Shown one piece after another: positions 1-64,000 of a stretch of DNA of 64,000 nt. The notes beneath the pieces were generated by a model that was given only the letters and a program-made list of their open reading frames with translations, did no database searches and had not been told where the DNA came from. Within the stretch, counting starts at the first letter, position 1; each line of letters begins with the position of its first letter. This DNA is from a bacterium (GTDB lineage Bacteria > Hinthialibacterota > Hinthialibacteria > Hinthialibacterales > Hinthialibacteraceae), in NCBI GenBank assembly GCA_963663405.2, contig CAXXSM010000088.1, forward strand, positions 34,360 through 98,359, given 5' to 3'. The position numbers and the translations under genes were made by a program.

Positions 1-330
1 GCGATCACCAAAGACGTGTGGGTGTCTTCGCAGTAATTTATCACAGATATTATTCAATACATCTAGAATATCAAAACGGTTATCCTCTTCTGCGACGCAG
101 GCGTGGAAAACCACTTGGAGGAGCACATCGCCGCATTCTTCCGCAAGGGCTTTGTCATCACCTTCATCCACACTTTCGACCAGTTCGTACGCTTCTTCAA
201 TCATGTATTTTTTCAAAGTCTCATGGGTCTGTTTCCGATCCCAGGGACATCCATCGGGAGCGCGCAACCTCGCCATGATATCCACCAGCTCTATAAATTT
301 CTCTGCGATCATTTTTTTTCGATCGATCAT
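1..330 (-). CDS. mazG: Nucleoside triphosphate pyrophosphohydrolase MazG (5' part; runs off the window edge)
   Basis: My translation of the minus strand from ATG 330 (GGAG upstream) gives [52 protein letters not shown]...[14 protein letters not shown]...[12 protein letters not shown]. These are classic MazG motifs. Not in the ORF track. Confidence 0.95.
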
Positions 331-407
331 CAAACTCTCCTGCACAGATTTAAGGTATAATGAATCATAGCATGACCCGGCTGATTTCGAATGTAGAGAG
401 AAAGAGA

Positions 408-1092
408 ATGACACAGCGATTTCTATTCTATTCTATAGTCATCATGTGTGGATTAATCGCGAACCAGACGGCGGCGGATGTGGTTATCTTCCATAACGGG
501 GATTTTAAATATGGGGATGCGAATGTTTTACCGAACGGGGATGTGATTTTGACTGTAAAAGGAGTTTCAAAAGTCTTCAAAGCCACACAAGTAAAGGACG
601 TGGTTAAGGGGATCAACAAACCCGCTCCTGGGGAGGTTGTCCGGGCGACGGATTTCGTCCATGCAGCGACATCTCAAATATTGGATATCACGGGTTGGAT
701 CACTCATCGCACAACCATGACAAATTATGATCAAAAGAAATTCACTATCGACGTGGAAGATGGTTTTGAGATTCCCATCATAAGCGTGTATCCAACCCAC
801 TACACTTTCTTCAAACGGCAGGGAACATTCATGAAAGCCGCGCTGATCAATTCTTCTTCGGATACCTTCAGGGCAGTCCATTTCCGTGTATTCATTTTAT
901 GATCTGCTTGATGAGGAAGAGAAGAAAATATGGGGGGATACGCCTGAAATTCTTCTTGGATCGAAAGATCTATATTTCCGGACTTTCCCAGGCCGAACCA
1001 AGGAGGGACCTTATCGCCTTAAAGTGGAAGTGGATATGCCTGATGTGCCCTATGAGCGGATCGATCGGATTCGGGTGATTCGGCGGTATTGA
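408..1092 (+). CDS. Hypothetical exported protein, split by one frameshift near 895
   Basis: ORF 360..902 has a signal-peptide-like N-terminus from ATG 408 ([23 protein letters not shown]). It overlaps ORF 886..1092, which continues it. Confidence 0.5.
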
Positions 1093-1236
1093 CCGGGGAT
1101 TTTCGTTTGAAGATTCACACGGCATCAAAAAACGCAATCTCTAAACCTTTTTCGTTTGAATCACGAAGCGCCCGGGAATATACAGATTTCATGGAAATAT
1201 TTCGTAGCCATCGCGCCTTTTCCGTGGCATCCGTGA

Positions 1237-2265
1237 TTAAAAATCCACCCCGATTCGAATCGCGGCGAAGGGGCCGTCGTCCAATTCAATCCGGTTATCG
1301 TTCCGGTCATCGTAATCTTCCCCTTCAAAGAAAAACCGGTCGAAGGCGAATCCACCGGATAAATCAAGATAGACATTTCTTGCCAATTCGATCTTGACAC
1401 CGCCTCCAATGCGCTTTTCGTAGAAAAAGAGCCGGTCATCGTCATCAAGCCGGTCCGCAAGGAAGAAGCGGTCATTATCCCAATCGAACCGTGTATAGAG
1501 ACTCACCGGTTTCATCATTTCATAGGTGACCTGCGCGTGGACTTTCCGGAGCGCGAAGTAATTCATTTCAATCCGCAATTCTTCAAACGGGCTGGCGTCT
1601 AAGAAAAGAAATGGAATGCCAACGGCGGCGCGGCAATATTCAGTGGGCTGAAAATAGTATCCGGCGCCGGGAAGAGGGATATTGTTCAAATATTCGCGGT
1701 TGTTGGAATAATGAAGAAACAAGAGCCAGGCGTTATCATCCGCGCTGGGGATTCGTAGAAATCCAGTCGCTCGTGTTTCCATCTCATCCCCACTATCAAA
1801 AAGTTCGTCGCTGGCCGAACCGAATTGAAGGTTTCCTCCTCCGATCCAATCATTGTCGAAAAGCCGCCGGTATGTCGTCCCAAATTGCAGAGACGTAAGA
1901 TCATCAGGAAATCGCCGCCCCGAATCAGGGAAGATGGCGCGGGTGTCAAAATCGATATAATCGATTGATGTATTGAGTGTCCATTCATTCTCCGCATTCT
2001 GCCAGGCCGGATAGATCAAACCCGCGTTGTGCCGGGTGAATTCCATATCCGCCGCCTGATGGCGGATACTTTCTTCGGCGAAGTATCCAGCCTCATAGAA
2101 TGGAATCGGTTTTAGATCGCCCATGGATGGTTTGAACCAGAGTTTCAGATCGCTCTGCGCCTCTGTGTTTGAAGGGATTGCGATCATCACAAGAAATCCT
2201 GCTCCAATCCAACAAGCGAAGGTATATAATAACCGAAAACTCATCAGATATTTTTTCCTTTTCAC
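1237..2265 (-). CDS. Putative outer-membrane beta-barrel protein
   Basis: Signal peptide, alternating amphipathic strands rich in aromatic residues and Gly, and a C-terminal ...AAIRIGVDF ending in Phe. Confidence 0.65.
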   Translation of the reverse strand: MKRKKYLMSFRLLYTFACWIGAGFLVMIAIPSNTEAQSDLKLWFKPSMGDLKPIPFYEAGYFAEESIRHQAADMEFTRHNAGLIYPAWQNAENEWTLNTSIDYIDFDTRAIFPDSGRRFPDDLTSLQFGTTYRRLFDNDWIGGGNLQFGSASDELFDSGDEMETRATGFLRIPSADDNAWLLFLHYSNNREYLNNIPLPGAGYYFQPTEYCRAAVGIPFLFLDASPFEELRIEMNYFALRKVHAQVTYEMMKPVSLYTRFDWDNDRFFLADRLDDDDRLFFYEKRIGGGVKIELARNVYLDLSGGFAFDRFFFEGEDYDDRNDNRIELDDGPFAAIRIGVDF

Positions 2266-2396
2266 TTTTCCATCCCCTATTCTTTCTTGTCTATTTTTGG
2301 TTAAGTATAGTTATACCCCATCTGTTGATTGAAAAAAAGAGAGCGGTTCTCTTTCCCAGAATAATAATAGAATAGCCGATTGGAGGGAAACAAAAA

Positions 2397-4450
2397 ATGA
2401 AGTGGAAAACCTTATTGTTAATTGTCAGCGGCATTGGACTTCTGTGGATGAGTACAGGCGCTTTTGCTGATACCTATCCCATTCAAACGGCGCCCGCCTT
2501 GGATCAGAGTAATAATATTCGAAACTATCTGATGCGCGTAGCGAGTGATGTGACCCATCACTCATTGGATGGAATCGAGACTCTTGACGATTGGAAAAAG
2601 ATCCGAAGTCAGCGCTATCAACAATACCTCGAAATGATGAGTCTGACAGATGTGCCCTTAGAAGGAGAACGTCCCGCCGCTTAATGTTCATATTGTTGAC
2701 ACGATCCAGCAGGATGGATTTCGTATTCAGAAACTCTGGTATGAATCTTTGCCGAAATTGTACGTTCCAGCGGATCTGTATATTCCCGATGGGATAACCG
2801 ATCCGGTTCCAGGAGTGATCTATGTCTGCGGTCATTCACGCACACAGAAAGTCCATTATCAAGGCTATCCAAGGAAATTCGCGCAGTTGGGATTTGTTTG
2901 TCTAATTATTGAAACCATTCAATGGGGCGAAGTGAAAGGATCGCACTGGGGATGCTATGCCGAAGGGCGTTTCAATTGGTACAGCCGGGGATACATGCCG
3001 GGTGGAGTGGAATTATGGAACGCCATTCGTGGATTGGATCTTCTCTGTTCGTTGGATGAAGTGAATCCGGACAAACTGGGCGTGACTGGCATATCGGGTG
3101 GAGGCACTCAGAGCTGGTACATCGCCGCCGCCGATCCACGGATTAAAGTATCCGCGCCGGTTTGTGGAACGTCGACTGTTGAATCTCATATCCACCAGCG
3201 CACCATTGATGGGCACTGCGATTGTATGATGCCGATCAACACCTACCTTCAGGATTTCCATGACATTGGCGCGTTAATCGCTCCCCGGCCTTTGATGATC
3301 GCATCCGCCGATCGGGATGGGCTTAATTCGATTGAAGCGGCCCATCAATGTCATGATTACATCAAGAAGATTTACGATCTGTATGGCGCGGGAGATAATC
3401 TGTATTTTGTTGAAACACCAGGAGGACATTCCTATCATGAAAGTTCCCGCACCAAAATCTTCTCCCTTTTTATGAAGGAACTTATGGGGAAAGATGTTCC
3501 TCCGGAAGAAGTTGGGGACATTGATCTGACTCAAGAATCGTTTCTCTCCGTTGAAGAATTGCAGATCTATGTTGATGGCCCTCCAACGGACGACCGCACG
3601 ACAACGATTCAAGATTCGTTTCAGAAAATGGCGGAACCGCCCTCGATTAAAACAACGGAGGATTTAAAACAATACCGGGGATCAAACCATTGCTCTATTA
3701 AAGGAAAAAACGTTTCGGGCGTTTCCAAAAGATCCTTGCGATTTATCGATCCGTCAGGAATTCAGAGCGCGTAATGGCAATGGAGGCTACCGTGATTACA
3801 GTTTTGTTCCGGAAGAAGGTTTCCGGCTACGTGTGAGAGTGCATTGGAGAGACAATCCAGACGCGAAACGGCCGTTATTGCTGGTCCTGCGCAATCCCAA
3901 CGAAGAACGCTGGGCGTCGGAAGGTTTCTCCAGTGGAGCGCCCTGGAACCAAGCGTATTTCGAGGCGCGCGGCATCGGCGCGACAAGCTGGAGTCAAGGA
4001 TTGCAATGGCACCTCCGGCGCGCGTCCGCTTGGACGGGGAGGACCATCGCTTCAATGCGTGTGTATGATGTGTTGCGGTGTCTGGAAACGCTTCGAAAAC
4101 TGGATGGAGTGGATGGTGATAAAATTGCGATCGCCGCGCGGGGAGAAATGGCGGCGGTAGCGCTATATGCGGCGTTATTGGACGGGAAAGTTCATACTGT
4201 TCTGCTCGCCGATCCTCCCGCGACACAGAATGCGGAAAGCGCGAAAGACGGACGGGGTGAAGCGATTGAAATGCTCAATTGCTTGCGCATAACGGATCTC
4301 CCTCAAACCGCCGCCGCGATCTGGCCGGCGCATGTTCGTTTTCTCGGAACTCCACCTTCCACATACAACTGGGCGTTAAATGTATCTGAAACGATTGGAG
4401 ATAAAAATAGAATACAAGTCATAAACCGCATGGCCGATTGGAGACCGTGA
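2397..4450 (+). CDS. Secreted alpha/beta-hydrolase (acetyl xylan esterase/dienelactone hydrolase-like), two frameshifts
   Basis: Three consecutive ORFs (2397..2684, 2749..3774, 3833..4450). Signal peptide, VIYVCGH, nucleophile elbow GVTGISGGG, ALIAPRPL, and a second degenerate hydrolase domain (GRTIASMRVYD). Confidence 0.8.
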
Positions 4451-4506
4451 TAAATACACATTAAATGTAAGTTTTTCAGCCGTATAAAAATATAAAGGAT
4501 AAAATA

Positions 4507-5961
4507 ATGAGAATACGATTGTTTTGCTTATTACTATTCATTGTCATCAATTCACCTGTGAACGCAGGCACAATCACAGTGGCGCAGGATGGATCTAGGG
4601 ATGTGAACAGTGTCCAAGCCGCTGTGGCCACCGTGGATAATGGAGACGAGATCGTTATTTTGGACAGCGCTGTGTATGAAGAAGATTTAATCGCCGGCGC
4701 CGCCGCTGAATTTGCCTCTCAGTTCACCTTGAAAGCGGCCGAGGGACAGACGCCTGTAATCCGCGCTTTGAATGCTTCTTCGCGGTTGGAACCATATGGC
4801 GTTCCTAGCACGGATCTCCTTGGCGCGATCTTTTTTGGATGCGTGGGAGTCTTGATCGAAGGAATTACATTCGAGAATCAGACCACGGATGTCAATGCTA
4901 ATACAATCTCCAGCGCAATTGCTTTATTGGATTGCAATAACGTCACTCTCCGAAATTGCACGATCCGGGGCGCGGGGGGACCGGGAACGGGATACGCCGC
5001 ATTCAATTTCGGCATTCTTGTCTATGGACTATCTTTGGCTCCCACCGGAATCCTTCTTGAGGACTGTGTTGTCGAGGAATGTCATTTTGGCGTACAGTTT
5101 TTAAAAGCGGAAGCGGGCGCTCCAACAGATCCATCCGTCACACTCCGACGATGCGTAATTCAGAACTGCAATGGAAATGGGATCGAAATGGATTGCGCGT
5201 CAACGCCTGAACCCGTAGATCCCAACCGCCAGGCTATAGGCGAGGGCCATCTCATCGAAGACACTCAGATCATTAATTGTCAAAATCCCGCGACATTGGG
5301 TGGTGGAAAAATCGTGTTTCGGAACTGTGATTTACTTGGCAATCGCGGTTATATGAATATCGATAAACAAGACACGGGTGAATTGCCTGTCCTGGCTGAA
5401 TTAGATAATGTTGCGATTATCGGTTCAGAAAATATGGGGATACGAGTCATCGATGGGATTGTGAATATGACCCGCTGCATCATCGCCGGATGCGCGAATG
5501 AAGGTCTTTATGTTAGAGAGAACGCGGATGAGGCTCTGGTCACGGTCGATCATTGCGATTTCTATCAAAACCTTGTCAATACGCCTGAATCATTTGAAAT
5601 CCGTCTTGATCCGGCTACGGTGCTCGATCGGATTATCAATGTAAGCAATACCAACGTCATTGGCGTGGCGGGGATCATCAACGGCAATCCTGATGCGCCG
5701 GACTTTTACGATGACGACGCGGTGACGGCGTCATATTGCAATGTGCAGGCCGAGTTCGAAACCTACCTGAACGTCACCGTGGACCATGATGTGTCTCTTG
5801 ATCCAATGTATGTCAATCCCAGCGCCGATCCAGAAACCTTCACCCGTGAAGGATTTCAACTGCAGGAAGATTCACCGATCGCCACCGCTGGGAGTGATGG
5901 TGGTTATATTGGTTCGCAAGGACTTGTTCCTGTTGGAATTTTACATTGGATGATGTATTGA
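4507..5961 (+). CDS. Secreted right-handed parallel beta-helix repeat protein
   Basis: Signal peptide, SVQAAV start, repeated (V/I)xLxxCxI rungs, DPMYVNP...FQLQEDSP end typical of pectin-lyase-fold proteins. C-terminus is VPVGILHWMMY. Confidence 0.75.
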   Translation: MRIRLFCLLLFIVINSPVNAGTITVAQDGSRDVNSVQAAVATVDNGDEIVILDSAVYEEDLIAGAAAEFASQFTLKAAEGQTPVIRALNASSRLEPYGVPSTDLLGAIFFGCVGVLIEGITFENQTTDVNANTISSAIALLDCNNVTLRNCTIRGAGGPGTGYAAFNFGILVYGLSLAPTGILLEDCVVEECHFGVQFLKAEAGAPTDPSVTLRRCVIQNCNGNGIEMDCASTPEPVDPNRQAIGEGHLIEDTQIINCQNPATLGGGKIVFRNCDLLGNRGYMNIDKQDTGELPVLAELDNVAIIGSENMGIRVIDGIVNMTRCIIAGCANEGLYVRENADEALVTVDHCDFYQNLVNTPESFEIRLDPATVLDRIINVSNTNVIGVAGIINGNPDAPDFYDDDAVTASYCNVQAEFETYLNVTVDHDVSLDPMYVNPSADPETFTREGFQLQEDSPIATAGSDGGYIGSQGLVPVGILHWMMY

Positions 5962-6095
5962 TATCGCGCCATCCACCAACATATTAACTACACACTTGTT
6001 ATTCTTCCTTACGTGATAATTTATCGTGTCCAGGTGTAAACGGCGCCCCACACATTCTTGTCCCACCCTTTTTTAATCCATAGGAGAGTGTCACT

Positions 6096-6767
6096 ATGAA
6101 ATCCAGTCAAATGCCATTTAGCATAATCCATACTACATTGAAAGCGTTGCTTGTATTGTTAGCAATTCCAGTGAGTATTGACATAGCGCAGTCCAGCGAT
6201 TCGTCTGATGGATTGGATTTAAAAGGCGCGCGGATCGCTATCATTGTGGCGGAAGGGTATCACGATCATGAATTCTGGTTTCCCTATTACCGGTTCAAGG
6301 AAGAAGGCGCGGAAGTGATTGTGGCCGGTCCAAAAAAGGGAACGATTTATGGGGAGGGATTGCATGGGAAAGATGGCTTGCCTGCTAATATTCCTCATAC
6401 GGTCGAAGAGATCATGGATCAGGAATTCGATCTCATTTATCTCCCCGGCGGTTTATGGGCGCCGATGACCTTGCGCGTCCACCGTCCAACAATTGAATTG
6501 GTGAAGAAAGCGATGAAAGAAGATACACTCGTTGCGGCGATCTGTCATGCGTCATGGATTCTTGTCTCAGCGGATGAGGTGAAAGATCGAAAGATCGCCT
6601 GCCCATCCGACATGGCGGTGGATGTGACTAACGCGGGTGGGATCTATGTCAAAGACCGCTGTGTTCGAGATGGTAATCTAATCACAGCCGTTTACTTTGG
6701 TTATCTACCAGAGCATTTTCGCGTATTGATGCCTGCGCTTAGAGGAAAAATCTTAAAAAAAGAATGA
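6096..6767 (+). CDS. DJ-1/PfpI family protein (type 1 glutamine amidotransferase-like) with N-terminal signal peptide
   Basis: IAIIVAEGYHDHE, FDLIYLPGG, AAICHA (nucleophile Cys) and DGNLITA motifs. Confidence 0.9.
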   Translation: MKSSQMPFSIIHTTLKALLVLLAIPVSIDIAQSSDSSDGLDLKGARIAIIVAEGYHDHEFWFPYYRFKEEGAEVIVAGPKKGTIYGEGLHGKDGLPANIPHTVEEIMDQEFDLIYLPGGLWAPMTLRVHRPTIELVKKAMKEDTLVAAICHASWILVSADEVKDRKIACPSDMAVDVTNAGGIYVKDRCVRDGNLITAVYFGYLPEHFRVLMPALRGKILKKE

Positions 6768-6904
6768 TAGGGTGTACAATGTAAGGAATTTATGAAAAAT
6801 ATCTGGAAAAGATAGACTGAAATTTACTATATTCTACAATTTAATAATACCCCGTGTGACGAGAACTTACTAAACTCTATCAGTAGCATGAAAGTGAGTG
6901 AGCG

Positions 6905-7498
6905 ATGTTATCTGATCAGGAAAAGAAACAAAGCGCGTTTACGCTGATCGAGTTGTTGATTGTCGTGGCGATCATCGGCATTTTGGCGGCGATCGCCGTT
7001 CCAAACATGCTGAACGCGCAGATGAAAGCCCGCATCAGCCGCGTACACGCCGACCAGAAAGCCGTCAGCGACGCGTTGGAGATGTATTACATCGATTGGA
7101 ATACATATGTGGAAGACCACGATTACCCTTCGGACACGTCACAACGTGGATTATTCCGCTTGACCTCACCGATGGCGTATATGTCCTCCCTGCCCAGAGA
7201 TCCATTCATCCCTTCCTACAAAGAGGGGAACGAGGAAGACAATCCGACCTTTGAATTCGGTTCCGGCCACGCTACGCAATCCAAGCAATGGCCCGCGCAA
7301 GCGTATATTATCATATCACCCGGCCCGGATTTAGAAGAACAAGTCAGTGGAAACGACGGATTCCCCCGGAACGTAAAAATTTACCGCTATTCGATCACCA
7401 ACGGAACCATGAGCAGTGGGGATATCGTCCGATTGGGAGGAAATTACAATTCCGGCGTCATTGTGATGGATGGTAAGTATTTCGTCGGTTCTCCATAA
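6905..7498 (+). CDS. Prepilin-type N-terminal cleavage/methylation domain protein (GspG-like pseudopilin)
   Basis: SA|FTLIELLIVVAIIGILAAIAVP type IV pilin N-terminus with Glu at +5. Confidence 0.9.
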   Translation: MLSDQEKKQSAFTLIELLIVVAIIGILAAIAVPNMLNAQMKARISRVHADQKAVSDALEMYYIDWNTYVEDHDYPSDTSQRGLFRLTSPMAYMSSLPRDPFIPSYKEGNEEDNPTFEFGSGHATQSKQWPAQAYIIISPGPDLEEQVSGNDGFPRNVKIYRYSITNGTMSSGDIVRLGGNYNSGVIVMDGKYFVGSP

Positions 7499-7524
7499 AG
7501 TATAAGCGTTTATATGATTTCAAT

Positions 7525-7569
7525 AGATGGTGGGCTGCAATTTGTGTCAGCCCACCATCTTTTATTTTT
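7525..7569 (+). terminator. Rho-independent terminator after the pseudopilin gene
   Basis: 13-bp perfect stem AGATGGTGGGCTG / CAGCCCACCATCT with a 10-nt loop, followed by TTTATTTTT. Confidence 0.8.
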
Positions 7570-7652
7570 AGCTATTGATAAAAAAGAAAATGAATCGTAT
7601 GATGTGAATAGATGTGGACATTCGATTAATAATGATGAAGGATTGTATAGTC

Positions 7653-7799
7653 ATGTTAAAACAATTTACTTTAGAGTACTGGCTTGATGATGATTGGTAT
7701 GTAGGACGATTAAAAGAAGTCCCCGGCGTATTTAGCCAAGGAGAAACTCTTGAGGAACTGGAAGAGAATATACTTTACGCAAATCAGATTACTTTGTAA
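7653..7799 (+). pseudogene. hicB: Truncated HicB-family antitoxin (48 aa)
   Basis: MLKQFTLEYWLDDDWYVGRLKEVPGVFSQGETLEELEENI is a HicB N-terminal fold. It diverges and stops before the end of the C-terminal helix. Confidence 0.8.
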
Positions 7800-7835
7800 T
7801 ATATAGATAACCGTTTTTAATAAAGAGAGAATATC

Positions 7836-10049
7836 ATGGTAGATCCAGTAATGAGTATCGCTTCTGACACAGCAGTTGGGATTATCTCTGAATTATTCAA
7901 AAAAAGTCTCAGCACATTTAAAGACGCTAAAATATTGATTCGTAGTAAATATCAGAAAAGCAATTCAATTGGAATGAATGCTCGGAATTATGCAAATCAA
8001 ATGGAAATACGATATAACTCTATGCGTATCTTCGGAATGAGCGAACCACGACCTTTGCGCAATATATACGTAAGAGTAAATATCCTGGAGAAAATCCGCG
8101 CGCGAATGAGAATTTCTATTGAAGAATTAGAAAAAGCCGTGGATTGCGACAGGCTAGGTTTTGGAAATGTGTTGGAAACCAAGGCTGGTTTGAATGTGAT
8201 AGACGAGATTGAGAAAGTGATCGTTCTTGGGAAACCGGGAGCTGGTAAAACTACCTTTTTGAAATACATCGCTTTAATGGCGATGGATGGGAAACTGAAA
8301 AAAAACCGTATTCCCGTTTTTGTTGGTCTAAAAGAATGGTCGGATACGAAATTGGCTTTACTCGATTTTATAGTTGAACAGTTTGATATCTGTGGTTTTC
8401 CAGAAGCGAAACCTTATATCGAACATGTATTAAAACAAGGAAACTGCATTCTTCTTTTAGATGGTTTTGATGAAATAACGGTAGACCTTGATAAGGCGAT
8501 TAAAGAAATTCTTGATTTTTCGGACAAATACAGTAAAAACCAATTTGTTCTCAGTTGTCGTATCGCCGCGTTTAATTATGTATTTGAAAAATTTACTGAA
8601 GTCGAGATGGCAGATTTTGATGACGAACAGATCGAAGCGTTTATTAAAAACTGGTTTGGGAAAGATATAAAGACAGCGCATGAGTGTTGGAAGAAAATGG
8701 AAGAAAATAAATTCATTAAGGAGATCGCGTCTATTCCCCTTTTACTCACTTTACTCTGTCTGGCATATGATGAAAATTTGGATTTTTCTTCGAATCGCGC
8801 AGAATTATATGGTGATGGGATTGACACTCTTCTTAAAAAATGGGATAAATCGAGAAGAATCAAACGGCAGGAAATATACAAAAATCTCTTGCCTGATAGA
8901 AAAAAGAGTATGCTTGGAAAAATCGCTGCAAAGTCCTTTCAGGATAACCATTATTTTCTACCGAAGCGGACACTAGAAAATTATATCGCTGATTATATTC
9001 AACATCTTCCGGAAGCGAATATAGATTCCCTTCAATTGGATAGCGAAGCCGAATTAAAAGCGATTGAAGCGCAACATGGTTTACTCGTAGAACGTGCAAA
9101 AGGTATCTATTCATTCTCCCATTTAACTTTTCAGGAATATTTTACTGCGTATTATATAGTTGAAAACAAAGAAAAAGGAAGTTTTGAGATTCTTGCGAAT
9201 CATTTAAATGAAGATAAATGGAGAGAGGTTTTTCTTCTAACAGTGGGTATGTTGCCCGAAGCGGATGACTTTCTTTTATACGTACGAAAGAAAATCCATG
9301 AATTCACAAATCAGAGAATCTCATTATTCCTTGATACTGCAACTCAGTGTATAAAGGAAACATCCAATTACCCCCCTCATATTTGTAAAGTATTGTCAAT
9401 CAATATTGTTCTTTTTATTGTCAACTCTCTTCATTTACCTTATACCCATCGACGTGTTAATGATCGTGACCAAGCCTTTGATCTTGCTCATACGTGTGAA
9501 CTTATCCTAAACCTTGATCGTAACTTTTCTAGTATTCATTCTAGTATTATTAATCGTTCTCATGTGCGTGCATTTGCTTTTGATCTTGCCAATGACCTAG
9601 ATGTTAAGTTAAAAAATAATCAAATTGAAAAACTCGTTTTCGATTTTTTCTCTGATTTAAATAAAAAAGATATATCTTCTCTCTATCTCTACATACACAG
9701 TACTCATTTATTGGTGGAATGCCTTGATATAGGTTGTTATATTTCGAAAGAGACTCGGCAAGAATTGTTGGATAGTCTTTTAACGGAAACTTGGAAAGAA
9801 AAGGGAGTTATGTATGACCTTGAAAAGAAAGTAAATTTAATCTTCTTAAAACATTTTACTTTAGAGTATTGGATTGATGATAGTTGGTATATTGGACGAT
9901 TGCTGGAAATTCCCGGAGTATTTAGCCAAGGAAAAACTCTGAATGAATTGGAAGATAACATAATAGACGCTTTTAATATGATGTATGAAGAAGAGGAATA
10001 TACACCACAAAAAGATATTCACACTAAGAAACTAGGAGTCGCAGTGTGA
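7836..10049 (+). CDS. NACHT-family STAND NTPase with a C-terminally fused HicB antitoxin domain
   Basis: Walker A GKPGAGKTT, Walker B LLLDGFDE, SCR, IPLLL and winged-helix FSHLTFQEYFTA. The last ~70 aa (FTLEYWIDDSWYIGRLLEIPGVFSQGKTLNELEDNIIDAFNMM) are HicB-like. The sequence is visibly AT-rich. Confidence 0.9.
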   Translation: MVDPVMSIASDTAVGIISELFKKSLSTFKDAKILIRSKYQKSNSIGMNARNYANQMEIRYNSMRIFGMSEPRPLRNIYVRVNILEKIRARMRISIEELEKAVDCDRLGFGNVLETKAGLNVIDEIEKVIVLGKPGAGKTTFLKYIALMAMDGKLKKNRIPVFVGLKEWSDTKLALLDFIVEQFDICGFPEAKPYIEHVLKQGNCILLLDGFDEITVDLDKAIKEILDFSDKYSKNQFVLSCRIAAFNYVFEKFTEVEMADFDDEQIEAFIKNWFGKDIKTAHECWKKMEENKFIKEIASIPLLLTLLCLAYDENLDFSSNRAELYGDGIDTLLKKWDKSRRIKRQEIYKNLLPDRKKSMLGKIAAKSFQDNHYFLPKRTLENYIADYIQHLPEANIDSLQLDSEAELKAIEAQHGLLVERAKGIYSFSHLTFQEYFTAYYIVENKEKGSFEILANHLNEDKWREVFLLTVGMLPEADDFLLYVRKKIHEFTNQRISLFLDTATQCIKETSNYPPHICKVLSINIVLFIVNSLHLPYTHRRVNDRDQAFDLAHTCELILNLDRNFSSIHSSIINRSHVRAFAFDLANDLDVKLKNNQIEKLVFDFFSDLNKKDISSLYLYIHSTHLLVECLDIGCYISKETRQELLDSLLTETWKEKGVMYDLEKKVNLIFLKHFTLEYWIDDSWYIGRLLEIPGVFSQGKTLNELEDNIIDAFNMMYEEEEYTPQKDIHTKKLGVAV

Positions 10050-10222
10050 AGCGAAAAGAATTTATTCGCGAATTGAATGCGGCTGGCTGTTATTTGAAAC
10101 GTCATGGGAACCGACATGATATTTATGAAAATCCAAAAAATGGGAATAAAGCCCCAGTGCCACGACACAATGAAATTAAAAATGATCTCTGTGATTTGAT
10201 ACGCAAGCAACTAAGAATTTAA
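10046..10222 (+). CDS. hicA: HicA-family toxin (mRNA interferase), 58 aa
   Basis: My translation from GTG 10046 (AGGAG upstream, GTGA overlap with the NACHT stop) gives MKRKEFIRELNAAGCYLKRHGNRHDIYENPKNGNKAPVPRHNEIKNDLCDLIRKQLRI. It has the HicA G-x-x-H catalytic His and VPRH motif. Below the ORF-track length cutoff. Confidence 0.92.
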   Translation: MKRKEFIRELNAAGCYLKRHGNRHDIYENPKNGNKAPVPRHNEIKNDLCDLIRKQLRI

Positions 10223-10243
10223 AGTTATACTTTTTTAATCTCC

Positions 10244-11842
10244 CTACCGATACACCCGATAATCAATCTCCTGAAAGATCGTATCTTTCCATTCAAGGCC
10301 GTTGAGGTAATCTTCGTCGATGGTGTTGGATTGTATTTGGCCATAGAGGGTGTTGAAGCGGTGGACGTGGTCGCGGGTGCGGCGGTTGGCGTAGGGGACG
10401 GCGGTGTTGGTGGTCATGATGAACGCCCAATCGCTGCTCTGGGCTAGAAGGAGTTCACGGGCGGCCTGGTTGAGGGCGCGTTTCTTTTTACCGCGCGCGT
10501 TTGGATTCGCTTCGGCGAGTTCGACCATGCGCGTTTCGCATTCATGCAGGTGCCGGTAGATCCAATCGTTGCTGCCATTGAGCCAAACCTCGTAATACCC
10601 CTTGTCGCCCCAAGACGAGGGCGCGGGTTGGATTGACTGCAACAATGGATGCGCCTTCAAATATTCGCTGGGTGTGATGGGACGGATCTCATCCTGATCC
10701 CACGCCATCTTGCGGAAGAGATATTCGATAAACATCGGCCCCTCAAACCACCAATGCCCAAACAACTCCGCGTCATACGGCGCGACGACGATCGGCGGAC
10801 GATCAAGGAACTTGCGAAGATACTGGACCTGCTGCTGCCGGTTGAAAAGAAAATTCCCAGCGTGACTCGCCGCTTTCTCGCGGGCGGCTTCGGGATTGTA
10901 TGGCTGTTTCTGGGATAGATCGATCCCGTTCCCCGTGATGCGGTGATACTTGAAACCAATGTTGCGGCGCACGCCATCGCCGTGCAGATAGGGTTTGATA
11001 TAGTTATAAGGCGCGTCGTATCCCAGATCGCGGTAAAACTCGCGGTAATCGAAATCGCCTGGATACCCCGAATCGCGGCTCCAGACCTGTTTGGAGGATT
11101 CCATATCCCGCGCGAACGCGGCTACATTCGCCGGGGCTAAAACCGGCGCGTAGACGCCATACTTGGGCCGGGGCGCGCCAAAGAGAATCCCATGCGAATC
11201 CATGAAGAAAAAGTCGATCCCCGCTTCGGAAAGGTAATCGTCTACTCCCAAATCGTACGCGCACTCCGCCAGCCAGATCCCGCGCGGCGGCCGTCCAAAG
11301 TGTTTTTGATAGTTGTTCTTGGCCACCATAATCTGCGCCCGGATCGCGTTCGGCGTCAGCATCAAGGGCAGAAATCCATGCGTGGCGCAGCAGGTGATGA
11401 TTTCAAGAACGCCCTCGTCCTGAAAACGCTTGAACGCTTCGGTGAGATTACGATGATAAGTCTCCCGGAAGACGGAGAGAGAGCGCTGGATGATGTGTTG
11501 TTGCATCTTCGCGCTTTCATGAAACTCCGCGTGGGCTTTCTTAGAGGTGCGCTGGACTTCCTTCTCGGCCAACTCCGCGTATTTTTCGAGAATGCGCTCA
11601 TACCGGTCCTGCAGCAACGGATCGGCCAGCATCTCCGAAAGCGTCGGCGTGACCGTCATGGTGACGCGGAAATTCGTGTTATCGTTGACCATGCGGTCAA
11701 ACGCGTCCAAAAGTGGAATGTACGTTTCCGTCATGGCTTCGAACAGCCAGTCTTCCTCCAAGAACTCCTCATGTTCTGGATGGCGGATGAAAGGTAAATG
11801 GGCGTGAAGGACTAAGTTTAAATAGCCGGCCGGTTCGGACAT
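10244..11842 (-). CDS. GH57 1,4-alpha-glucan branching enzyme (DUF1957)
   Basis: LVLHAHLPF, ETYIPLL, THGFLPL, GIWLAECAY, PYDAELFGHWWFEG and ARELLLAQSSDWAF motifs. Confidence 0.95.
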   Translation of the reverse strand: MSEPAGYLNLVLHAHLPFIRHPEHEEFLEEDWLFEAMTETYIPLLDAFDRMVNDNTNFRVTMTVTPTLSEMLADPLLQDRYERILEKYAELAEKEVQRTSKKAHAEFHESAKMQQHIIQRSLSVFRETYHRNLTEAFKRFQDEGVLEIITCCATHGFLPLMLTPNAIRAQIMVAKNNYQKHFGRPPRGIWLAECAYDLGVDDYLSEAGIDFFFMDSHGILFGAPRPKYGVYAPVLAPANVAAFARDMESSKQVWSRDSGYPGDFDYREFYRDLGYDAPYNYIKPYLHGDGVRRNIGFKYHRITGNGIDLSQKQPYNPEAAREKAASHAGNFLFNRQQQVQYLRKFLDRPPIVVAPYDAELFGHWWFEGPMFIEYLFRKMAWDQDEIRPITPSEYLKAHPLLQSIQPAPSSWGDKGYYEVWLNGSNDWIYRHLHECETRMVELAEANPNARGKKKRALNQAARELLLAQSSDWAFIMTTNTAVPYANRRTRDHVHRFNTLYGQIQSNTIDEDYLNGLEWKDTIFQEIDYRVYR

Positions 11843-11845
11843 AAT

Positions 11846-12514
11846 CTACGCCTTCTCTTCCTTTGAGAACTTGATGTAACGCATCGCGAAAAATCCCACC
11901 GCGACGAGGACTAACATTCCTAATAAGAATTTATCAAAATGTTTCAACAGGGGCTGCGCCTGCTCACCAAAGAAATACAACACCGTTCCAACGAGAAAAA
12001 AGCGTCCCGCGCGGCCAACGATCGAGATGAGGATGAACGGCCAGAAGCGGATCCGGCATAACCCACCGGCGATGGTGAATATCTTGTAAGGCAATGGCGT
12101 AAACGCCGCGACCAGCACCGCCCATACATCATATTTTTGATAATAGGACTCCACCATCTCAAATTTCTCGCGGTCAAAGATCCAACGGAACCAGCGGACC
12201 GAAACCAGCCATTCCACAATCGGACGGCCGCCGTACATTCCAATCGCGTAACCCAGCATAGCGCCCAACACAGAACCGATCGTGCAGATCAGCGCCAATT
12301 GATACGCCATGGACGGCTTGGCGACGGCCATTAAGATCATCGGGATATCGGGAGGAATCAAAAAGAAAGACGACTCAGTGAACGCGATCGCCCACAAAGC
12401 CCATAACGCATGTTGGGTGAATTCCCCTCCTGCATCACTAAAGAATTCGTCCATTCCACCAAACCAGAAAACAAGAGATTCTCTCCTTTCGGTATTCGCC
12501 GTCAGATTGGGCAA
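11846..12514 (-). CDS. YqaA/DedA (VTT/SNARE-associated) membrane protein; likely start ATG 12454
   Basis: AFTESSFFLIPPD, GSVLGAMLGYAIG, FTPLPYKIFTIAGG and GRAGRF motifs. Confidence 0.9.
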   Translation of the reverse strand: MPNLTANTERRESLVFWFGGMDEFFSDAGGEFTQHALWALWAIAFTESSFFLIPPDIPMILMAVAKPSMAYQLALICTIGSVLGAMLGYAIGMYGGRPIVEWLVSVRWFRWIFDREKFEMVESYYQKYDVWAVLVAAFTPLPYKIFTIAGGLCRIRFWPFILISIVGRAGRFFLVGTVLYFFGEQAQPLLKHFDKFLLGMLVLVAVGFFAMRYIKFSKEEKA

Positions 12515-12593
12515 TTAAACGTTAAGTGTAATGCGCGTGGATCGAAACGCTAACCCCTAGCGCAATATTGGATGGATGGAATAAATTGGGCGG

Positions 12594-15113
12594 CTAGAAA
12601 AGGTTCCACATATCAATTGACGTTGCGGGAGGATGGTCAGAATTATTGTTGTTGTGGATGGATAAGGTGATCCTCTTTTGGCTGGACACTCCCTGAGTAT
12701 CTGTTACCTCAGTTTCTAACAAACACTCACCATCATTCAGCAATTGTGTATTTAAATCAAAAAAGTAAACGGCTTCTCGCAGGGGTGGATCAAAAATGAA
12801 TTCCCCATCGATCCCCTCTGTTTCCGGATTGTCAAAAACCATCCCATTCACCTTACAAGTAATGCGGGACACATCATTCACGCTGGCTCCATAGATTTGA
12901 ATCGGAATCGTTCCAGAGAGATCTTCCGTGTTGTATGGCGAAAGAAAAAACGCGCGTGGTATTCCACTGGGAAATCGCATTCCAGTGGCGCAGAGCGCGA
13001 ATAACTGAGACGGTCCTTGGTTAACTTGGCCATTGACTTGAATCGTATAGGTTCCTGGCTGGGGAATCTCGATATACACCTGCTCTATATTATCTCGATG
13101 GTTTTCTTGGTTCTGACGCGCCGATTGGGAAGGATTGGAAGGATCGAGAGTCCAAGGATAATGGATTCCTTCCGGCCCGATGATAGAAAGGTCGAGATCG
13201 TTGATTAAATTACCCGTGTTATCATCGACTCCTCCCGCTATAGGAATCGCAGGGGGATCGCTCCAAGCGATTGTCACTTTGATAGGGCCGGAGCCAACAT
13301 AATCACCAGTATATTCCAACGGTGTCTCTCGGTACGAATCGAGTTCAATCCGGCGCCCATACCGGCTATGCTCGCTCAGGAAATCAGCCGCCGCCCGCGC
13401 GTCGAGTAATCCCCAACCAAAGCGGTAATCCGGACCCGGTTTAGCGAAACCGGAATAAATCGCGGTATGGATCATCAAGCATTTAATAAACGCCGCGCTG
13501 GGATCCATGTTCTCGAATTTCTGACGGAACAACTGAACAAGACAAGCGGCCGCTCCAGTCACGACGGGAGCGGAAGAAGAGGTTCCGGATAGCCGATCAT
13601 AATGAGTGTCCGAATCAGCGCCCATTGATAGAAGCTTATATCCATTCGCGGTCAGATCCGGTTTGATCCGTCCATCATCGGTAGGCCCCCAGCTGGAGAA
13701 CGAAGTCATCGTTGAATCATACGGAGCCGGGGGTTCGTGCGTCAGATCAACGACAGCGCCAACCGTGATGATGTTTTTAGCGACGCCGATTGGATTGATT
13801 GTATCGTATCCAAGATCGTTATAGGGAATGACCGTTTGTGAATCAGCGCTGGATTGCATTGCGCCACCCAGCGATCCCATCGGGAATGCCCCCAAACTGT
13901 TTCGCTGATTTCCCGCCGCCGCAATGGAGATGATATTATGTTCTCGAACAATCTGGTCGAAGGCGCCGTTTTTGTATTGATAGCGGCCCAAGAGATGCGA
14001 TTCGTATGGGCTGAGTTTCGGGTTTCCGTACCAGTTCCATTGCATCGACAATTCGTTGTAATTCCACCCCACACTGGTCGCGTAAGAATGGTTGGATACG
14101 GAAATCAGATCTGCGTTCTGTTCCATCTCATTCAAATCATTATGATATGACCAGCAGTATAACATCGCGTTTGGGGCCATACCCTGCGCTTGAAGATTCC
14201 CCGCCCCGCTTCCAGCAATGGTTCCCGCCACGTGAGTTGAGTGAAAAAAAGGCCCTGTGTCTCTATCAATATTGACGGCGCGCCCACGGATCTGTTCGTG
14301 AGTGCTTCGTATTGTTCCGGTATCCCATAAGCCGATATTGACGCCGGTTCCATCCAAATCATATCCGCTAATGCCTCCAGGATGGATTTCATCGATATTT
14401 GACGTGTCTTGCGCGTCCAGGTTACAAGGCCGGAGAGGGGGATCGGTTTCAGTAATGAGAAATATAGACTCTTCCACCGCCAATCCACGTATGTTTTGTG
14501 AGTGAATGGAGACAGAATTCAGAGTTTGATGATAATCGAATGTATCGCGCGTTGTTTCTATTATGGCTCCATACGTTTGAAGAACCGCTGAGGCATCTGA
14601 AAAAGACGTGTCAGAAAAGAACAGAATTTTCACATTAATCGGATTAGTGTTTTGAGGATACAAAGAACTAGAAGATGCTGATTCTTCGATCTCAGACCGT
14701 AAAGAGGCGTCTATTTTCGCTTCTAAAGGGATCTCAATAATTCCATTTAGCAAATCAAATTGCTCTAAAGAGTAAAGCGCGTTTTCATCGGCCCAGATGA
14801 AATACGCGTTTGTGGGGATATATTGAATGAAGCGGATACCTGCATCTATAAGTGGTTTCCGATCGCTTGGCGTTAAGGGACGTTTGAATTGAACGAGAAA
14901 ATGATGGGTACTGGATTTGGCTTGAAACGATCGCAATGACGTTTTTTGAGTAATAGAGAAATTCTTCCCCGCTAATCGAATCGATTCCTCTTTCGCCATA
15001 ATCCCACTCGGAACGAGAGCGATCAGGAAAATAGAAAGCAGATAATGAATCGATAAATGCCAAACTTGTGTTGGCCATGTTTGTTTCATATAAACCATCA
15101 TGAGTGAGATCAC
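12594..15113 (-). CDS. Secreted S8 (subtilisin-like) serine peptidase with C-terminal Ig-like domain
   Basis: Catalytic triad motifs IGLWDTG, HSTHVAGTIAG and SGTSSSAP, plus AAAGN and FSSWGPTDDGRIKPD. C-terminus is PPATSIDMWNLF. The start is uncertain (ATG 15089 is plausible). Confidence 0.92.
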   Translation of the reverse strand: MISLMMVYMKQTWPTQVWHLSIHYLLSIFLIALVPSGIMAKEESIRLAGKNFSITQKTSLRSFQAKSSTHHFLVQFKRPLTPSDRKPLIDAGIRFIQYIPTNAYFIWADENALYSLEQFDLLNGIIEIPLEAKIDASLRSEIEESASSSSLYPQNTNPINVKILFFSDTSFSDASAVLQTYGAIIETTRDTFDYHQTLNSVSIHSQNIRGLAVEESIFLITETDPPLRPCNLDAQDTSNIDEIHPGGISGYDLDGTGVNIGLWDTGTIRSTHEQIRGRAVNIDRDTGPFFHSTHVAGTIAGSGAGNLQAQGMAPNAMLYCWSYHNDLNEMEQNADLISVSNHSYATSVGWNYNELSMQWNWYGNPKLSPYESHLLGRYQYKNGAFDQIVREHNIISIAAAGNQRNSLGAFPMGSLGGAMQSSADSQTVIPYNDLGYDTINPIGVAKNIITVGAVVDLTHEPPAPYDSTMTSFSSWGPTDDGRIKPDLTANGYKLLSMGADSDTHYDRLSGTSSSAPVVTGAAACLVQLFRQKFENMDPSAAFIKCLMIHTAIYSGFAKPGPDYRFGWGLLDARAAADFLSEHSRYGRRIELDSYRETPLEYTGDYVGSGPIKVTIAWSDPPAIPIAGGVDDNTGNLINDLDLSIIGPEGIHYPWTLDPSNPSQSARQNQENHRDNIEQVYIEIPQPGTYTIQVNGQVNQGPSQLFALCATGMRFPSGIPRAFFLSPYNTEDLSGTIPIQIYGASVNDVSRITCKVNGMVFDNPETEGIDGEFIFDPPLREAVYFFDLNTQLLNDGECLLETEVTDTQGVSSQKRITLSIHNNNNSDHPPATSIDMWNLF

Positions 15114-15184
15114 AATGCATAAATGAAAATGAGTTGCAGTAAATATCTCGAAAGAGTAAGCCTTAGGAACTCATTTTTATATAA
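15084..15184 (+). repeat. Dispersed ~91-bp hairpin repeat, copy A (core 15123..15180)
   Basis: Linker TAAACCATCATGAGTGAGATCACAATGCAT followed by core ATGAAAATGAGTT...AACTCATTTTTAT. Confidence 0.85.
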
Positions 15185-15331
15185 AGGATTAACACTTCTC
15201 TTCTTGTTTTAAGAAAAAGATTTTAGTATAAGGGTTATTAGTGAAGTATATCAAATTAATAGTTTTGCGCCAAAACGGTGGAAGGGATTTTACAAATGCT
15301 TACAAAAGCAGGAAGAAGTTAAAATATACAT

Positions 15332-17212
15332 TTAGACGGAGGGCATGGACAAGACTTTATCACGGGCGTCGGCAATTTTGCGCAGGTCATCGGTTAGCAT
15401 TAAACCCAAGCCGGTTAGCGCGTCTCGAATCGACTCGAAATCAGTTGACGTAAGATGAATAATATTAGGAAGGTTCTTAACGCTTGAACGAATTGAATTT
15501 GACATATCCGCCACGCTTTGACTCATCTTGTCCGCATAGGTTTTCAAGAGTTCGTGACTGGGGAGCAAGACAATCACATCGGCGTCGAATTTCACATATT
15601 CCATGAGCTGACGCAACGAATCCCCCATGCTTTTCCCTTTTTCTGTAATGTACTTGCGTCCATCAGCGACGGCAGTGGATATTTTTTCCGATGTGTCAAC
15701 AACATTCGCGCCAAGCTCACTAAGGAAGGTTTCGAGCATCTGCTGAAGCCGTTTAGACGCTCCGATCGACGAAACAGTTATCCGTTTTCCAAGAAGTGAA
15801 TGCAGACTCTTGGGTAAATCGGTTTGCAACGGCTGCAATAAAGCCTGACGCAGTTCCTCTTCATATGGTTTGTTTTTCTTATGCCAATTCCGAAGAACGT
15901 AATGGCCCGCGCCGCGAAGAAAAAATTCCATCCAATCCCCACGGATTAACCGTGCGAACGCCCGCTTCAAGGAATAGAAATCTCTCATGGCCACCATACT
16001 TTCTACCTGGAGCTCATACGGGGTCATTTTGGCGGGAACGTGGACGACGTGGTGACCATCATATTTAGTCCAATCCCTCGTTATCAAGGCGCGTTTATTA
16101 TCCTGAAAGGCCTTAAAATCTCTCGATCCAGGAATCGGGGTCAACACCATCAATTGAAGAGTATCAATATGATGTTTTTTCGCAAACTTGAGTGTTTCCC
16201 TGATGGTCGCCACATCATCTTCATCAGAGCCTAGAACAAACATCCCATGAATTTTCACATTATAACTGTGGAATGTTTCGATCGCTTCAACAATGTTGTC
16301 TAAGGTTTCTTTTTTATTATACAATTCAAGCGTTTTGGGATTAATAGATTCAAAACCGACGTAAACACGGTCGCAATTGGAGCGGCGCATCAATTCAAGC
16401 ATTTCCTTGTCGCGGCAGGCTTCATGCCGCACTTGCGCCCCCCAGCTTGGTGTCAGTTTATTTTCAATCATCCCACGAAGGATCTGTTTCACCCGTTGAC
16501 GGTTCCAATTGAAACAATCATCGACGAAGAACAAGTAATGCGCCCGGCTATTATGAGTATAATGAAACTCCACCTCTTTCAGTACCCGTTCAACGGACAT
16601 GGCCCTGTATTTTCTGCCATTAAAAGCAGTCACCGAACAGAATGAACAGTCACAGGGACATCCCCGGCTGGTACAAACACAGACGACACTCATATTCGGA
16701 ACTCCGCGCGCCAAGCGGAAATCCGGAATGGGATTTTTATTGAGATCGTGTGGCAATGGACAGTCTAGATTGTGTTGTATCTTCCCCTCTTTCCAATAGG
16801 AGAGTCCTGGAATCTTCTCGTAATCCCCATCACTTGAGAAGGCTTGCATGAAATCAACGATAGATTCATCCGCCTCCCCGCGAAGAATGAAATCCGCATG
16901 TTCGAGCGCTTCTTCCGCCAGGAACGTCACATGCGTGCCTCCCATGATGACAGGAATTCCCATGGCCCGGATCCGGTCGGCGAGGGCGTATGAATACGGG
17001 GCTGTGGAACTTAACGCCGAAATTCCAACTAAATCGGCATTCTTAACGATATCAAAATCGAGCGGCGCAATATCTTCGATGTATACATCAACATGGTACC
17101 CGAGTTCGTGGAGAATTGAACCAAGCTGAATTGATCCCAGGCGGGGTATATGAACATCGCTGAAAACATGGTAATTCGGGGCTTTTGTTTCGATAAGAAC
17201 AATTCGTTTCAT
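15332..17212 (-). CDS. B12-binding domain radical SAM protein with a C-terminal extension
   Basis: N-terminal cobalamin-binding region (DLVGIS, VIMGGTHVT, RGEAD), TSRGCPCDCSFC (CxxxCxxC), FFVDD, VYVGFES, HGMFVLG, and ~150 extra C-terminal residues. Confidence 0.9.
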   Translation of the reverse strand: MKRIVLIETKAPNYHVFSDVHIPRLGSIQLGSILHELGYHVDVYIEDIAPLDFDIVKNADLVGISALSSTAPYSYALADRIRAMGIPVIMGGTHVTFLAEEALEHADFILRGEADESIVDFMQAFSSDGDYEKIPGLSYWKEGKIQHNLDCPLPHDLNKNPIPDFRLARGVPNMSVVCVCTSRGCPCDCSFCSVTAFNGRKYRAMSVERVLKEVEFHYTHNSRAHYLFFVDDCFNWNRQRVKQILRGMIENKLTPSWGAQVRHEACRDKEMLELMRRSNCDRVYVGFESINPKTLELYNKKETLDNIVEAIETFHSYNVKIHGMFVLGSDEDDVATIRETLKFAKKHHIDTLQLMVLTPIPGSRDFKAFQDNKRALITRDWTKYDGHHVVHVPAKMTPYELQVESMVAMRDFYSLKRAFARLIRGDWMEFFLRGAGHYVLRNWHKKNKPYEEELRQALLQPLQTDLPKSLHSLLGKRITVSSIGASKRLQQMLETFLSELGANVVDTSEKISTAVADGRKYITEKGKSMGDSLRQLMEYVKFDADVIVLLPSHELLKTYADKMSQSVADMSNSIRSSVKNLPNIIHLTSTDFESIRDALTGLGLMLTDDLRKIADARDKVLSMPSV

Positions 17213-17313
17213 GGGATCGATTTCCTTTTACCAATTACAGAGTGAATATAACTATGTCTGGTCATCATTAAGCGGTGGGCGCCGCGTTTCCCACATACAT
17301 ACCAAGACAAGCC

Positions 17314-17405
17314 AACCATCATGATTTGAGATCACAACTGCAAATGAAAATGAGTTGCGGGAGAAATCTCGAACAAGAAATCCTTCTAATTTCATTTTCA
17401 TATAA
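17314..17405 (+). repeat. Dispersed ~91-bp hairpin repeat, copy B (core 17344..17401)
   Basis: AACCATCATGATTTGAGATCACAACTGCAA followed by ATGAAAATGAGTTGCGGGAGAAATCTC...TTTCATTTTCAT. Confidence 0.85.
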
Positions 17406-17476
17406 TAGATATTTCATTTTGAATGATTCAGGAAGAGAATTCAATGGGACTAGAGGTGGGTTTTTAGCAAAGGATC

Positions 17477-18142
17477 TCAGGACGCTGCGCGTTTATAGAG
17501 AATCGTTTTCAGAGCGTATCGGCCAAAAATAGAATCGATTTTGATCTCATCGCCTTCGATTCCGTCGAGTTGGTTCAAGAAATCGAAGAGTTCCGGTTGA
17601 TGTTTAACATGAAATTTGGAGAGCCACCATGTCAACAATTTCCGGAACCAAGCGGGGAGATCCTGCTGATCCCAAAAATCAACGATGCCTAATTGACCGC
17701 CTGATTTCAGATTGGCCAGCGCCGTTTGGATGGCTTCCCGCCAGGGAGGAATCATGGAGAGCGAATAAGAAAAAAAGATACTATCAAACGGCGCGTCAAG
17801 ACCAAAGGTTTTCTTGTAATCCAACTGTTCCGCCAAGCACGGTTGAAGATGAATCCGATGATCCATCCCCGCGCGGACAGCCATTTTTTCGGCTGTTTTC
17901 AACATTTCTTCGGACGCGTCTAAGCCATACAGCTCTATATCCGGATGCATCTTTCCAAGAAGAATCAGATTGCGCGCCGTCCCGCAACCCATCTCAAGAA
18001 TCCGGTCGCCGGGTTTCACATCCATCTCACGAATCAACGCATCCCGGCCCAAAAGATAGTATTTCCTCGTGAGATCGTAGAAATACCGCTGATAGCGGTA
18101 CATTCGATCCATTTTTTCAGATTGATCGGTTGTTTTGTTCAT
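17477..18142 (-). CDS. btaB: SAM:diacylglycerylhomoserine N-methyltransferase (betaine lipid synthesis)
   Basis: MDRMYRYQRYFYDLTRKYYLLGRD, ILEMGCGTARNL, FFSYSLSMIPPW and WLSKFHV motifs. Lies directly downstream of btaA. Confidence 0.9.
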   Translation of the reverse strand: MNKTTDQSEKMDRMYRYQRYFYDLTRKYYLLGRDALIREMDVKPGDRILEMGCGTARNLILLGKMHPDIELYGLDASEEMLKTAEKMAVRAGMDHRIHLQPCLAEQLDYKKTFGLDAPFDSIFFSYSLSMIPPWREAIQTALANLKSGGQLGIVDFWDQQDLPAWFRKLLTWWLSKFHVKHQPELFDFLNQLDGIEGDEIKIDSIFGRYALKTILYKRAAS

Positions 18143-18184
18143 GTTCTACGATTCACAATTTTTTCTATTAATTGGGATTTATTA

Positions 18185-19405
18185 TTAATTCGTTTTGACA
18201 TAGAGATGAAATCCACCATAAATCGCGGAGCGGTCTTTTTGGAAAAGTTCTTGGGAACGTTCTTCTTCGTAGGTGAATTGTTTCCTCAATTCATAGGGCA
18301 ACGCTGTTTCGACAGGAGATTGATCGGAAGCGGTGCGAAAGATGATGCGGCTTCCCAATTGACCGGTTCTTGCGACTTCGGCCCATAATTCCGTTATTGT
18401 ATCCGCGTCCATCCAATCCTGTGAATCCAAAAAGATGAACCGGTTGACACTATCATCCGGCTGACTTTTTAGAAACTCCGTAGTGGAGATCAGCTGCAAT
18501 GTCACTCGATTTATATTCTCTTTGATTGTTTCGTAATACTCTTCTTTCAGATAATCAGGAACCGCGATCCGCCGTTCGGTGTCGTATTTCAGCGCGAACG
18601 CTTGCCATGCGTAGTAATTTTCTTCGATTGGAAATTGGAAAGTAAGACGTTTAATCCGCTCTCGATAGAGTTCGTTCAACCGGCCGTTCGATTCTCTTTT
18701 CATGGCTTCAAACTGTCGGGGAGGGATGCCAAGGCTGTAGAATAGAAACGGCATTCGGCCTAGTGATTTCACAAACCAATGGTCGAAGAAGGGAGCGATC
18801 TTGTTGAAGACCTCTTCCCGTGTTTCGGCGTCGGGCGCTTCGAGAAGAAGTTGGGGATCGTCTCCAAATTGTTTGGCGGCCCAATGCGCGAAACGGATGA
18901 AATACCCCATCGCGCCAAACCGGTAGACGTTTTTGCTGAAATAATTGATGCGCGCTTTCCAGAACCAACCCTCTCTATCCCAATACCGGCGCGTGGCGGC
19001 GTCCAGATGGGGTTGGATGTACATATAATAATTATCTAAGTTATTCCGCTTATCCGCATGCCCATAAAAATCGAAAAAATCCTCATAGGTTGGAAGATAT
19101 TTCAACGCGGTCAGTTTTAATCTTGTAAAATAGATATGGTATTGATTGAGATCGACCGCGCAGATTTGATGGGGTACGGCAGTTAAATAGTTGAGGATGT
19201 TGCAACCCCCGGAAGAGATCGTTAATAGGCGGCTTTTAGAATCAAGTTCCATTGCTTTCAAATCGACTCGCGGATCTTCCCATATTTGAGTGTAGACCAA
19301 TCCGTCAAACCAATACGCAAATAAACGTTCTAAGATTCCTTCTTTACTCGTGATCTGGCTGTGCTCGACAGCCTGCCTAATCATACTCGAAGAATTCACA
19401 TTCAT
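18185..19405 (-). CDS. btaA: SAM:diacylglycerol 3-amino-3-carboxypropyltransferase (DUF3419)
   Basis: LVYTQIWEDPRVD, ISSGGCN, VDLN, SLGIPPRQ, NYYAWQAF, LDSQDWM and DRSAIYGGFHLY motifs. Confidence 0.92.
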   Translation of the reverse strand: MNVNSSSMIRQAVEHSQITSKEGILERLFAYWFDGLVYTQIWEDPRVDLKAMELDSKSRLLTISSGGCNILNYLTAVPHQICAVDLNQYHIYFTRLKLTALKYLPTYEDFFDFYGHADKRNNLDNYYMYIQPHLDAATRRYWDREGWFWKARINYFSKNVYRFGAMGYFIRFAHWAAKQFGDDPQLLLEAPDAETREEVFNKIAPFFDHWFVKSLGRMPFLFYSLGIPPRQFEAMKRESNGRLNELYRERIKRLTFQFPIEENYYAWQAFALKYDTERRIAVPDYLKEEYYETIKENINRVTLQLISTTEFLKSQPDDSVNRFIFLDSQDWMDADTITELWAEVARTGQLGSRIIFRTASDQSPVETALPYELRKQFTYEEERSQELFQKDRSAIYGGFHLYVKTN

Positions 19406-19466
19406 GACTCATCCTTATACTGAATCTGGAGTGCATAAAAGAAGTAATTTCAATCGTTAATTCAAT

Positions 19467-20466
19467 CTAGGCGAGGTTTGGATTCTGCAATAATTTTTCA
19501 ATTTTATGCGCCATTCTATTCTGTGAGCGAAGGTATAGATAGGAGCAGATACCGGTTTTGGCGAGTTTAAGTGAAAACGATTCCAAAACGGGGAAAATCT
19601 TAGGATAATCCTGAGATGTGTTATTGGCAAGAAAATTAATTCCTCCATCCACAAGGCGGATACCCGTGATCCGTGTTTTCTCCCATGTGCTGTCATCCAA
19701 ACTGAAAAGAATATCGATCCAACAAGCGATTTCATTGTTTAAATTCTTGAGAGTGAGATCTTGTGGAACGATCATCGAATGGCCTTCCACGATATTGTTG
19801 AAATACTCTTGGAACGTATCCCCTTTCGAAAGAGTATACGCGGCGCCGATATTTCCAATGTGCGTATCGGTCGCGGGCCATAATCCCCTTATTGTATTTC
19901 GAAGCCAGCCAGAGGGCCAGCATGTTTTTCTTCCGTACCCGTTTCATGTTGTATTCAACAACGGGAAACAGTTCGATAATATCTTCCGGCGCGCGGTAAT
20001 TCGGCTTGTCCTTCGCAGCGAACCAGAAAGGATGATTGTAGACATAAGGAAGATTTTGATCTTGAAGATAGGCGATAAAGGTTTCGATATTTCGATCGGT
20101 TTGGGCGATGCGCTTCAATTCATTGAACTGGGATTTATCAAGTTGATAGACATTGATATGCAACGTATGTCCCACTCGAATGGGATCGTTGAAACTGATT
20201 TCGACTCCCGTAATCAGCCGTTCCCGTTCCCAACCTATGATATCATACGCTTTCATCGTATCATGATCGGTAATAGCGATATATCGAAATTCTTTTTTCT
20301 TCGCTTTTTGATAAATGGCTTCCGGGTGGAATTCAGGCGCGGGAAGAACGTCATTCGAACATGAGGAATGAACATGCAAATCGGCGGCTTGCCATCCTTC
20401 CTGGATCAAATTGTTGCCTCCTTCATGATCCAGCATCCGGTCTCGATATGTTTTCGGAAGGAACAT
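19467..20466 (-). CDS. PHP-domain (polymerase/histidinol phosphatase) metallophosphoesterase, one frameshift near 19875
   Basis: DLHVHS, ITDHDT, TGVEI, HINVY and NHPFW. After the frameshift, the TDTH motif continues into ORF 19467..19790. Confidence 0.8.
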
Positions 20467-20937
20467 AATCAGCCAGTCGTACTCCTTTTTGAGATTTGGT
20501 AACTCAAAAAATAAAATACCCTATACGTGTGATAATAAAGAAAAACTCGAAATCATATGGCGGCTCATGGCAACATAACCGATTACTATAAATGTAACCT
20601 TATTATTCAAGAGGAATTTGAACGATGAGTCAAGAAGTGGATTCATTTATTTTTTGTTAGAACAACGAGTCAATAATCAAGATTGAATAAACCGAAAGCA
20701 CTCAATAATTGTACCAATTAAATTCAATTTTTGAAGTTATAAATCTCATTTTATCTTGATTCCACAAAAATAATATCTCAACTCCATCTTCGATTTTTTT
20801 TTCGTGGGATATCGAGATAAACATAATTTTTTTGAATACGATATTCCATCATCCGCGCTATAGCACTATGATTTAACTATCCGGCTTAAAATATTTGTTG
20901 TTATCCCATCGAAAATAAAGGATCATTTATCATCTTC

Positions 20938-21031
20938 TATGAAAATGAATTTCCGAGACGTTCTCGTTCAAGATTTCTATCGCAATTCATTTTCATTTGC
21001 TGGTTGTGATCTCAATCATGATAGTATATGA
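20938..21031 (-). repeat. Dispersed ~91-bp hairpin repeat, copy C (core 20939..20996, inverted orientation)
   Basis: The reverse complement reads CATGATTGAGATCACAACCAGCAA followed by ATGAAAATGAATTGCGATAGAAATCTT...AATTCATTTTCAT. Confidence 0.8.
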
Positions 21032-21040
21032 GGTAAACAG

Positions 21041-21306
21041 ATGAAATATGAATATGCGAGCGTCCGAATCACGAGTAAAGATAGCTATGAATTACCCATG
21101 TGGAGCAAAACGACCAAGATTCACGTAGTCACACCCGATCGACATTTTTCGGGGATCGCTTGATAACGTCTATAATGAGATGAAAGTAGGGGGGCGAACC
21201 TTGTCTGGTTGGCATATTCAGTTATTTAGGATCACATGGATGGCGATTATGCGAACTCAGCAAAACCGATATCTATTTTTTCGAGCGCTTGATCGAAGAA
21301 AATTGA
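21041..21306 (+). CDS. Small hypothetical protein (DUF4177-like), frameshifted
   Basis: GAGGT RBS and MKYEYASVRI start. A second frame gives LFSYLGSHGWRLCELSKTDIYFFER, which resembles the MxxEY...LGxxGWxL...FxR pattern. Confidence 0.35.
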
Positions 21307-21453
21307 TGGTTATTCGATATTCCGAAGAAGGTGGATGAATTTACATGAATAAACCTGACGATATCTTCCCCCTTTCTCGTAAGGACCGTATACCATCACC
21401 TTTATTCATGAAATACAAAACTCTAAAATATTGAAAAAAGGAATTAGCGGGGG

Positions 21454-21657
21454 ATGAAACCTTCTTCCGTAGTACACTGCCCATCGTGTAATAAAATTCT
21501 AACGCAAGGCAAAGAAACACCCACATTTCCATTTTGCAGCAAACGCTGTAAATTGATTGATCTTGGCCGCTGGCTTTCAGGAGATTACCGCATCCGTGAA
21601 CCGTTCCCGCGTAATGAGGATGATTATTGGGATGAAACCGGCGCTGAACCGGATTGA
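21454..21657 (+). CDS. yacG: DNA gyrase inhibitor YacG
   Basis: CPSC...FPFCSKRCKLIDLGRWLSGDYRI zinc-finger signature. Confidence 0.92.
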   Translation: MKPSSVVHCPSCNKILTQGKETPTFPFCSKRCKLIDLGRWLSGDYRIREPFPRNEDDYWDETGAEPD

Positions 21658-23192
21658 GTGGCTGGCCTGCGGCGCCTCTGGTCCTCTTGCTCGCTCTCTG
21701 TTTCCCCCCCTGGGAATGGGACGTTTCTCGTTTGGTTCGCTTTGGCGCCGATGGTTTTACGCATCCAGCCTGGGCGGCGCCGGTTGAATTTCTGGATTGG
21801 TTTTATCTGGGGAAGGAGTGTACCACCTCGCCTTGCTGCACTGGCTGATTCACGTCTCCATCCCAGGCCTGATCGGTCTGTCTCTGTTGCTATTGGGCTC
21901 CTTTTACGGATTACTCCTCATTTTCATCGGCTGGATACGTGACCGGCCCTATTGGATACCGGTGTCCGCGTTCGCGTGGGGCGTTGGTGGAATATGCGCG
22001 TTCGCTGGGCGTGTCTGTCCTTCTCGTGGGGGTATGCCGGTCATGCGTTTTATCAAATGGGAATCGCTTCTGCAAGGCGCCTATTGGATCGGGAGCGCCT
22101 GGATTGTCATTTCTCGCGGTGGGGATCAATTTCACCCTCAGTGAATGGATCGATGATACGGGTACCACCGCATCCGGAAAATGCCGCAGCCAACGTACCG
22201 TTTGAATATCCCTGTATCTCGCCTCGTACACCGCTTTCTTTCTCGTTTCCGTTCTTGCGGTCCATCATTTATGGATGCGCGTGTCATCGATTTCATGGAA
22301 CGCGAAAAAGAGAACGCGCGGTCTTTCCGGGCCGCGTTGATCCAAGGGAATTTCTCGCAAGACGCGAAAGAGAGCCTGCCGTCTGAATGAAGCGCTGACG
22401 GTGTATCTCGATCTTGTCCGCCGAAGCCATGAAGGAACGGCCGGACTTGATCGTCTGGCCCGGAGAGCGCCATTACCGCCTCGTTGAATTTCTGGCCATC
22501 CCTAGTGGAGAGGATCGTTGCGTTCGTGGAAATCCACCAGGTGGATCTGCTTGGCCGGCGCCGTCTACGGGGAATACCGTGGCGAGGGAGAAATGGCGAT
22601 TATTACAATCGCGCTTTTCTTCTTCTCTCCCGGACAAGCGAAATCAATCTGACGGGGGATACGGTCGATCTTTCACAAGGTTCCTTTCGTACGACAAGAT
22701 GCACCTGGTTCCCTATGGGGAATGGATCCCCTTGGAGATCGTACTGGCCTTTTTACTACATCGAAACCTTAATCGAGGAAGCGGGGGCGGGCATATTCCA
22801 ACCGGGCGTGAGATCCCACCATCTTCGAAACGAACCACGGCGCCCGGTTCGCCGCCGCGACGTGCTTCGAATCGACGCTCGCCGCTCAATGGAGCGCCAA
22901 ACAAAAATTGGGCGCTGATTTTTTTATTAATATCACCAACGACGCCTGGTTTAAACGGTCGGCGGGATTGAAGCAGCATTTTCTCCACTGCGTCTTTCGA
23001 GCGGCGGAAAACCGGCGCTGGGTTCTTCGCGTAAGGCAACACGGGACTCACCGGCGTCATCAATCCCACAGGGACGAATCATGGGCGTCCTGCCCGATAA
23101 TGAAAGGACGTATGGGATCTACGAATCTGCGTCTCTGCAAAATAAGGGGCGCGCGGGTATCTTGCCCGTGAACATGGGAATTGAAGGAATGA
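21632..23192 (+). CDS. lnt: Apolipoprotein N-acyltransferase, broken by many frameshifts; ends approximate
   Basis: Motifs appear in order across frames: LLALCFPP, ALIQGN, DLIVWP, YYNRAF, YDKMHLVPYGEWIP, ADFFINITNDAWF and FRAAENRRWVLR. Confidence 0.85.
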
Positions 23193-23199
23193 ATCTACT

Positions 23200-24723
23200 A
23201 TGAGTAACGCGAATGGTTGGAATACGTTACTGGGCCGCGGGGCTGTGTCTCTGCCTATCACTGTTTCGCACTAATAACAAACGCGGGGGAACCGGCGATG
23301 GGACCGTTGATCGGTTCATCCCGAAAATCCCCGTTATTTCTCCGATCCTTCAGGCAAGGTTAGTCTATTTAACCGGTTCCCATACGTGGGCCTGCATCCA
23401 GGGAACGGGGGCATCGAAGGCGTGACGCCGGATTTTGAGTATCCCAGCGTTTTTGGATTTCTTTACCCAGAGCGCAATCATAATTTCATACGGATGTGGA
23501 CGTGGGAGCATGCCGCGTGGATGCAATTTCGTGACGCGGATACGCGAATTCGCTATACAAGCCAATCCCATCTATGCGCGGACCGGGCCGGGAACGGCGA
23601 TTGACGGCGGCCCGCGATTATGATCTCACCCAATTCAATCCCGATTTCTTTACCCGGCTTCGCGAACGCATATCCGCCGCGCGGGAAAAAGGATTGTACG
23701 CCAGCGTCATGCTCTTTCAGGGATTCAGCATGTCGAACAAAAAGGAACGGCCGGCGTGGATCCCAAAAAAGGAAATCCTTGGGACGGCCATCCATACAAT
23801 AGAAAAGAACAATGTCAACCGCGTATCAATGGCGATCGAAACGGCAATGGGGAAGGCGAAGAGATACACACAATGTCCCATCCCGCGATTGACGAAACTG
23901 CAGGAACAATATGTCAAAAAGATGATTGACACGTTGAATGATTTTGATAACATTCATTTGGGAAATCAGCAATGAAAGTCATGGGACAGTCGACGGAATG
24001 GCAGTATCATTTTATCCGCTTCATCAAAGACTATGAAAAGACCAAACCATTTCAACACCCCGTTTGGATGACCTTTCAATATTCTAAATATACACCGGGA
24101 ACCAACGCCGATCTATTCAACAGTCCGGCGGGAGGCGGTCTCGCCCAATGACGCAGGTGGTTATACATGGATGATCCACCCGCCGCGGACGGTTCGAAAG
24201 TCGTGATTCTCGACACCGATCATATCGATCCGCCGGATCAAGACAGATCAAACCAACGTGGATTTGGAAAGCCTTCACGCGGGGATTGAATCCGATTTTA
24301 ATGGACTATCTATCAAGACGTTCGAAACTTTGGCTCCCCCAGCGAACCCCTCGCTGAGTTTGAGGCTTTCCGCCAAAGCGATGGGGCAGACGCGCTCGTT
24401 CGCCGAAGGCGATCGATTTGGCGAAAATGACGCCTCAAAACGAGCTTGTGTTCCACTGGCTACTGCCTGGCGAATCCCGAAGAAGAATATCTGGCGTATC
24501 CAGCCGGCTTCGGAAAAATTGTTTTGGGTGGATTTACCCGCAGGGTTCGTACCGCGTGGATTTATACAGCCCTGAAAAAGGCGCGATTCAAACCTCCATT
24601 GGTCTGCAGAGCGCGGAACGCAAGAAAGCAGCTCATCCCGATATTCTTTCTACGGCGCCGTCGTGGCCCATATCAAAAAAACCGATCCATCGTATGGGAT
24701 CAATCACAACCAGGCGGATTTAA
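23200..24723 (+). CDS. DUF6298-like secreted glycoside-hydrolase-fold protein, many frameshifts; ends approximate
   Basis: Motifs across frames: VYLTGSHTW, HNFIRMWTWEH, YARTGPGTAIDG, YDLTQFNPDFFTRLR, YVKKMIDTLNDFDN, WQYHFI and KVVILDTDH. Confidence 0.6.
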
Positions 24724-24838
24724 AAATCAGGAAATCCAGGGTAGACAATACGGATTGTTGACTATGAGATAAATCGCCTGTGTAAGATTGGCTTCTCATT
24801 TCCAGATCAAAACAACTATTGTATAGCGGGGAGGGAAA

Positions 24839-25422
24839 ATGAACATGTATGTGGAAAAGGATTTACATCTGATCGAGCTGTTGATCGTCGTGGCGATTAT
24901 TGGGATATTAGCATCGATTGCAGTACCGAATTTTCTCAATGCGCAGGCGCGCGCGAAAGTGACACGCACCGTCGCGGATCTGAAAGCGCTGCATTCGGGA
25001 ATGGAGATGTACCGCCTAGACAATAACGTTTTTCCACCCGATTATCGACAGTGGGAACGCGTGCCCGGCGTAACGATTCGAGATAACGAAATTCTTACCT
25101 ACGTTCGCTTAACCACGCCGGTTTCGCATATATGAGTTCGATTCCTCTCGATCCGTATTTTCTGGGCTCGGTGGGACGAATGGAGCACGTGAAAGAGATG
25201 CCCCTATTTCAATACGCCGGGCCGCCAGGTTCACTGGCAGAGACCGCGCTGGCGTAGCAACAAATACGCATTATACGATCACCAGTTTAGGGCCGGATAA
25301 AATCGATCAACAAATATGGGCGGTGGCGCTATCCCGACGCAGATTCACTACTTTATCAAATGTCGAACGGACTCACTTCGCTGGGAGATCTTTATCTTTC
25401 GAACCAAGGTTTGAAGTTTTAA
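24839..25422 (+). CDS. Prepilin-type cleavage/methylation domain protein (pseudopilin paralogue 2), frameshifted
   Basis: (KGFT)LIELLIVVAIIGILASIAVPNFLNAQARAK, LTTPV, SLGPD and C-terminal SNGLTSLGDLY. Confidence 0.8.
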
Positions 25423-25554
25423 ACTATAGTAACCGCCGTATATATTTGGAGAAAGAACAGAAAATTCGTCATAAACTGATATGTCATAATCTACAGTAAG
25501 GAGATCTTTGAGTAATGCGGAAACCACTACTGATTCAACATTATTAAATCCTCG

Positions 25555-27038
25555 TTGGCGAAAGATAGTTATGTAGAATTCATTCCATTCTTTCTTTGTC
25601 TTGCGGCTCATGGGCGCCGTGGCGCAGGAGAGCGCGGTTTTGCACAATCCCCCTCTTCCCTGCCCTTCCAGATCAACGGTGTCTTTCCAGAGATGACCAC
25701 CATCGCCGGTCAGCCGAGAATATGTCCGAAGCCGGCTTTCGGCGCCCTGCTACCCTGGGCGGACCGGTTATGGGCCGTTTCCTACGTTTCTCACATTCGC
25801 GGCTCCGGCACGGGCTTGTACGAAAATCGATGAGAACCATGCGGATGCGGCAGAACGTCCGGAGGAGTGTCGTAGGGACATACGCCAACCGGATGATTCA
25901 CTATCCCTCCTCTCAGGGGATCATTGGTCCGCATATCATTGACGCGGATGGGAACGTGCGAACGATCGAGGCCATTCAGGGGTATCGTCTTGACGGCGAC
26001 AATCTGATCATCTCACCGATCCGGAAAACAAAGTCTATTTTCTCTCGATGGAAGGCCCCCCTTCTTTGAAGTGGACGTACATAGCTCTGGAAGCGAAGCG
26101 GCTCTTGCAATCTGGCCGAAGTATTGAGATCTGCCTGAAAGGAATGAATCCACATTTCAAAGGCGCGTATACCGCCAATGGCCGCGTAGTGGTTGCGAAC
26201 AACAGCTACCACGAACAAGAACACCTAGGCGCTCGCGACGCAGGGAGGACGGCTGGCGGAATGGGATGGGAAGGAATGGACGATCCTGGAGCGGAAACCA
26301 TTTCGTGGAGGTTTACGGGAAAGGCCCTCGTGGAGAACGAGTATGGGAATCCAATCTTCGCGCTGGGTTGGGACAAGGCTTCGGTGATCTTGAAATTATT
26401 CGCGGATGGGCCGAATGGAAGACCTACCGGCTTCCCAAAGGCAGTCATTCATTCGACCACGCCTGGAAACACGGAATGGTTCCGGATTCGAGAAGCGCAG
26501 ACTGAACGCTTCCTGATGGACGCGCATGGGATTTATTATGAACTGCCCGCGCAAGTCTATGAGGATAAAACCTGGGGGATCATCCCCATTTCCAACCATC
26601 TCCGGATCACGCCCGATTTCTGCCATTGGCGTGGATTGTTTGTCATGGCCTGCAACCAAACCGATCTCGCAGTGGGCCAGCCACAATCCGGCCTCTGGTT
26701 TGGGAATGTGGAAGATCTATGGCAATTTGGGAAAACCTAAAGGATGGGGAGGCCCCTGGTGGGAAGAAACCGTCCAAGCGGGAACCGTATCGGATCCATT
26801 CCTGATGACAGGTTTCGACAAAAAATGCGTTCATCTCAGCCACGACTCGTCTCAAGAAGTGAAATTTACAATCGAAGTCGATTTCCTGGGTAATGGAACA
26901 TGGAAAACGTACAAGGAAATCACCGTGCCTCCAAAAGGATACACTCACCACGAATTCCCCACCAGTTTCAGCGCCCATTGGGTTCGCGTGACTGTCGATA
27001 CGGGTTGTAAAGTGTCTGTTTACTTTGTTTATACTTGA
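25555..27038 (+). CDS. Conserved hypothetical exported protein, several frameshifts
   Basis: Four overlapping plus-strand ORFs form one protein-like reading: GALLPWADRLW, GTYANRMIH, HFKGAYT, ITPDFCHWRG, GWGGPW, SDPFLMTGFDKK and FSAHWVRV. Confidence 0.55.
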
Positions 27039-27062
27039 TATAAGAAATTAATAACTATCTTT

Positions 27063-28478
27063 TCACCTTACCTCACTTTCAGCGGAAAAATTTCTGATTC
27101 CGTCCGAGCTATTTGCAGATAGGATCTCGATTGTTTTTATAATATCTGGATGGCTATCCGCGACGTTATGCTCTTCCCCAATATCTTCCTTTAGATTATA
27201 TAGCTCCAGCGGTTTCCCAAGCGCGGTGCGGACGGCTTTCCAATCGCCCATACGCACGGCTTGCTTGATGCCGCCGCTTCCGGCGACATGAAATTCCCAA
27301 TAGAGGAACTCATGTTTCTTCTGCGCGTCATCCCGGCCCAGCAGTGTCGGCGCCATGGAAATCGCCATCAATCCCACTGGGGGAATCAATACCGGCCAAT
27401 TCCGCGCAAGTCGGAAGGATATCCCAAAACGCGGGAGATGTGATCGTTTTCGCTTCCTGGTTTGATCTTGCTGGGCCAACGCGCGATCATCGGGGCGCGA
27501 ATCCCGCCTTCATACAAGTCCCGTTTGATTCCCCGAAGCGGGCCAATTGCTATCGAAATAACTTGGATCGTTCCCACCTTCAATGATGCGGACCATTGTC
27601 GCTTGTAAACATGACTATTGTGTTTTCGTCGATTTCCAATAATTTCAGGAGTTCGATGATTTGACCGACATCGCGATCGAGTCTTGATATCATTCCCGCC
27701 AGCGCGGCGCGCGGTGTCTTCTGCGGACCGTAATTGCCCTGGCCTTCAAACGGCTTTTCTTCGAACTGGCCTTCATAGGGCCGCATCGAGTCTTCGGGAC
27801 AACTAATTCCGCGTGAGGGATGGTATAGGGCAGATAGAGGAAAAATGGATTGTTCTTATTCTTTTTAATGAAATTGAGCGCTTCTTGCGTGAGTAAATCG
27901 TGCGAGTATTCTTTCCTGTCAAGCACGATTTTCTCTTCATTCCGCCAAAGATGCGTTGGATAATAGCGATGCGCCTGTCGTTGGCAGAGATATCCAAACC
28001 AATGATCGAATCCCTGCCGGTTGGGAACACCGGTCGAGAATGGGCCGCCCAGCCCCCATTTACCGATACAACCTGTTTTATACCCCGCTTTCTTGAGAAG
28101 TTTAGCGACCGTGAGGGTATCTGCTGGAATCGGGTGTTGGCCTTCCGGTTGAATTTCGCGATTGCCCCGGATGTAGGTATGGCCCGTATGCAGGCCAGTC
28201 ATCAAACTGCAGCGGGATGGGGCGCAGACCGTGCTGCCGAATAATGTTGTGTGAAACGCATCCCTTCCGCCGCCATAGCGTCGAGACAGGGGGTTTTAAT
28301 TTTCTTCTGTCCATAACAGCCGAGATCGCCATATCCCAAATCATCGGCCATAATGAAAAGTAATATTCGGTTTCTCTTTTTTAGCCGCGTTCGCAATCGT
28401 CTGCCGGCCGGAAGCCAGCGCCGCCGCTGTTAGAGCGGCTGTTTTACAAAAATCACGCCGTTGTATCAATGAATTCAT
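27063..28478 (-). CDS. Tat-exported arylsulfatase, several frameshifts
   Basis: Twin-arginine leader [21 protein letters not shown], sulfatase signature CAPSR.SLMTG, GKWGLG, FTSDNG and LYEGGIRAP. Confidence 0.88.
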
Positions 28479-28885
28479 TTCCTCCTTCTCTCCTTTACAT
28501 TCATTTTATCTTGTTGACATCAACACTTTTAATTACTGTACAAAAAAAACTTACATTGCAATGAATTCAAATATTCATTCCTCATGTTTTCTACAATCGT
28601 TAAGTCATTGATTACACAAGCGCCGGTTTAGATCAATGATGAAAAAGAAGTAGAAGGATTCAATCTCGAGAGTAGGATTGTATTTTATAAAGGGGATATT
28701 GGGGAACCTAAGTCAACCTTTTATCATCTGTCTTCGGGATCATACCCTTGAAGGAATCTTGTATTCTTCTACGCGGACTTTCGTTGATTGAGAAAAGAAA
28801 CTCGTGTTTAATGATATAGTAAAGAAACATCAACTTGAAACAGAAACGCTCGTTTTTTCATTCTAACACAACATGGAGTTTTAAC

Positions 28886-30548
28886 ATGACGGATCGATAT
28901 ACTTTGGGGATTGATTTTGGCACGGAATCAGGCCGCGCATTATTGGTGAACGCCGCTACGGGAGAAGAGGTGGCGTCGTGTGTGTATACCTATTCCAATG
29001 GCGTCATCGATGAACGGCTGCCCGATGGGACGGAATTAGGGCCGGACTGGGCGCTGCAAGATCCTGAGGATTGGATTCAAACACTCAAAATCACGATCCC
29101 CAATGTTCTGCGAATGGCAAACGTCTCCCCTCAATCTGTGATCGGCGTGGGAAGTGGATTTCACATCCTGTACCGTCCTGCCTATTAAAAATGATTTAAG
29201 CCCATTGTGCAAACTGGAGCCGTTCCGCTAACGTCCACACGCCTGGCCCAAACTTTGGAAGCATCACGCCGCCCAACCTGAAGCGGATAAAATCACGCGA
29301 GCGATTCGTGACTGTGGCGATCCAATTCTTGAACGTTACGGTGGAAAGATGTCGTCGGAATGGATCGTGCCCCAAGATCTGGCAAGTCCTTGATGAAGAC
29401 GAGGAGATTTACGACGCCGCCGACCGCTTTATTGAAGGCGGCGATTGGATCGTTGAATGGCTCTGTGGCAAAGAAGCCCGCAGTTCCTGCATGGCGGGAT
29501 ACAAGGGGATGTGGGATAAAGAAGAAGGCTTCCCTTCCCCTGAATTGCTCAAAGCCCTGCATCCAAAACTCGCCAATCTCGTAGAACAAAACTCTCCGCC
29601 GACATCCGCCCGCTTGGAGAGAAAGCGGGTGGACAACGCCGCCAGCCGCCGAAATGACCGGACTCGTTCCAGGAACCGCCGTGGGCGTGGCCATTATCGA
29701 CGCCCCACGCCGCCGTACCGGGTTCGTCCGTGACGCAAGTGGGAAAAATGCTCATGGTGATGGGAACCTCGACCTGTCACATGCTTCTCTCGGATAAAAA
29801 GATGAAAGTGCCCGGTATGTGCGGATGTGTAATGGATGGCATTCTGCCGGTTTTATGGCTACGAAGCGGGTCAGCCCGCGACGGGGATATTATTCGCCTG
29901 GTACGTGGAGAATTGCGCGCCCCCACTCTATCCACGAAGAAGCGAACCGGAGCGGCCGGTCCGTTCATGAAGTGTTAGAAGAACGCGCCGCAAGACTTGC
30001 GCCAGGCCAAAGCGGATTAATCGCGCTCGATTGGTTAATGGGAACCGATCCGTTTTGGTGGACGCGGAACTTTCCGGCTTGTTGCTTGGGATGACTTGAC
30101 AACAAAACCGGAAGAGATTTACCTCGCGCTCATCGAATCGACCGCCTTCGGCACGCGTAAAATTATTGAGGCTTTTGGGGATAATGGCATTCCTATCAAT
30201 GAACCTTTACGCCTGCGGGGGGCTTCCCGAACATAACAAATTGCTGTATGCAGGTCTACGCTGATGTGACCGGATTGGAGATCCGCATCGCCGAATCCCC
30301 GCAGACATGCGCGCTGGGCGCGGCGATTCTCGGCGGCCGTCGCCGCGGGGAAAGAAAACGGTGGCTATGACACTCCTCAAGAAGCCGCGGCCAAGATGGC
30401 CCGTCTGCGGGATGAAATCTATCGCCCCACCGCCGAACGTCATAAAAAATACACAGGACTCTATAACGAATACATCCAACTGCACGACTATTTCGGACAA
30501 GGAGGCAACAATGTGATGAAACGCCTGCGGGAGATCCGGATGCTGTAA
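28886..30548 (+). CDS. araB: L-ribulokinase (FGGY family), many frameshifts
   Basis: [60 protein letters not shown] and C-terminal [16 protein letters not shown]. Confidence 0.88.
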
Positions 30549-30618
30549 TTTAATGTAGAATGTAAGTTTGTATGTAAGTTAATGCAAATGGGAAAAATAT
30601 CATCACAGTCCAACAATC

Positions 30619-32141
30619 ATGAACCAAACAACCAAATCCACCCGGCGGGGATTCCTTAAACACCGGCGGCGTTTTACGATTGGAGCGAATATCGCTTCAG
30701 CGCGCACGTGGGATAAACCGAACCTGCTGTTTTTATGGACCGACGAACAACGCGCCGACACGATGTCCGTGTATGAAATTCCCGCATCCAAGCGCCCAAC
30801 TTGAATATGCTGGCGAGTGAATGCGCAGTCTTTGAAAACGCGTATGTCAGTCAACCCGTCTGCACACCATCCCGTTCAACGGTGTTGACAGGCCTTTGGC
30901 CGCATACCAACACATGCACGCAGAACAATATACCTTTGCCTCAATCCATTCCCTGCCTTCCAGAACTTCTCAACGATCCCGATTACCACTGCGGTTATAT
31001 GGGCAAGTGGCACTTGGGGACGAGATTTTCGCGCAACATGGATTCGATGAGTGGGTGAGCATTGAAGACGGATATCGAAAGTATTATCGGGAGGGGCGTG
31101 ACCAGGACCAAAGAGTGATTACTGGGGTTTCCTGAACGAGTTGGGATACAAGCCCGACACCGATAGTGGTTACTATAGCGTGATTCGCCGCCCGGCGGCC
31201 GATTGAACATTGCAAACCGAAATTTCTTGAACAAAACGCCTGTGATTTTCTCCGGCGTCATCGCAAAGAGCCGTTCGTTTTACATATTAATTTCCTTGAA
31301 CCGCACATGCCGTTTTTCGGCCCGCTCGATGATCTGCACGATCCAAGCGAAGTGACGCTGCCAAAGAATTACTCCGATCCGTTGGAAGAGAATGAACCGC
31401 TGCGATACCGCCTTCTGCGCGAGCGCTACCGGCAGCAGGGATACGATGGACACGACCTGAAAACCGAAGCGGGATGGCGCCGCTTAACCGCCAATTATTG
31501 GGGACTGGTGACGCAAGTGGACCGCAGTGTGGGAGCCATTCTGGAGACACTCGAAACACTCGGTTTGGCGAACAACACCATCGTTGTCTATACCAGCGAT
31601 CATGGAGATATGATGGGTTCTCACAATCTCTTAGCTAAAACCGTCATGTATGAAGAATCCGTGCGCGTTCCCTGGCTCATCCGTTATCCCAAAGAAGATG
31701 CGCTCTCAACGCATTTACAAACAACCCGTCAGTCACATTGATATGGTTCCCACCTTATTAGAACTAATGGGAAAAACCAGCCAATGCCGCGTTGCCTGGC
31801 AAAAGCCTGATTCCTTTCATGGATGAAAGCAAAAAAGAAGCGGACCCAGTATTCATTGAATGGAATCCCGCGAATAATCAGACACCGTATACAATCAAAA
31901 CCGCCTTGATCGATGATGTGCTTCGAGTCAATCAAGCGTCGATCCGCACGGTGATCACACCTGACGGATGGAAACTATGTTTATGCGATCACGATAAAAG
32001 CCAACTTTTCAATCTCAGGATGATCCCGGTGAAACAGCCAATCTCTTTTATTCAAACAAACATAACGATGTCATAAAAAAACTTACAAAGAAAATTCAGA
32101 AATGGCAGGTTAAGACGAACGACTCGGTGGAAGTGATATAA
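30619..32141 (+). CDS. Tat-exported sulfatase, several frameshifts
   Basis: STRRGFLK leader, PNLLFLWTDEQRAD, CTPSRSTVLTG, GKWHLG, YTSDHGDMMG and MYEESVRVP. Confidence 0.88.
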
Positions 32142-32230
32142 CTAATTCCAAGAAAAAAGGCACATCCGATAAATGAATATGTAACGTTTAATATTAATTC
32201 TCTTTTCATGTAAGATTGCGTAATCATGTT

Positions 32231-32290
32231 CACCCAGCCTTTCAAGGCTGGGATGGTAAATCGGATTCACAACCCTTTTCAGAAGGTGAA
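32231..32290. repeat. REP-like GC-rich palindrome (possible bidirectional terminator)
   Basis: Perfect inverted repeat CCCAGCCTT-TC-AAGGCTGGG (32233..32252), followed by a degenerate second palindrome AACCCTTTTCAGAAGGT. Confidence 0.45.
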
Positions 32291-32387
32291 TTAGTTATCA
32301 TTTCCCGAACACAATTTTACAACATACACTGCACATTTTTAAATAATACGTTGCGTATAACTTACTTATTATGATTGGAACCATTCA

Positions 32388-33656
32388 ATGAACGAACTTC
32401 CCCGCATCGCTTTTATCGAACAACGTTTCCCCCGTCCCCAAGTCGGCTCGATCGCTCAAGCCATACAAGGCGGATTTAGCACTGATACGCTGGCTCAAAT
32501 GGATCTCCGTGGCAAGCAGTTAGCCATCGCGGTTGGCAGCCGGGGGATCGCCAACCTTGCTGAGATCGTTCGTGAAACAGTGACGGTTCTTAAGACGCGC
32601 GGCGCGGAGCCGTTTATTGTGCCCGCGATGGGTTCTCACGGTGGAGGAACTCCAGAAGGTCAGCAAAAAACCCTCGAGGATTATGGCGTAACTGAAAATA
32701 ATATTGGAGCGCCGGTTCGATCATCAATGGAGACAATCTGTCTCGGTGAAACCAATGACGGGATTCCCGTACACATCGACCGGATCGCCTCCGAATCTGA
32801 TGGTATTATCGTCATCAACCGGATCAAACCTCATACGGATTTTCACGGCGTCATCGAAAGTGGGATTCTCAAAATGATCACAATCGGATTGGGAAACCGC
32901 AATGGAGCGCTAGCCTGTCACGCCAATACCAGCCGCCTGACGTATGACCAAATCATTTTATCCATTTCAAACACCGTTATCGCGGCGGGAAAAATCCTTT
33001 GTGGCGTGTCGGTATTGGAGAACGCTTATCACGAAACCGCTTCGATCGAAGTCATCCCCGCCGCGAATATCGAAGACCGTGAACGCGCGTTGCTGCCCCG
33101 CGCAAAGGAACTAATGCCCTCGCTTCCCGTAGATCAAGCGGAGGTTCTGATGATCGATCGTATCGGGAAAAATATCAGCGGCGCAGGAATCGATCCGAAT
33201 ATCTCCGGCCGTTGGTTTGGCGTCAATCATCGTGTGCAGGAAACGCCTGACATCACCCGCATCGTAGCGCTGGATCTGACCGAAGAATCAATGGGAAACG
33301 CGGTCGGAATTGGACTGGCGGATTTCTGCAGTAAAAAGCTCGTCGACAAGATGAACCCATCCATCTCCTATCTCAACTCAATCACATCCCGCAACCTGCC
33401 GACGGTTTTCATCCCTATCCATTTCGATACGGATCAAATCATGATGCGTCAAGTCATGGAATCATTGGGGGAACGAGTTACGGCGGAGAATGTCCGGCTG
33501 CTCTGGATACGCGATACGCTTTCACTCAAACGAATCGCCGTATCGGAAGCGTTGGTACCGGAGTTAAGGGAGAATCCACAAGTCGATTCAATCAGTGAAT
33601 TGCAATCGATTCGGTTTGATGAGGATGGGATGCTCGATGGGCTTTTTGATGATTAA
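32388..33656 (+). CDS. LarA-like N-terminal domain (DUF2088) protein
   Basis: AIAVGSRGIANL, FIVPAMGSHGG, INRIKPHTDF, ESGILKMITIGLG and GKNISGAGIDPN motifs. Confidence 0.8.
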   Translation: MNELPRIAFIEQRFPRPQVGSIAQAIQGGFSTDTLAQMDLRGKQLAIAVGSRGIANLAEIVRETVTVLKTRGAEPFIVPAMGSHGGGTPEGQQKTLEDYGVTENNIGAPVRSSMETICLGETNDGIPVHIDRIASESDGIIVINRIKPHTDFHGVIESGILKMITIGLGNRNGALACHANTSRLTYDQIILSISNTVIAAGKILCGVSVLENAYHETASIEVIPAANIEDRERALLPRAKELMPSLPVDQAEVLMIDRIGKNISGAGIDPNISGRWFGVNHRVQETPDITRIVALDLTEESMGNAVGIGLADFCSKKLVDKMNPSISYLNSITSRNLPTVFIPIHFDTDQIMMRQVMESLGERVTAENVRLLWIRDTLSLKRIAVSEALVPELRENPQVDSISELQSIRFDEDGMLDGLFDD

Positions 33657-33763
33657 AAACGGTGAATTCGATTTTGTTTTTTTGTCTGAATCAGGATCAC
33701 CAAGATTTTCAGGATATGCAGGATATTAATCTAGATGACATATTTCAATCGGTATTAATAATC

Positions 33764-34144
33764 CTACCCAATAAATCCATTCCTCAAAATATACAATGCC
33801 CGTTCTAATTGAGATTCTTTCACGAAGGTATAATCCGCTTCCCTATTTGGGATGGTGAAGACATGGACGCCGGCTTCGATCAACGCTTCTACGATTGAGA
33901 CTAACATCCCCGCAAGTGAAAATTTGAAGGAGCCTTCTAACTTCAGCGCGCGCCAGCCGCGTTCGCAGTCAACGCCTTCAGGAACATGCTTTTCAAGACA
34001 TACGATCGAGAGTTCATCCGACGTGCGCGTCATAGAACAGAACGGTCCCACCGCCGCCCACTCCGGAATCGGTTCATGCGGGCTGAACCGGCATATGGCG
34101 AAAATATCGTCGAAAACGGAAAGAGTTAATGTGTTGTCTGTCAT
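33764..34144 (-). CDS. ACT-domain protein (ACT_7/CASTOR-like)
   Basis: SMTRTSDELSIVC, GWRALKLEGSFKFSLAG and DYTFVKE motifs. Confidence 0.88.
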   Translation of the reverse strand: MTDNTLTLSVFDDIFAICRFSPHEPIPEWAAVGPFCSMTRTSDELSIVCLEKHVPEGVDCERGWRALKLEGSFKFSLAGMLVSIVEALIEAGVHVFTIPNREADYTFVKESQLERALYILRNGFIG

Positions 34145-34317
34145 GGGGATCGCTTCCTCATTAATAATTCTCTATCACTATATACGATTCGACTGGGATG
34201 GTTAGTTTAATTTTTTTTCAAAAAACGATTATTTTTTTTCTGTCGAAAATAAAAGGGAAAGATATATTGGAGTAACGGATAATTATAAAAAAGATAACGA
34301 TCGAGATTACAACGAAT

Positions 34318-34472
34318 AAATGAAAATGAGTTGCGGGAGAAATCTCTAACGAGTAAGCTTTAGAAACTCATTTTCATATAAACCAACATGATTGAGATCA
34401 CAATCTGCAAATGAAAATGAGTTGCGGGAGAAATCTCTAACGAGTAAGCTTTAGAAACTCATTTTCATATAA
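34318..34472 (+). repeat. Dispersed ~91-bp hairpin repeat, tandem copies D and E (cores 34320..34377 and 34411..34468)
   Basis: Two identical 58-bp cores ATGAAAATGAGTTGCGGGAGAAATCTCTAACGAGTAAGCTTTAGAAACTCATTTTCAT at a 91-bp period, joined by the same linker seen in copies A-C. Confidence 0.92.
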
Positions 34473-34692
34473 AAGAGTAACGAGTGGAAAATGCGAATAT
34501 AAAATGACGATCGGCCTAGGTGAAGGTGAGGAGTATGGATAGATCTCTATCTTTTTGAAATATTTACCGCCGCCGATCGTCTAATTATATCAGATACGGT
34601 TCAAGGTATTCGTTATATCGTTATCGGCATTTCACCGTTCCATCTCATTGAACGCTTCACGGATTTGCTTTTAAGCATAGAGGGATAGGAAA

Positions 34693-35016
34693 ATGAGTGA
34701 TGACGCGAAAATACTTACAATTGAAGGCGATTTGGATTATCAAGCGGTCTCCAAGATGGACAAAGTGATGGATCAAATCCGTCTGCCTCAATCCGGCCCG
34801 CTTGTGATTGATTTGCGCAACGTATTGTACATGAATTCGTCCGGTTTAGCGTTGCTGTTAAGACTCCGGCAACGGGCGAAAACCCCCGTTATTCTAGCCA
34901 ACCTTTCTGAACGGATCCGGTCCCTATTCCAAATCTACCGGATCGAGGAGGATTTTTTCACCTTCATCGAAGATCGGACGCTTAAGCCGTCTCCTGTTTA
35001 TGTGGAATCGCGTTGA
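34693..35016 (+). CDS. STAS-domain anti-sigma factor antagonist
   Basis: IEGDLD, VIDLRNVLYMNSSGLALL (phospho-Ser motif) and VILANLSERIRSLF. Confidence 0.88.
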   Translation: MSDDAKILTIEGDLDYQAVSKMDKVMDQIRLPQSGPLVIDLRNVLYMNSSGLALLLRLRQRAKTPVILANLSERIRSLFQIYRIEEDFFTFIEDRTLKPSPVYVESR

Positions 35017-35021
35017 GTAAA

Positions 35022-36337
35022 TTATTGAGAATTAGCGGCGGGCAGCATTTGCAGGCATTGAATCATGGCGCGGCCGTCGTGGGTAGGGGGATTTCCACGA
35101 ACCGGCTTTGTCTCCAGCCGGTTTGCCATCCTCACCGATTTGACTGTGCCAGTCACCATTCTTCCAATCAACCTGTTTTTTCTCAATCCAATCAAGCGTC
35201 TTCAAGAAACAGTTCAGATACACCTCTTCCCCCGTTAATCGGTACATCGTCAGCGCGCTGACAAGAGCCTCCGACTGCACCCACCAGACTTTGGCGCGCC
35301 GGTCGGCGTGGGATCGAAAACCACCGGAATCGTAGAATCCTCCATTCTTTGTGTCATACCCGTATTGAAGCGAGTATTGGAAGAGCGTGTTGTAAAGATC
35401 GACGAAAGGCCCGTTGTTGATCCCGGCCGCCTCACAGGCTTCATAGAGCAGCCAGATATTCTCCAAGTCATGTCCGTAAGAAATCCGGTCGTAGGAGGGG
35501 CTGCGAACTGGATTCCAGCTTTGCGTGAATTTGTCTGTACAGGCGCCGATCATCTTCCGGACGACAGAATTGCTCTGGATGTTGATCAATTCAATCAACC
35601 GTTCCCGCGCCACCGCGTCACGGGTGACGGTGTAGTACGATGTCAACGCTTCCAGCAGGTGCAAGTGCGTATTCCATCAATTTCATGTTGGGCGGCACAC
35701 TCATATAATTATTGACTCCGGGGGAGAGAGGAACCCAATCGCTGCGGAACGATTCCTGATAACCGCCGTACGTTTTATCATGCGCGATGTATTCAAGCAG
35801 ACTGAAGAGCTGCCGCGCGAGGGATTCCGCCGAAGGATCGCCGGAAGCCAGCGCGTATTCCGAGATCGCGTATAGCGCGAACGCCTGTCCATAGAGATGT
35901 TTGTCAGGCATGGTCGGCACGGCGCCGGTTGAATCCACCTCCCAGAAGAAACCTCCCCGCTGCTGATCCCACATGCGGTCACGCAGGAACTCATACCCAT
36001 GCCGGGCCGCATCAAGAATCGAGTCCGCTCCTACGCCGGCATTCACAAGACGGGAAAAAAACCAGACGGTCCGGGCTTGTGTAACGAGGCGTTTATTCCC
36101 CCTGCCCTTAAACTTGCCATTCACATCATGATTGAGTTGATAGCCACCATCTGTCTGGTCGAGAGTTTGAGGATACCAAAATGGGATGATGTTCTCGTCG
36201 AGAATTTTCCCAATCGTTTCCGCGCTGACCGCCAACTTTTCTTCGGCGGATGAATTCGTCTGGGCTTGAATTCCTTTACCGCAGAAAATACTGACAAAAA
36301 GAAATAACGTTACCAAGCATAGAAACCGAGGACGCAT
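35022..36337 (-). CDS. AGE-family epimerase/isomerase (cellobiose 2-epimerase-like) with signal peptide, frameshifted
   Basis: LVTQARTVWFFS, KHLYGQAFALYA, HLHLLEA, SYGHDLE, KVWWVQSEA and WKSPY(H)DGR. Frameshifts near 35670 and 35085. Confidence 0.88.
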
Positions 36338-36553
36338 AATTGTTCTCCAGCAATAAGATTGCGCCGGCCCGGCCGGCGTGAATATCTACTAAAAAAGGTA
36401 TCGGAAAAAAGAGGAAAATGTCTATGAATGGATGCCGTAATAAAACCTTGCAAGAAGAAACGTATTCAAACTTATATCAGACAGTAAATCAACACCGCAA
36501 TATGTGATATTTTTTTCTATCGGGTAATTACCGTTTGGATCTGTTATTATAAC

Positions 36554-37006
36554 TTATTTTTTGCTCAAACACTCATTGCAAATCCCACGGATTTCAACTT
36601 TCTTTAAATTGATCTTTCCAAATGCCCCCGTAGATTCGGGGATGGTGAGTTCATCAAATTCCGGCCAATAGAAATCCTCGATTTTCTTGCACTCCGAACA
36701 GATGAAATGATGATGTTCCTCTAAATTGGAATCATACCGGCCTTTGTCAAACAAACATTGAACGCGCGTAATCAGACCATATTCTTCAAACAGAGTCAAT
36801 GTACGATACACGGTATCCAATGAAACGGTTGGAAGAGAACTGCGGATCCGGTTATAGATCTCTTCCGGTGTGGGATGACCGGGCAGCGAAAGAAGCGCAC
36901 GATAGATTTCCAATCGTTGGTGAGTCACTTTCAAATCGTGTTCACGACATAGATCAGTAAACTCATAGATACACTGTTCAATCTCCGTTTGGGACCTGGT
37001 TTTCAT
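36554..37006 (-). CDS. perR: Fur-family transcriptional regulator, PerR-like
   Basis: KVTHQRLEI, HPTPEEIY, SLDTVYRTL, HHHFICSEC and C-terminal CNEC. Divergent from rubrerythrin once the IS is removed. Confidence 0.85.
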   Translation of the reverse strand: MKTRSQTEIEQCIYEFTDLCREHDLKVTHQRLEIYRALLSLPGHPTPEEIYNRIRSSLPTVSLDTVYRTLTLFEEYGLITRVQCLFDKGRYDSNLEEHHHFICSECKKIEDFYWPEFDELTIPESTGAFGKINLKKVEIRGICNECLSKK

Positions 37007-37203
37007 TATTAAGACCTTAGCATAGACTTTCTTAATCCAAAATTAATATTATAACCGCTAGAAAAAAACCTGACAAAAAAAATCCAAGTATTTAACTATA
37101 CCTCAGACCATTCTCCCCAGTTTTTCCGGACACTTTTTGATCCAGCAAAGATCTGTTAATTTCAAAATACCCCTATTTTAAAGCCTAAGCAAGACTTCTC
37201 TAC

Positions 37204-37489
37204 TGTGCGTTTAGCCTGGGAACTTACCAAGCTAAACGCACATATTAATTTTAAGCAATTCTTTAAATATGCTACTTTTGAATACACCTAAACAATAGTG
37301 CAAATTCAGCGTAACATACTGACTGGAAAGAGTTTATAGGTATTTTCCTTTTCAATCGTCATCTCTGTTACTATCCAGAATCCCCATTTCTCCCCTATTT
37401 CAGGAAAAATAAGGGGAAATTTCCAGCAAAATATGTGCGTTTAGCATGGTAATTTTAGGGTTGATTTGTTGCGTTTAGCATGGTATAAT
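37204..37489. repeat. Four copies of a TGCGTTTAGCnTGG motif in the IS left end
   Basis: Inverted pair at 37204..37219 and 37227..37242 (16-7-16). Direct copies start at 37434 and 37470. Confidence 0.8.
37461..37489 (+). promoter_or_regulatory. Sigma70-type promoter of the transposase
   Basis: TTGATT-N17-TATAAT with an extended -10 TG. The ATG at 37496 lies 6 nt downstream and there is no Shine-Dalgarno sequence. Confidence 0.65.
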
Positions 37490-37495
37490 TCAGGC

Positions 37496-39938
37496 ATGAT
37501 TCTATCACCGAAATGCAGAGAATATTTCAAGGGTTTACAAGCCAAAGTCACTCAAGGGATGGCTCAGCATGCGAGTTCTACGCCTTATTTCTTGGAGGAC
37601 GATCCGATTGTCAGAAATTATGAGATCATTCGTGAAGTATGGATTGAAAGAGTTTCCATCCAAAGCATTTGCCACAAGTATAAGATTTCGCGTTCGCAGT
37701 ATTACGAAAAGGAAGATTTGTTTGTGAAATATGGCCTACTCGGTTTGTTTCCTGAAATCAAACCCGCTGCGTCTTTCGCCGATTTGGAACAACTGGTCCT
37801 TTTGGTCAGTGAGGCGCGTTCCTCTCTTTCACAGCAAGCCATGTTGCGGATAGCCGAAGCGCTTCCCTTAACACAAAAGGAGGCTGATATTGACTGCATT
37901 GCACAAATCTTGGCGTCATACGGCCGCTCCGTTTCTGATCAACCAGCGGACAGCTATTTCTGGGATCGCATCCAACGCATCCTCAAGCAACTGGGAAGAC
38001 TGAAGAAAAGCGGCAGGCAAGAACGGGACAAAAAGCAGCGGAGAAAAACCTTTTTCAGTGATCAGGATTCCTGTCACATGCGTTTGGAATTAGTACGAGA
38101 GTTGTTCTTCAATCCTTCTCTTGCCGTCAAAGAGACTTGTTCCCAGTTTGCGGTCTCGCTAACCAGCTATTACCGGCTTGTAAAAGATTATCGTCTTTGG
38201 GGGCCATGGGCCGTTCTCCCGGCGTATAGCGTCGGGAAAGATCCCATGAGCAGTGAAACCGAACTCAATATTCTCCTCAAAAAGTTACGCTATCCAGACT
38301 GGTCCGCCCAGCAAATTGTCAATGCACTGAAATTGCGTTGTTCACGATTTGCGGTCAATCGAGTATTCAAGCACTGGGATTTGACGAACAAAAAACGTCA
38401 CCCCATCACGTTGGACCAATATTTCCCGAGAGAAATTCGCACGGAGGATCAACCATTCCCAAGTCGATCCAGCGCCTACCATCTCTACTCCGAACAATCC
38501 CTTTTGGACTCCCGGCGAATCAATCGCCACTTTGAATTGATCTGCCAAAAAATGCAGACTCACGCCTACCATTTGTGCGATCCGGGACCGCTTTTGCTGG
38601 CGCCGTTTGTCAATGATCTGGGGATTGTACAGGCCATGGAGAGTTATGGCCCGGCGCGGTTGAGAGGTCAGGAGCTGACCAATCTGGCTTTATTGAATGT
38701 GTTCCGTATTGTCGGAGGCTACCGCCGCATTAACCATTTGAGCAACAATCGGGATCGTTCCGTGGCTTTTGCCAGTGGTCTGGGTCTATTTGGAACCCGG
38801 TCAAGATATTATCAGGATACTCTGGAATTCAAATTTGATCAATTACATGCTCTGCGTTGTGATCTGATCAATCGGGCCAAAGAATTGGGACTGATCGAAG
38901 GGATGAAAATCGCGTTTGATTTCCATTTTAAACGGTTTTTTCGGGGAACGCGGTCAAGAAAAAGGGATCGGCAAAGGGCCGGATAAATCAGGGGATTTGG
39001 TTCCAGGATTCCGCCCTCATGTCGCCTGGGATTTGGCGAAGAACACAATTCTATCGATCTGTTATTATCAAGGAGGTGTGAGAGCGCCAGGCATTGTGGA
39101 GCAATACTGTGAACACCATATCTTTCCTCTTTTGGATCCACTGGCTATCCGCGAGATCTACATGGATTCGGAATATACCAAAGAAGCCAGCCTGCAATAT
39201 TTCAAACAGGTTCGTTGCGCCAATGGGGAGGTTTATCTCTGCTTGAAAAAAAACCGGCAGATCAAAAAACTGATTGCGCCGGCTTTGGAATCTAAAGAGG
39301 AATGGGAAAAGTGGGATAATGAAGATGAAATCAAAACCATACAGGTCACGCTTCCAAAAACACGACTCCCCCTGCAAATTGTCATTCTTAGAGATCTTGA
39401 AACCCGGAAAAATATTCGCTGTTTTGGCAGCACAAACACGAGTCTGTCCTCAAAGGATCTGTTACAAAAATATCGATATCGCTGGTTGATAGAAAACGGA
39501 TTAAAAGATTTGGTTTACAGTTACTTTCTTGATGAAATGTATGGCAGTGATCCAGAGAAAATCGAATTTGAGTTCTACTGTGTGATGATTGCACGTTTGA
39601 GTTACGAATACTTTCTGAAAGACGTCGGAGGCGAATACTATCACCATGAAGACGGCAATAAAACCACTTTACAAACGATGCGTTGTTTACTTTTCGAAAA
39701 ACGGAACTTTACTTTAGAGCAAGATGCCAAAGGAAATTTAATACTTACATTGCTTGATACCAACGGGAATGATTTGGAGCGACGGGTCGCCCAGATGCTT
39801 GATGAGAGAATGGCTAACGGGATGAATAAAGTCTTGTGGTGGGGAAACCGAGGTCTTGTTTTACGTTTTCACGAGCAATACAAAAACGCCGAAATGTCCG
39901 GTGATGCCGCTGTAGTAGTGTCCGAAAAAGAAGGGTAG
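37496..39938 (+). CDS. Large DDE transposase (~813 aa if the T6 run at 38936..38941 is T5)
   Basis: ORFs 37466..38986 and 38916..39938 join at KRFF|GERG. Acidic triad in AFDFH, YMDSEY and YRYRWLIENGLK (Y-x2-R-x3-E, IS4-superfamily-like). Two HTH-like repeats at the N-terminus. The stop codon lies inside IRR. Confidence 0.85.
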
Positions 39939-40027
39939 AATCGTCTGTACCTAATTTTTGTTTAGAGGAAAGAACAATAATGAATTCAACCATTGACAGA
40001 CGGACATGAATATGCTCTAATAAGTCC

Positions 40028-40050
40028 TAAATAGGAATGATTCCTATTTA
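40028..40050. promoter_or_regulatory. PerR/Fur-type operator upstream of rubrerythrin
   Basis: Perfect 11-1-11 palindrome TAAATAGGAAT-G-ATTCCTATTTA downstream of TTGACA (39993..39998) and upstream of the rbr RBS. Confidence 0.75.
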
Positions 40051-40082
40051 AAAAGTCTATAGGAGAGAGAGGATATCAAACA

Positions 40083-40583
40083 ATGGGAACAACAGAGAAT
40101 CTACAGGAAGCATTTGCGGGTGAAAGCCAGGCTAACCGCCGTTATCTCGCGTTTGCTCAAAAAGCCGATGCGGATGGATTTCCTCAAGTAGCGAAACTGT
40201 TCCGGGCCGCCGCCGATGCGGAAACCATTCACGCTCACGCGCATTTACGCGCCCTGGATGGAATTCAAAGCACCGAGGAGAATTTAAAGGCCGCAGTGGA
40301 AGGCGAGCGATACGAGTATCAAGAGATGTATCCAGGATTTCTATCCACTGCGCAGCAGGAAGCAAACAAGCGCGCTGAAATCGGATTTCGGAACGCCAAC
40401 GCCGCCGAAGAAGTTCACTACAATCTTTATAAACAAGCGCTGGAACGAGTGCAAGCGGGTCAAGACCTTGACGCTATTTCTGTTTATGTTTGCCCGGTAT
40501 GCGGGAATATTGAGTTTGGAACCCGTCCGGAACGATGTTCCATCTGCAACGCTATGGGAGAGAAATTCTTCGAAGTTCAATAA
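40083..40583 (+). CDS. rbr: Rubrerythrin
   Basis: AFAGESQANRRY, ETIHA, GERYE, EEVH and C-terminal rubredoxin-like CPVCG...CSIC. Confidence 0.95.
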   Translation: MGTTENLQEAFAGESQANRRYLAFAQKADADGFPQVAKLFRAAADAETIHAHAHLRALDGIQSTEENLKAAVEGERYEYQEMYPGFLSTAQQEANKRAEIGFRNANAAEEVHYNLYKQALERVQAGQDLDAISVYVCPVCGNIEFGTRPERCSICNAMGEKFFEVQ

Positions 40584-40741
40584 TTCCCTTCCTTTTTCTA
40601 TTGCGAATTATTCTAAACTGGTCTTTCATTGAATTGCGGGATTTAATTCATGGATTCGCATCGCGATGATATATCATGCGAATCCGCTGTTCCCGCAATT
40701 CATCGCAATTTTATTTAATCCATCCTAACGGAGGAAAACCA

Positions 40742-42256
40742 ATGGGAACTCCTTCTTCCAAATCATGGATCTGTACGGTGTGCGGTAACATAGAAGAACC
40801 GGAAGCGCCTGATGTATGTTCCGTATGTGGAGCGAGTGGAGACGAGTTTAAAGCGATGGATAGCGAGAAGAACGCCTCAACCCGCGCCAGCGCGGCGCAA
40901 TGGGTTTGCGGGAATTGTGGCTACACCCATGAAGGTGATAATCCACCCGAATTCTGCGAAGTCTGCGGCTCTCCGCCGGACGCATTTAAACAACAGCAAT
41001 CCTCCACAATGGGAGAAAGCGCACAAGTGGTTGATGAATACTTGGGAGAATGGGCAAAAAAAGATGATCCTTTCGAGAAGAAATTTTCCAGGATTGCGGA
41101 TCTAGCCAAACATGGAAAAAGCGAAATCACCCCCATGCGGACGCAGAAAATGTTTCCCGATTGGGATACGATCCTCTTTAAGGGCGCGCAATTGTATCGA
41201 ATGCCCCTCAATGAGGATGAAGAAGTCCTTACAAAAACAATTCTCGGTAAAACAGCGAAGCGGCCTTTAGATCTTTCCATTCCCTTTTATGTGTCACATA
41301 TGTCTTTCGGCGCGTTATCCCGTGAAGCAAAAATCGCCCTTGCGAGAGGTTCAAAACTCGTAGGAACCGCCATTTGTTCGGGTGAAGGCGGGATGTTGCC
41401 CGATGAACGCAACGAGGCTGGATTCTACATCTACGAACTCGGCACCGCGTCTTTTTCCCATGTGGACGAAGCGATTCAACAGGCCGACGCGGTCGAAATA
41501 AAAATCGGTCAAGCGGCCAAACCCGGCATGGGAGGCCATCTCCCTAAAGAGAAAATCACGGATGAAATCGCCGCGATTCGAAAAATCACAAAAGAACAGG
41601 ATTCCATTTCCCCCGGACGGCCGTTCAATATCTCAACGAGGGATGATTTGATCAAACAAGTTGACCGATTACGGACTCTGATTGAAGGCAAACCAATCGG
41701 AATCAAACTCGCCGCTGGTCATATTGAAGAAGACTTAGAATTTGCCTTAAGCGCGAAGCCTGATTTTATCACGATTGATTGCCGTGGCGGCGCGACAGGC
41801 GCCGCGCCCACCTATATCAAAGACAACGTGTGCTTGCCCCCCATTTTCACGATTCACCGGGCGAGAAAATACCTCAATCAGGTGGGCAGTAACGTAACCT
41901 TATGCGTAACGGGAGGCTTCCGGGACAGCGCGGATATCGCCAAAGGATTGGCGCTGGGTGCGGACGCGATCGCGTTGGCCACAGCGTCTCTGATCGCGAT
42001 AGGTTGCCAGCAATACCGAATCTGCCACACGGGGAATTGCCCTGTTGGGATTACGACCCAAAATCCAGACCTTCGATCCCGCCTGCAGATTGAAGAATCC
42101 GTCAAACGCTTTGTACGCTTCTATGAAACGACCAAAGAAGAACTAAAAAACTTCGCCCGGATCAATGGGAGAAAAGACGTTCACGACCTAGATTTAACGG
42201 ATGTGTTTACAATCAGCAGTGAAGTATCGAATTTTACGGATATTGAACACGCGTGA
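40742..42256 (+). CDS. FMN-binding glutamate synthase family protein with two N-terminal rubredoxin-like domains
   Basis: WICTVCG..CSVCG and WVCGNCG..CEVCG, then SHMSFGALS, SGEGG, EIKIGQAAKPGMGGHL and 3Fe-4S CQQYRICHTGNCP. GGAGG precedes ATG 40742. Confidence 0.9.
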   Translation: MGTPSSKSWICTVCGNIEEPEAPDVCSVCGASGDEFKAMDSEKNASTRASAAQWVCGNCGYTHEGDNPPEFCEVCGSPPDAFKQQQSSTMGESAQVVDEYLGEWAKKDDPFEKKFSRIADLAKHGKSEITPMRTQKMFPDWDTILFKGAQLYRMPLNEDEEVLTKTILGKTAKRPLDLSIPFYVSHMSFGALSREAKIALARGSKLVGTAICSGEGGMLPDERNEAGFYIYELGTASFSHVDEAIQQADAVEIKIGQAAKPGMGGHLPKEKITDEIAAIRKITKEQDSISPGRPFNISTRDDLIKQVDRLRTLIEGKPIGIKLAAGHIEEDLEFALSAKPDFITIDCRGGATGAAPTYIKDNVCLPPIFTIHRARKYLNQVGSNVTLCVTGGFRDSADIAKGLALGADAIALATASLIAIGCQQYRICHTGNCPVGITTQNPDLRSRLQIEESVKRFVRFYETTKEELKNFARINGRKDVHDLDLTDVFTISSEVSNFTDIEHA

Positions 42257-42284
42257 TAAGAGAGCCTCTTTTTTGAGACGCCTT

Positions 42285-43847
42285 CTAACTAACCATATAA
42301 TTCTGGGCCAATTTCGTATACGCGGTGATTTGCCGCTGGCGCCAAGAGTCATCCATTCCAAGTTCTTCCTTCATCAATTCCGCCACTTTCGGCGCCATTT
42401 GGACACTGATTTTGGCTCCGAGCAACAAACAGCGCGTACGCCTAGCAAGGAAATCTTCGACGGTACGCGCCATTTCGTTTCGAACGGCCCAGACGACCTC
42501 TCCCGCCAAGACGGGACGGTCTGGATGGAGCCGTTCCTGATACCGTAGATCGGAATCGATCAAATTTTGAAGAGCGGGCGCGTCTGAACCATAAATGGCT
42601 AAATCACCAAACTCATCCGCGTGCCGGTGATAACCATGCACGTTCAGTTCTTTCGTCACGCAGGGGATTTCATCCAATCCTGCGACTAACGCCGCTTGAT
42701 CGACACAGTCTTCCGCCATTTTTCGATAGGTGGTCCATTTCCCCCCCGCGATGGTGATTAAACCGGAGCGGGATATATGAATCGTATGGTCGCGGGAGAG
42801 TGAAGCAGTATTCTCAGCGCTACCGGCCCGTACCAATGGCCGGATACCGGCGAACGCGCTAAGCGCGTCGTGTCGTGCAGGATTCTTGGTTAAATATCTC
42901 GCCGCATGCTTAAAGAGAAAATCCAGTTCTTTTTCCAACGGAATGGGTTCAAGTGAAATTTCATCGATAGGCGTATCGGTCGTTCCGATCACAACGCATT
43001 CATGCCAAGGAATCGCAAATAATACACGCCCATCATCTGTGTGAGGAACCATGATGGCCGTTTCTCCTGGAAGAAAGGATTTATCCAATACGATATGCAC
43101 ACCTTGACTCGGTTTGATCATGGATTGCGCGCGACCGTCATCCATCCTTCGAATCCGGTCACAGAACGCTCCTGTAGCGTTGATTACGGCTTTCGAATTC
43201 AGAGAATACGTGGCGCCGCTTTCCAGATCCCGCGCTTCTACGCCACTGACAAAATCATTGGTTTTCCTTAAGCCCGTCACTTGCAAATAGTTGATTAACC
43301 CCCCCCCCTGGCCGGCGGCGGTTTCGGCCAGATTGATCACCATGCGGGAATCGTCAAACTGCCCGTCGTGATAAATGACACCCCCAATTAAACCGTCGGT
43401 CGCAACCGTCGGAATCCGCTCAATCACCGCTTCTTTCGAAAGGTTCTTGGACCGGCCAAATCCATATTTTCCAGCTAAGAGATCATATAGACGGAGACCG
43501 ATTCCATAGAACGGGGCTTCCCACCATGTGTAATTGGGCACGATAAACGGTTGATCGTGAACGAGATGGGGCGCGTTATGGAGCATCAAACCGCGTTCTT
43601 TCAACGATTCTAAAACGAGTGAAATATTCCCCTGCTGTAAATAGCGTACTCCTCCATGAACAAGTTTTGTGCTGCGGCTCGATGTGCCGGCGCCGAAATC
43701 ATGTTGCTCCAATAGAAGTATTCGATATCCCCGCGAAGCCGCGTCCACCGCTACGCCGACTCCAGTCGCGCCCCCTCCGATTACAATCATATCCCATACA
43801 AATTCGGGACGCCGCCTGATTGTATTCAACATCTCATTTCGTTTCAT
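42285..43847 (-). CDS. glpD: FAD-dependent glycerol-3-phosphate dehydrogenase/oxidase
   Basis: IVIGGGATG, GTSSRSTKLVHGGVRYL, DGQFDD, AGIRPL and GGKWTTYRKMAE motifs. Confidence 0.95.
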   Translation of the reverse strand: MKRNEMLNTIRRRPEFVWDMIVIGGGATGVGVAVDAASRGYRILLLEQHDFGAGTSSRSTKLVHGGVRYLQQGNISLVLESLKERGLMLHNAPHLVHDQPFIVPNYTWWEAPFYGIGLRLYDLLAGKYGFGRSKNLSKEAVIERIPTVATDGLIGGVIYHDGQFDDSRMVINLAETAAGQGGGLINYLQVTGLRKTNDFVSGVEARDLESGATYSLNSKAVINATGAFCDRIRRMDDGRAQSMIKPSQGVHIVLDKSFLPGETAIMVPHTDDGRVLFAIPWHECVVIGTTDTPIDEISLEPIPLEKELDFLFKHAARYLTKNPARHDALSAFAGIRPLVRAGSAENTASLSRDHTIHISRSGLITIAGGKWTTYRKMAEDCVDQAALVAGLDEIPCVTKELNVHGYHRHADEFGDLAIYGSDAPALQNLIDSDLRYQERLHPDRPVLAGEVVWAVRNEMARTVEDFLARRTRCLLLGAKISVQMAPKVAELMKEELGMDDSWRQRQITAYTKLAQNYMVS

Positions 43848-43946
43848 AATTAGTAATAGTGTAGCGGATTTGATAGAATGAAAGGAGTTAAAAAGAGTAA
43901 ATAACTCGCAGAAATAAAGGGAAGAGCAAAAGGATCAGCGAGTCAC

Positions 43947-46900
43947 TCATGAACGCAGCGAGCGATGGATCGCGTCCAAGAGTTCATCATTTGACACTGG
44001 TTTATTTAGATATTCACGAACGCCGATTTCTTTGACTTGCTCTCGCGTCACTTGATCGCTGTAGCCGGTGCAAATAATGATAGGAATCTCCGGACGGATC
44101 GCTAACATATTTCTAGCCAATTCAACGCCGGTCATGTGGGGCATGGTTTGATCGGAAATAATGAGATCGAACTCATTGGGATGAGACTGAAAATATTTAA
44201 GCGCTTCAATACTCTCCGTGATGCCTTTGACGTTGAAACCAGCGCGATTTAAACGGATTGTATTCATCTTGACTAAAGCGCTTTCATCATCGACATAGAG
44301 GATCGAAGCGTTTGAGGTTTCAACCGGTTCTCTTTTTTGGGGAAGTTCCGGTTTCTGAACCTTCGTCTGGGATAAAGGAAGATATACAGAAAACGCAGTT
44401 CCCTTCTCCGGCTGGCTTTCTACATCGAGAAATCCCCGGTGGTTTTTCACAATCCCATGCACGACGGACAATCCCATCCCTGTCCCTTCGCCTTCTGGTT
44501 TGGTCGTGAAGAATGGTTCGAAAATGCGGTCAATGATTTCCGGCGCCATTCCAGCGCCGTTATCTTTAACAGTAATTACAGCATATTCCCCAGGAGGGAC
44601 GTTTTCCAATCGCTTTCCACTCTGTCTTGAATTAATAACCGCAGTAGAAAGTGAGACGTCCATCTCTCCGCCTTTTTCTTTCATCGCATAAGACGCGTTG
44701 GTCGATAAATTCATTAACACCTGATGAATCTGGGTTGCGTCACCATGAATCCAAATGGGATTCTCAGCGATCATGGAAGAGATTTCAATTGTACTGGGCA
44801 ACGTGGAACGCAGGAGTTTGAGGATTTCTTTCACCAATGGATTCAATTCGAGAGCCTCTTTCGGTTTATCCGTCTTTCGGCTGAATTCTAAAATTTGGCG
44901 GACTAAATCCTGCGCCCGTTGAATCGCTTTTTTGATTTCTTTAGACCATTCCTCCGTATTCCCATTGAATGTCATATCACCACAGAGCAATTCAAAATAA
45001 CCTTGGATCGCGAATAAGATATTGTTGAAATCATGCGCGATACCGCCTGATAGCGTGCCGATCGCCTCCATTTTTTGCGATTGACGCAGTTGCTTTTCCA
45101 TTATAACTTGTTCGGTGATATCGCGTTTCACTGAGACGTAACCAATAGTTTTTCCATCAGTATCTTTCAACGGTGATATTGTCGCGTATTCTGTGAATAA
45201 ATCTCCCTCTTTTTTTCGATTGATAATTTGACCGGACCATATGTTTCCGGATATAATCGTTGTCCAAAGCTGCGAATAAAAAGCGTCATCATGCTCCCCG
45301 CTTTTTAGAATATTGGACTTCTTTCCAATGACTTCACTTGCTGAATATCCGGTATTCTTCTCAAAAGCGGGATTGACGTATTCAATGATCCCTTGTGTAT
45401 CCGTTATGATGATGTCTTCCGCCGCATGATGGATAGCCTGCGCCAGTTTGTTTTTTTCTTCTTCGGCTTGTATCCGGGATTCAATTTGTTGGCGAAGTTT
45501 TTGATTAAGTTCCTGCAACGCGAGATTATGTAACTGCAGACGTTGGCTGCGGATATAAAATATTCCAACGATGATGAACAATACAAGAAGCACAATTGTG
45601 ATTCGGAACCAAACCATCCGCCAATAAGGGGCGATGATGTGTATGGCCAATTGGAGTTCGCGTTCTTTCCAAACTCCATCACTATTGGTTCCTTTGAGAT
45701 GGAAGATGTAATTCCCTGGATACAGATTGTAATTGGCGTCCCGTTTGGATCCCACATCATTCCAATCCGTATCAAAACCTTCCATCCAGTAGGCATACTG
45801 GTTCTTTGATGGATTGGAAAAATCTAATGAGGCGAATTCAAAAGTAAGAAAACGTTGTTGATAGTTGAGTGTTATCTCATTCGGTTTCTTCAGGCTATAC
45901 AAATTAAACGCATCGCCGTTCACCTTAAAGGAAGTGATGACGAGAGGGGGTTGGTATTGGCTTTTTTGAACTCGGTTGGGATCAAAAATGTTTAATCCAT
46001 TTATACCACCAAAGAACATTTCTCCAGCAGAATTACGAAACGACGCGCCACGATTGAATTCGTTGCTCTGTAAACCTTCATCGACAGTAAAATGACCGAT
46101 GATTTCCTGCGCGGTTTGATCGAACTGGATCAATCCGTAATTCGTTCCAAGCCAGAGAACGTTTAAGTTGTCTTCTTGGATGGAGTAGATTGTATCATCC
46201 GGCAAATTGTCATCGATCGTAAAACGAGTAAATTGTTTAGTTTGAGGATCAAACCGGTTTAGACCGGATACAGTCCCCACCCATACATCGCCATTGGCTG
46301 ATTCATGGATACAGAGAACGAAATCATTTGAGAGACTATGTGGATCATCTGGATCGCAATTGAATGTTTCAACGGTCTGATTGGTCAGTTGAATTCTATG
46401 TAGGCCTTGCTGACTCCCTGTGTACAAAAAATCTCCTATGAATGAAAAAATATAGTAGTATTTTGGATCGAGTAAATCACTTAAGGGATGAGGGATAATC
46501 TCATAGGATTCATTCTCTCTAGGTTGAATAATTTTCAAACCTTCACCGTATGTGCCCGCTAAAAGATGTCCATCCCGATCTTCGTCAATTTGTGAAATGA
46601 CCCCTAAATTCGATCCCTTGGATTCTTCAATCAAAACAGGAGTTTCACCAGGATTTAATAGATAAATTAGATCTTTCTCCGTTCCGATCCAAAGAATCCC
46701 ATTCTGGTCTATATAAAGTGTTTTTGGGATTTCTTCCAATGAAAAAAACTGAAACGTCCGGTCCTCTGCCTTGATCTTCGTTAATTGTTTTGAAAGCGTG
46801 GCCACCCAGATATTGCCTTGCCGATCTTGACAAACCGCATTGACATAACGATGCGGTAGTGAGGCGTCCGGCTGAAGATTATGGGTATATAAACGAAAAG

Positions 46901-47966
46901 GATTCGGCTTTGCGGGAAAAACAGATAATCCAAAACCATTTGAACCACACCAAATCATTCCAGATTGATCTTTAAATAAGGATTGGATATGACTGGATAT
47001 GATAGAAGAAGGATTCGACAATTCATGCTTGTATACCACATAATCCTGAGTGATTGGATTGTATCGTACCAATCCTTGTGTGGTCCCAAACAAAAATTCA
47101 TTTATAGGCAGTAGCAAGGCGTCGCGAAACGGCCACGTGAAAAATTCCAGCGCCCTTTCAAGTGATGGATAGACAAATTTGGATTCCGCTGTATTGAAGG
47201 TCAGAATCCCTTGTTTTGAAGGAAACAAAATTAAATTCCCTTCCCCGTCTTCTCGAAGCAAATACGGAGTGAATGCTTCTGGAACCGGATATGCTTGAAA
47301 TGAATATGTATCGAAATTGTATTTTAATAATTTGCGGGGAGGTTGATGGCTTAAGATCCAAATATCCCCATTCCGATCGGCATGGATTTCAATTTCCAAT
47401 GGTGAAGAAGTGTCTTCTTCATCTCGATACGGTTTAAGATTGATCGGTGTGTATTCATAGGTCGATCGATTAAAGCGAATCACCTGACCGTGCATAGACA
47501 GCCAGAAAAATCCGAATCGGTCTTCAACAATCTGATTGATGTAATTCGTCTCGACTGATAGATGTTCGATTGTGGGATAAAACCGGGTAAACGTTTCCGC
47601 GCCTCGATCGAAAGCATTGAATCCATTTCGAGTTCCCGCCCATAATGCTCCATCACGATCGATTTGCATACAAGTGACAAAACTGTCCGATAGTGATTGT
47701 GGATTTTCTACATTATGTTTATAGATTTTGAACGTTTTACCATCGAATCGATTCAATCCAGCCAGAGTTCCAAACCATAGATAGCCCTCTTGATCCTGAA
47801 TGATATCCGAGATAAAACCTTGCGATAATCCATCATCGATAGTGAGATGTTTGAATTGGACGGTTTCTTGCGCATAGGATGGAAAAAGAACTCCTTGACT
47901 GCAAAGAATCAAAGAGCATTGCATCAAGAAACGTGAACAAATATATACTCCATTGAATCTTCCCAT
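43947..47966 (-). CDS. Hybrid sensor histidine kinase (beta-propeller, Y_Y_Y, TM, PAS, HisKA, HATPase, REC)
   Basis: Reg_prop repeats (DxxGxLWxGT), Y_Y_Y domain, PAS (YVNPAFE..GY), GGIAHDFNNIL H-box, FEPFFTTK..GTGMGL and receiver YVDDE..DQTMP. Confidence 0.93.
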   Translation of the reverse strand: MGRFNGVYICSRFLMQCSLILCSQGVLFPSYAQETVQFKHLTIDDGLSQGFISDIIQDQEGYLWFGTLAGLNRFDGKTFKIYKHNVENPQSLSDSFVTCMQIDRDGALWAGTRNGFNAFDRGAETFTRFYPTIEHLSVETNYINQIVEDRFGFFWLSMHGQVIRFNRSTYEYTPINLKPYRDEEDTSSPLEIEIHADRNGDIWILSHQPPRKLLKYNFDTYSFQAYPVPEAFTPYLLREDGEGNLILFPSKQGILTFNTAESKFVYPSLERALEFFTWPFRDALLLPINEFLFGTTQGLVRYNPITQDYVVYKHELSNPSSIISSHIQSLFKDQSGMIWCGSNGFGLSVFPAKPNPFRLYTHNLQPDASLPHRYVNAVCQDRQGNIWVATLSKQLTKIKAEDRTFQFFSLEEIPKTLYIDQNGILWIGTEKDLIYLLNPGETPVLIEESKGSNLGVISQIDEDRDGHLLAGTYGEGLKIIQPRENESYEIIPHPLSDLLDPKYYYIFSFIGDFLYTGSQQGLHRIQLTNQTVETFNCDPDDPHSLSNDFVLCIHESANGDVWVGTVSGLNRFDPQTKQFTRFTIDDNLPDDTIYSIQEDNLNVLWLGTNYGLIQFDQTAQEIIGHFTVDEGLQSNEFNRGASFRNSAGEMFFGGINGLNIFDPNRVQKSQYQPPLVITSFKVNGDAFNLYSLKKPNEITLNYQQRFLTFEFASLDFSNPSKNQYAYWMEGFDTDWNDVGSKRDANYNLYPGNYIFHLKGTNSDGVWKERELQLAIHIIAPYWRMVWFRITIVLLVLFIIVGIFYIRSQRLQLHNLALQELNQKLRQQIESRIQAEEEKNKLAQAIHHAAEDIIITDTQGIIEYVNPAFEKNTGYSASEVIGKKSNILKSGEHDDAFYSQLWTTIISGNIWSGQIINRKKEGDLFTEYATISPLKDTDGKTIGYVSVKRDITEQVIMEKQLRQSQKMEAIGTLSGGIAHDFNNILFAIQGYFELLCGDMTFNGNTEEWSKEIKKAIQRAQDLVRQILEFSRKTDKPKEALELNPLVKEILKLLRSTLPSTIEISSMIAENPIWIHGDATQIHQVLMNLSTNASYAMKEKGGEMDVSLSTAVINSRQSGKRLENVPPGEYAVITVKDNGAGMAPEIIDRIFEPFFTTKPEGEGTGMGLSVVHGIVKNHRGFLDVESQPEKGTAFSVYLPLSQTKVQKPELPQKREPVETSNASILYVDDESALVKMNTIRLNRAGFNVKGITESIEALKYFQSHPNEFDLIISDQTMPHMTGVELARNMLAIRPEIPIIICTGYSDQVTREQVKEIGVREYLNKPVSNDELLDAIHRSLRS

Positions 47967-48142
47967 AGGAAAATCTCAGTTAAGACAGTTGGATAGATCA
48001 TGAATATATTCAGATACTATCATTCTTTTATTCAGATTATAATAATAGTTAAGAATATACTCTACTGGTAAGAAAAAACAAGAATATGTGGATCAATTAC
48101 TATTATGGAATCATTTCTATGATCATTTGGGTGGATTATAGA

Positions 48143-50617
48143 TTATACAAACAAGTTCACATTCCCCGCCGCCGCATGGTCGAGGTACATCGCGACACCC
48201 CCTTCTTCGACGCCATCGATCAATTCTTCCCGCTTGATTCCCATTAAATCCATCGACATGGCGCAGGCGACGAATGTCACATTTGAGGCTTTCGCGCTCT
48301 GGATCAATTCGGGGAGAGAGGAGGCGTTTTTCTTGCGCATGATCCCTTTAATCATGGCAAGTCCTATTCCAGCCATGTGCATCTTTGAGAGAGCCAGTTT
48401 CTCCGGTCCGCGGGGCATCATCCAACCGAACATCTTCTCAACAAGATTCTTTTTGACTGGAACCGCTTTATCTTTCCGCAGCGCGTTTAATCCCCAGAAA
48501 GTGAAGAATAACGTGACCTTCCTTCCCATAGCCGCCGCTCCGTTGGCGATGATGAACGCCGCCATCACACGGTCGAAATCATTGCTGAATACAACGATGG
48601 TCATATTCTTGCTCTGGGAGGTGGGAACTTGGGCGGAGGATTCGCTGGTATCGCATTTTTCAATCGTTGCGCGGTACTGACCTTTCGTTGATTCCAACTC
48701 GATCAGTTTGTGTCCGGTGCTATGACACCAGGCCGGCGCGTCGGCGGCGAAGCCGGGATCGCTCGCCGTAATCTGAACCGCTTCTCCCACTTGCATCGCA
48801 TCGATCGTGCTTTTCAACTGTTGAATCGGGCCGGGACACTGCATGCCACAGGCGTCGATCTGTTTGACAATTTTTGCCGGAGCGCTAATCGTGAATGCGG
48901 TCTTCCCTTCCCCATTCGTTGACTCGGTTTTGTTTTTCTTTGGAGTAAGTGTCAGTTCCGCAATGCGCCCCGTCACCATGAGGTACGTCTTGTACCCTCC
49001 CGTCAGGTTGCGGCAGTTGAAACCATGTTGGGAGAGAATCCGGCAAGCGAGATAGCCCCGCAGGCCAACCTGGCACAGTACAAGCAGTTCCTTGTCACGA
49101 GGCAGTTCATTCAGCCGGTCCCGGAGTTCATCCAGAGGAATCACGATCGACTCTGGAATCACTCCAGCTTTCACTTCTTTGTCCATACGCACGTCCAAAA
49201 TTAGTTGATCGTGTTTTGGATTCACGACATCTTCAACGTGACAAAGCCTGACATCGCCTCGGAGGAAATTGGCCGCGGCGAACCCGGCGTAGTTAACCGG
49301 ATCCTTGGCCGACCCATAAGGCGGGGCGTAGGATAATTCCATCTCTTCCAGTTCAAACGCAGTAAGACCCGCCCGCAACGCAATGGCCAGCGCGTCGATT
49401 CGTTTATCCACTCCATCCGCGCCCACAGCCTGCGCGCCAAGAATTTTCCCGTCTTTGGGATCGAACAGGAGTTTCAGGCTCATTGAACAGGCGCCGGGAT
49501 AATACCCTGCATGATTGGTAGGATGGACGTAGACTTTTTCATACGGGACATTAACACGTTTAGCCGCTTTTTCACTCAAGCCGGTCATGGCGAACGTCAT
49601 ATTGAACACTTTGCAAATAGCCGTCCCCTGCGTTCGTTTATAGACAGTATTCCGCTCAAATATCCGATCCGCCGCGATGCGGCCTTGGCGGTTGGCTGGT
49701 CCGGCGAGAGGGATGAGAACAGGATTCCCACTGATAAAATCCCGGACTTCAATAGCGTCTCCAACGGCGTAGATGGATGGATCGTTGGTTCGCATCGACT
49801 CATCCACTTGAATCCCATTTAACGCGCCGATCGTTAATCCCGCATCACGAGCGAGTGTCACTTCCGGTTTGACACCGATGGATAGAATCGCCAATCCGCA
49901 ATCCACTACCCCCCCGTCACTCAGTTCGACTTGAAGACTGTTTTCTTTCTCTTGAAACGCTGTGACTGATACGCCCAGCCGTAAATCAACACTGTTGAGT
50001 TTCAATTCTTGATGTAGGAAAGAGACCATTTCAGGATCGGCGGGAGCCATAACCTGCTGGGTCATCTCAACGATCGTCACGTCCAATCCGCGATGACGCA
50101 GCGCTTCGGCCATTTCCAAACCGATAAAACCTCCACCCACGACAACGGCTCGTTTGGATTGCATTTCTTCCAATGCGTGGATGATGGTGTCCATATCATC
50201 CATGTTGCGAAGAGTCTTCACACGTTCACAATCAACTCCGGGGATCGGTGGACGCACTGGAGCCGCGCCCGGACTGAGAATCAAGGCGTCGTATTGTTCC
50301 TGGTATTCCTTGTTTGTGGTTAAGTCCTTTGCGGTGATTTCTTTTTTCTCCCGGTCGATGCGGAGAATTTCGGTTTGTGTCCGCACATCGATCCGGAAAC
50401 GTTTCCGCATTAATTCCGGCGTTTGTACGAGAAGTTTTTCCCGTTTCTCGATTTCCCCGCCAATATGGTACGGTAAACCACAATTCGCGAAGGAGATATA
50501 TTCACCTCGTTCAAACATAATGATTTCCGCGTCTTCTGAAAGACGCCGGGCCCGCGCCGCCGCCGAAGCGCCACCGGCGACCCCCCCCACGATGATGATA
50601 CGTTTTCGTTCTGACAT
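48143..50617 (-). CDS. CoA-disulfide/persulfide reductase fused to rhodanese, TusA/SirA and DsrE2-like domains
   Basis: IVGGVAGGAS, SFANCGLPY (redox Cys), GGGFIG, YAPPYG, rhodanese CQVGLRG, TusA CGMQCPGP and DsrE-like LFFTFWGL...ACAMSM. It has its own RBS (AGGAG) before ATG 50617 but is in frame with the upstream ArsR domain. Confidence 0.93.
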   Translation of the reverse strand: MSERKRIIIVGGVAGGASAAARARRLSEDAEIIMFERGEYISFANCGLPYHIGGEIEKREKLLVQTPELMRKRFRIDVRTQTEILRIDREKKEITAKDLTTNKEYQEQYDALILSPGAAPVRPPIPGVDCERVKTLRNMDDMDTIIHALEEMQSKRAVVVGGGFIGLEMAEALRHRGLDVTIVEMTQQVMAPADPEMVSFLHQELKLNSVDLRLGVSVTAFQEKENSLQVELSDGGVVDCGLAILSIGVKPEVTLARDAGLTIGALNGIQVDESMRTNDPSIYAVGDAIEVRDFISGNPVLIPLAGPANRQGRIAADRIFERNTVYKRTQGTAICKVFNMTFAMTGLSEKAAKRVNVPYEKVYVHPTNHAGYYPGACSMSLKLLFDPKDGKILGAQAVGADGVDKRIDALAIALRAGLTAFELEEMELSYAPPYGSAKDPVNYAGFAAANFLRGDVRLCHVEDVVNPKHDQLILDVRMDKEVKAGVIPESIVIPLDELRDRLNELPRDKELLVLCQVGLRGYLACRILSQHGFNCRNLTGGYKTYLMVTGRIAELTLTPKKNKTESTNGEGKTAFTISAPAKIVKQIDACGMQCPGPIQQLKSTIDAMQVGEAVQITASDPGFAADAPAWCHSTGHKLIELESTKGQYRATIEKCDTSESSAQVPTSQSKNMTIVVFSNDFDRVMAAFIIANGAAAMGRKVTLFFTFWGLNALRKDKAVPVKKNLVEKMFGWMMPRGPEKLALSKMHMAGIGLAMIKGIMRKKNASSLPELIQSAKASNVTFVACAMSMDLMGIKREELIDGVEEGGVAMYLDHAAAGNVNLFV

Positions 50618-50962
50618 AATCGCTCTCCTATCCTGTTTTTGTTTTTTTCGAAATTTTTTGGTTGATTGATCGCAAGCGCTGCGGATACATTGGAGCAGAG
50701 AGGGAAGCTGGGGATTCGCAATTGAATAAAAGACAAAACGGCCGCGCCGCTCACTGTCAAGATAACCGTAGCCCTTCATCAGCCGGAGATGCTCACAGGT
50801 CTGGTTGGGATTCAGTCCACACAACGAAGCGATCTCATGCACTGGATATTCCCCCTGCATCAAGATCTCTACAATCCGCAGCCGAGTTGGATGTGACATG
50901 ACCTTGAGACAATCCGCCGTTTGCTCGAGAAACTCCATTGGTAAAAGTTGAATTTCGCCCAT
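50618..50962 (-). CDS. ArsR/SmtB-family repressor (BigR/SqrR-like persulfide sensor); reads through into the reductase in this sequence
   Basis: ADCLKVMSHPTRLRIV, HTH region and HLRLMK...SERRGRFVFY. Cys residues lie in the first and last helices (TADCLK, LLQCIR). Confidence 0.88.
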
Positions 50963-50987
50963 ACTCTACTCCACTTATTAATATACC

Positions 50988-51015
50988 ATTATATCGTGAC
51001 CTCACGATATATCAA
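50988..51015 (-). promoter_or_regulatory. ArsR-type operator overlapping the promoter of the ArsR-reductase locus
   Basis: Perfect 10-2-10 palindrome TATATCGTGA-CC-TCACGATATA (50990..51011) spanning minus-strand TTGATA-N16-TATAAT. Confidence 0.75.
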
Positions 51016-51070
51016 GTTTAAAATAGACTTTTTTTCTATCGGATGGAAAGTAGGTAATTCGATATATTTT

Positions 51071-52165
51071 TTAATTTCTACGGGAAAAAATATCGAGTAA
51101 GGGATCGATGGGCAGGGCTTCAACGGTTCGATTCATGAAGCCGGTTGTGGTTGTCGCTTTGAACATGGAATTATAGACCGCCTCTTCCACGGCTTCGACG
51201 ACGGCCAGAAATAGTGGGCTCATGGAATTATTATGAACTTCTTCTACACTCTGGATCCGATTTATTGGATTGTAAGAGATAAGATTTCGTGTCGAAAACA
51301 CGATGACGAAATCCCCAGAACCATTGCCGACAAACGAGCCTGTCCGGGCGAGGCCCAACGGCGCCCGGCGGGCCATTCGTTCCAAATTGCGGGATGAGAG
51401 AGGCGCGTCGGTGGCAATCACCATCATGCAGGAGCCTTTCTCTTGCGACGGAGTTTCCATACTCTCTCGATTGTTGTTCCTCTCTTCTTCGATTTGATCC
51501 TTGTAAGCGTACCGGCCTAGAATCTCTCCAACGGGCGCGGCTTTGATGGTCAAAACACCTCCAAAATTGGATTGTACAAGTACGCCAACGGTATATCCAC
51601 CAAGGCTTTCAGGAAGAACACGTGAAGCGGTTCCAATCCCTCCCTTCCAACCAAAAGCCATAGTTCCCATTCCTGCGCCTACACAACCCTCTTCCACCGG
51701 TCCATCCTCCGCCGCTTCGATTGCGGCCCAAACGTCTTCTTCCGTTACGCTCATTTTCCGAATGTCACTCAAATACCCGCAATTCGTTTCTCCCACGACA
51801 GCATTGACAGATCGAACGCTTTCATTGCCAGGGCGCCGCAGTGTCCACGCGACAACGGCTTTCACCGCCGTTCCTACACTGAGCGTATCCGTCAACACAA
51901 TAGGTGTTTCGATGTTTCCCAGTTCCTGGACTTGCAGGAATCCCGCCGCTTTGCCGAACGCGTTAGCGATGTAAACCGACGCCGGGACTTTTTCTTGAAA
52001 TACATTGCCCCCATGAGGAAGGATGGCTGTGACGCCGGTTCGTATCGTATCCCCTTCATTCAAGGTCTGATGCCCGACGCGAACGCCGCTTACATCCGTG
52101 ATGGCATTCAGTGGACCTGTTTGTAAAATACCTAGTTGAATCCCTAAATCGCGGATCCGTGGACG
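51071..52165 (-). CDS. dmpA: P1/S58-family DmpA-like aminopeptidase domain (C-terminal part of ORF 51071..52612)
   Basis: RPRIRDLG, NAITDVSGVRVGH, RTGVTAILPH, EEGCVGAG, KGGIGTASR, autoproteolytic G|SC in KGSCMMVIATDAPL, and GSGD. Confidence 0.9.
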   Translation of the reverse strand, partial: RPRIRDLGIQLGILQTGPLNAITDVSGVRVGHQTLNEGDTIRTGVTAILPHGGNVFQEKVPASVYIANAFGKAAGFLQVQELGNIETPIVLTDTLSVGTAVKAVVAWTLRRPGNESVRSVNAVVGETNCGYLSDIRKMSVTEEDVWAAIEAAEDGPVEEGCVGAGMGTMAFGWKGGIGTASRVLPESLGGYTVGVLVQSNFGGVLTIKAAPVGEILGRYAYKDQIEEERNNNRESMETPSQEKGSCMMVIATDAPLSSRNLERMARRAPLGLARTGSFVGNGSGDFVIVFSTRNLISYNPINRIQSVEEVHNNSMSPLFLAVVEAVEEAVYNSMFKATTTTGFMNRTVEALPIDPLLDIFSRRN

Positions 52166-53680
52166 CCCCTTCCACGGCTTCAATCTCTCTGAAACAGGAA
52201 TGCCATGAAGACGAGGACTTTGGAGATTGAACAGAAGGATTCGCCGCCACACATCAGGCATCTTGGATTGAATCATTTCCACAGCGGATGATCCTAAGTT
52301 AATTTGTGTTATTGGTACGCGTTTGACATATTCATTTGATATGCGCCCCGGCGTTCTTCCATATTTATAGGCGTATGTAAATGATCCAGCGTCTGTTAAT
52401 TCAACTTGGCTTAGAGACCGGTTTGGGATTGATATATAGAATTCATCTGTTGAAACAGCCTTTTCGTCATCTGGTTCCAACAAAAGTTTCTGACCTTGGA
52501 GAGATGTATATAACTCCATCGCCGTCAATCGCGCTGGATCGATGAAACGAATCGTCTCCGCCAAAAGAGGCGCGTATGGAGCCTCGCCTTCCGCTGTTCG
52601 ATATTCGCGCAACCGGGTAAAGGCGGTTTGAAAGAGATCCTTGTAGAATGGAAAATGTGTACAGCCAAGAATGACCGATTCGATCGGCTCGGTTCCTCCA
52701 TTTCGCTTGTGAGTCTCAACTAAGGCTCAATGCATGATACCGGATATAGTTTTCCACGCTATTCAAGCGTATAGAATCGATTCGTTGATCCGCTCCCAAT
52801 AATCCTTCACGAAGAAAACCATAGCGATCGAGAAGATTCGGATCGATAGGCGCTTGTGGATGATTCACCGCGGGACCGCGATAGTTCTCTTTATCCAGCT
52901 GTCCTGAAGGATCAATGTAGGATGCGTCTCCCTCGATCGCGCCCGCTAAACCAAGACACCCTTGCTGAATGACGGACGGCGCAGGTTGGTTCAGTTCCCT
53001 AGCGATTGTCTCAACCGCGCGGATGTATCCTTCACTGCTGCACGTTCCGAGAGTCGCCATCAACTCCAATGGAGCCAGTGGTCTTCCCTTTCTTCACCGC
53101 TCCTTTCGCTCCCGCATTCACAACACCGATAACGTGATGGGAAGATTCCAATGTTTCATCGCATTTACGATGTCATTCAAACCATAGGCCGTAGCCGTAT
53201 TGCAAGCGATCACGATCGCTTTGACCGGCGGTTTATCGAAGCTGGGATATTGAGAATCACTGTAGGGCCAATAGCGGGCACCTAATAAAAAGATAGCGTC
53301 TTTGAGGATCAGTTCCCGCAAAAAATCGGTTTTCCCTTCGGAAGGGTAGTTCCCATAAGGCATATTGGCCTGATCGCCCAAATAGATGAAACGTTCATCT
53401 TCAAAATCGGCCCGGCCATCGGAACCAGGTTCATGGGTTCGGTTATTGAATTCGTCCAGCTGTAGAATTTCGTTGAATACCGTCAATCCTCCAACTCCAG
53501 AATCAAACACGCCGATAGGATATTCCTTCAAACTTGCCGTATAACGAGAAAATTCTATCGTGAAAACTTGCGATTCCCGTCGACGGCTGTTTCTGCAATC
53601 TGGGGAAGATCGTATCCATAAGAAGGAAGCGAGACGAATGGAAAGATTAGTAACGATAGAAAAATCATGGAACGATTCAT
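52166..53680 (-). CDS. Secreted Asp/Glu-racemase-like domain (frameshifted), in frame with the DmpA domain at its 3' end
   Basis: Signal peptide from ATG 53680, PIGVFDSGVGGLTV, YLGDQANMPYG, IVIACNTATA and ATLGT. VILGCTHFP (about 52650..52680) is in the same frame as the peptidase. Confidence 0.75.
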
Positions 53681-53755
53681 AGACGCGCCTTTTGAAATAA
53701 TCATATATAAGTAACTCATACTAAAGACTTTATAAAGATTCAGATAGATTAAACG

Positions 53756-55540
53756 TTAAGCCAAATACTCGTGATCCCGAATATCGGTCATAATTTCGCG
53801 GTTCACTGGTATCCCAGTAACTGCCATCTCTGTGGGTAATGGTTTCGGCACGATTTGACAGATATTAAAAATGAATACCGCGGAACCGGTACGATCCACT
53901 AATTTCAAGAGAAGTGGATGGCGTCCTTTTTCCAATTGAATTCGCGCGCTGGATTGATTGGGAAGGGCGGAAAGACGCTGAAAAGACTTTTTATTTTCAT
54001 ATACTTTTTTTCCTCCAATCCAGATGGCGCAGTCCTCATCATGATCGATCCACAATTCCGCTTCTTCATCGCGTGGAACGTCGATCCAACTGAAGGCATA
54101 GTATGAATGGCCATCTTCCACTCCGAAGTAGGATTCAAAGTCGATAAATTCATCGGAGAAGTAAATCGGTTCCGACCATCCATCGGCGCCGGCTTTGGCG
54201 ATCACTTTTTCGTCAGGCGCATCAAGGCATGAAGTTTCGAGATCCGTTCCTTCTCCAGAATGAACCAGCCAAATATGATTCGATGTGCCGAACCGTGTCC
54301 GTCCATTATATCCGCCCCCGCCCCACCGCGGCGCCTTGGGGCGGGTGGATGTTCAAAATAGTACATGGATTCTTCAATGTTGTGTTCTCCAGTGATCGTG
54401 ATACGATCCTCGTCCATCGTTCCCAAGCCCTCACGCGCAGCGCGTAAGAGATGCGAAACAATCGACCGGATTCAATCCCATCAGCCGCGCGCATGTAGTA
54501 TCGAGCGCCACCATGTCTGTTCCCGCTAGAATCATGTTACGCCGTACACTCGGTCCACTACGGCCTTATCCCGCTCTTTGCAGACAATCGCGTCGACAAC
54601 GTTAAAATCTGGACATCAATCGACGCGAGGTCGACAATCTCCCGCTCGACGGAATCCCGCATCCCCAGCCTCGATGAAGGACGGGATCGCCCGGAAATGG
54701 GCCGCCATGTCCCTTCCATGTCCCATATTTCGCGCCCGCCGCGATGCAATATGATTTTTCAAACACGCTGTCAGACGTGTCGTATGAATTTTCATGACGG
54801 GGATATTGATAAACACATCTGTATCCATAAAACAGTCATTAATCAATACGAATCGAAACCGGAAAATCGATGAAATCCGGCACAGGGACTTCATGGATAT
54901 TGGACAGTGGATCATCGTAACTGCCGAAATCGGCGTCGATAAGGTCCGTATGATTTCCTCTGGATTCAAGCCGGTCAATCATGGCGCGATATCCCCTGAT
55001 TTCGAATCCATCCGCGATCGGCGCCATACCGGTGTTATAGGGGGTGTTTTGCATTTCCGGCGCAAGCCAGCCCGCGCCGCCTTCCGCGACGGTATACTTC
55101 AAATTTGGTATACCGAGATTCTCCATCCATAGGATGATCCCTTCCACAACTCTCGAATCTGTGACAACTCCTTCCCCTTGTTTGGAAATATCAACTACAT
55201 TCGGTTTTAGGGTGATCCTCGCTCCTTCAAAAAGAAGAGGTTTCAATTCACCCGATAAGTCCAGCGCCCGCGCAACCATTTCATGAATCTGTTCCCCTTC
55301 CAACTCTTGGTTGAGTGGCGCAGGGGAGCTCAGCGCTCGATCATCTGAACGGACAAACGCGATTTTCGTTTGATAATCGGAAGGCACGCCGTCGTATTTG
55401 AGCTGGGAGACAGGAACCGCTTCCGTGTGATGCCTTGATTGATACGTGTCAGCTAGATCGATGATGACTAAAATGGCGGCCAATGAACAAAGAGTGATTC
55501 GAAATCCCATGCGCCGGGCAGGAACAAATTCGAGTTTCAT
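53756..55540 (-). CDS. DUF362-domain protein with a C-terminal beta-sandwich (PA14-like) domain, several frameshifts
   Basis: ITLKPNVV, VVTDSRVVEG, VAEG, DVFINIPVMKIH, LTACLKN and NMILAGTDMVALD. C-terminal YYAFSWIDVP...AIWIGGK...LEKGRHPLLLK. Confidence 0.7.
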
Positions 55541-55562
55541 ACGTTTCTCCTAACCGATTTAA

Positions 55563-56165
55563 TTATCTAATTTCTCTGTTTCGTAAAGAACAATTCACAC
55601 CGAAAATATCACCGGGAGAGATCAAACCATTCGAAGAATCATAATACGCTCCCGTCAACCAGCCTCCACCAGCATAGATAAAATCAACATTTTGATATTT
55701 TAATCCGGTCCGGGACTGCCGATTTTCCAATCGGACGCCCCCAGGCTTTATACCAATCATGACTGGGATCTCTCGTCGCGCTTCCGCCATGCGTTAGATA
55801 AGTTCCATAATCGTATGTGAGTCTGCCTTCAGGACCGCCGACCCGGTGACAGGCGTCTCCAATCAAGACATCATCGGCTTGGAAGACGTCGGTTAGAACC
55901 GCATTCATATAGGAGACAGGACTGGTTAACAACGCGTAGGAATACGCCCAGCAATGTCCTGTGAACAAGTCATGTGGGCAGTGTCCCTCATCCAATTTAT
56001 ACATAGCGAGCGCCGTCGCCAGCGCTCGCATGTCAGACTCGACACGGGCCAATTTAGCGCGAATCTGAGCGTTCAAAAAATTGGGGACAGCGATCGCCGC
56101 AGTATTCCTATGATCGCAACGACAATTAACAACTCAATCAGTGTAAAACTTTTCCTTCGACACAT
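55563..56165 (-). CDS. Prepilin-type cleavage/methylation domain protein (pseudopilin paralogue 3), frameshifted
   Basis: MCRRKS|FTLIELLIVVAIIGIL..IAVPNFLNAQIRAKLAR, LTSPVSYM and YDSSNGLISPGDI. Confidence 0.82.
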
Positions 56166-56264
56166 CCCATTTCTCCCTTTCGTCTGAAACGTGAAAATAC
56201 ATATTTCCCTAGTGATAAAACAGAATATCAAATACATTGTGATCTATATTACTATATCAATGAA

Positions 56265-57622
56265 TCATGTGACCATTGGATAAATTTCCGTATCCCTTCG
56301 ATTATATAGTCAATCATCTCATCCGTATATTCCGGTCCCATACGGACCTGGACAAACCGGTGATAAAGGCCGATGGACTTAGGGCAACACGTTTCCCATA
56401 TTGAATCGCTTTGCCTGCCGGAGAATTAAAGGATGGCCAATTGGGATGACGGGCTCGCTTGTTTACACTGATGGATGGATGGGAAGGATCTTTGATTGAC
56501 TTAGAATTCCAGCGGAATCTTTCTCTTTCTCAATTCCCGGACACACTGATCGCGAGCCGCTTGGTTCTGGAGCGTAAAGTAAACTCCATAACCAAGGTCG
56601 CCATTCGGATCGGGCCGTTTTCGAAACTGGATACCGGGCAGATCGCTGATCCCATCAAGCACAGCGTTCGCCGATCGCTGCAATCCCTGAATAATTGTAT
56701 CCAATTTTGCTAGTTGCGCGCCAAGTACCGCTCCGGTAAATTCACTCATACGCAGGTTCTGTCCGCCAAAAGCTTCTGTACGAGTTTCCCCCAGCCGGTC
56801 ATGGAACACCGTTCGTAAAAGCCCCAAATCATGATAGCGAACCGCCCGTTCGTAAATCATCGGATCATCCGTCATAAGGCGCCTCCCTCACCCGAACTAA
56901 TGATTTTACAGACCTGGAAACTGTAGATCCCTGCATCGCCGATCGTTCCAAGTTTTTTTCCCCCATTACGATCCACCGACAGACTGCGCGGCGTCCTCAA
57001 CAACTGCGATCCCTTTTTTCCGCGCAATCTCCATGATGGGGTCCATGTCACAGTGTCCACCCACAGAGTGCACGGGGATAACCGCTTTTGTTCGAGGCGT
57101 AATTTTTCGCGCGAAATCCGCTGGATCGAGCCCGATCGTGCGATCCATCTCGGCAAAGACAGGCAGCGCCCCGGCCATTAGCACACATGTATAGTTCGAC
57201 CACCAGGAGAATGCGGGAATGATTACTTCATCTCCCGGTCCAATCTCAAGGGCTGTTAACGCGCAATCCAACGCCGCCGTGCCAGAATTGACACCGAGTG
57301 TGTATTTCGAGCCTGTATACTTGGCGCATTCTTCTTCAAATGTTTTTGTTTTGGGAGGATTTCCTGGATAATGACGGAATGGGGCGCGCGCCTCAAGCAC
57401 ATCAATCAGTTCTTCTTCCTCGCGGGAGTTATAAGATTGCGGCCCTAAAAAACCAGGATCGATCGGCTGATCGAGAATCTTCCGTTTCCCGGCGAAAGCA
57501 GGCCGGCTTTGAATTGCGAGTCCAAGCCCTGTTGCGGAAGCGGCGGTCATTCCTTTGTGGATAAAATAGCGGCGTGAAATTCGTTGTGGCTCAATTCTAT
57601 TATTTTGAGGGCGTTTTGACAT
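56265..57622 (-). CDS. DegT/DnrJ/EryC1/StrS PLP-dependent aminotransferase with Tat leader, frameshifted; 3' end approximate
   Basis: ISRRYFI leader, VNSGTAAL, GDEVIIPAF, VVEDAAQS, YSFQVCKIISSGEGG (PLP Lys) and NLRMSE. Confidence 0.88.
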
Positions 57623-57672
57623 AACACACCTCCTTTTATCGAGTGAGCTCAATATAACATATAATCAACGAT

Positions 57673-58439
57673 TTATTTACTCTTTACATTGCTCATTTGA
57701 GATGCTTTGTATACTCTTACATAATCAAATAAGACACTATCCGGCAACGTTGCTCCATCTATTGATCCAGCCCATTCGCCCACTTCAAGGCTGAGAATGA
57801 TATATTGTGGAATATGCGATATGGCTTGCTCGGTTCGCCACGCTTCCTTGCCATCGATGAAAAAGACATATTCCTCCGGCGTCCATTCCAGACCGATGGT
57901 ATGAAATCCATCTTCTGTTTTTTTCATCTCATATTTCGAACCGGCTGATTTATGGTACTTTTTGTCATAACCACCCCAATGGATATTCATTAAAAGAGTG
58001 TTTCCTTGTTTGACCAAATATTCAAAGATGTCAATTTCCGTTCCATGTTCGGCAGGAACGCCACCATCGATGAATTTGGGGGATTGAAGCCAGAACGCGG
58101 ACCAGTGACCCAGCTGGGTTTGGAATTGAACGCGGCATTCAAAATACCCGAAACATGTTTCATACTTCCCCTGCGTTCCAATCATGGCGGTATGGTATTC
58201 ATCCCCAACCTTCTTTGTCGTTAAAACCAATTTACCGTTCTCTACCTTCACCGTGTCCTTCACATTGACAGCGTCCCGGCGAGGGCCTAAACCGCGATAG
58301 TCCCATTTTTTCATGTCTAATCGTTTTTCCATCAAATTCATCCGCCCAAACCAGCTGATAGGAATCGGAGGGAGGAGAAGATACGGCTATGTATGGAAAA
58401 ATCGACAGCGCAAAAAGTAACGACACGATCGTTTTTCAT
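57673..58439 (-). CDS. GH16 glycoside hydrolase, frameshifts near the 5' end
   Basis: YQLVWADEFDG, GYFECR, WSAFWL, catalytic EIDIFE, FHTIGLEWTPE and DYVRVY. Confidence 0.9.
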
Positions 58440-58451
58440 AAAAAATCTCCG

Positions 58452-60155
58452 TTAATGATAAGGAATAACCGGCGCCGCGATCGATGGCGGCGCCTGGGGC
58501 GCCACATCCGGTTTGTCGAGCAAATATTGGAACATTAGATAATCAACGAGCTTGTAATAGGCGTACCCTATTTGATCGAGGTTGGATTTCGCATACTCGG
58601 TGACGAATCTTTCCGCGCTTTTCACGCCATGTTCTTCGAACACACGAACAGCCGCTTTCTCAAATTCCACTTGGTTGTTGAAGTATTTTTCTTCCGCCGG
58701 TTCGAAAACACTCCGTATATCTTTCATACAGTCCTGATAATTTAAATGATTGGCGAGACTGGAAACCAGACGAAAATTCCATTGAGCCTGGTTCCGGTCA
58801 ATGCGTGTAAAATCAGCGGGGCGCCCCCATGAATCCGGAAGAGCAATCACTCCAGCGTAAATCGGGCTGAAGCAGCTGGTTGACGCAGGTCCATAAGCGA
58901 ACCATAGGCAGGAACCGATTGAATCCGGCAGCCATTCCCGCATCTGCGCGGCAAAGACGTAACCACTTGTTGGCGTGCCGATGGCTCGCTCTGGTTTGAC
59001 ACCAACAAGATCGAATAATTCCGACGGTCCGTAGGGACGCGCCAATGGATTCTTCATCCCATTGGGATTAAACGCTGGATTCTCCGTCAGGTCAAATTCC
59101 GTCCCTTCATACCCATCTCTCATGATGCGTATAAGCTTCCTCACATTGACGGCCTGGTCCGGTTTCACGGAAAAAGGATAGCGATCCACAAGAGGATCTC
59201 CGGTGGCTTTTAAATCGAGGGAAGGAGCGGCTAAACTTAAAGCCCTCCATTCTCGAAATGTGTTATACCGGCTGCCTGGATCGCCGTAGACTTCATACCA
59301 AATGAAGGAATCGCCTTCTTTCCAAAAACCGAGTTCTTCCGCCAAAGAATAGATATTCGGGGAAGCCATGAATGCGTCTGGATCGCTCAAATCCACTTCC
59401 CCAATCCGGCTGCGATTCGCGCTGCATCCAATCTCTCCGTCAGGGATTCTCTGTGCGCACCATACTCCACCCGGCTTGCCACTGTCCGGCGTCCAATTCT
59501 CGCCCGGACCGAAAATTTCCATGAGCCATGCTTCGTTCTCGTCGGCGATTGGGAGCGCGACACCCGCTTTAGGAGCGCGGTAGTAGAGGAAACCATACTG
59601 CTCCACCATCGAACCGGCGATTTGAATCGCTTCCCGCGCCGTCTTCGCTCTCATCAGCGCGTTTGCGATTAGCGAAGTCGACCAATGGTTGCTATTGGGA
59701 CCGACAATTCCCTTCGAACAAGCCAGTCCCTTCCGCATTGGTAGAAACTCAATCGCGACGCTTAGTCCATACTCGTTCATTCCCCCCGTTGTCATACTTT
59801 CCAAATTGCCTCCAAGGAGAATCGTACGATATGTTTTTTTAATAGGCAAATACCCATTGAATTCGTACCCTTTCCGGAGATTGGCTTGATATTCTTCGTA
59901 ATTGACGGGTCGCGGCACGTTCCAATACATCGGGACTTTCTCGTTTTCTGAAAATTCCATCGCAGGCATGATACGGATCACACCCATGATGTCCCCATCG
60001 CAGGAACTGCTCATCAATACGGAACCATCATTCGACGCTTGTTTTCCCACGAGAAGTGTCGTACAGGCGGAGCCTGATCGGTTAAAGATACAAATAAGAG
60101 TCGATATCACGATTGATACGGCGATTCGTTTTATAGTAAACTGTACTCTAACCAT
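58452..60155 (-). CDS. C69-family dipeptidase (Ntn hydrolase)
   Basis: Signal peptide followed by A|CTTLLVGKQAS.DGS, MNEYGL, RAKTAREAI, IADENEAWLME and SANRSRI. Confidence 0.9.
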   Translation of the reverse strand: MVRVQFTIKRIAVSIVISTLICIFNRSGSACTTLLVGKQASNDGSVLMSSSCDGDIMGVIRIMPAMEFSENEKVPMYWNVPRPVNYEEYQANLRKGYEFNGYLPIKKTYRTILLGGNLESMTTGGMNEYGLSVAIEFLPMRKGLACSKGIVGPNSNHWSTSLIANALMRAKTAREAIQIAGSMVEQYGFLYYRAPKAGVALPIADENEAWLMEIFGPGENWTPDSGKPGGVWCAQRIPDGEIGCSANRSRIGEVDLSDPDAFMASPNIYSLAEELGFWKEGDSFIWYEVYGDPGSRYNTFREWRALSLAAPSLDLKATGDPLVDRYPFSVKPDQAVNVRKLIRIMRDGYEGTEFDLTENPAFNPNGMKNPLARPYGPSELFDLVGVKPERAIGTPTSGYVFAAQMREWLPDSIGSCLWFAYGPASTSCFSPIYAGVIALPDSWGRPADFTRIDRNQAQWNFRLVSSLANHLNYQDCMKDIRSVFEPAEEKYFNNQVEFEKAAVRVFEEHGVKSAERFVTEYAKSNLDQIGYAYYKLVDYLMFQYLLDKPDVAPQAPPSIAAPVIPYH

Positions 60156-60405
60156 GTGTCTCTCCTATGGTTTTATGATATTTGAATCTAGTGATTAAAA
60201 ACTGATGCATTCGTTTCAACCGATTCTTTACCGGTGAATCCATCTTGTCAACGGTTCTAATCCGTGTTGATTTTTTCTTCACCACACGTACTAAAGAACC
60301 GTTTCAACCGTCCTTGCTTACCGTACGCCCCATCACGCCTCTTCCATACCGGAGAGAAAACACTATGGTTGAAAAATGTAGAATAATCACTCGAAGAGAA
60401 ATTGC

Positions 60406-61770
60406 ATGCTCAATCGTTTTTATAATTTTCGCATCCTTTCCCGGATCTGGATCGTCGCCTGGCCTACGGTGCTCTATTCGCTGATGGAAACCACTGTGGG
60501 GCTGGTGGATATTTTTTTTTCTAGTTTTATAGGCCATCAAGCAATGGCCGCCATTGGTTTTTCCCGCCAGGTCTTTCTCGTGTTGATGATCGGCACTCTC
60601 GCCATTACGACGGGAACCATCACGTTGGTCTCTCAATACTATGGCGCGCGCCGTTATGGAGACGCGTCAGCGGTCGCCAGCCATTCTTTTCTCTTGTCGA
60701 TTATATCGGGAATCGGATTTGGAGCGGTCGGAGTCGCGATCGCGTATCACAGCCTCTATCTAATGGGCGCCAAGGGAGATACGCTCAGTAGTGGAACCGC
60801 CTACCTCCAAGTCCTGCTTGGTGGCGTAACCTTTATGCTGATCAATTTCTCAAACAATGCGATTTTCCGCGCTTTGGGAGACGCTAAAACACCACTTAAA
60901 ATCTCCGGTTTGATTAACTTCCTTAATGTGTGCTTCAATTATGCGTTTGCTTTTGGATTTTGGTTCATCCCTGCTTATGGAGTCATGGGATTAGCGATAG
61001 GAACGGTGCTCTCCCGTGCGATTGGTGGGATCATCGGACTCTATATCCTTACAGATCGTAACCGCCAGGTGCGAGTGAAACTTTTCATACGTCCTCATGC
61101 GGAAATTTTACGGCGGCTGCTGCAGATTGGATTACCATCCGGGATTTCGGGCTTCATCCGAAACGGCGCCCGAATCCTATTCTTCAGCATCATCGCGGCC
61201 ACAAGCGCGGGCGCCGCCGCGGTCGCCGCCGCGACGATCGGTTTTCAGGTTCGCCTTTACGTCATCATGCCTTCCCTCGCGTTCCAAGTCGCAACGGCGG
61301 CGCTGGTGGGTCAGGCGATCGGCGCGAATAAAATACGGGAAGCGGAAGAACTTGGTTGGACCACAATTAAACTCTGTTCAACGATTATGGCTATCTTGAG
61401 CCTTGTTATCGTATTGTTTCCCGGTTTGATCGTCTACGTGTTCTCCCGTTCGCCCGAAGTGATTGAACTGGGATGTCTTTCCATGCGATTCATCGCGCTG
61501 GAGCAATTCTGTAGTTGTATATCCATTGTCTCGAGCGGTGCGTTGTCGGGGGCTGGAGACACTCGTCCAGCCATGCGGTATACTATTATTTCTCAGTGGA
61601 TCTTGATGCTGCCACTCGCGGCGGGTTTGGTCTATTACACTTCGTTTGATATTATGGGCGCCTGGTTCGCATGGGGATTCGCCCCGATCGTACAAGCGGC
61701 GCTGACTTTGTTACGTTTTTCAAGGGGACATTGGAAACAGATCAATCCAGCGGCTATTACAAGGGATTAG
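60406..61770 (+). CDS. MATE-family efflux transporter
   Basis: About 12 TM segments with the MATE repeats SQYYGA, FRALGDAKTPL, GQAIGA and GAGDT. Confidence 0.93.
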   Translation: MLNRFYNFRILSRIWIVAWPTVLYSLMETTVGLVDIFFSSFIGHQAMAAIGFSRQVFLVLMIGTLAITTGTITLVSQYYGARRYGDASAVASHSFLLSIISGIGFGAVGVAIAYHSLYLMGAKGDTLSSGTAYLQVLLGGVTFMLINFSNNAIFRALGDAKTPLKISGLINFLNVCFNYAFAFGFWFIPAYGVMGLAIGTVLSRAIGGIIGLYILTDRNRQVRVKLFIRPHAEILRRLLQIGLPSGISGFIRNGARILFFSIIAATSAGAAAVAAATIGFQVRLYVIMPSLAFQVATAALVGQAIGANKIREAEELGWTTIKLCSTIMAILSLVIVLFPGLIVYVFSRSPEVIELGCLSMRFIALEQFCSCISIVSSGALSGAGDTRPAMRYTIISQWILMLPLAAGLVYYTSFDIMGAWFAWGFAPIVQAALTLLRFSRGHWKQINPAAITRD

Positions 61771-62768
61771 GGGTTGTATTTCTCTATAACAATGGTTTCC
61801 ATCTGGATTGTATTGGTCAAGCCCCAAACGGGTTTTCCCTCTTTTTCCGCTGATTCACTGGTTGTAATGCGCACAGCGGATGGAATCATTAATCCTTCGC
61901 GAAAGGGGCTGTGAGACATTAAATGGATACGATATAACTCTTCCCCGCCATCTTTATTGATAATGACAAAGGACTTGCACGCGTACGTCTCTGGATCGAG
62001 CTGCAGCAAGCAGGTTAGATCCTGGGGAGTGAGATTGGGATTCCGACAGGCTTTCGCGAGATACGCCATCATATTCGCATCCATTTTCTCCGGCGTAAAA
62101 ATTAGAGCGTACGGTTGCATGCTTTGAATCCGGAGTTCCACCTTATCAAAATTCGCCGGCATTCCAATTTGATCGAGTGGAGGATACCACATCGATGGCG
62201 CGTAATACCACGGAGCTAAATCAACCGGCACAATATAATGCATCACATCAGCCTGTTGTTTCGATCCCAAAGGATAGATCGTAAAACGAAATTCCTGTTG
62301 TTGTTTTGTATCGAGTTCTTTCAGAGAAGGTCCGCCTTGGGGTGTGATAATAGGATTCCAATTAATTAATTTATTGTACACCCCAACGATTTTTTGAACG
62401 CCGAACATTTTCTCGCCATCCAAGATAAAGTTCCATTCAAATTCGGACACCCCATTGATAAATAGTGGATTATTCTCTTGATAGATTGGATCTTCCACGG
62501 GAACAGAAAAAATAGTCTCCAATTCTGGGATTAATTCTTTGGTGACTTCCTGCGCTTGCCATCGTCTGACTTTTAGCGTGATATGCAAAGGGATCTGATG
62601 AATTTGCTTAACCTTGTCCGCATATATTTTGCATATGGCTTCTTTTGTCGGCGTAGATTGAGCCCCAAAAAGTGGAGCCTCGATTGCGCTCAGTATGAAA
62701 ATACAAACAAAAAGGAGGAATGCCTTCCGGTTCATGGACGAATACACCTCATCTTTCTTTTTCAACAA
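61767..62768 (-). CDS. Hypothetical exported protein
   Basis: 333-aa ORF with a signal-peptide-like segment (MNRKAFLLFVCIFILSAIEAPLFG). No recognisable family. Confidence 0.6.
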   Translation of the reverse strand: MLKKKDEVYSSMNRKAFLLFVCIFILSAIEAPLFGAQSTPTKEAICKIYADKVKQIHQIPLHITLKVRRWQAQEVTKELIPELETIFSVPVEDPIYQENNPLFINGVSEFEWNFILDGEKMFGVQKIVGVYNKLINWNPIITPQGGPSLKELDTKQQQEFRFTIYPLGSKQQADVMHYIVPVDLAPWYYAPSMWYPPLDQIGMPANFDKVELRIQSMQPYALIFTPEKMDANMMAYLAKACRNPNLTPQDLTCLLQLDPETYACKSFVIINKDGGEELYRIHLMSHSPFREGLMIPSAVRITTSESAEKEGKPVWGLTNTIQMETIVIEKYNP

Positions 62769-63202
62769 GACGCTAATACTATCACAAGACGAAAACTTGC
62801 CAATTACTAGTCATAGAGATTCAGTTCCAGCCGCTCATCGGAACAGAACCAAAATTTCCGCTTTTTCCGTTATGTACAGTCTGTTTCAATATACGGATGA
62901 CAATGGGAAAGGTCTCTTATGTAACCTGGACTTCCCCAAATCGATTCATTTGTTTTAACGAATTTAAGATACAGTTACAAACATCGATCAATTTATTGTA
63001 TGTTAGCCAAGCCAGTCAAAATTCAAAGACACGCGCCGGGTAAATACATTTATAACTTCCTTTTTCTTCCGATCCCCATTACAATGCTTTCATATGGCCA
63101 TGCGGCCTAGATGTTATGGTTTGAGGATTCTACACATCCGGATCAGTGACACGCATAGGAGAAGCAGAGATACAAACCACAACGCATCTTGGAAAGAGTA
63201 TC

Positions 63203-64000
63203 ATGAGCCAGTATCCCTTCGAGTCAACCGATGTCCTTAAACCGTCAGCAGCGGGACGTTTTTATCCATCCAACCCAGACACACTCAGGCGGGACGCGCA
63301 TCGGTACATTTCTGAGGCGGACATCATGCCCAGCCGGAAGCCCGTCTGCGCTATCCTTGTGCCTCACGCGGGCTATGTCTACTCCGCTCCTGTAGCGGGT
63401 TATTCATACCGTCACGTTGAAAAGCAACCGCCGGATGTTGTTCTCTTTATTGCGATCTCGCATCAAGGAACCGAAGGTGGATGCGTCTTTTCTGGAAAAT
63501 ACTACGAAACACCATTGGGCCGGATTCCCGTGGATGAAGAATTGACGAATGCGTTAATCGAAGCGGGGCCACCCATCCATTCTTCTCCGGTGGCGTATCT
63601 TCAAGAACACTCGATTGAGGTTAACCTCCCATTTATACAAGTTTTATTTCCCCAGGCCAAAGTGGCTTCTATTCTTATTACTAAACAAGATGGGAAACTC
63701 TGCCGCGAGATCGGATTAATCATCGCCAACGCTATCCGAAAGTTTTCCAACCGATCGATCCTGATTTGTGTTTCCTCCGATATGAGCCACTATCCCTCTT
63801 ACGACGTGGCCAGTAGACTCGATCAGGCAATGCTGCGGAGTATCGAATCTCTTAATCCCGAAACAATTTTGCATGATCTTATTGAACTTCCCAAGGAATC
63901 CGCGAGAAATCTCCATTGTGTGATGTGCGGAGGAGCGGCGATGTTGACGGCGGTCGAAGCGGCGTTGGCCCTTGGCTGCAGCGAAGCAAAAACCCTTTGC
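63203..64000 (+). CDS. amrB: AmmeMemoRadiSam system protein B (Memo-like), runs off the window edge
   Basis: My translation gives AAGRFYP, LVPHAGYVYSA, YETPLG, EHSIEVNLPFIQ, SSDMSHY and MCG. Not in the ORF track because there is no stop in the window. Confidence 0.92.
   Translation, partial: MSQYPFESTDVLKPSAAGRFYPSNPDTLRRDAHRYISEADIMPSRKPVCAILVPHAGYVYSAPVAGYSYRHVEKQPPDVVLFIAISHQGTEGGCVFSGKYYETPLGRIPVDEELTNALIEAGPPIHSSPVAYLQEHSIEVNLPFIQVLFPQAKVASILITKQDGKLCREIGLIIANAIRKFSNRSILICVSSDMSHYPSYDVASRLDQAMLRSIESLNPETILHDLIELPKESARNLHCVMCGGAAMLTAVEAALALGCSEAKTLC

Follow-up and report, generated by a model that had tools for sequence, protein, structure and literature searches.

A NACHT NTPase gene joined to a hicB antitoxin gene ahead of hicA: a fusion found in one genome, apparently a young accident within a small toxin-antitoxin islet

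Bacterial NACHT (bNACHT) antiphage proteins occur in a short form which combines an NNH-type N-terminus with an NCH2 C-terminus, and bNACHT01 is described as lying outside any operon (Kibby et al., bioRxiv 10.1101/2022.07.19.500537). Type II HicAB toxin-antitoxin (TA) systems are represented by E. coli HicA (6HPB), Burkholderia HicAB (6G1C, 6G1N and 6G26) and the UPF0150 protein TTHA0281 (2DSY). Components of TA systems also occur in larger assemblies. In fused toxin-antitoxin phage sensors of the CapRel(SJ46) type (PMC9712102), a TA component lies within a larger polypeptide that is possibly a direct sensor, and the toxin is freed on a trigger. The TA-derived DUF397 toxin is described, in portions of Kaur et al. 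2020 (PMC7159879), as a co-effector of vWA-MoxR/VMAP NTPase conflict systems; its gene comes there without an antitoxin and the linkage recurs in about 4% of VMAP-ternary systems. The terms HicA and HicB have 0 occurrences in the main text of PMC7159879.

The locus analysed here resembles each of these systems in part. Like the bNACHT proteins, it combines a NACHT domain above cut-off with an NCH2 tail, and its Walker A and B motifs are intact; genes of this NACHT type also appear to be normally single, like bNACHT01, and the nearest homologue on a plasmid is an isolated gene. Among the relatives compared, a C-terminal HicB domain is found in the fusion only, and the antiphage role of its clade is putative. 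As in HicAB systems, a 58-aa HicA with a conserved His is present, HicA is predicted to be covered by the N-terminal fold of HicB, and 8 complete free relatives show the same gene order and 4-nt overlap. In contrast to HicAB, the antitoxin lacks its own start and is attached to an NTPase of 650 residues; its DNA-binding domain is absent, as in the whole subfamily. Compared with CapRel, the toxin is here a separate protein, and the role of sensor would fall to a STAND NTPase. In CapRel, toxin and antitoxin are reportedly carried on one chain, the antitoxin part itself being the sensor. The DUF397 case (PMC7159879) is an earlier instance of an NTP-dependent conflict system that took up a TA toxin; unlike those systems, both TA partners are present here and the link appears unique.

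The window (the whole stretch of DNA that was analysed, 64,000 nucleotides from a bacterium of the Hinthialibacterota, contig CAXXSM010000088.1, positions 34,360 to 98,359) carries the fusion in an islet whose features are collected in Table 1. An earlier note on this DNA had proposed a candidate NLR-gated TA defence system. On balance, we favour a real, lineage-specific fusion of two ordinary modules in a TA islet, in which HicB is probably still the antitoxin of HicA. The fusion looks like a young accident and not like an established defence system. It was found in no other genome searched and therefore reads as such an accident; since a singleton is undatable, that it is young and neutral is what we infer.

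Table 1. Positions of the islet features in the window
Feature	Coordinates	Strand	Remarks
Intrinsic terminator (hairpin plus U-run) behind the prepilin-type gene upstream	7522..7569	+	left edge of the islet
Sigma-70-like site TTGATA-17-TATGAT	7575..7603	+	10/12; best in the islet, upstream of the hicB remnant
Diverged direct repeat, truncated versus fused hicB	7648-7780 and 9838-9970	+	133 nt, 80% identity
Truncated first hicB copy	7653..7799	+	48 codons, MLKQFTLEYW...; UPF0150, 25.4 bits
NACHT-HicB fusion ORF	7836..10049	+	737 aa, ATG start, TGA stop; ORF list and Pfam
NACHT NTPase domain	8217..8663	+	residues 128-276; Pfam PF05729
NCH2, NACHT C-terminal helical domain 2	9609..9785	+	residues 592-650; usual C-terminal end of the family
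Linker	9786..9845	+	residues 651-670, roughly 20 aa
Complete short HicB antitoxin domain	9846..10046	+	residues 671-737, without DNA-binding domain
hicA	10046..10222	+	58 aa, GTG start; AGGAG 5 nt upstream; His24 kept

The uninterrupted ORF with a NACHT module and a helical tail, which the earlier note had described, was recovered by Pfam: NACHT (PF05729) scored 53.5 bits (cut-off 26.7) and NCH2 (PF22727, residues 592-650) scored 29.9 bits (cut-off 27), the latter as a partial match over profile positions 37-95/96. The Walker A motif GKPGAGKTT (132-140) and the Walker B motif LLLDGFDE (206-213) are intact. Residues G132, K133, P134, G135, G137, K138, T139, T140, D209, G210, D212 and E213 are invariant in 16 NACHT sequences including the query, and the conserved C-terminal end motif of the NACHT part aligns with that of 15 homologues. 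The N-terminus had been described as devoid of a recognisable enzymatic effector; accordingly, no Pfam match was found there and a protein atlas gave only leads below 0.9, to NACHT N-terminal helical domains. Some NACHT relatives carry an N-terminal TIR. Matches of the NACHT protein to defence models were weak (PADLOC PDC-S60, E 1.5e-15; NCBIfam EruA, 50.7 bits for a cut-off of 1000). The best NACHT homologue is only 51% identical, so that the locus has no close kin for comparison. NACHT paralogues are split into three ORFs each, in the source genome and in one relative, while the fused NACHT is intact. None of GGAG, GAGG and AGGA stands in front of the NACHT gene start. A full-length model of the fusion (AlphaFold2, 16-row alignment) reached a mean pLDDT of 63.8 and a pTM of 0.46; the HicB tail was badly predicted (block means 29-69, drawn as helices) because one sequence alone covers it, and the model is silent on docking. 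The protein atlas gave no usable match for residues 560-737.

That a short linker leads into an intact HicB domain also held. UPF0150 (PF21748) remained below the Pfam cut-off of 27.3, scoring 16.7 bits over the full ORF and 21 bits over residues 659-737, and L084, a free hicB relative, is also just under it (26.8 bits). The assignment to HicB derives from 50-65% identity to 11 free hicB relatives, from the conservation of all 22 invariant columns of the free-hicB alignment, and from weak matches of the family profile to TTHA0281 (2DSY, E 0.0025) and to the solved HicB chains 6G1C and 6G1N. The closest free hicB genes are followed by hicA at 12/15 loci, 8 of which are complete with a 4-nt overlap. 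The C-terminal RHH/HTH of long HicB proteins was looked for and is absent; the domain stops after 67 residues, like all free relatives (61-83 aa). Judged from its alignment and from the modelling below, the fused HicB looks functional. The earlier description of a GTGA overlap with a HicA keeping its catalytic His proved accurate as well: the GTG start of hicA (10046-10048) overlaps the TGA of the fusion (10047-10049), HicA_toxin (PF07927) scores 39.8 bits on this ORF (cut-off 27), a profile alignment places its His24 opposite the His of HicA from E. coli (6HPB), and 26 invariant columns are common to HicA and 8 relatives.

Complex prediction of the tethered HicB with HicA gave a median ipSAE of 0.77, compared to 0.01 for the best control; in the benchmark, the ipSAE mark was reached by 58/80 solved complexes and 2/110 mismatched pairs. 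The runs had at least 98% of contacts in common, with a partner pLDDT of at least 88. The predicted HicA interface comprises ORF residues 679-716, none of them in the linker, and His24 is contacted by residues 708, 711 and 712. This model lends tentative support to binding of HicA by the tethered HicB over the catalytic His24. Of the structure prediction suggested earlier for the NACHT-HicB:HicA complex, the HicB:HicA part was thus obtained, while the full-length model carries no docking information. HicAB complexes have already been solved and form a textbook pair, so the score of the model may reflect memorised structures.

The junction was then considered codon by codon. The linker contains an A/G-rich run (9795-9809), the SD-like motif AAGGGAG (9801-9807) and an in-frame ATG at 9810 (M659). 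At the canonical start position of hicB, the fusion has TTC (9843-9845, F670) where 15/15 relatives have ATG or TTG, and no SD lies ahead of this TTC. It had been cautioned that the ATG at 9810, behind AAGGGAG, could also make free HicB. The motif is present, but it ends 2 nt before the ATG, a spacing at which SD frequency in long ORFs of the source genome is at background (1.8%, versus 16% at 7 nt). This disfavoured spacing weakens the case for a free-HicB start there. With the hicB start and its SD lost and ATG 9810 badly placed, the intact HicA probably depends on the fusion protein as its antitoxin. Such a dependence is also what a functional tethered-antitoxin design would look like.

The two other frames close at the junction, at TGA 9815-9817 and at TAA 9832-9834, and a 1-nt indel in 9795-9809 would split the NACHT and hicB genes. 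One added base in this run would give an 11-residue NACHT tail, as in the homologue P0002, with a stop overlapping ATG 9810. The fusion moreover sits directly behind the conserved C-terminal motif of the NACHT family. The earlier caveat that the fusion might be a recent loss of a stop codon is strengthened, as a 1-nt indel in 9795-9809 would give the NACHT gene a stop again.

The same geometry raises the question of whether the two genes are separate in the organism, the open frame reflecting a minority allele or an error of sequencing or consensus within 9795-9809. NACHT would then stop at TGA 9815-9817, overlapping a HicB translated from ATG 9810: a single added base yields a normal NACHT tail and a ATGTATGA start/stop overlap with AAGGGAG ahead of it, word depth is only ~4.3, and the sole sequencing run with a full-length match to the islet is the probable source sample. 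However, the contig of a second assembler from that sample showed 0 differences over 7500-10240 (2741 nt), a span that includes 9770..9850, where a check of the reads had been suggested; this contig represents the same reads and not an independent sample. The canonical hicB start is independently gone, for which no single error accounts, and the 2-nt spacing is disfavoured in the source genome. Neither is repeat-driven misassembly likely, since the two hicB copies have no exact run above 15 nt. We therefore hold separate genes to be very unlikely. An assembly chimera through the hicB repeat was considered and ruled out on the length of that run; the truncated and fused copies are identical at 101/126 nt. 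Other runs contributed little: the islet was barely covered in X3 and X4, and X2 gave short, low-depth contigs of at most 250 nt, of which the pieces over 7870-7909, 9106-9148, 9717-9798 and 9854-9892 were left out as they may be other NACHT or hicB genes. No RNA run appeared among those matching the islet.

In order to place the fusion among its relatives, we searched from both of its parts. Among 3964 NACHT relatives, each of the 15 closest ends at most 11 residues past query L649, and no HicB or UPF0150 Pfam family was present in the other 119 NACHT relatives listed. When region 655-737 was compared with proteins of 405-1290 aa, only 1 of 24 candidates passed, namely the window's own protein. 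The 98-aa tail had 772 matches among 1.84 billion representatives, the best 150 being all 58-119 aa long. Plasmid and phage collections were also covered: in the best 12 of 186 plasmid records the match extends no further than query residue 651, the top one being an isolated NACHT gene, and the phage collection gave 5 weak NACHT-like matches (24-26% identity), nothing relevant. Among 80 NACHT loci we found no NACHT-HicB fusion (0/80), and HicA within 4 kb on either side of NACHT at 3/80 (17-seed HicA HMM). The 70 downstream ORFs at NACHT loci fall into 62 Pfam families, none of them in more than 5 ORFs, and no NACHT piece was seen at the loci of the closest free hicB (0/15). A single locus, L051, has a co-directional adjacent hicBA behind NACHT (1/80), with hicB unfused behind a stop and a 30-nt gap. 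That L051 does have hicBA directly behind NACHT speaks against our preferred reading.

The HicB profile, run against proteins of 173-2000 aa, had 15 matches, of which the sole NACHT one was the window's own fusion. The other 14 are single-member clusters, 6 joined to no Pfam family and 8 with Pfam families (VTT, Uma2, AP_endonuc_2, ECH, RidA, PNPOx, HicA and one with UPF0150 only). This hicB subfamily has thus been joined, once each, to at least 7 unrelated domains, which indicates that joins to the upstream gene are a background phenomenon. An internal Met at the hicB start is kept in 6/10 of the one-off join proteins read, where the fused copy has TTC. That the fused hicB lacks a start Met, unlike most one-off joins, and that its NACHT is intact while the paralogues are broken, are two observations that sit uneasily with the reading we favour. 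The author of the earlier note knew of no description of this architecture, and a full-text literature search likewise found none in the main texts of the articles covered; domain tables accompanying the NACHT papers could still list a HicB-type tail.

These searches bear directly on the proposal of an NLR-gated TA defence, in which HicA would be freed once phage sensing triggers a conformational change or ATP-dependent oligomerisation, leading to RNA cleavage and aborted infection. Several features are in line with it: the fusion ORF is uninterrupted and its Walker A and B motifs are conserved, HicA probably needs the fusion given the lost hicB start and SD and the ill-placed ATG 9810, the NACHT is of the short form without an enzymatic effector of its own while relatives have an N-terminal TIR, the tethered HicB is modelled over His24 with the linker free, and DUF397 would be a precedent by analogy, as outlined in parts of PMC7159879. 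However, the same fusion beside hicA, for which a search of other genomes had been advised, was not found: none of the searches gave a second such fusion, hicBA is not a conserved neighbour of this kind of NACHT gene, and the proposal gains no comparative support. The 14 other one-off joins of the same hicB subfamily to unrelated proteins argue in the same direction. Furthermore, the antitoxin output would hang on a NACHT start without SD motif while the SD of hicA is good, a balance of toxin and antitoxin that would be awkward in a stable design. We consider a gated system unlikely. There is an equally small chance that the join itself made the NACHT protein the sole antitoxin of HicA, and thereby a newborn NLR-type sensor that would release a trans-acting RNase on activation, through ATP-driven oligomerisation or turnover.

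HicB could alternatively serve as an integrated decoy, a bait on the NACHT sensor for phage factors attacking HicB-type antitoxins, comparable to the integrated domains known from plant NLRs. The sole point in its favour is where the extra domain lies, namely at the end of a STAND protein that acts as sensor; the fusion is a singleton and the HicB domain still precedes its own coupled hicA, so that we give this idea hardly any credence.

The islet measures 2.7 kb and is AT-rich, as had been remarked: the GC content of its genes is 0.32-0.37, compared to 0.50 and 0.55 in the two flanking genes, and its flanks are housekeeping genes. The terminator at its left edge folds with -25.9 kcal/mol (z -5.4; 0/200 shuffles fold as well), its arms (7522-7537 and 7548-7563) being 94% complementary. 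The sigma-70-like site behind it is a candidate promoter for the hicB remnant, NACHT-hicB and hicA, and a weak lead: the region holds no excess of promoter sites (10, versus 11.3 expected from shuffles). The hicB homology of the truncated copy stops at about 7780-7789. The earlier note began its feature at 7653, which is the ATG of this truncated hicB, a feature absent from that note. A short X2 contig matches 7686-7789 and then diverges; its continuation past 7789, read by eye in the hicB frame, resembles a normal hicB 3' part. A second repeat, D2, pairs 7798-7821 with 10216-10239 (18/24 identical). D2 would imply that the first module is a hicBA copy with a ~228-nt internal deletion, or else D2 would mark a repeated flank of an inserted cassette. 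By identity it is rare by chance (1/2000 shuffles, 0/331 islet windows), and by scored local alignment it is not (256/2000 shuffles, 23/207 windows); nothing alike was found in the flanks of 8 free hicB relatives, and D2 stands as an unexplained hint. In a family-level relative, the corresponding position 3' of the GH57 gene is taken by a PIN-type TA pair. With the truncated hicB upstream, this PIN-type pair and the broken NACHT paralogues, the islet is visibly in flux.

Such turnover would also fit decay, in which the join disables one or both parts, with a NACHT crippled by its add-on or a silent hicA, and the islet is heading for loss. The adjoining truncated hicB and the NACHT paralogues broken in the source genome and a relative are consistent with this, as is a fusion placed directly after the conserved C-terminal motif of the NACHT family. 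Nevertheless, the three coding parts are intact, every family-invariant residue is kept and there is no internal frameshift or stop, which makes decay quite improbable.

Under the reading that we favour, a lineage-specific fusion of ordinary modules, the first module is a short-form NACHT/NCH2 STAND NTPase, usually a lone gene, and the second a canonical, antitoxin-first hicB-hicA pair. The join would have arisen where the two genes met, by a small deletion or an indel of 1 nt. With the NACHT stop missing and the hicB start and SD lost, HicB would be produced mainly within the 737-aa protein, of which it forms the last 67 residues, and hicA translation would be coupled to the fusion via the GTGA overlap. 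The tethered HicB, as modelled, would cover the HicA active site and keep the RNase silent; the pair would presumably continue as an addiction or abortive-infection TA module, and the NACHT part would work as its unfused relatives do. The anatomy, the singleton status of the fusion in the searches, the lost start codon and the closure of the alternative frames are established directly; from these we infer that the fusion protein is the working antitoxin of HicA and that its NACHT and HicB activities are uncoupled.

On present evidence, the main lesson of the locus is how often neighbours in TA and defence islets run together, and the locus cautions against reading domain fusions from a single genome as systems. 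If the fusion were a working antitoxin under the control of a NACHT switch, it would represent a new wiring of a bacterial NLR-like sensor to its effector. It would then also be a live case of a defence architecture born from a trivial mutation, with a STAND sensor capturing a TA toxin as its effector.

The earlier note had described a 737-aa frame joining a NACHT module to a C-terminal HicB domain. The frame is open without interruption in the ORF listing, and Pfam recognised both NACHT and NCH2 domains in it (see the table). UPF0150 scored 16.7 bits on the HicB part and 21 bits on residues 659-737 alone, both under the Pfam cut-off of 27.3. The HicB assignment held by 50-65% identity to free hicB genes located 5' of hicA, by the retention of all 22 invariant columns of the alignment with free hicB relatives, and by a family profile that matches TTHA0281 (2DSY, E 0.0025) and has weak matches to solved HicB chains. 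As had been described, the hicA start overlaps the TGA stop of the fusion as GTGA (10046-10049); AGGAG stands 5 nt upstream of the GTG. The HicA profile also picks out E. coli HicA (6HPB), the His of the two lining up. Pfam gave no match on the NACHT N-terminus of the query, and a protein atlas yielded only leads below 0.9, to NACHT N-terminal helical domains, in agreement with the claim that this region carries no recognisable enzymatic effector. Longer relatives (~820 aa) share this conserved N-terminal region and have a TIR preceding it.

Features of the islet and its flanks (window positions, or residues of the fusion ORF)
Feature	Position	Strand	Evidence or remark
DJ-1/PfpI gene and prepilin-type protein gene		 	left flank; Pfam
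Terminator hairpin	7522-7563 plus U-run	+	strong; ends upstream gene
Promoter-like site	7575-7603	+	best of islet, 5' of remnant; weak lead
hicB remnant	7653-7799	+	48 codons
Direct repeat, 133 nt	7648-7780 and 9838-9970		remnant and fused hicB; 80% identity
Direct repeat, 24 nt, imperfect	7798-7821 and 10216-10239		18/24; just past remnant and hicA 3' end
NACHT-hicB fusion ORF	7836-10049	+	737 aa
NACHT domain	residues 128-276	+	Pfam 53.5 bits, cut-off 26.7
NCH2 domain	residues 592-650	+	Pfam 29.9 bits, cut-off 27
hicA (HicA_toxin)	10046-10222	+	58 aa, GTG start; Pfam 39.8 bits, cut-off 27
GH57 branching enzyme, VTT/DedA protein, subtilase genes			right flank, in this order

All 15 free relatives and the window's upstream copy have the hicB start codon exactly four codons ahead of the F of FTLEYW. 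This codon is ATG in 12/15 relatives and the upstream copy, TTG in the other three, and the free relatives usually have a GGAG-type motif 5-10 nt upstream. The fused copy has TTC at this position (9843-9845), one change away from TTG, and no GGAG-type motif before it. ATG 9810, immediately 3' of AAGGGAG, is the sole alternative start in frame, and the earlier note feared that it could yield free HicB. Its GGAG ends 2 nt upstream, a spacing at which SD 4-mers stand at 1.8% in 3172 long ORFs of the genome, compared to a peak at 6-9 nt (16% at 7 nt), which makes this internal start less likely than first feared. Together, the TTC and the ill-spaced ATG suggest that most HicB is produced as the C-terminal part of the 737-aa protein. 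Both remaining frames are closed at once, by TGA 9815-9817 and TAA 9832-9834. One base added in the A/G run 9795-9809 would give an 11-residue NACHT tail, as in the NACHT homologue P0002, and a stop that overlaps ATG 9810; the fusion could thus have come about simply by a 1-nt deletion.

The earlier note had also asked for reads across the junction, where a stop or an indel might be hidden. Logan contigs were the sole read evidence. One 11.9-kb contig of run X1 covers 7500-10240 at a word depth of ~4.3 and shows 0 differences, so that the open frame is reproduced by a second assembler, from the probable source sample and not from an independent one. We consider a sequence error or a minority allele at the junction very unlikely. 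A chimera driven by the repeated hicB copies was judged unlikely, because their longest exact common run is only 15 nt.

NACHT relatives normally stop where the fusion reads on. Among 3964 homologues, the closest at 51% identity to the query, the best 15 were aligned and all end at most 11 residues past the L649 column, right at ATG 9810; a HicB-type Pfam family was found in none of the 119 other NACHT homologues among the matches listed (of 3964). NACHT homologues occur in 186 plasmid records; none of the best 12 of 186 extends past query residue 651, and the top one is an isolated gene. A search with residues 655-737 in proteins of 405-1290 aa returned 24 candidates, of which the window's own protein alone passed. 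Against 1.84 billion cluster representatives, unrestricted in length, the 98-aa tail gave 772 matches at E <= 0.001, and no long-protein carrier appeared in the best 150, all of 58-119 aa. With the HicB profile, 15 of 7999 scored candidates of 173-2000 aa matched: the window's own protein and 14 single-member clusters of 176-307 aa. Eight of these 14 joins involve Pfam families (VTT, Uma2, AP_endonuc_2, ECH, RidA, PNPOx, HicA and one UPF0150 only) and six none. Ten were inspected individually: HicB follows other sequence in six, with an internal Met retained 3-4 residues before FTLEYW, and follows a PNPOx domain without internal Met in one; it comes first and reads on into other sequence in two, and into HicA in one. 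Such sporadic joins were found 14 times elsewhere, so one-off joins of this hicB to adjoining sequence are a background phenomenon, of which the NACHT join is one case. The recurrence of the fusion raised by the earlier note was not seen, since the tail, region and profile protein searches show no NACHT-HicB protein besides the window's own among the matches listed.

The gene neighbourhood was examined by a genome scan that matched 586 stretches, 556 encoding relatives, of which the best 80 (35-51% identity) were kept. With a 17-seed HicA HMM, applied within +-4 kb, HicA was detected in 3/80 NACHT loci, and phmmer detected the identical three. L051 (179-3131, on a contig labelled Rhizobium sp. 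MAG) is the only other same-strand succession of NACHT, hicB and hicA found; there the NACHT gene (810 aa) ends at a stop of its own, 30 nt before hicB, the hicBA pair is of another subfamily, and the start of the contig carries an IS-type transposase fragment. In L014 a convergent hicBA lies just downstream of NACHT; in L061 hicBA lies ~1 kb upstream on the opposite strand. An ORF starts at most 450 nt downstream in 70/80 loci, most of the other ten ending too soon after the NACHT gene, and these 70 ORFs match 62 Pfam families between them, none present in more than 5/70 (ParE 2, UPF0150 1). Near the closest free hicB (52-72% identity), 15 metagenome loci contained hicA in 12 cases and a NACHT piece in none. 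The association of NACHT with hicBA is not conserved among these sequences. The earlier note had proposed an NLR-gated toxin-antitoxin (TA) system, in which tethered HicB frees HicA upon phage sensing by NACHT. The lost hicB start and the intactness of every part bring it a small gain, but the fusion is a singleton in our searches, an outcome that this proposal had itself counted against it, and the unconserved hicBA neighbourhood leaves it without comparative support; we regard it as unlikely.

The pair formed by ORF residues 640-737 (13-row alignment) and HicA (9-row alignment) was modelled, with a median ipSAE of 0.77 and a best control of 0.01. The ipSAE mark is reached by 58/80 solved complexes and 2/110 mismatched pairs, counts that are approximate here as custom alignments were used. 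At least 98% of contacts agree between runs and partner pLDDT is at least 88. The predicted interface comprises ORF residues 679-716 and 0 linker residues, HicA His24 contacting residues 708, 711 and 712. Because HicAB complexes have already been solved, this pass may reflect structures already known to the predictor, and the model indicates likeness to known complexes, not binding by the fused copy. In the full-length AlphaFold2 model the HicB tail was too poor to add information. That the HicB domain acts as an integrated decoy seems extremely improbable.

The islet is AT-rich as announced, with a GC content of 0.32-0.37 in its genes versus 0.50 and 0.55 in the flanking genes. A second AT-rich stretch (14501-15500, GC 0.37-0.40) covers the 5' end of the subtilase gene and DNA upstream of it. 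In the left flank, the N-terminal methylation motif of the 197-aa prepilin-type gene (6926-7030) recurs at well over 100 places in the genome and its relatives with 72-90% DNA identity; this gene belongs to a very large paralogous family. The feature delimited in the earlier note begins at the ATG of the second hicB copy, which is broken off after ~45 codons. This remnant retains most predicted HicA-interface residues (equivalents of ORF 679-708) and misses those contacting His24. The terminator upstream and the promoter-like site before the remnant make remnant, NACHT-hicB and hicA a likely transcription unit; promoter-like sites in the region showed no excess over shuffles. Short contigs of run X2, from another study, match 7510-7715 with 6 differences and 7686-7789 with 7. 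The latter then diverges from the window, and its continuation, by eye in the hicB frame, looks like the usual 3' part of hicB; this single low-depth contig is a weak hint that a relative carries the first hicB copy intact. The 24-nt repeat, on which two chance tests disagree, may be the trace of a decayed first hicBA module or else a repeat flanking an inserted cassette.

Relatives point in the same way to a TA islet in flux. A family-level relative (G009:C132, L100 676-1379) has a PIN-toxin/antitoxin pair 3' of the GH57 gene, with GC 0.44 versus 0.54, and TA modules seem to land at this intergenic position. Another relative (G012:C17, L108 4178-4381) has a free 67-aa hicB with ~80% DNA identity to the remnant and no hicA behind it, an orphan antitoxin; it lies directly behind a DJ-1/PfpI gene, and a gene of this family stands two genes upstream of the remnant in the window too. 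The window's genome has 6 HicA places and 3 of the fused hicB's subfamily: the fused copy, the remnant and one at 47% identity broken by a stop. NACHT paralogues at G000:C100:31000-33400 (L110 4027-6400; the window's genome) and G012:C79 (L109 3588-5360), one of which has a TIR-like N-terminus, are both broken up into three successive ORFs and are likely to be pseudogenes or to contain frameshift errors. Decay of the locus itself appears quite unlikely.

The architecture had been noted as not known to be described, and full-text searches gave us no description of NACHT-HicB/HicA; supplementary architecture tables, outside this scope, might bear on its novelty. The main text of Kibby et al. (10.1101/2022.07.19.500537) contains 'antitoxin' 0 times. 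In the main text of Kaur et al. 2020 (PMC7159879), HicA and HicB occur 0 times and the TA-derived DUF397 toxin is a recruited co-effector. On balance, the explanation that we favour as probable is that the join is real and lineage-specific, uniting a NACHT gene of a kind that usually stands alone with the antitoxin of an ordinary hicBA pair. A small mutation at the NACHT/hicB gene boundary in the TA islet would have created the join, and the fusion protein would probably go on serving as the antitoxin of HicA.
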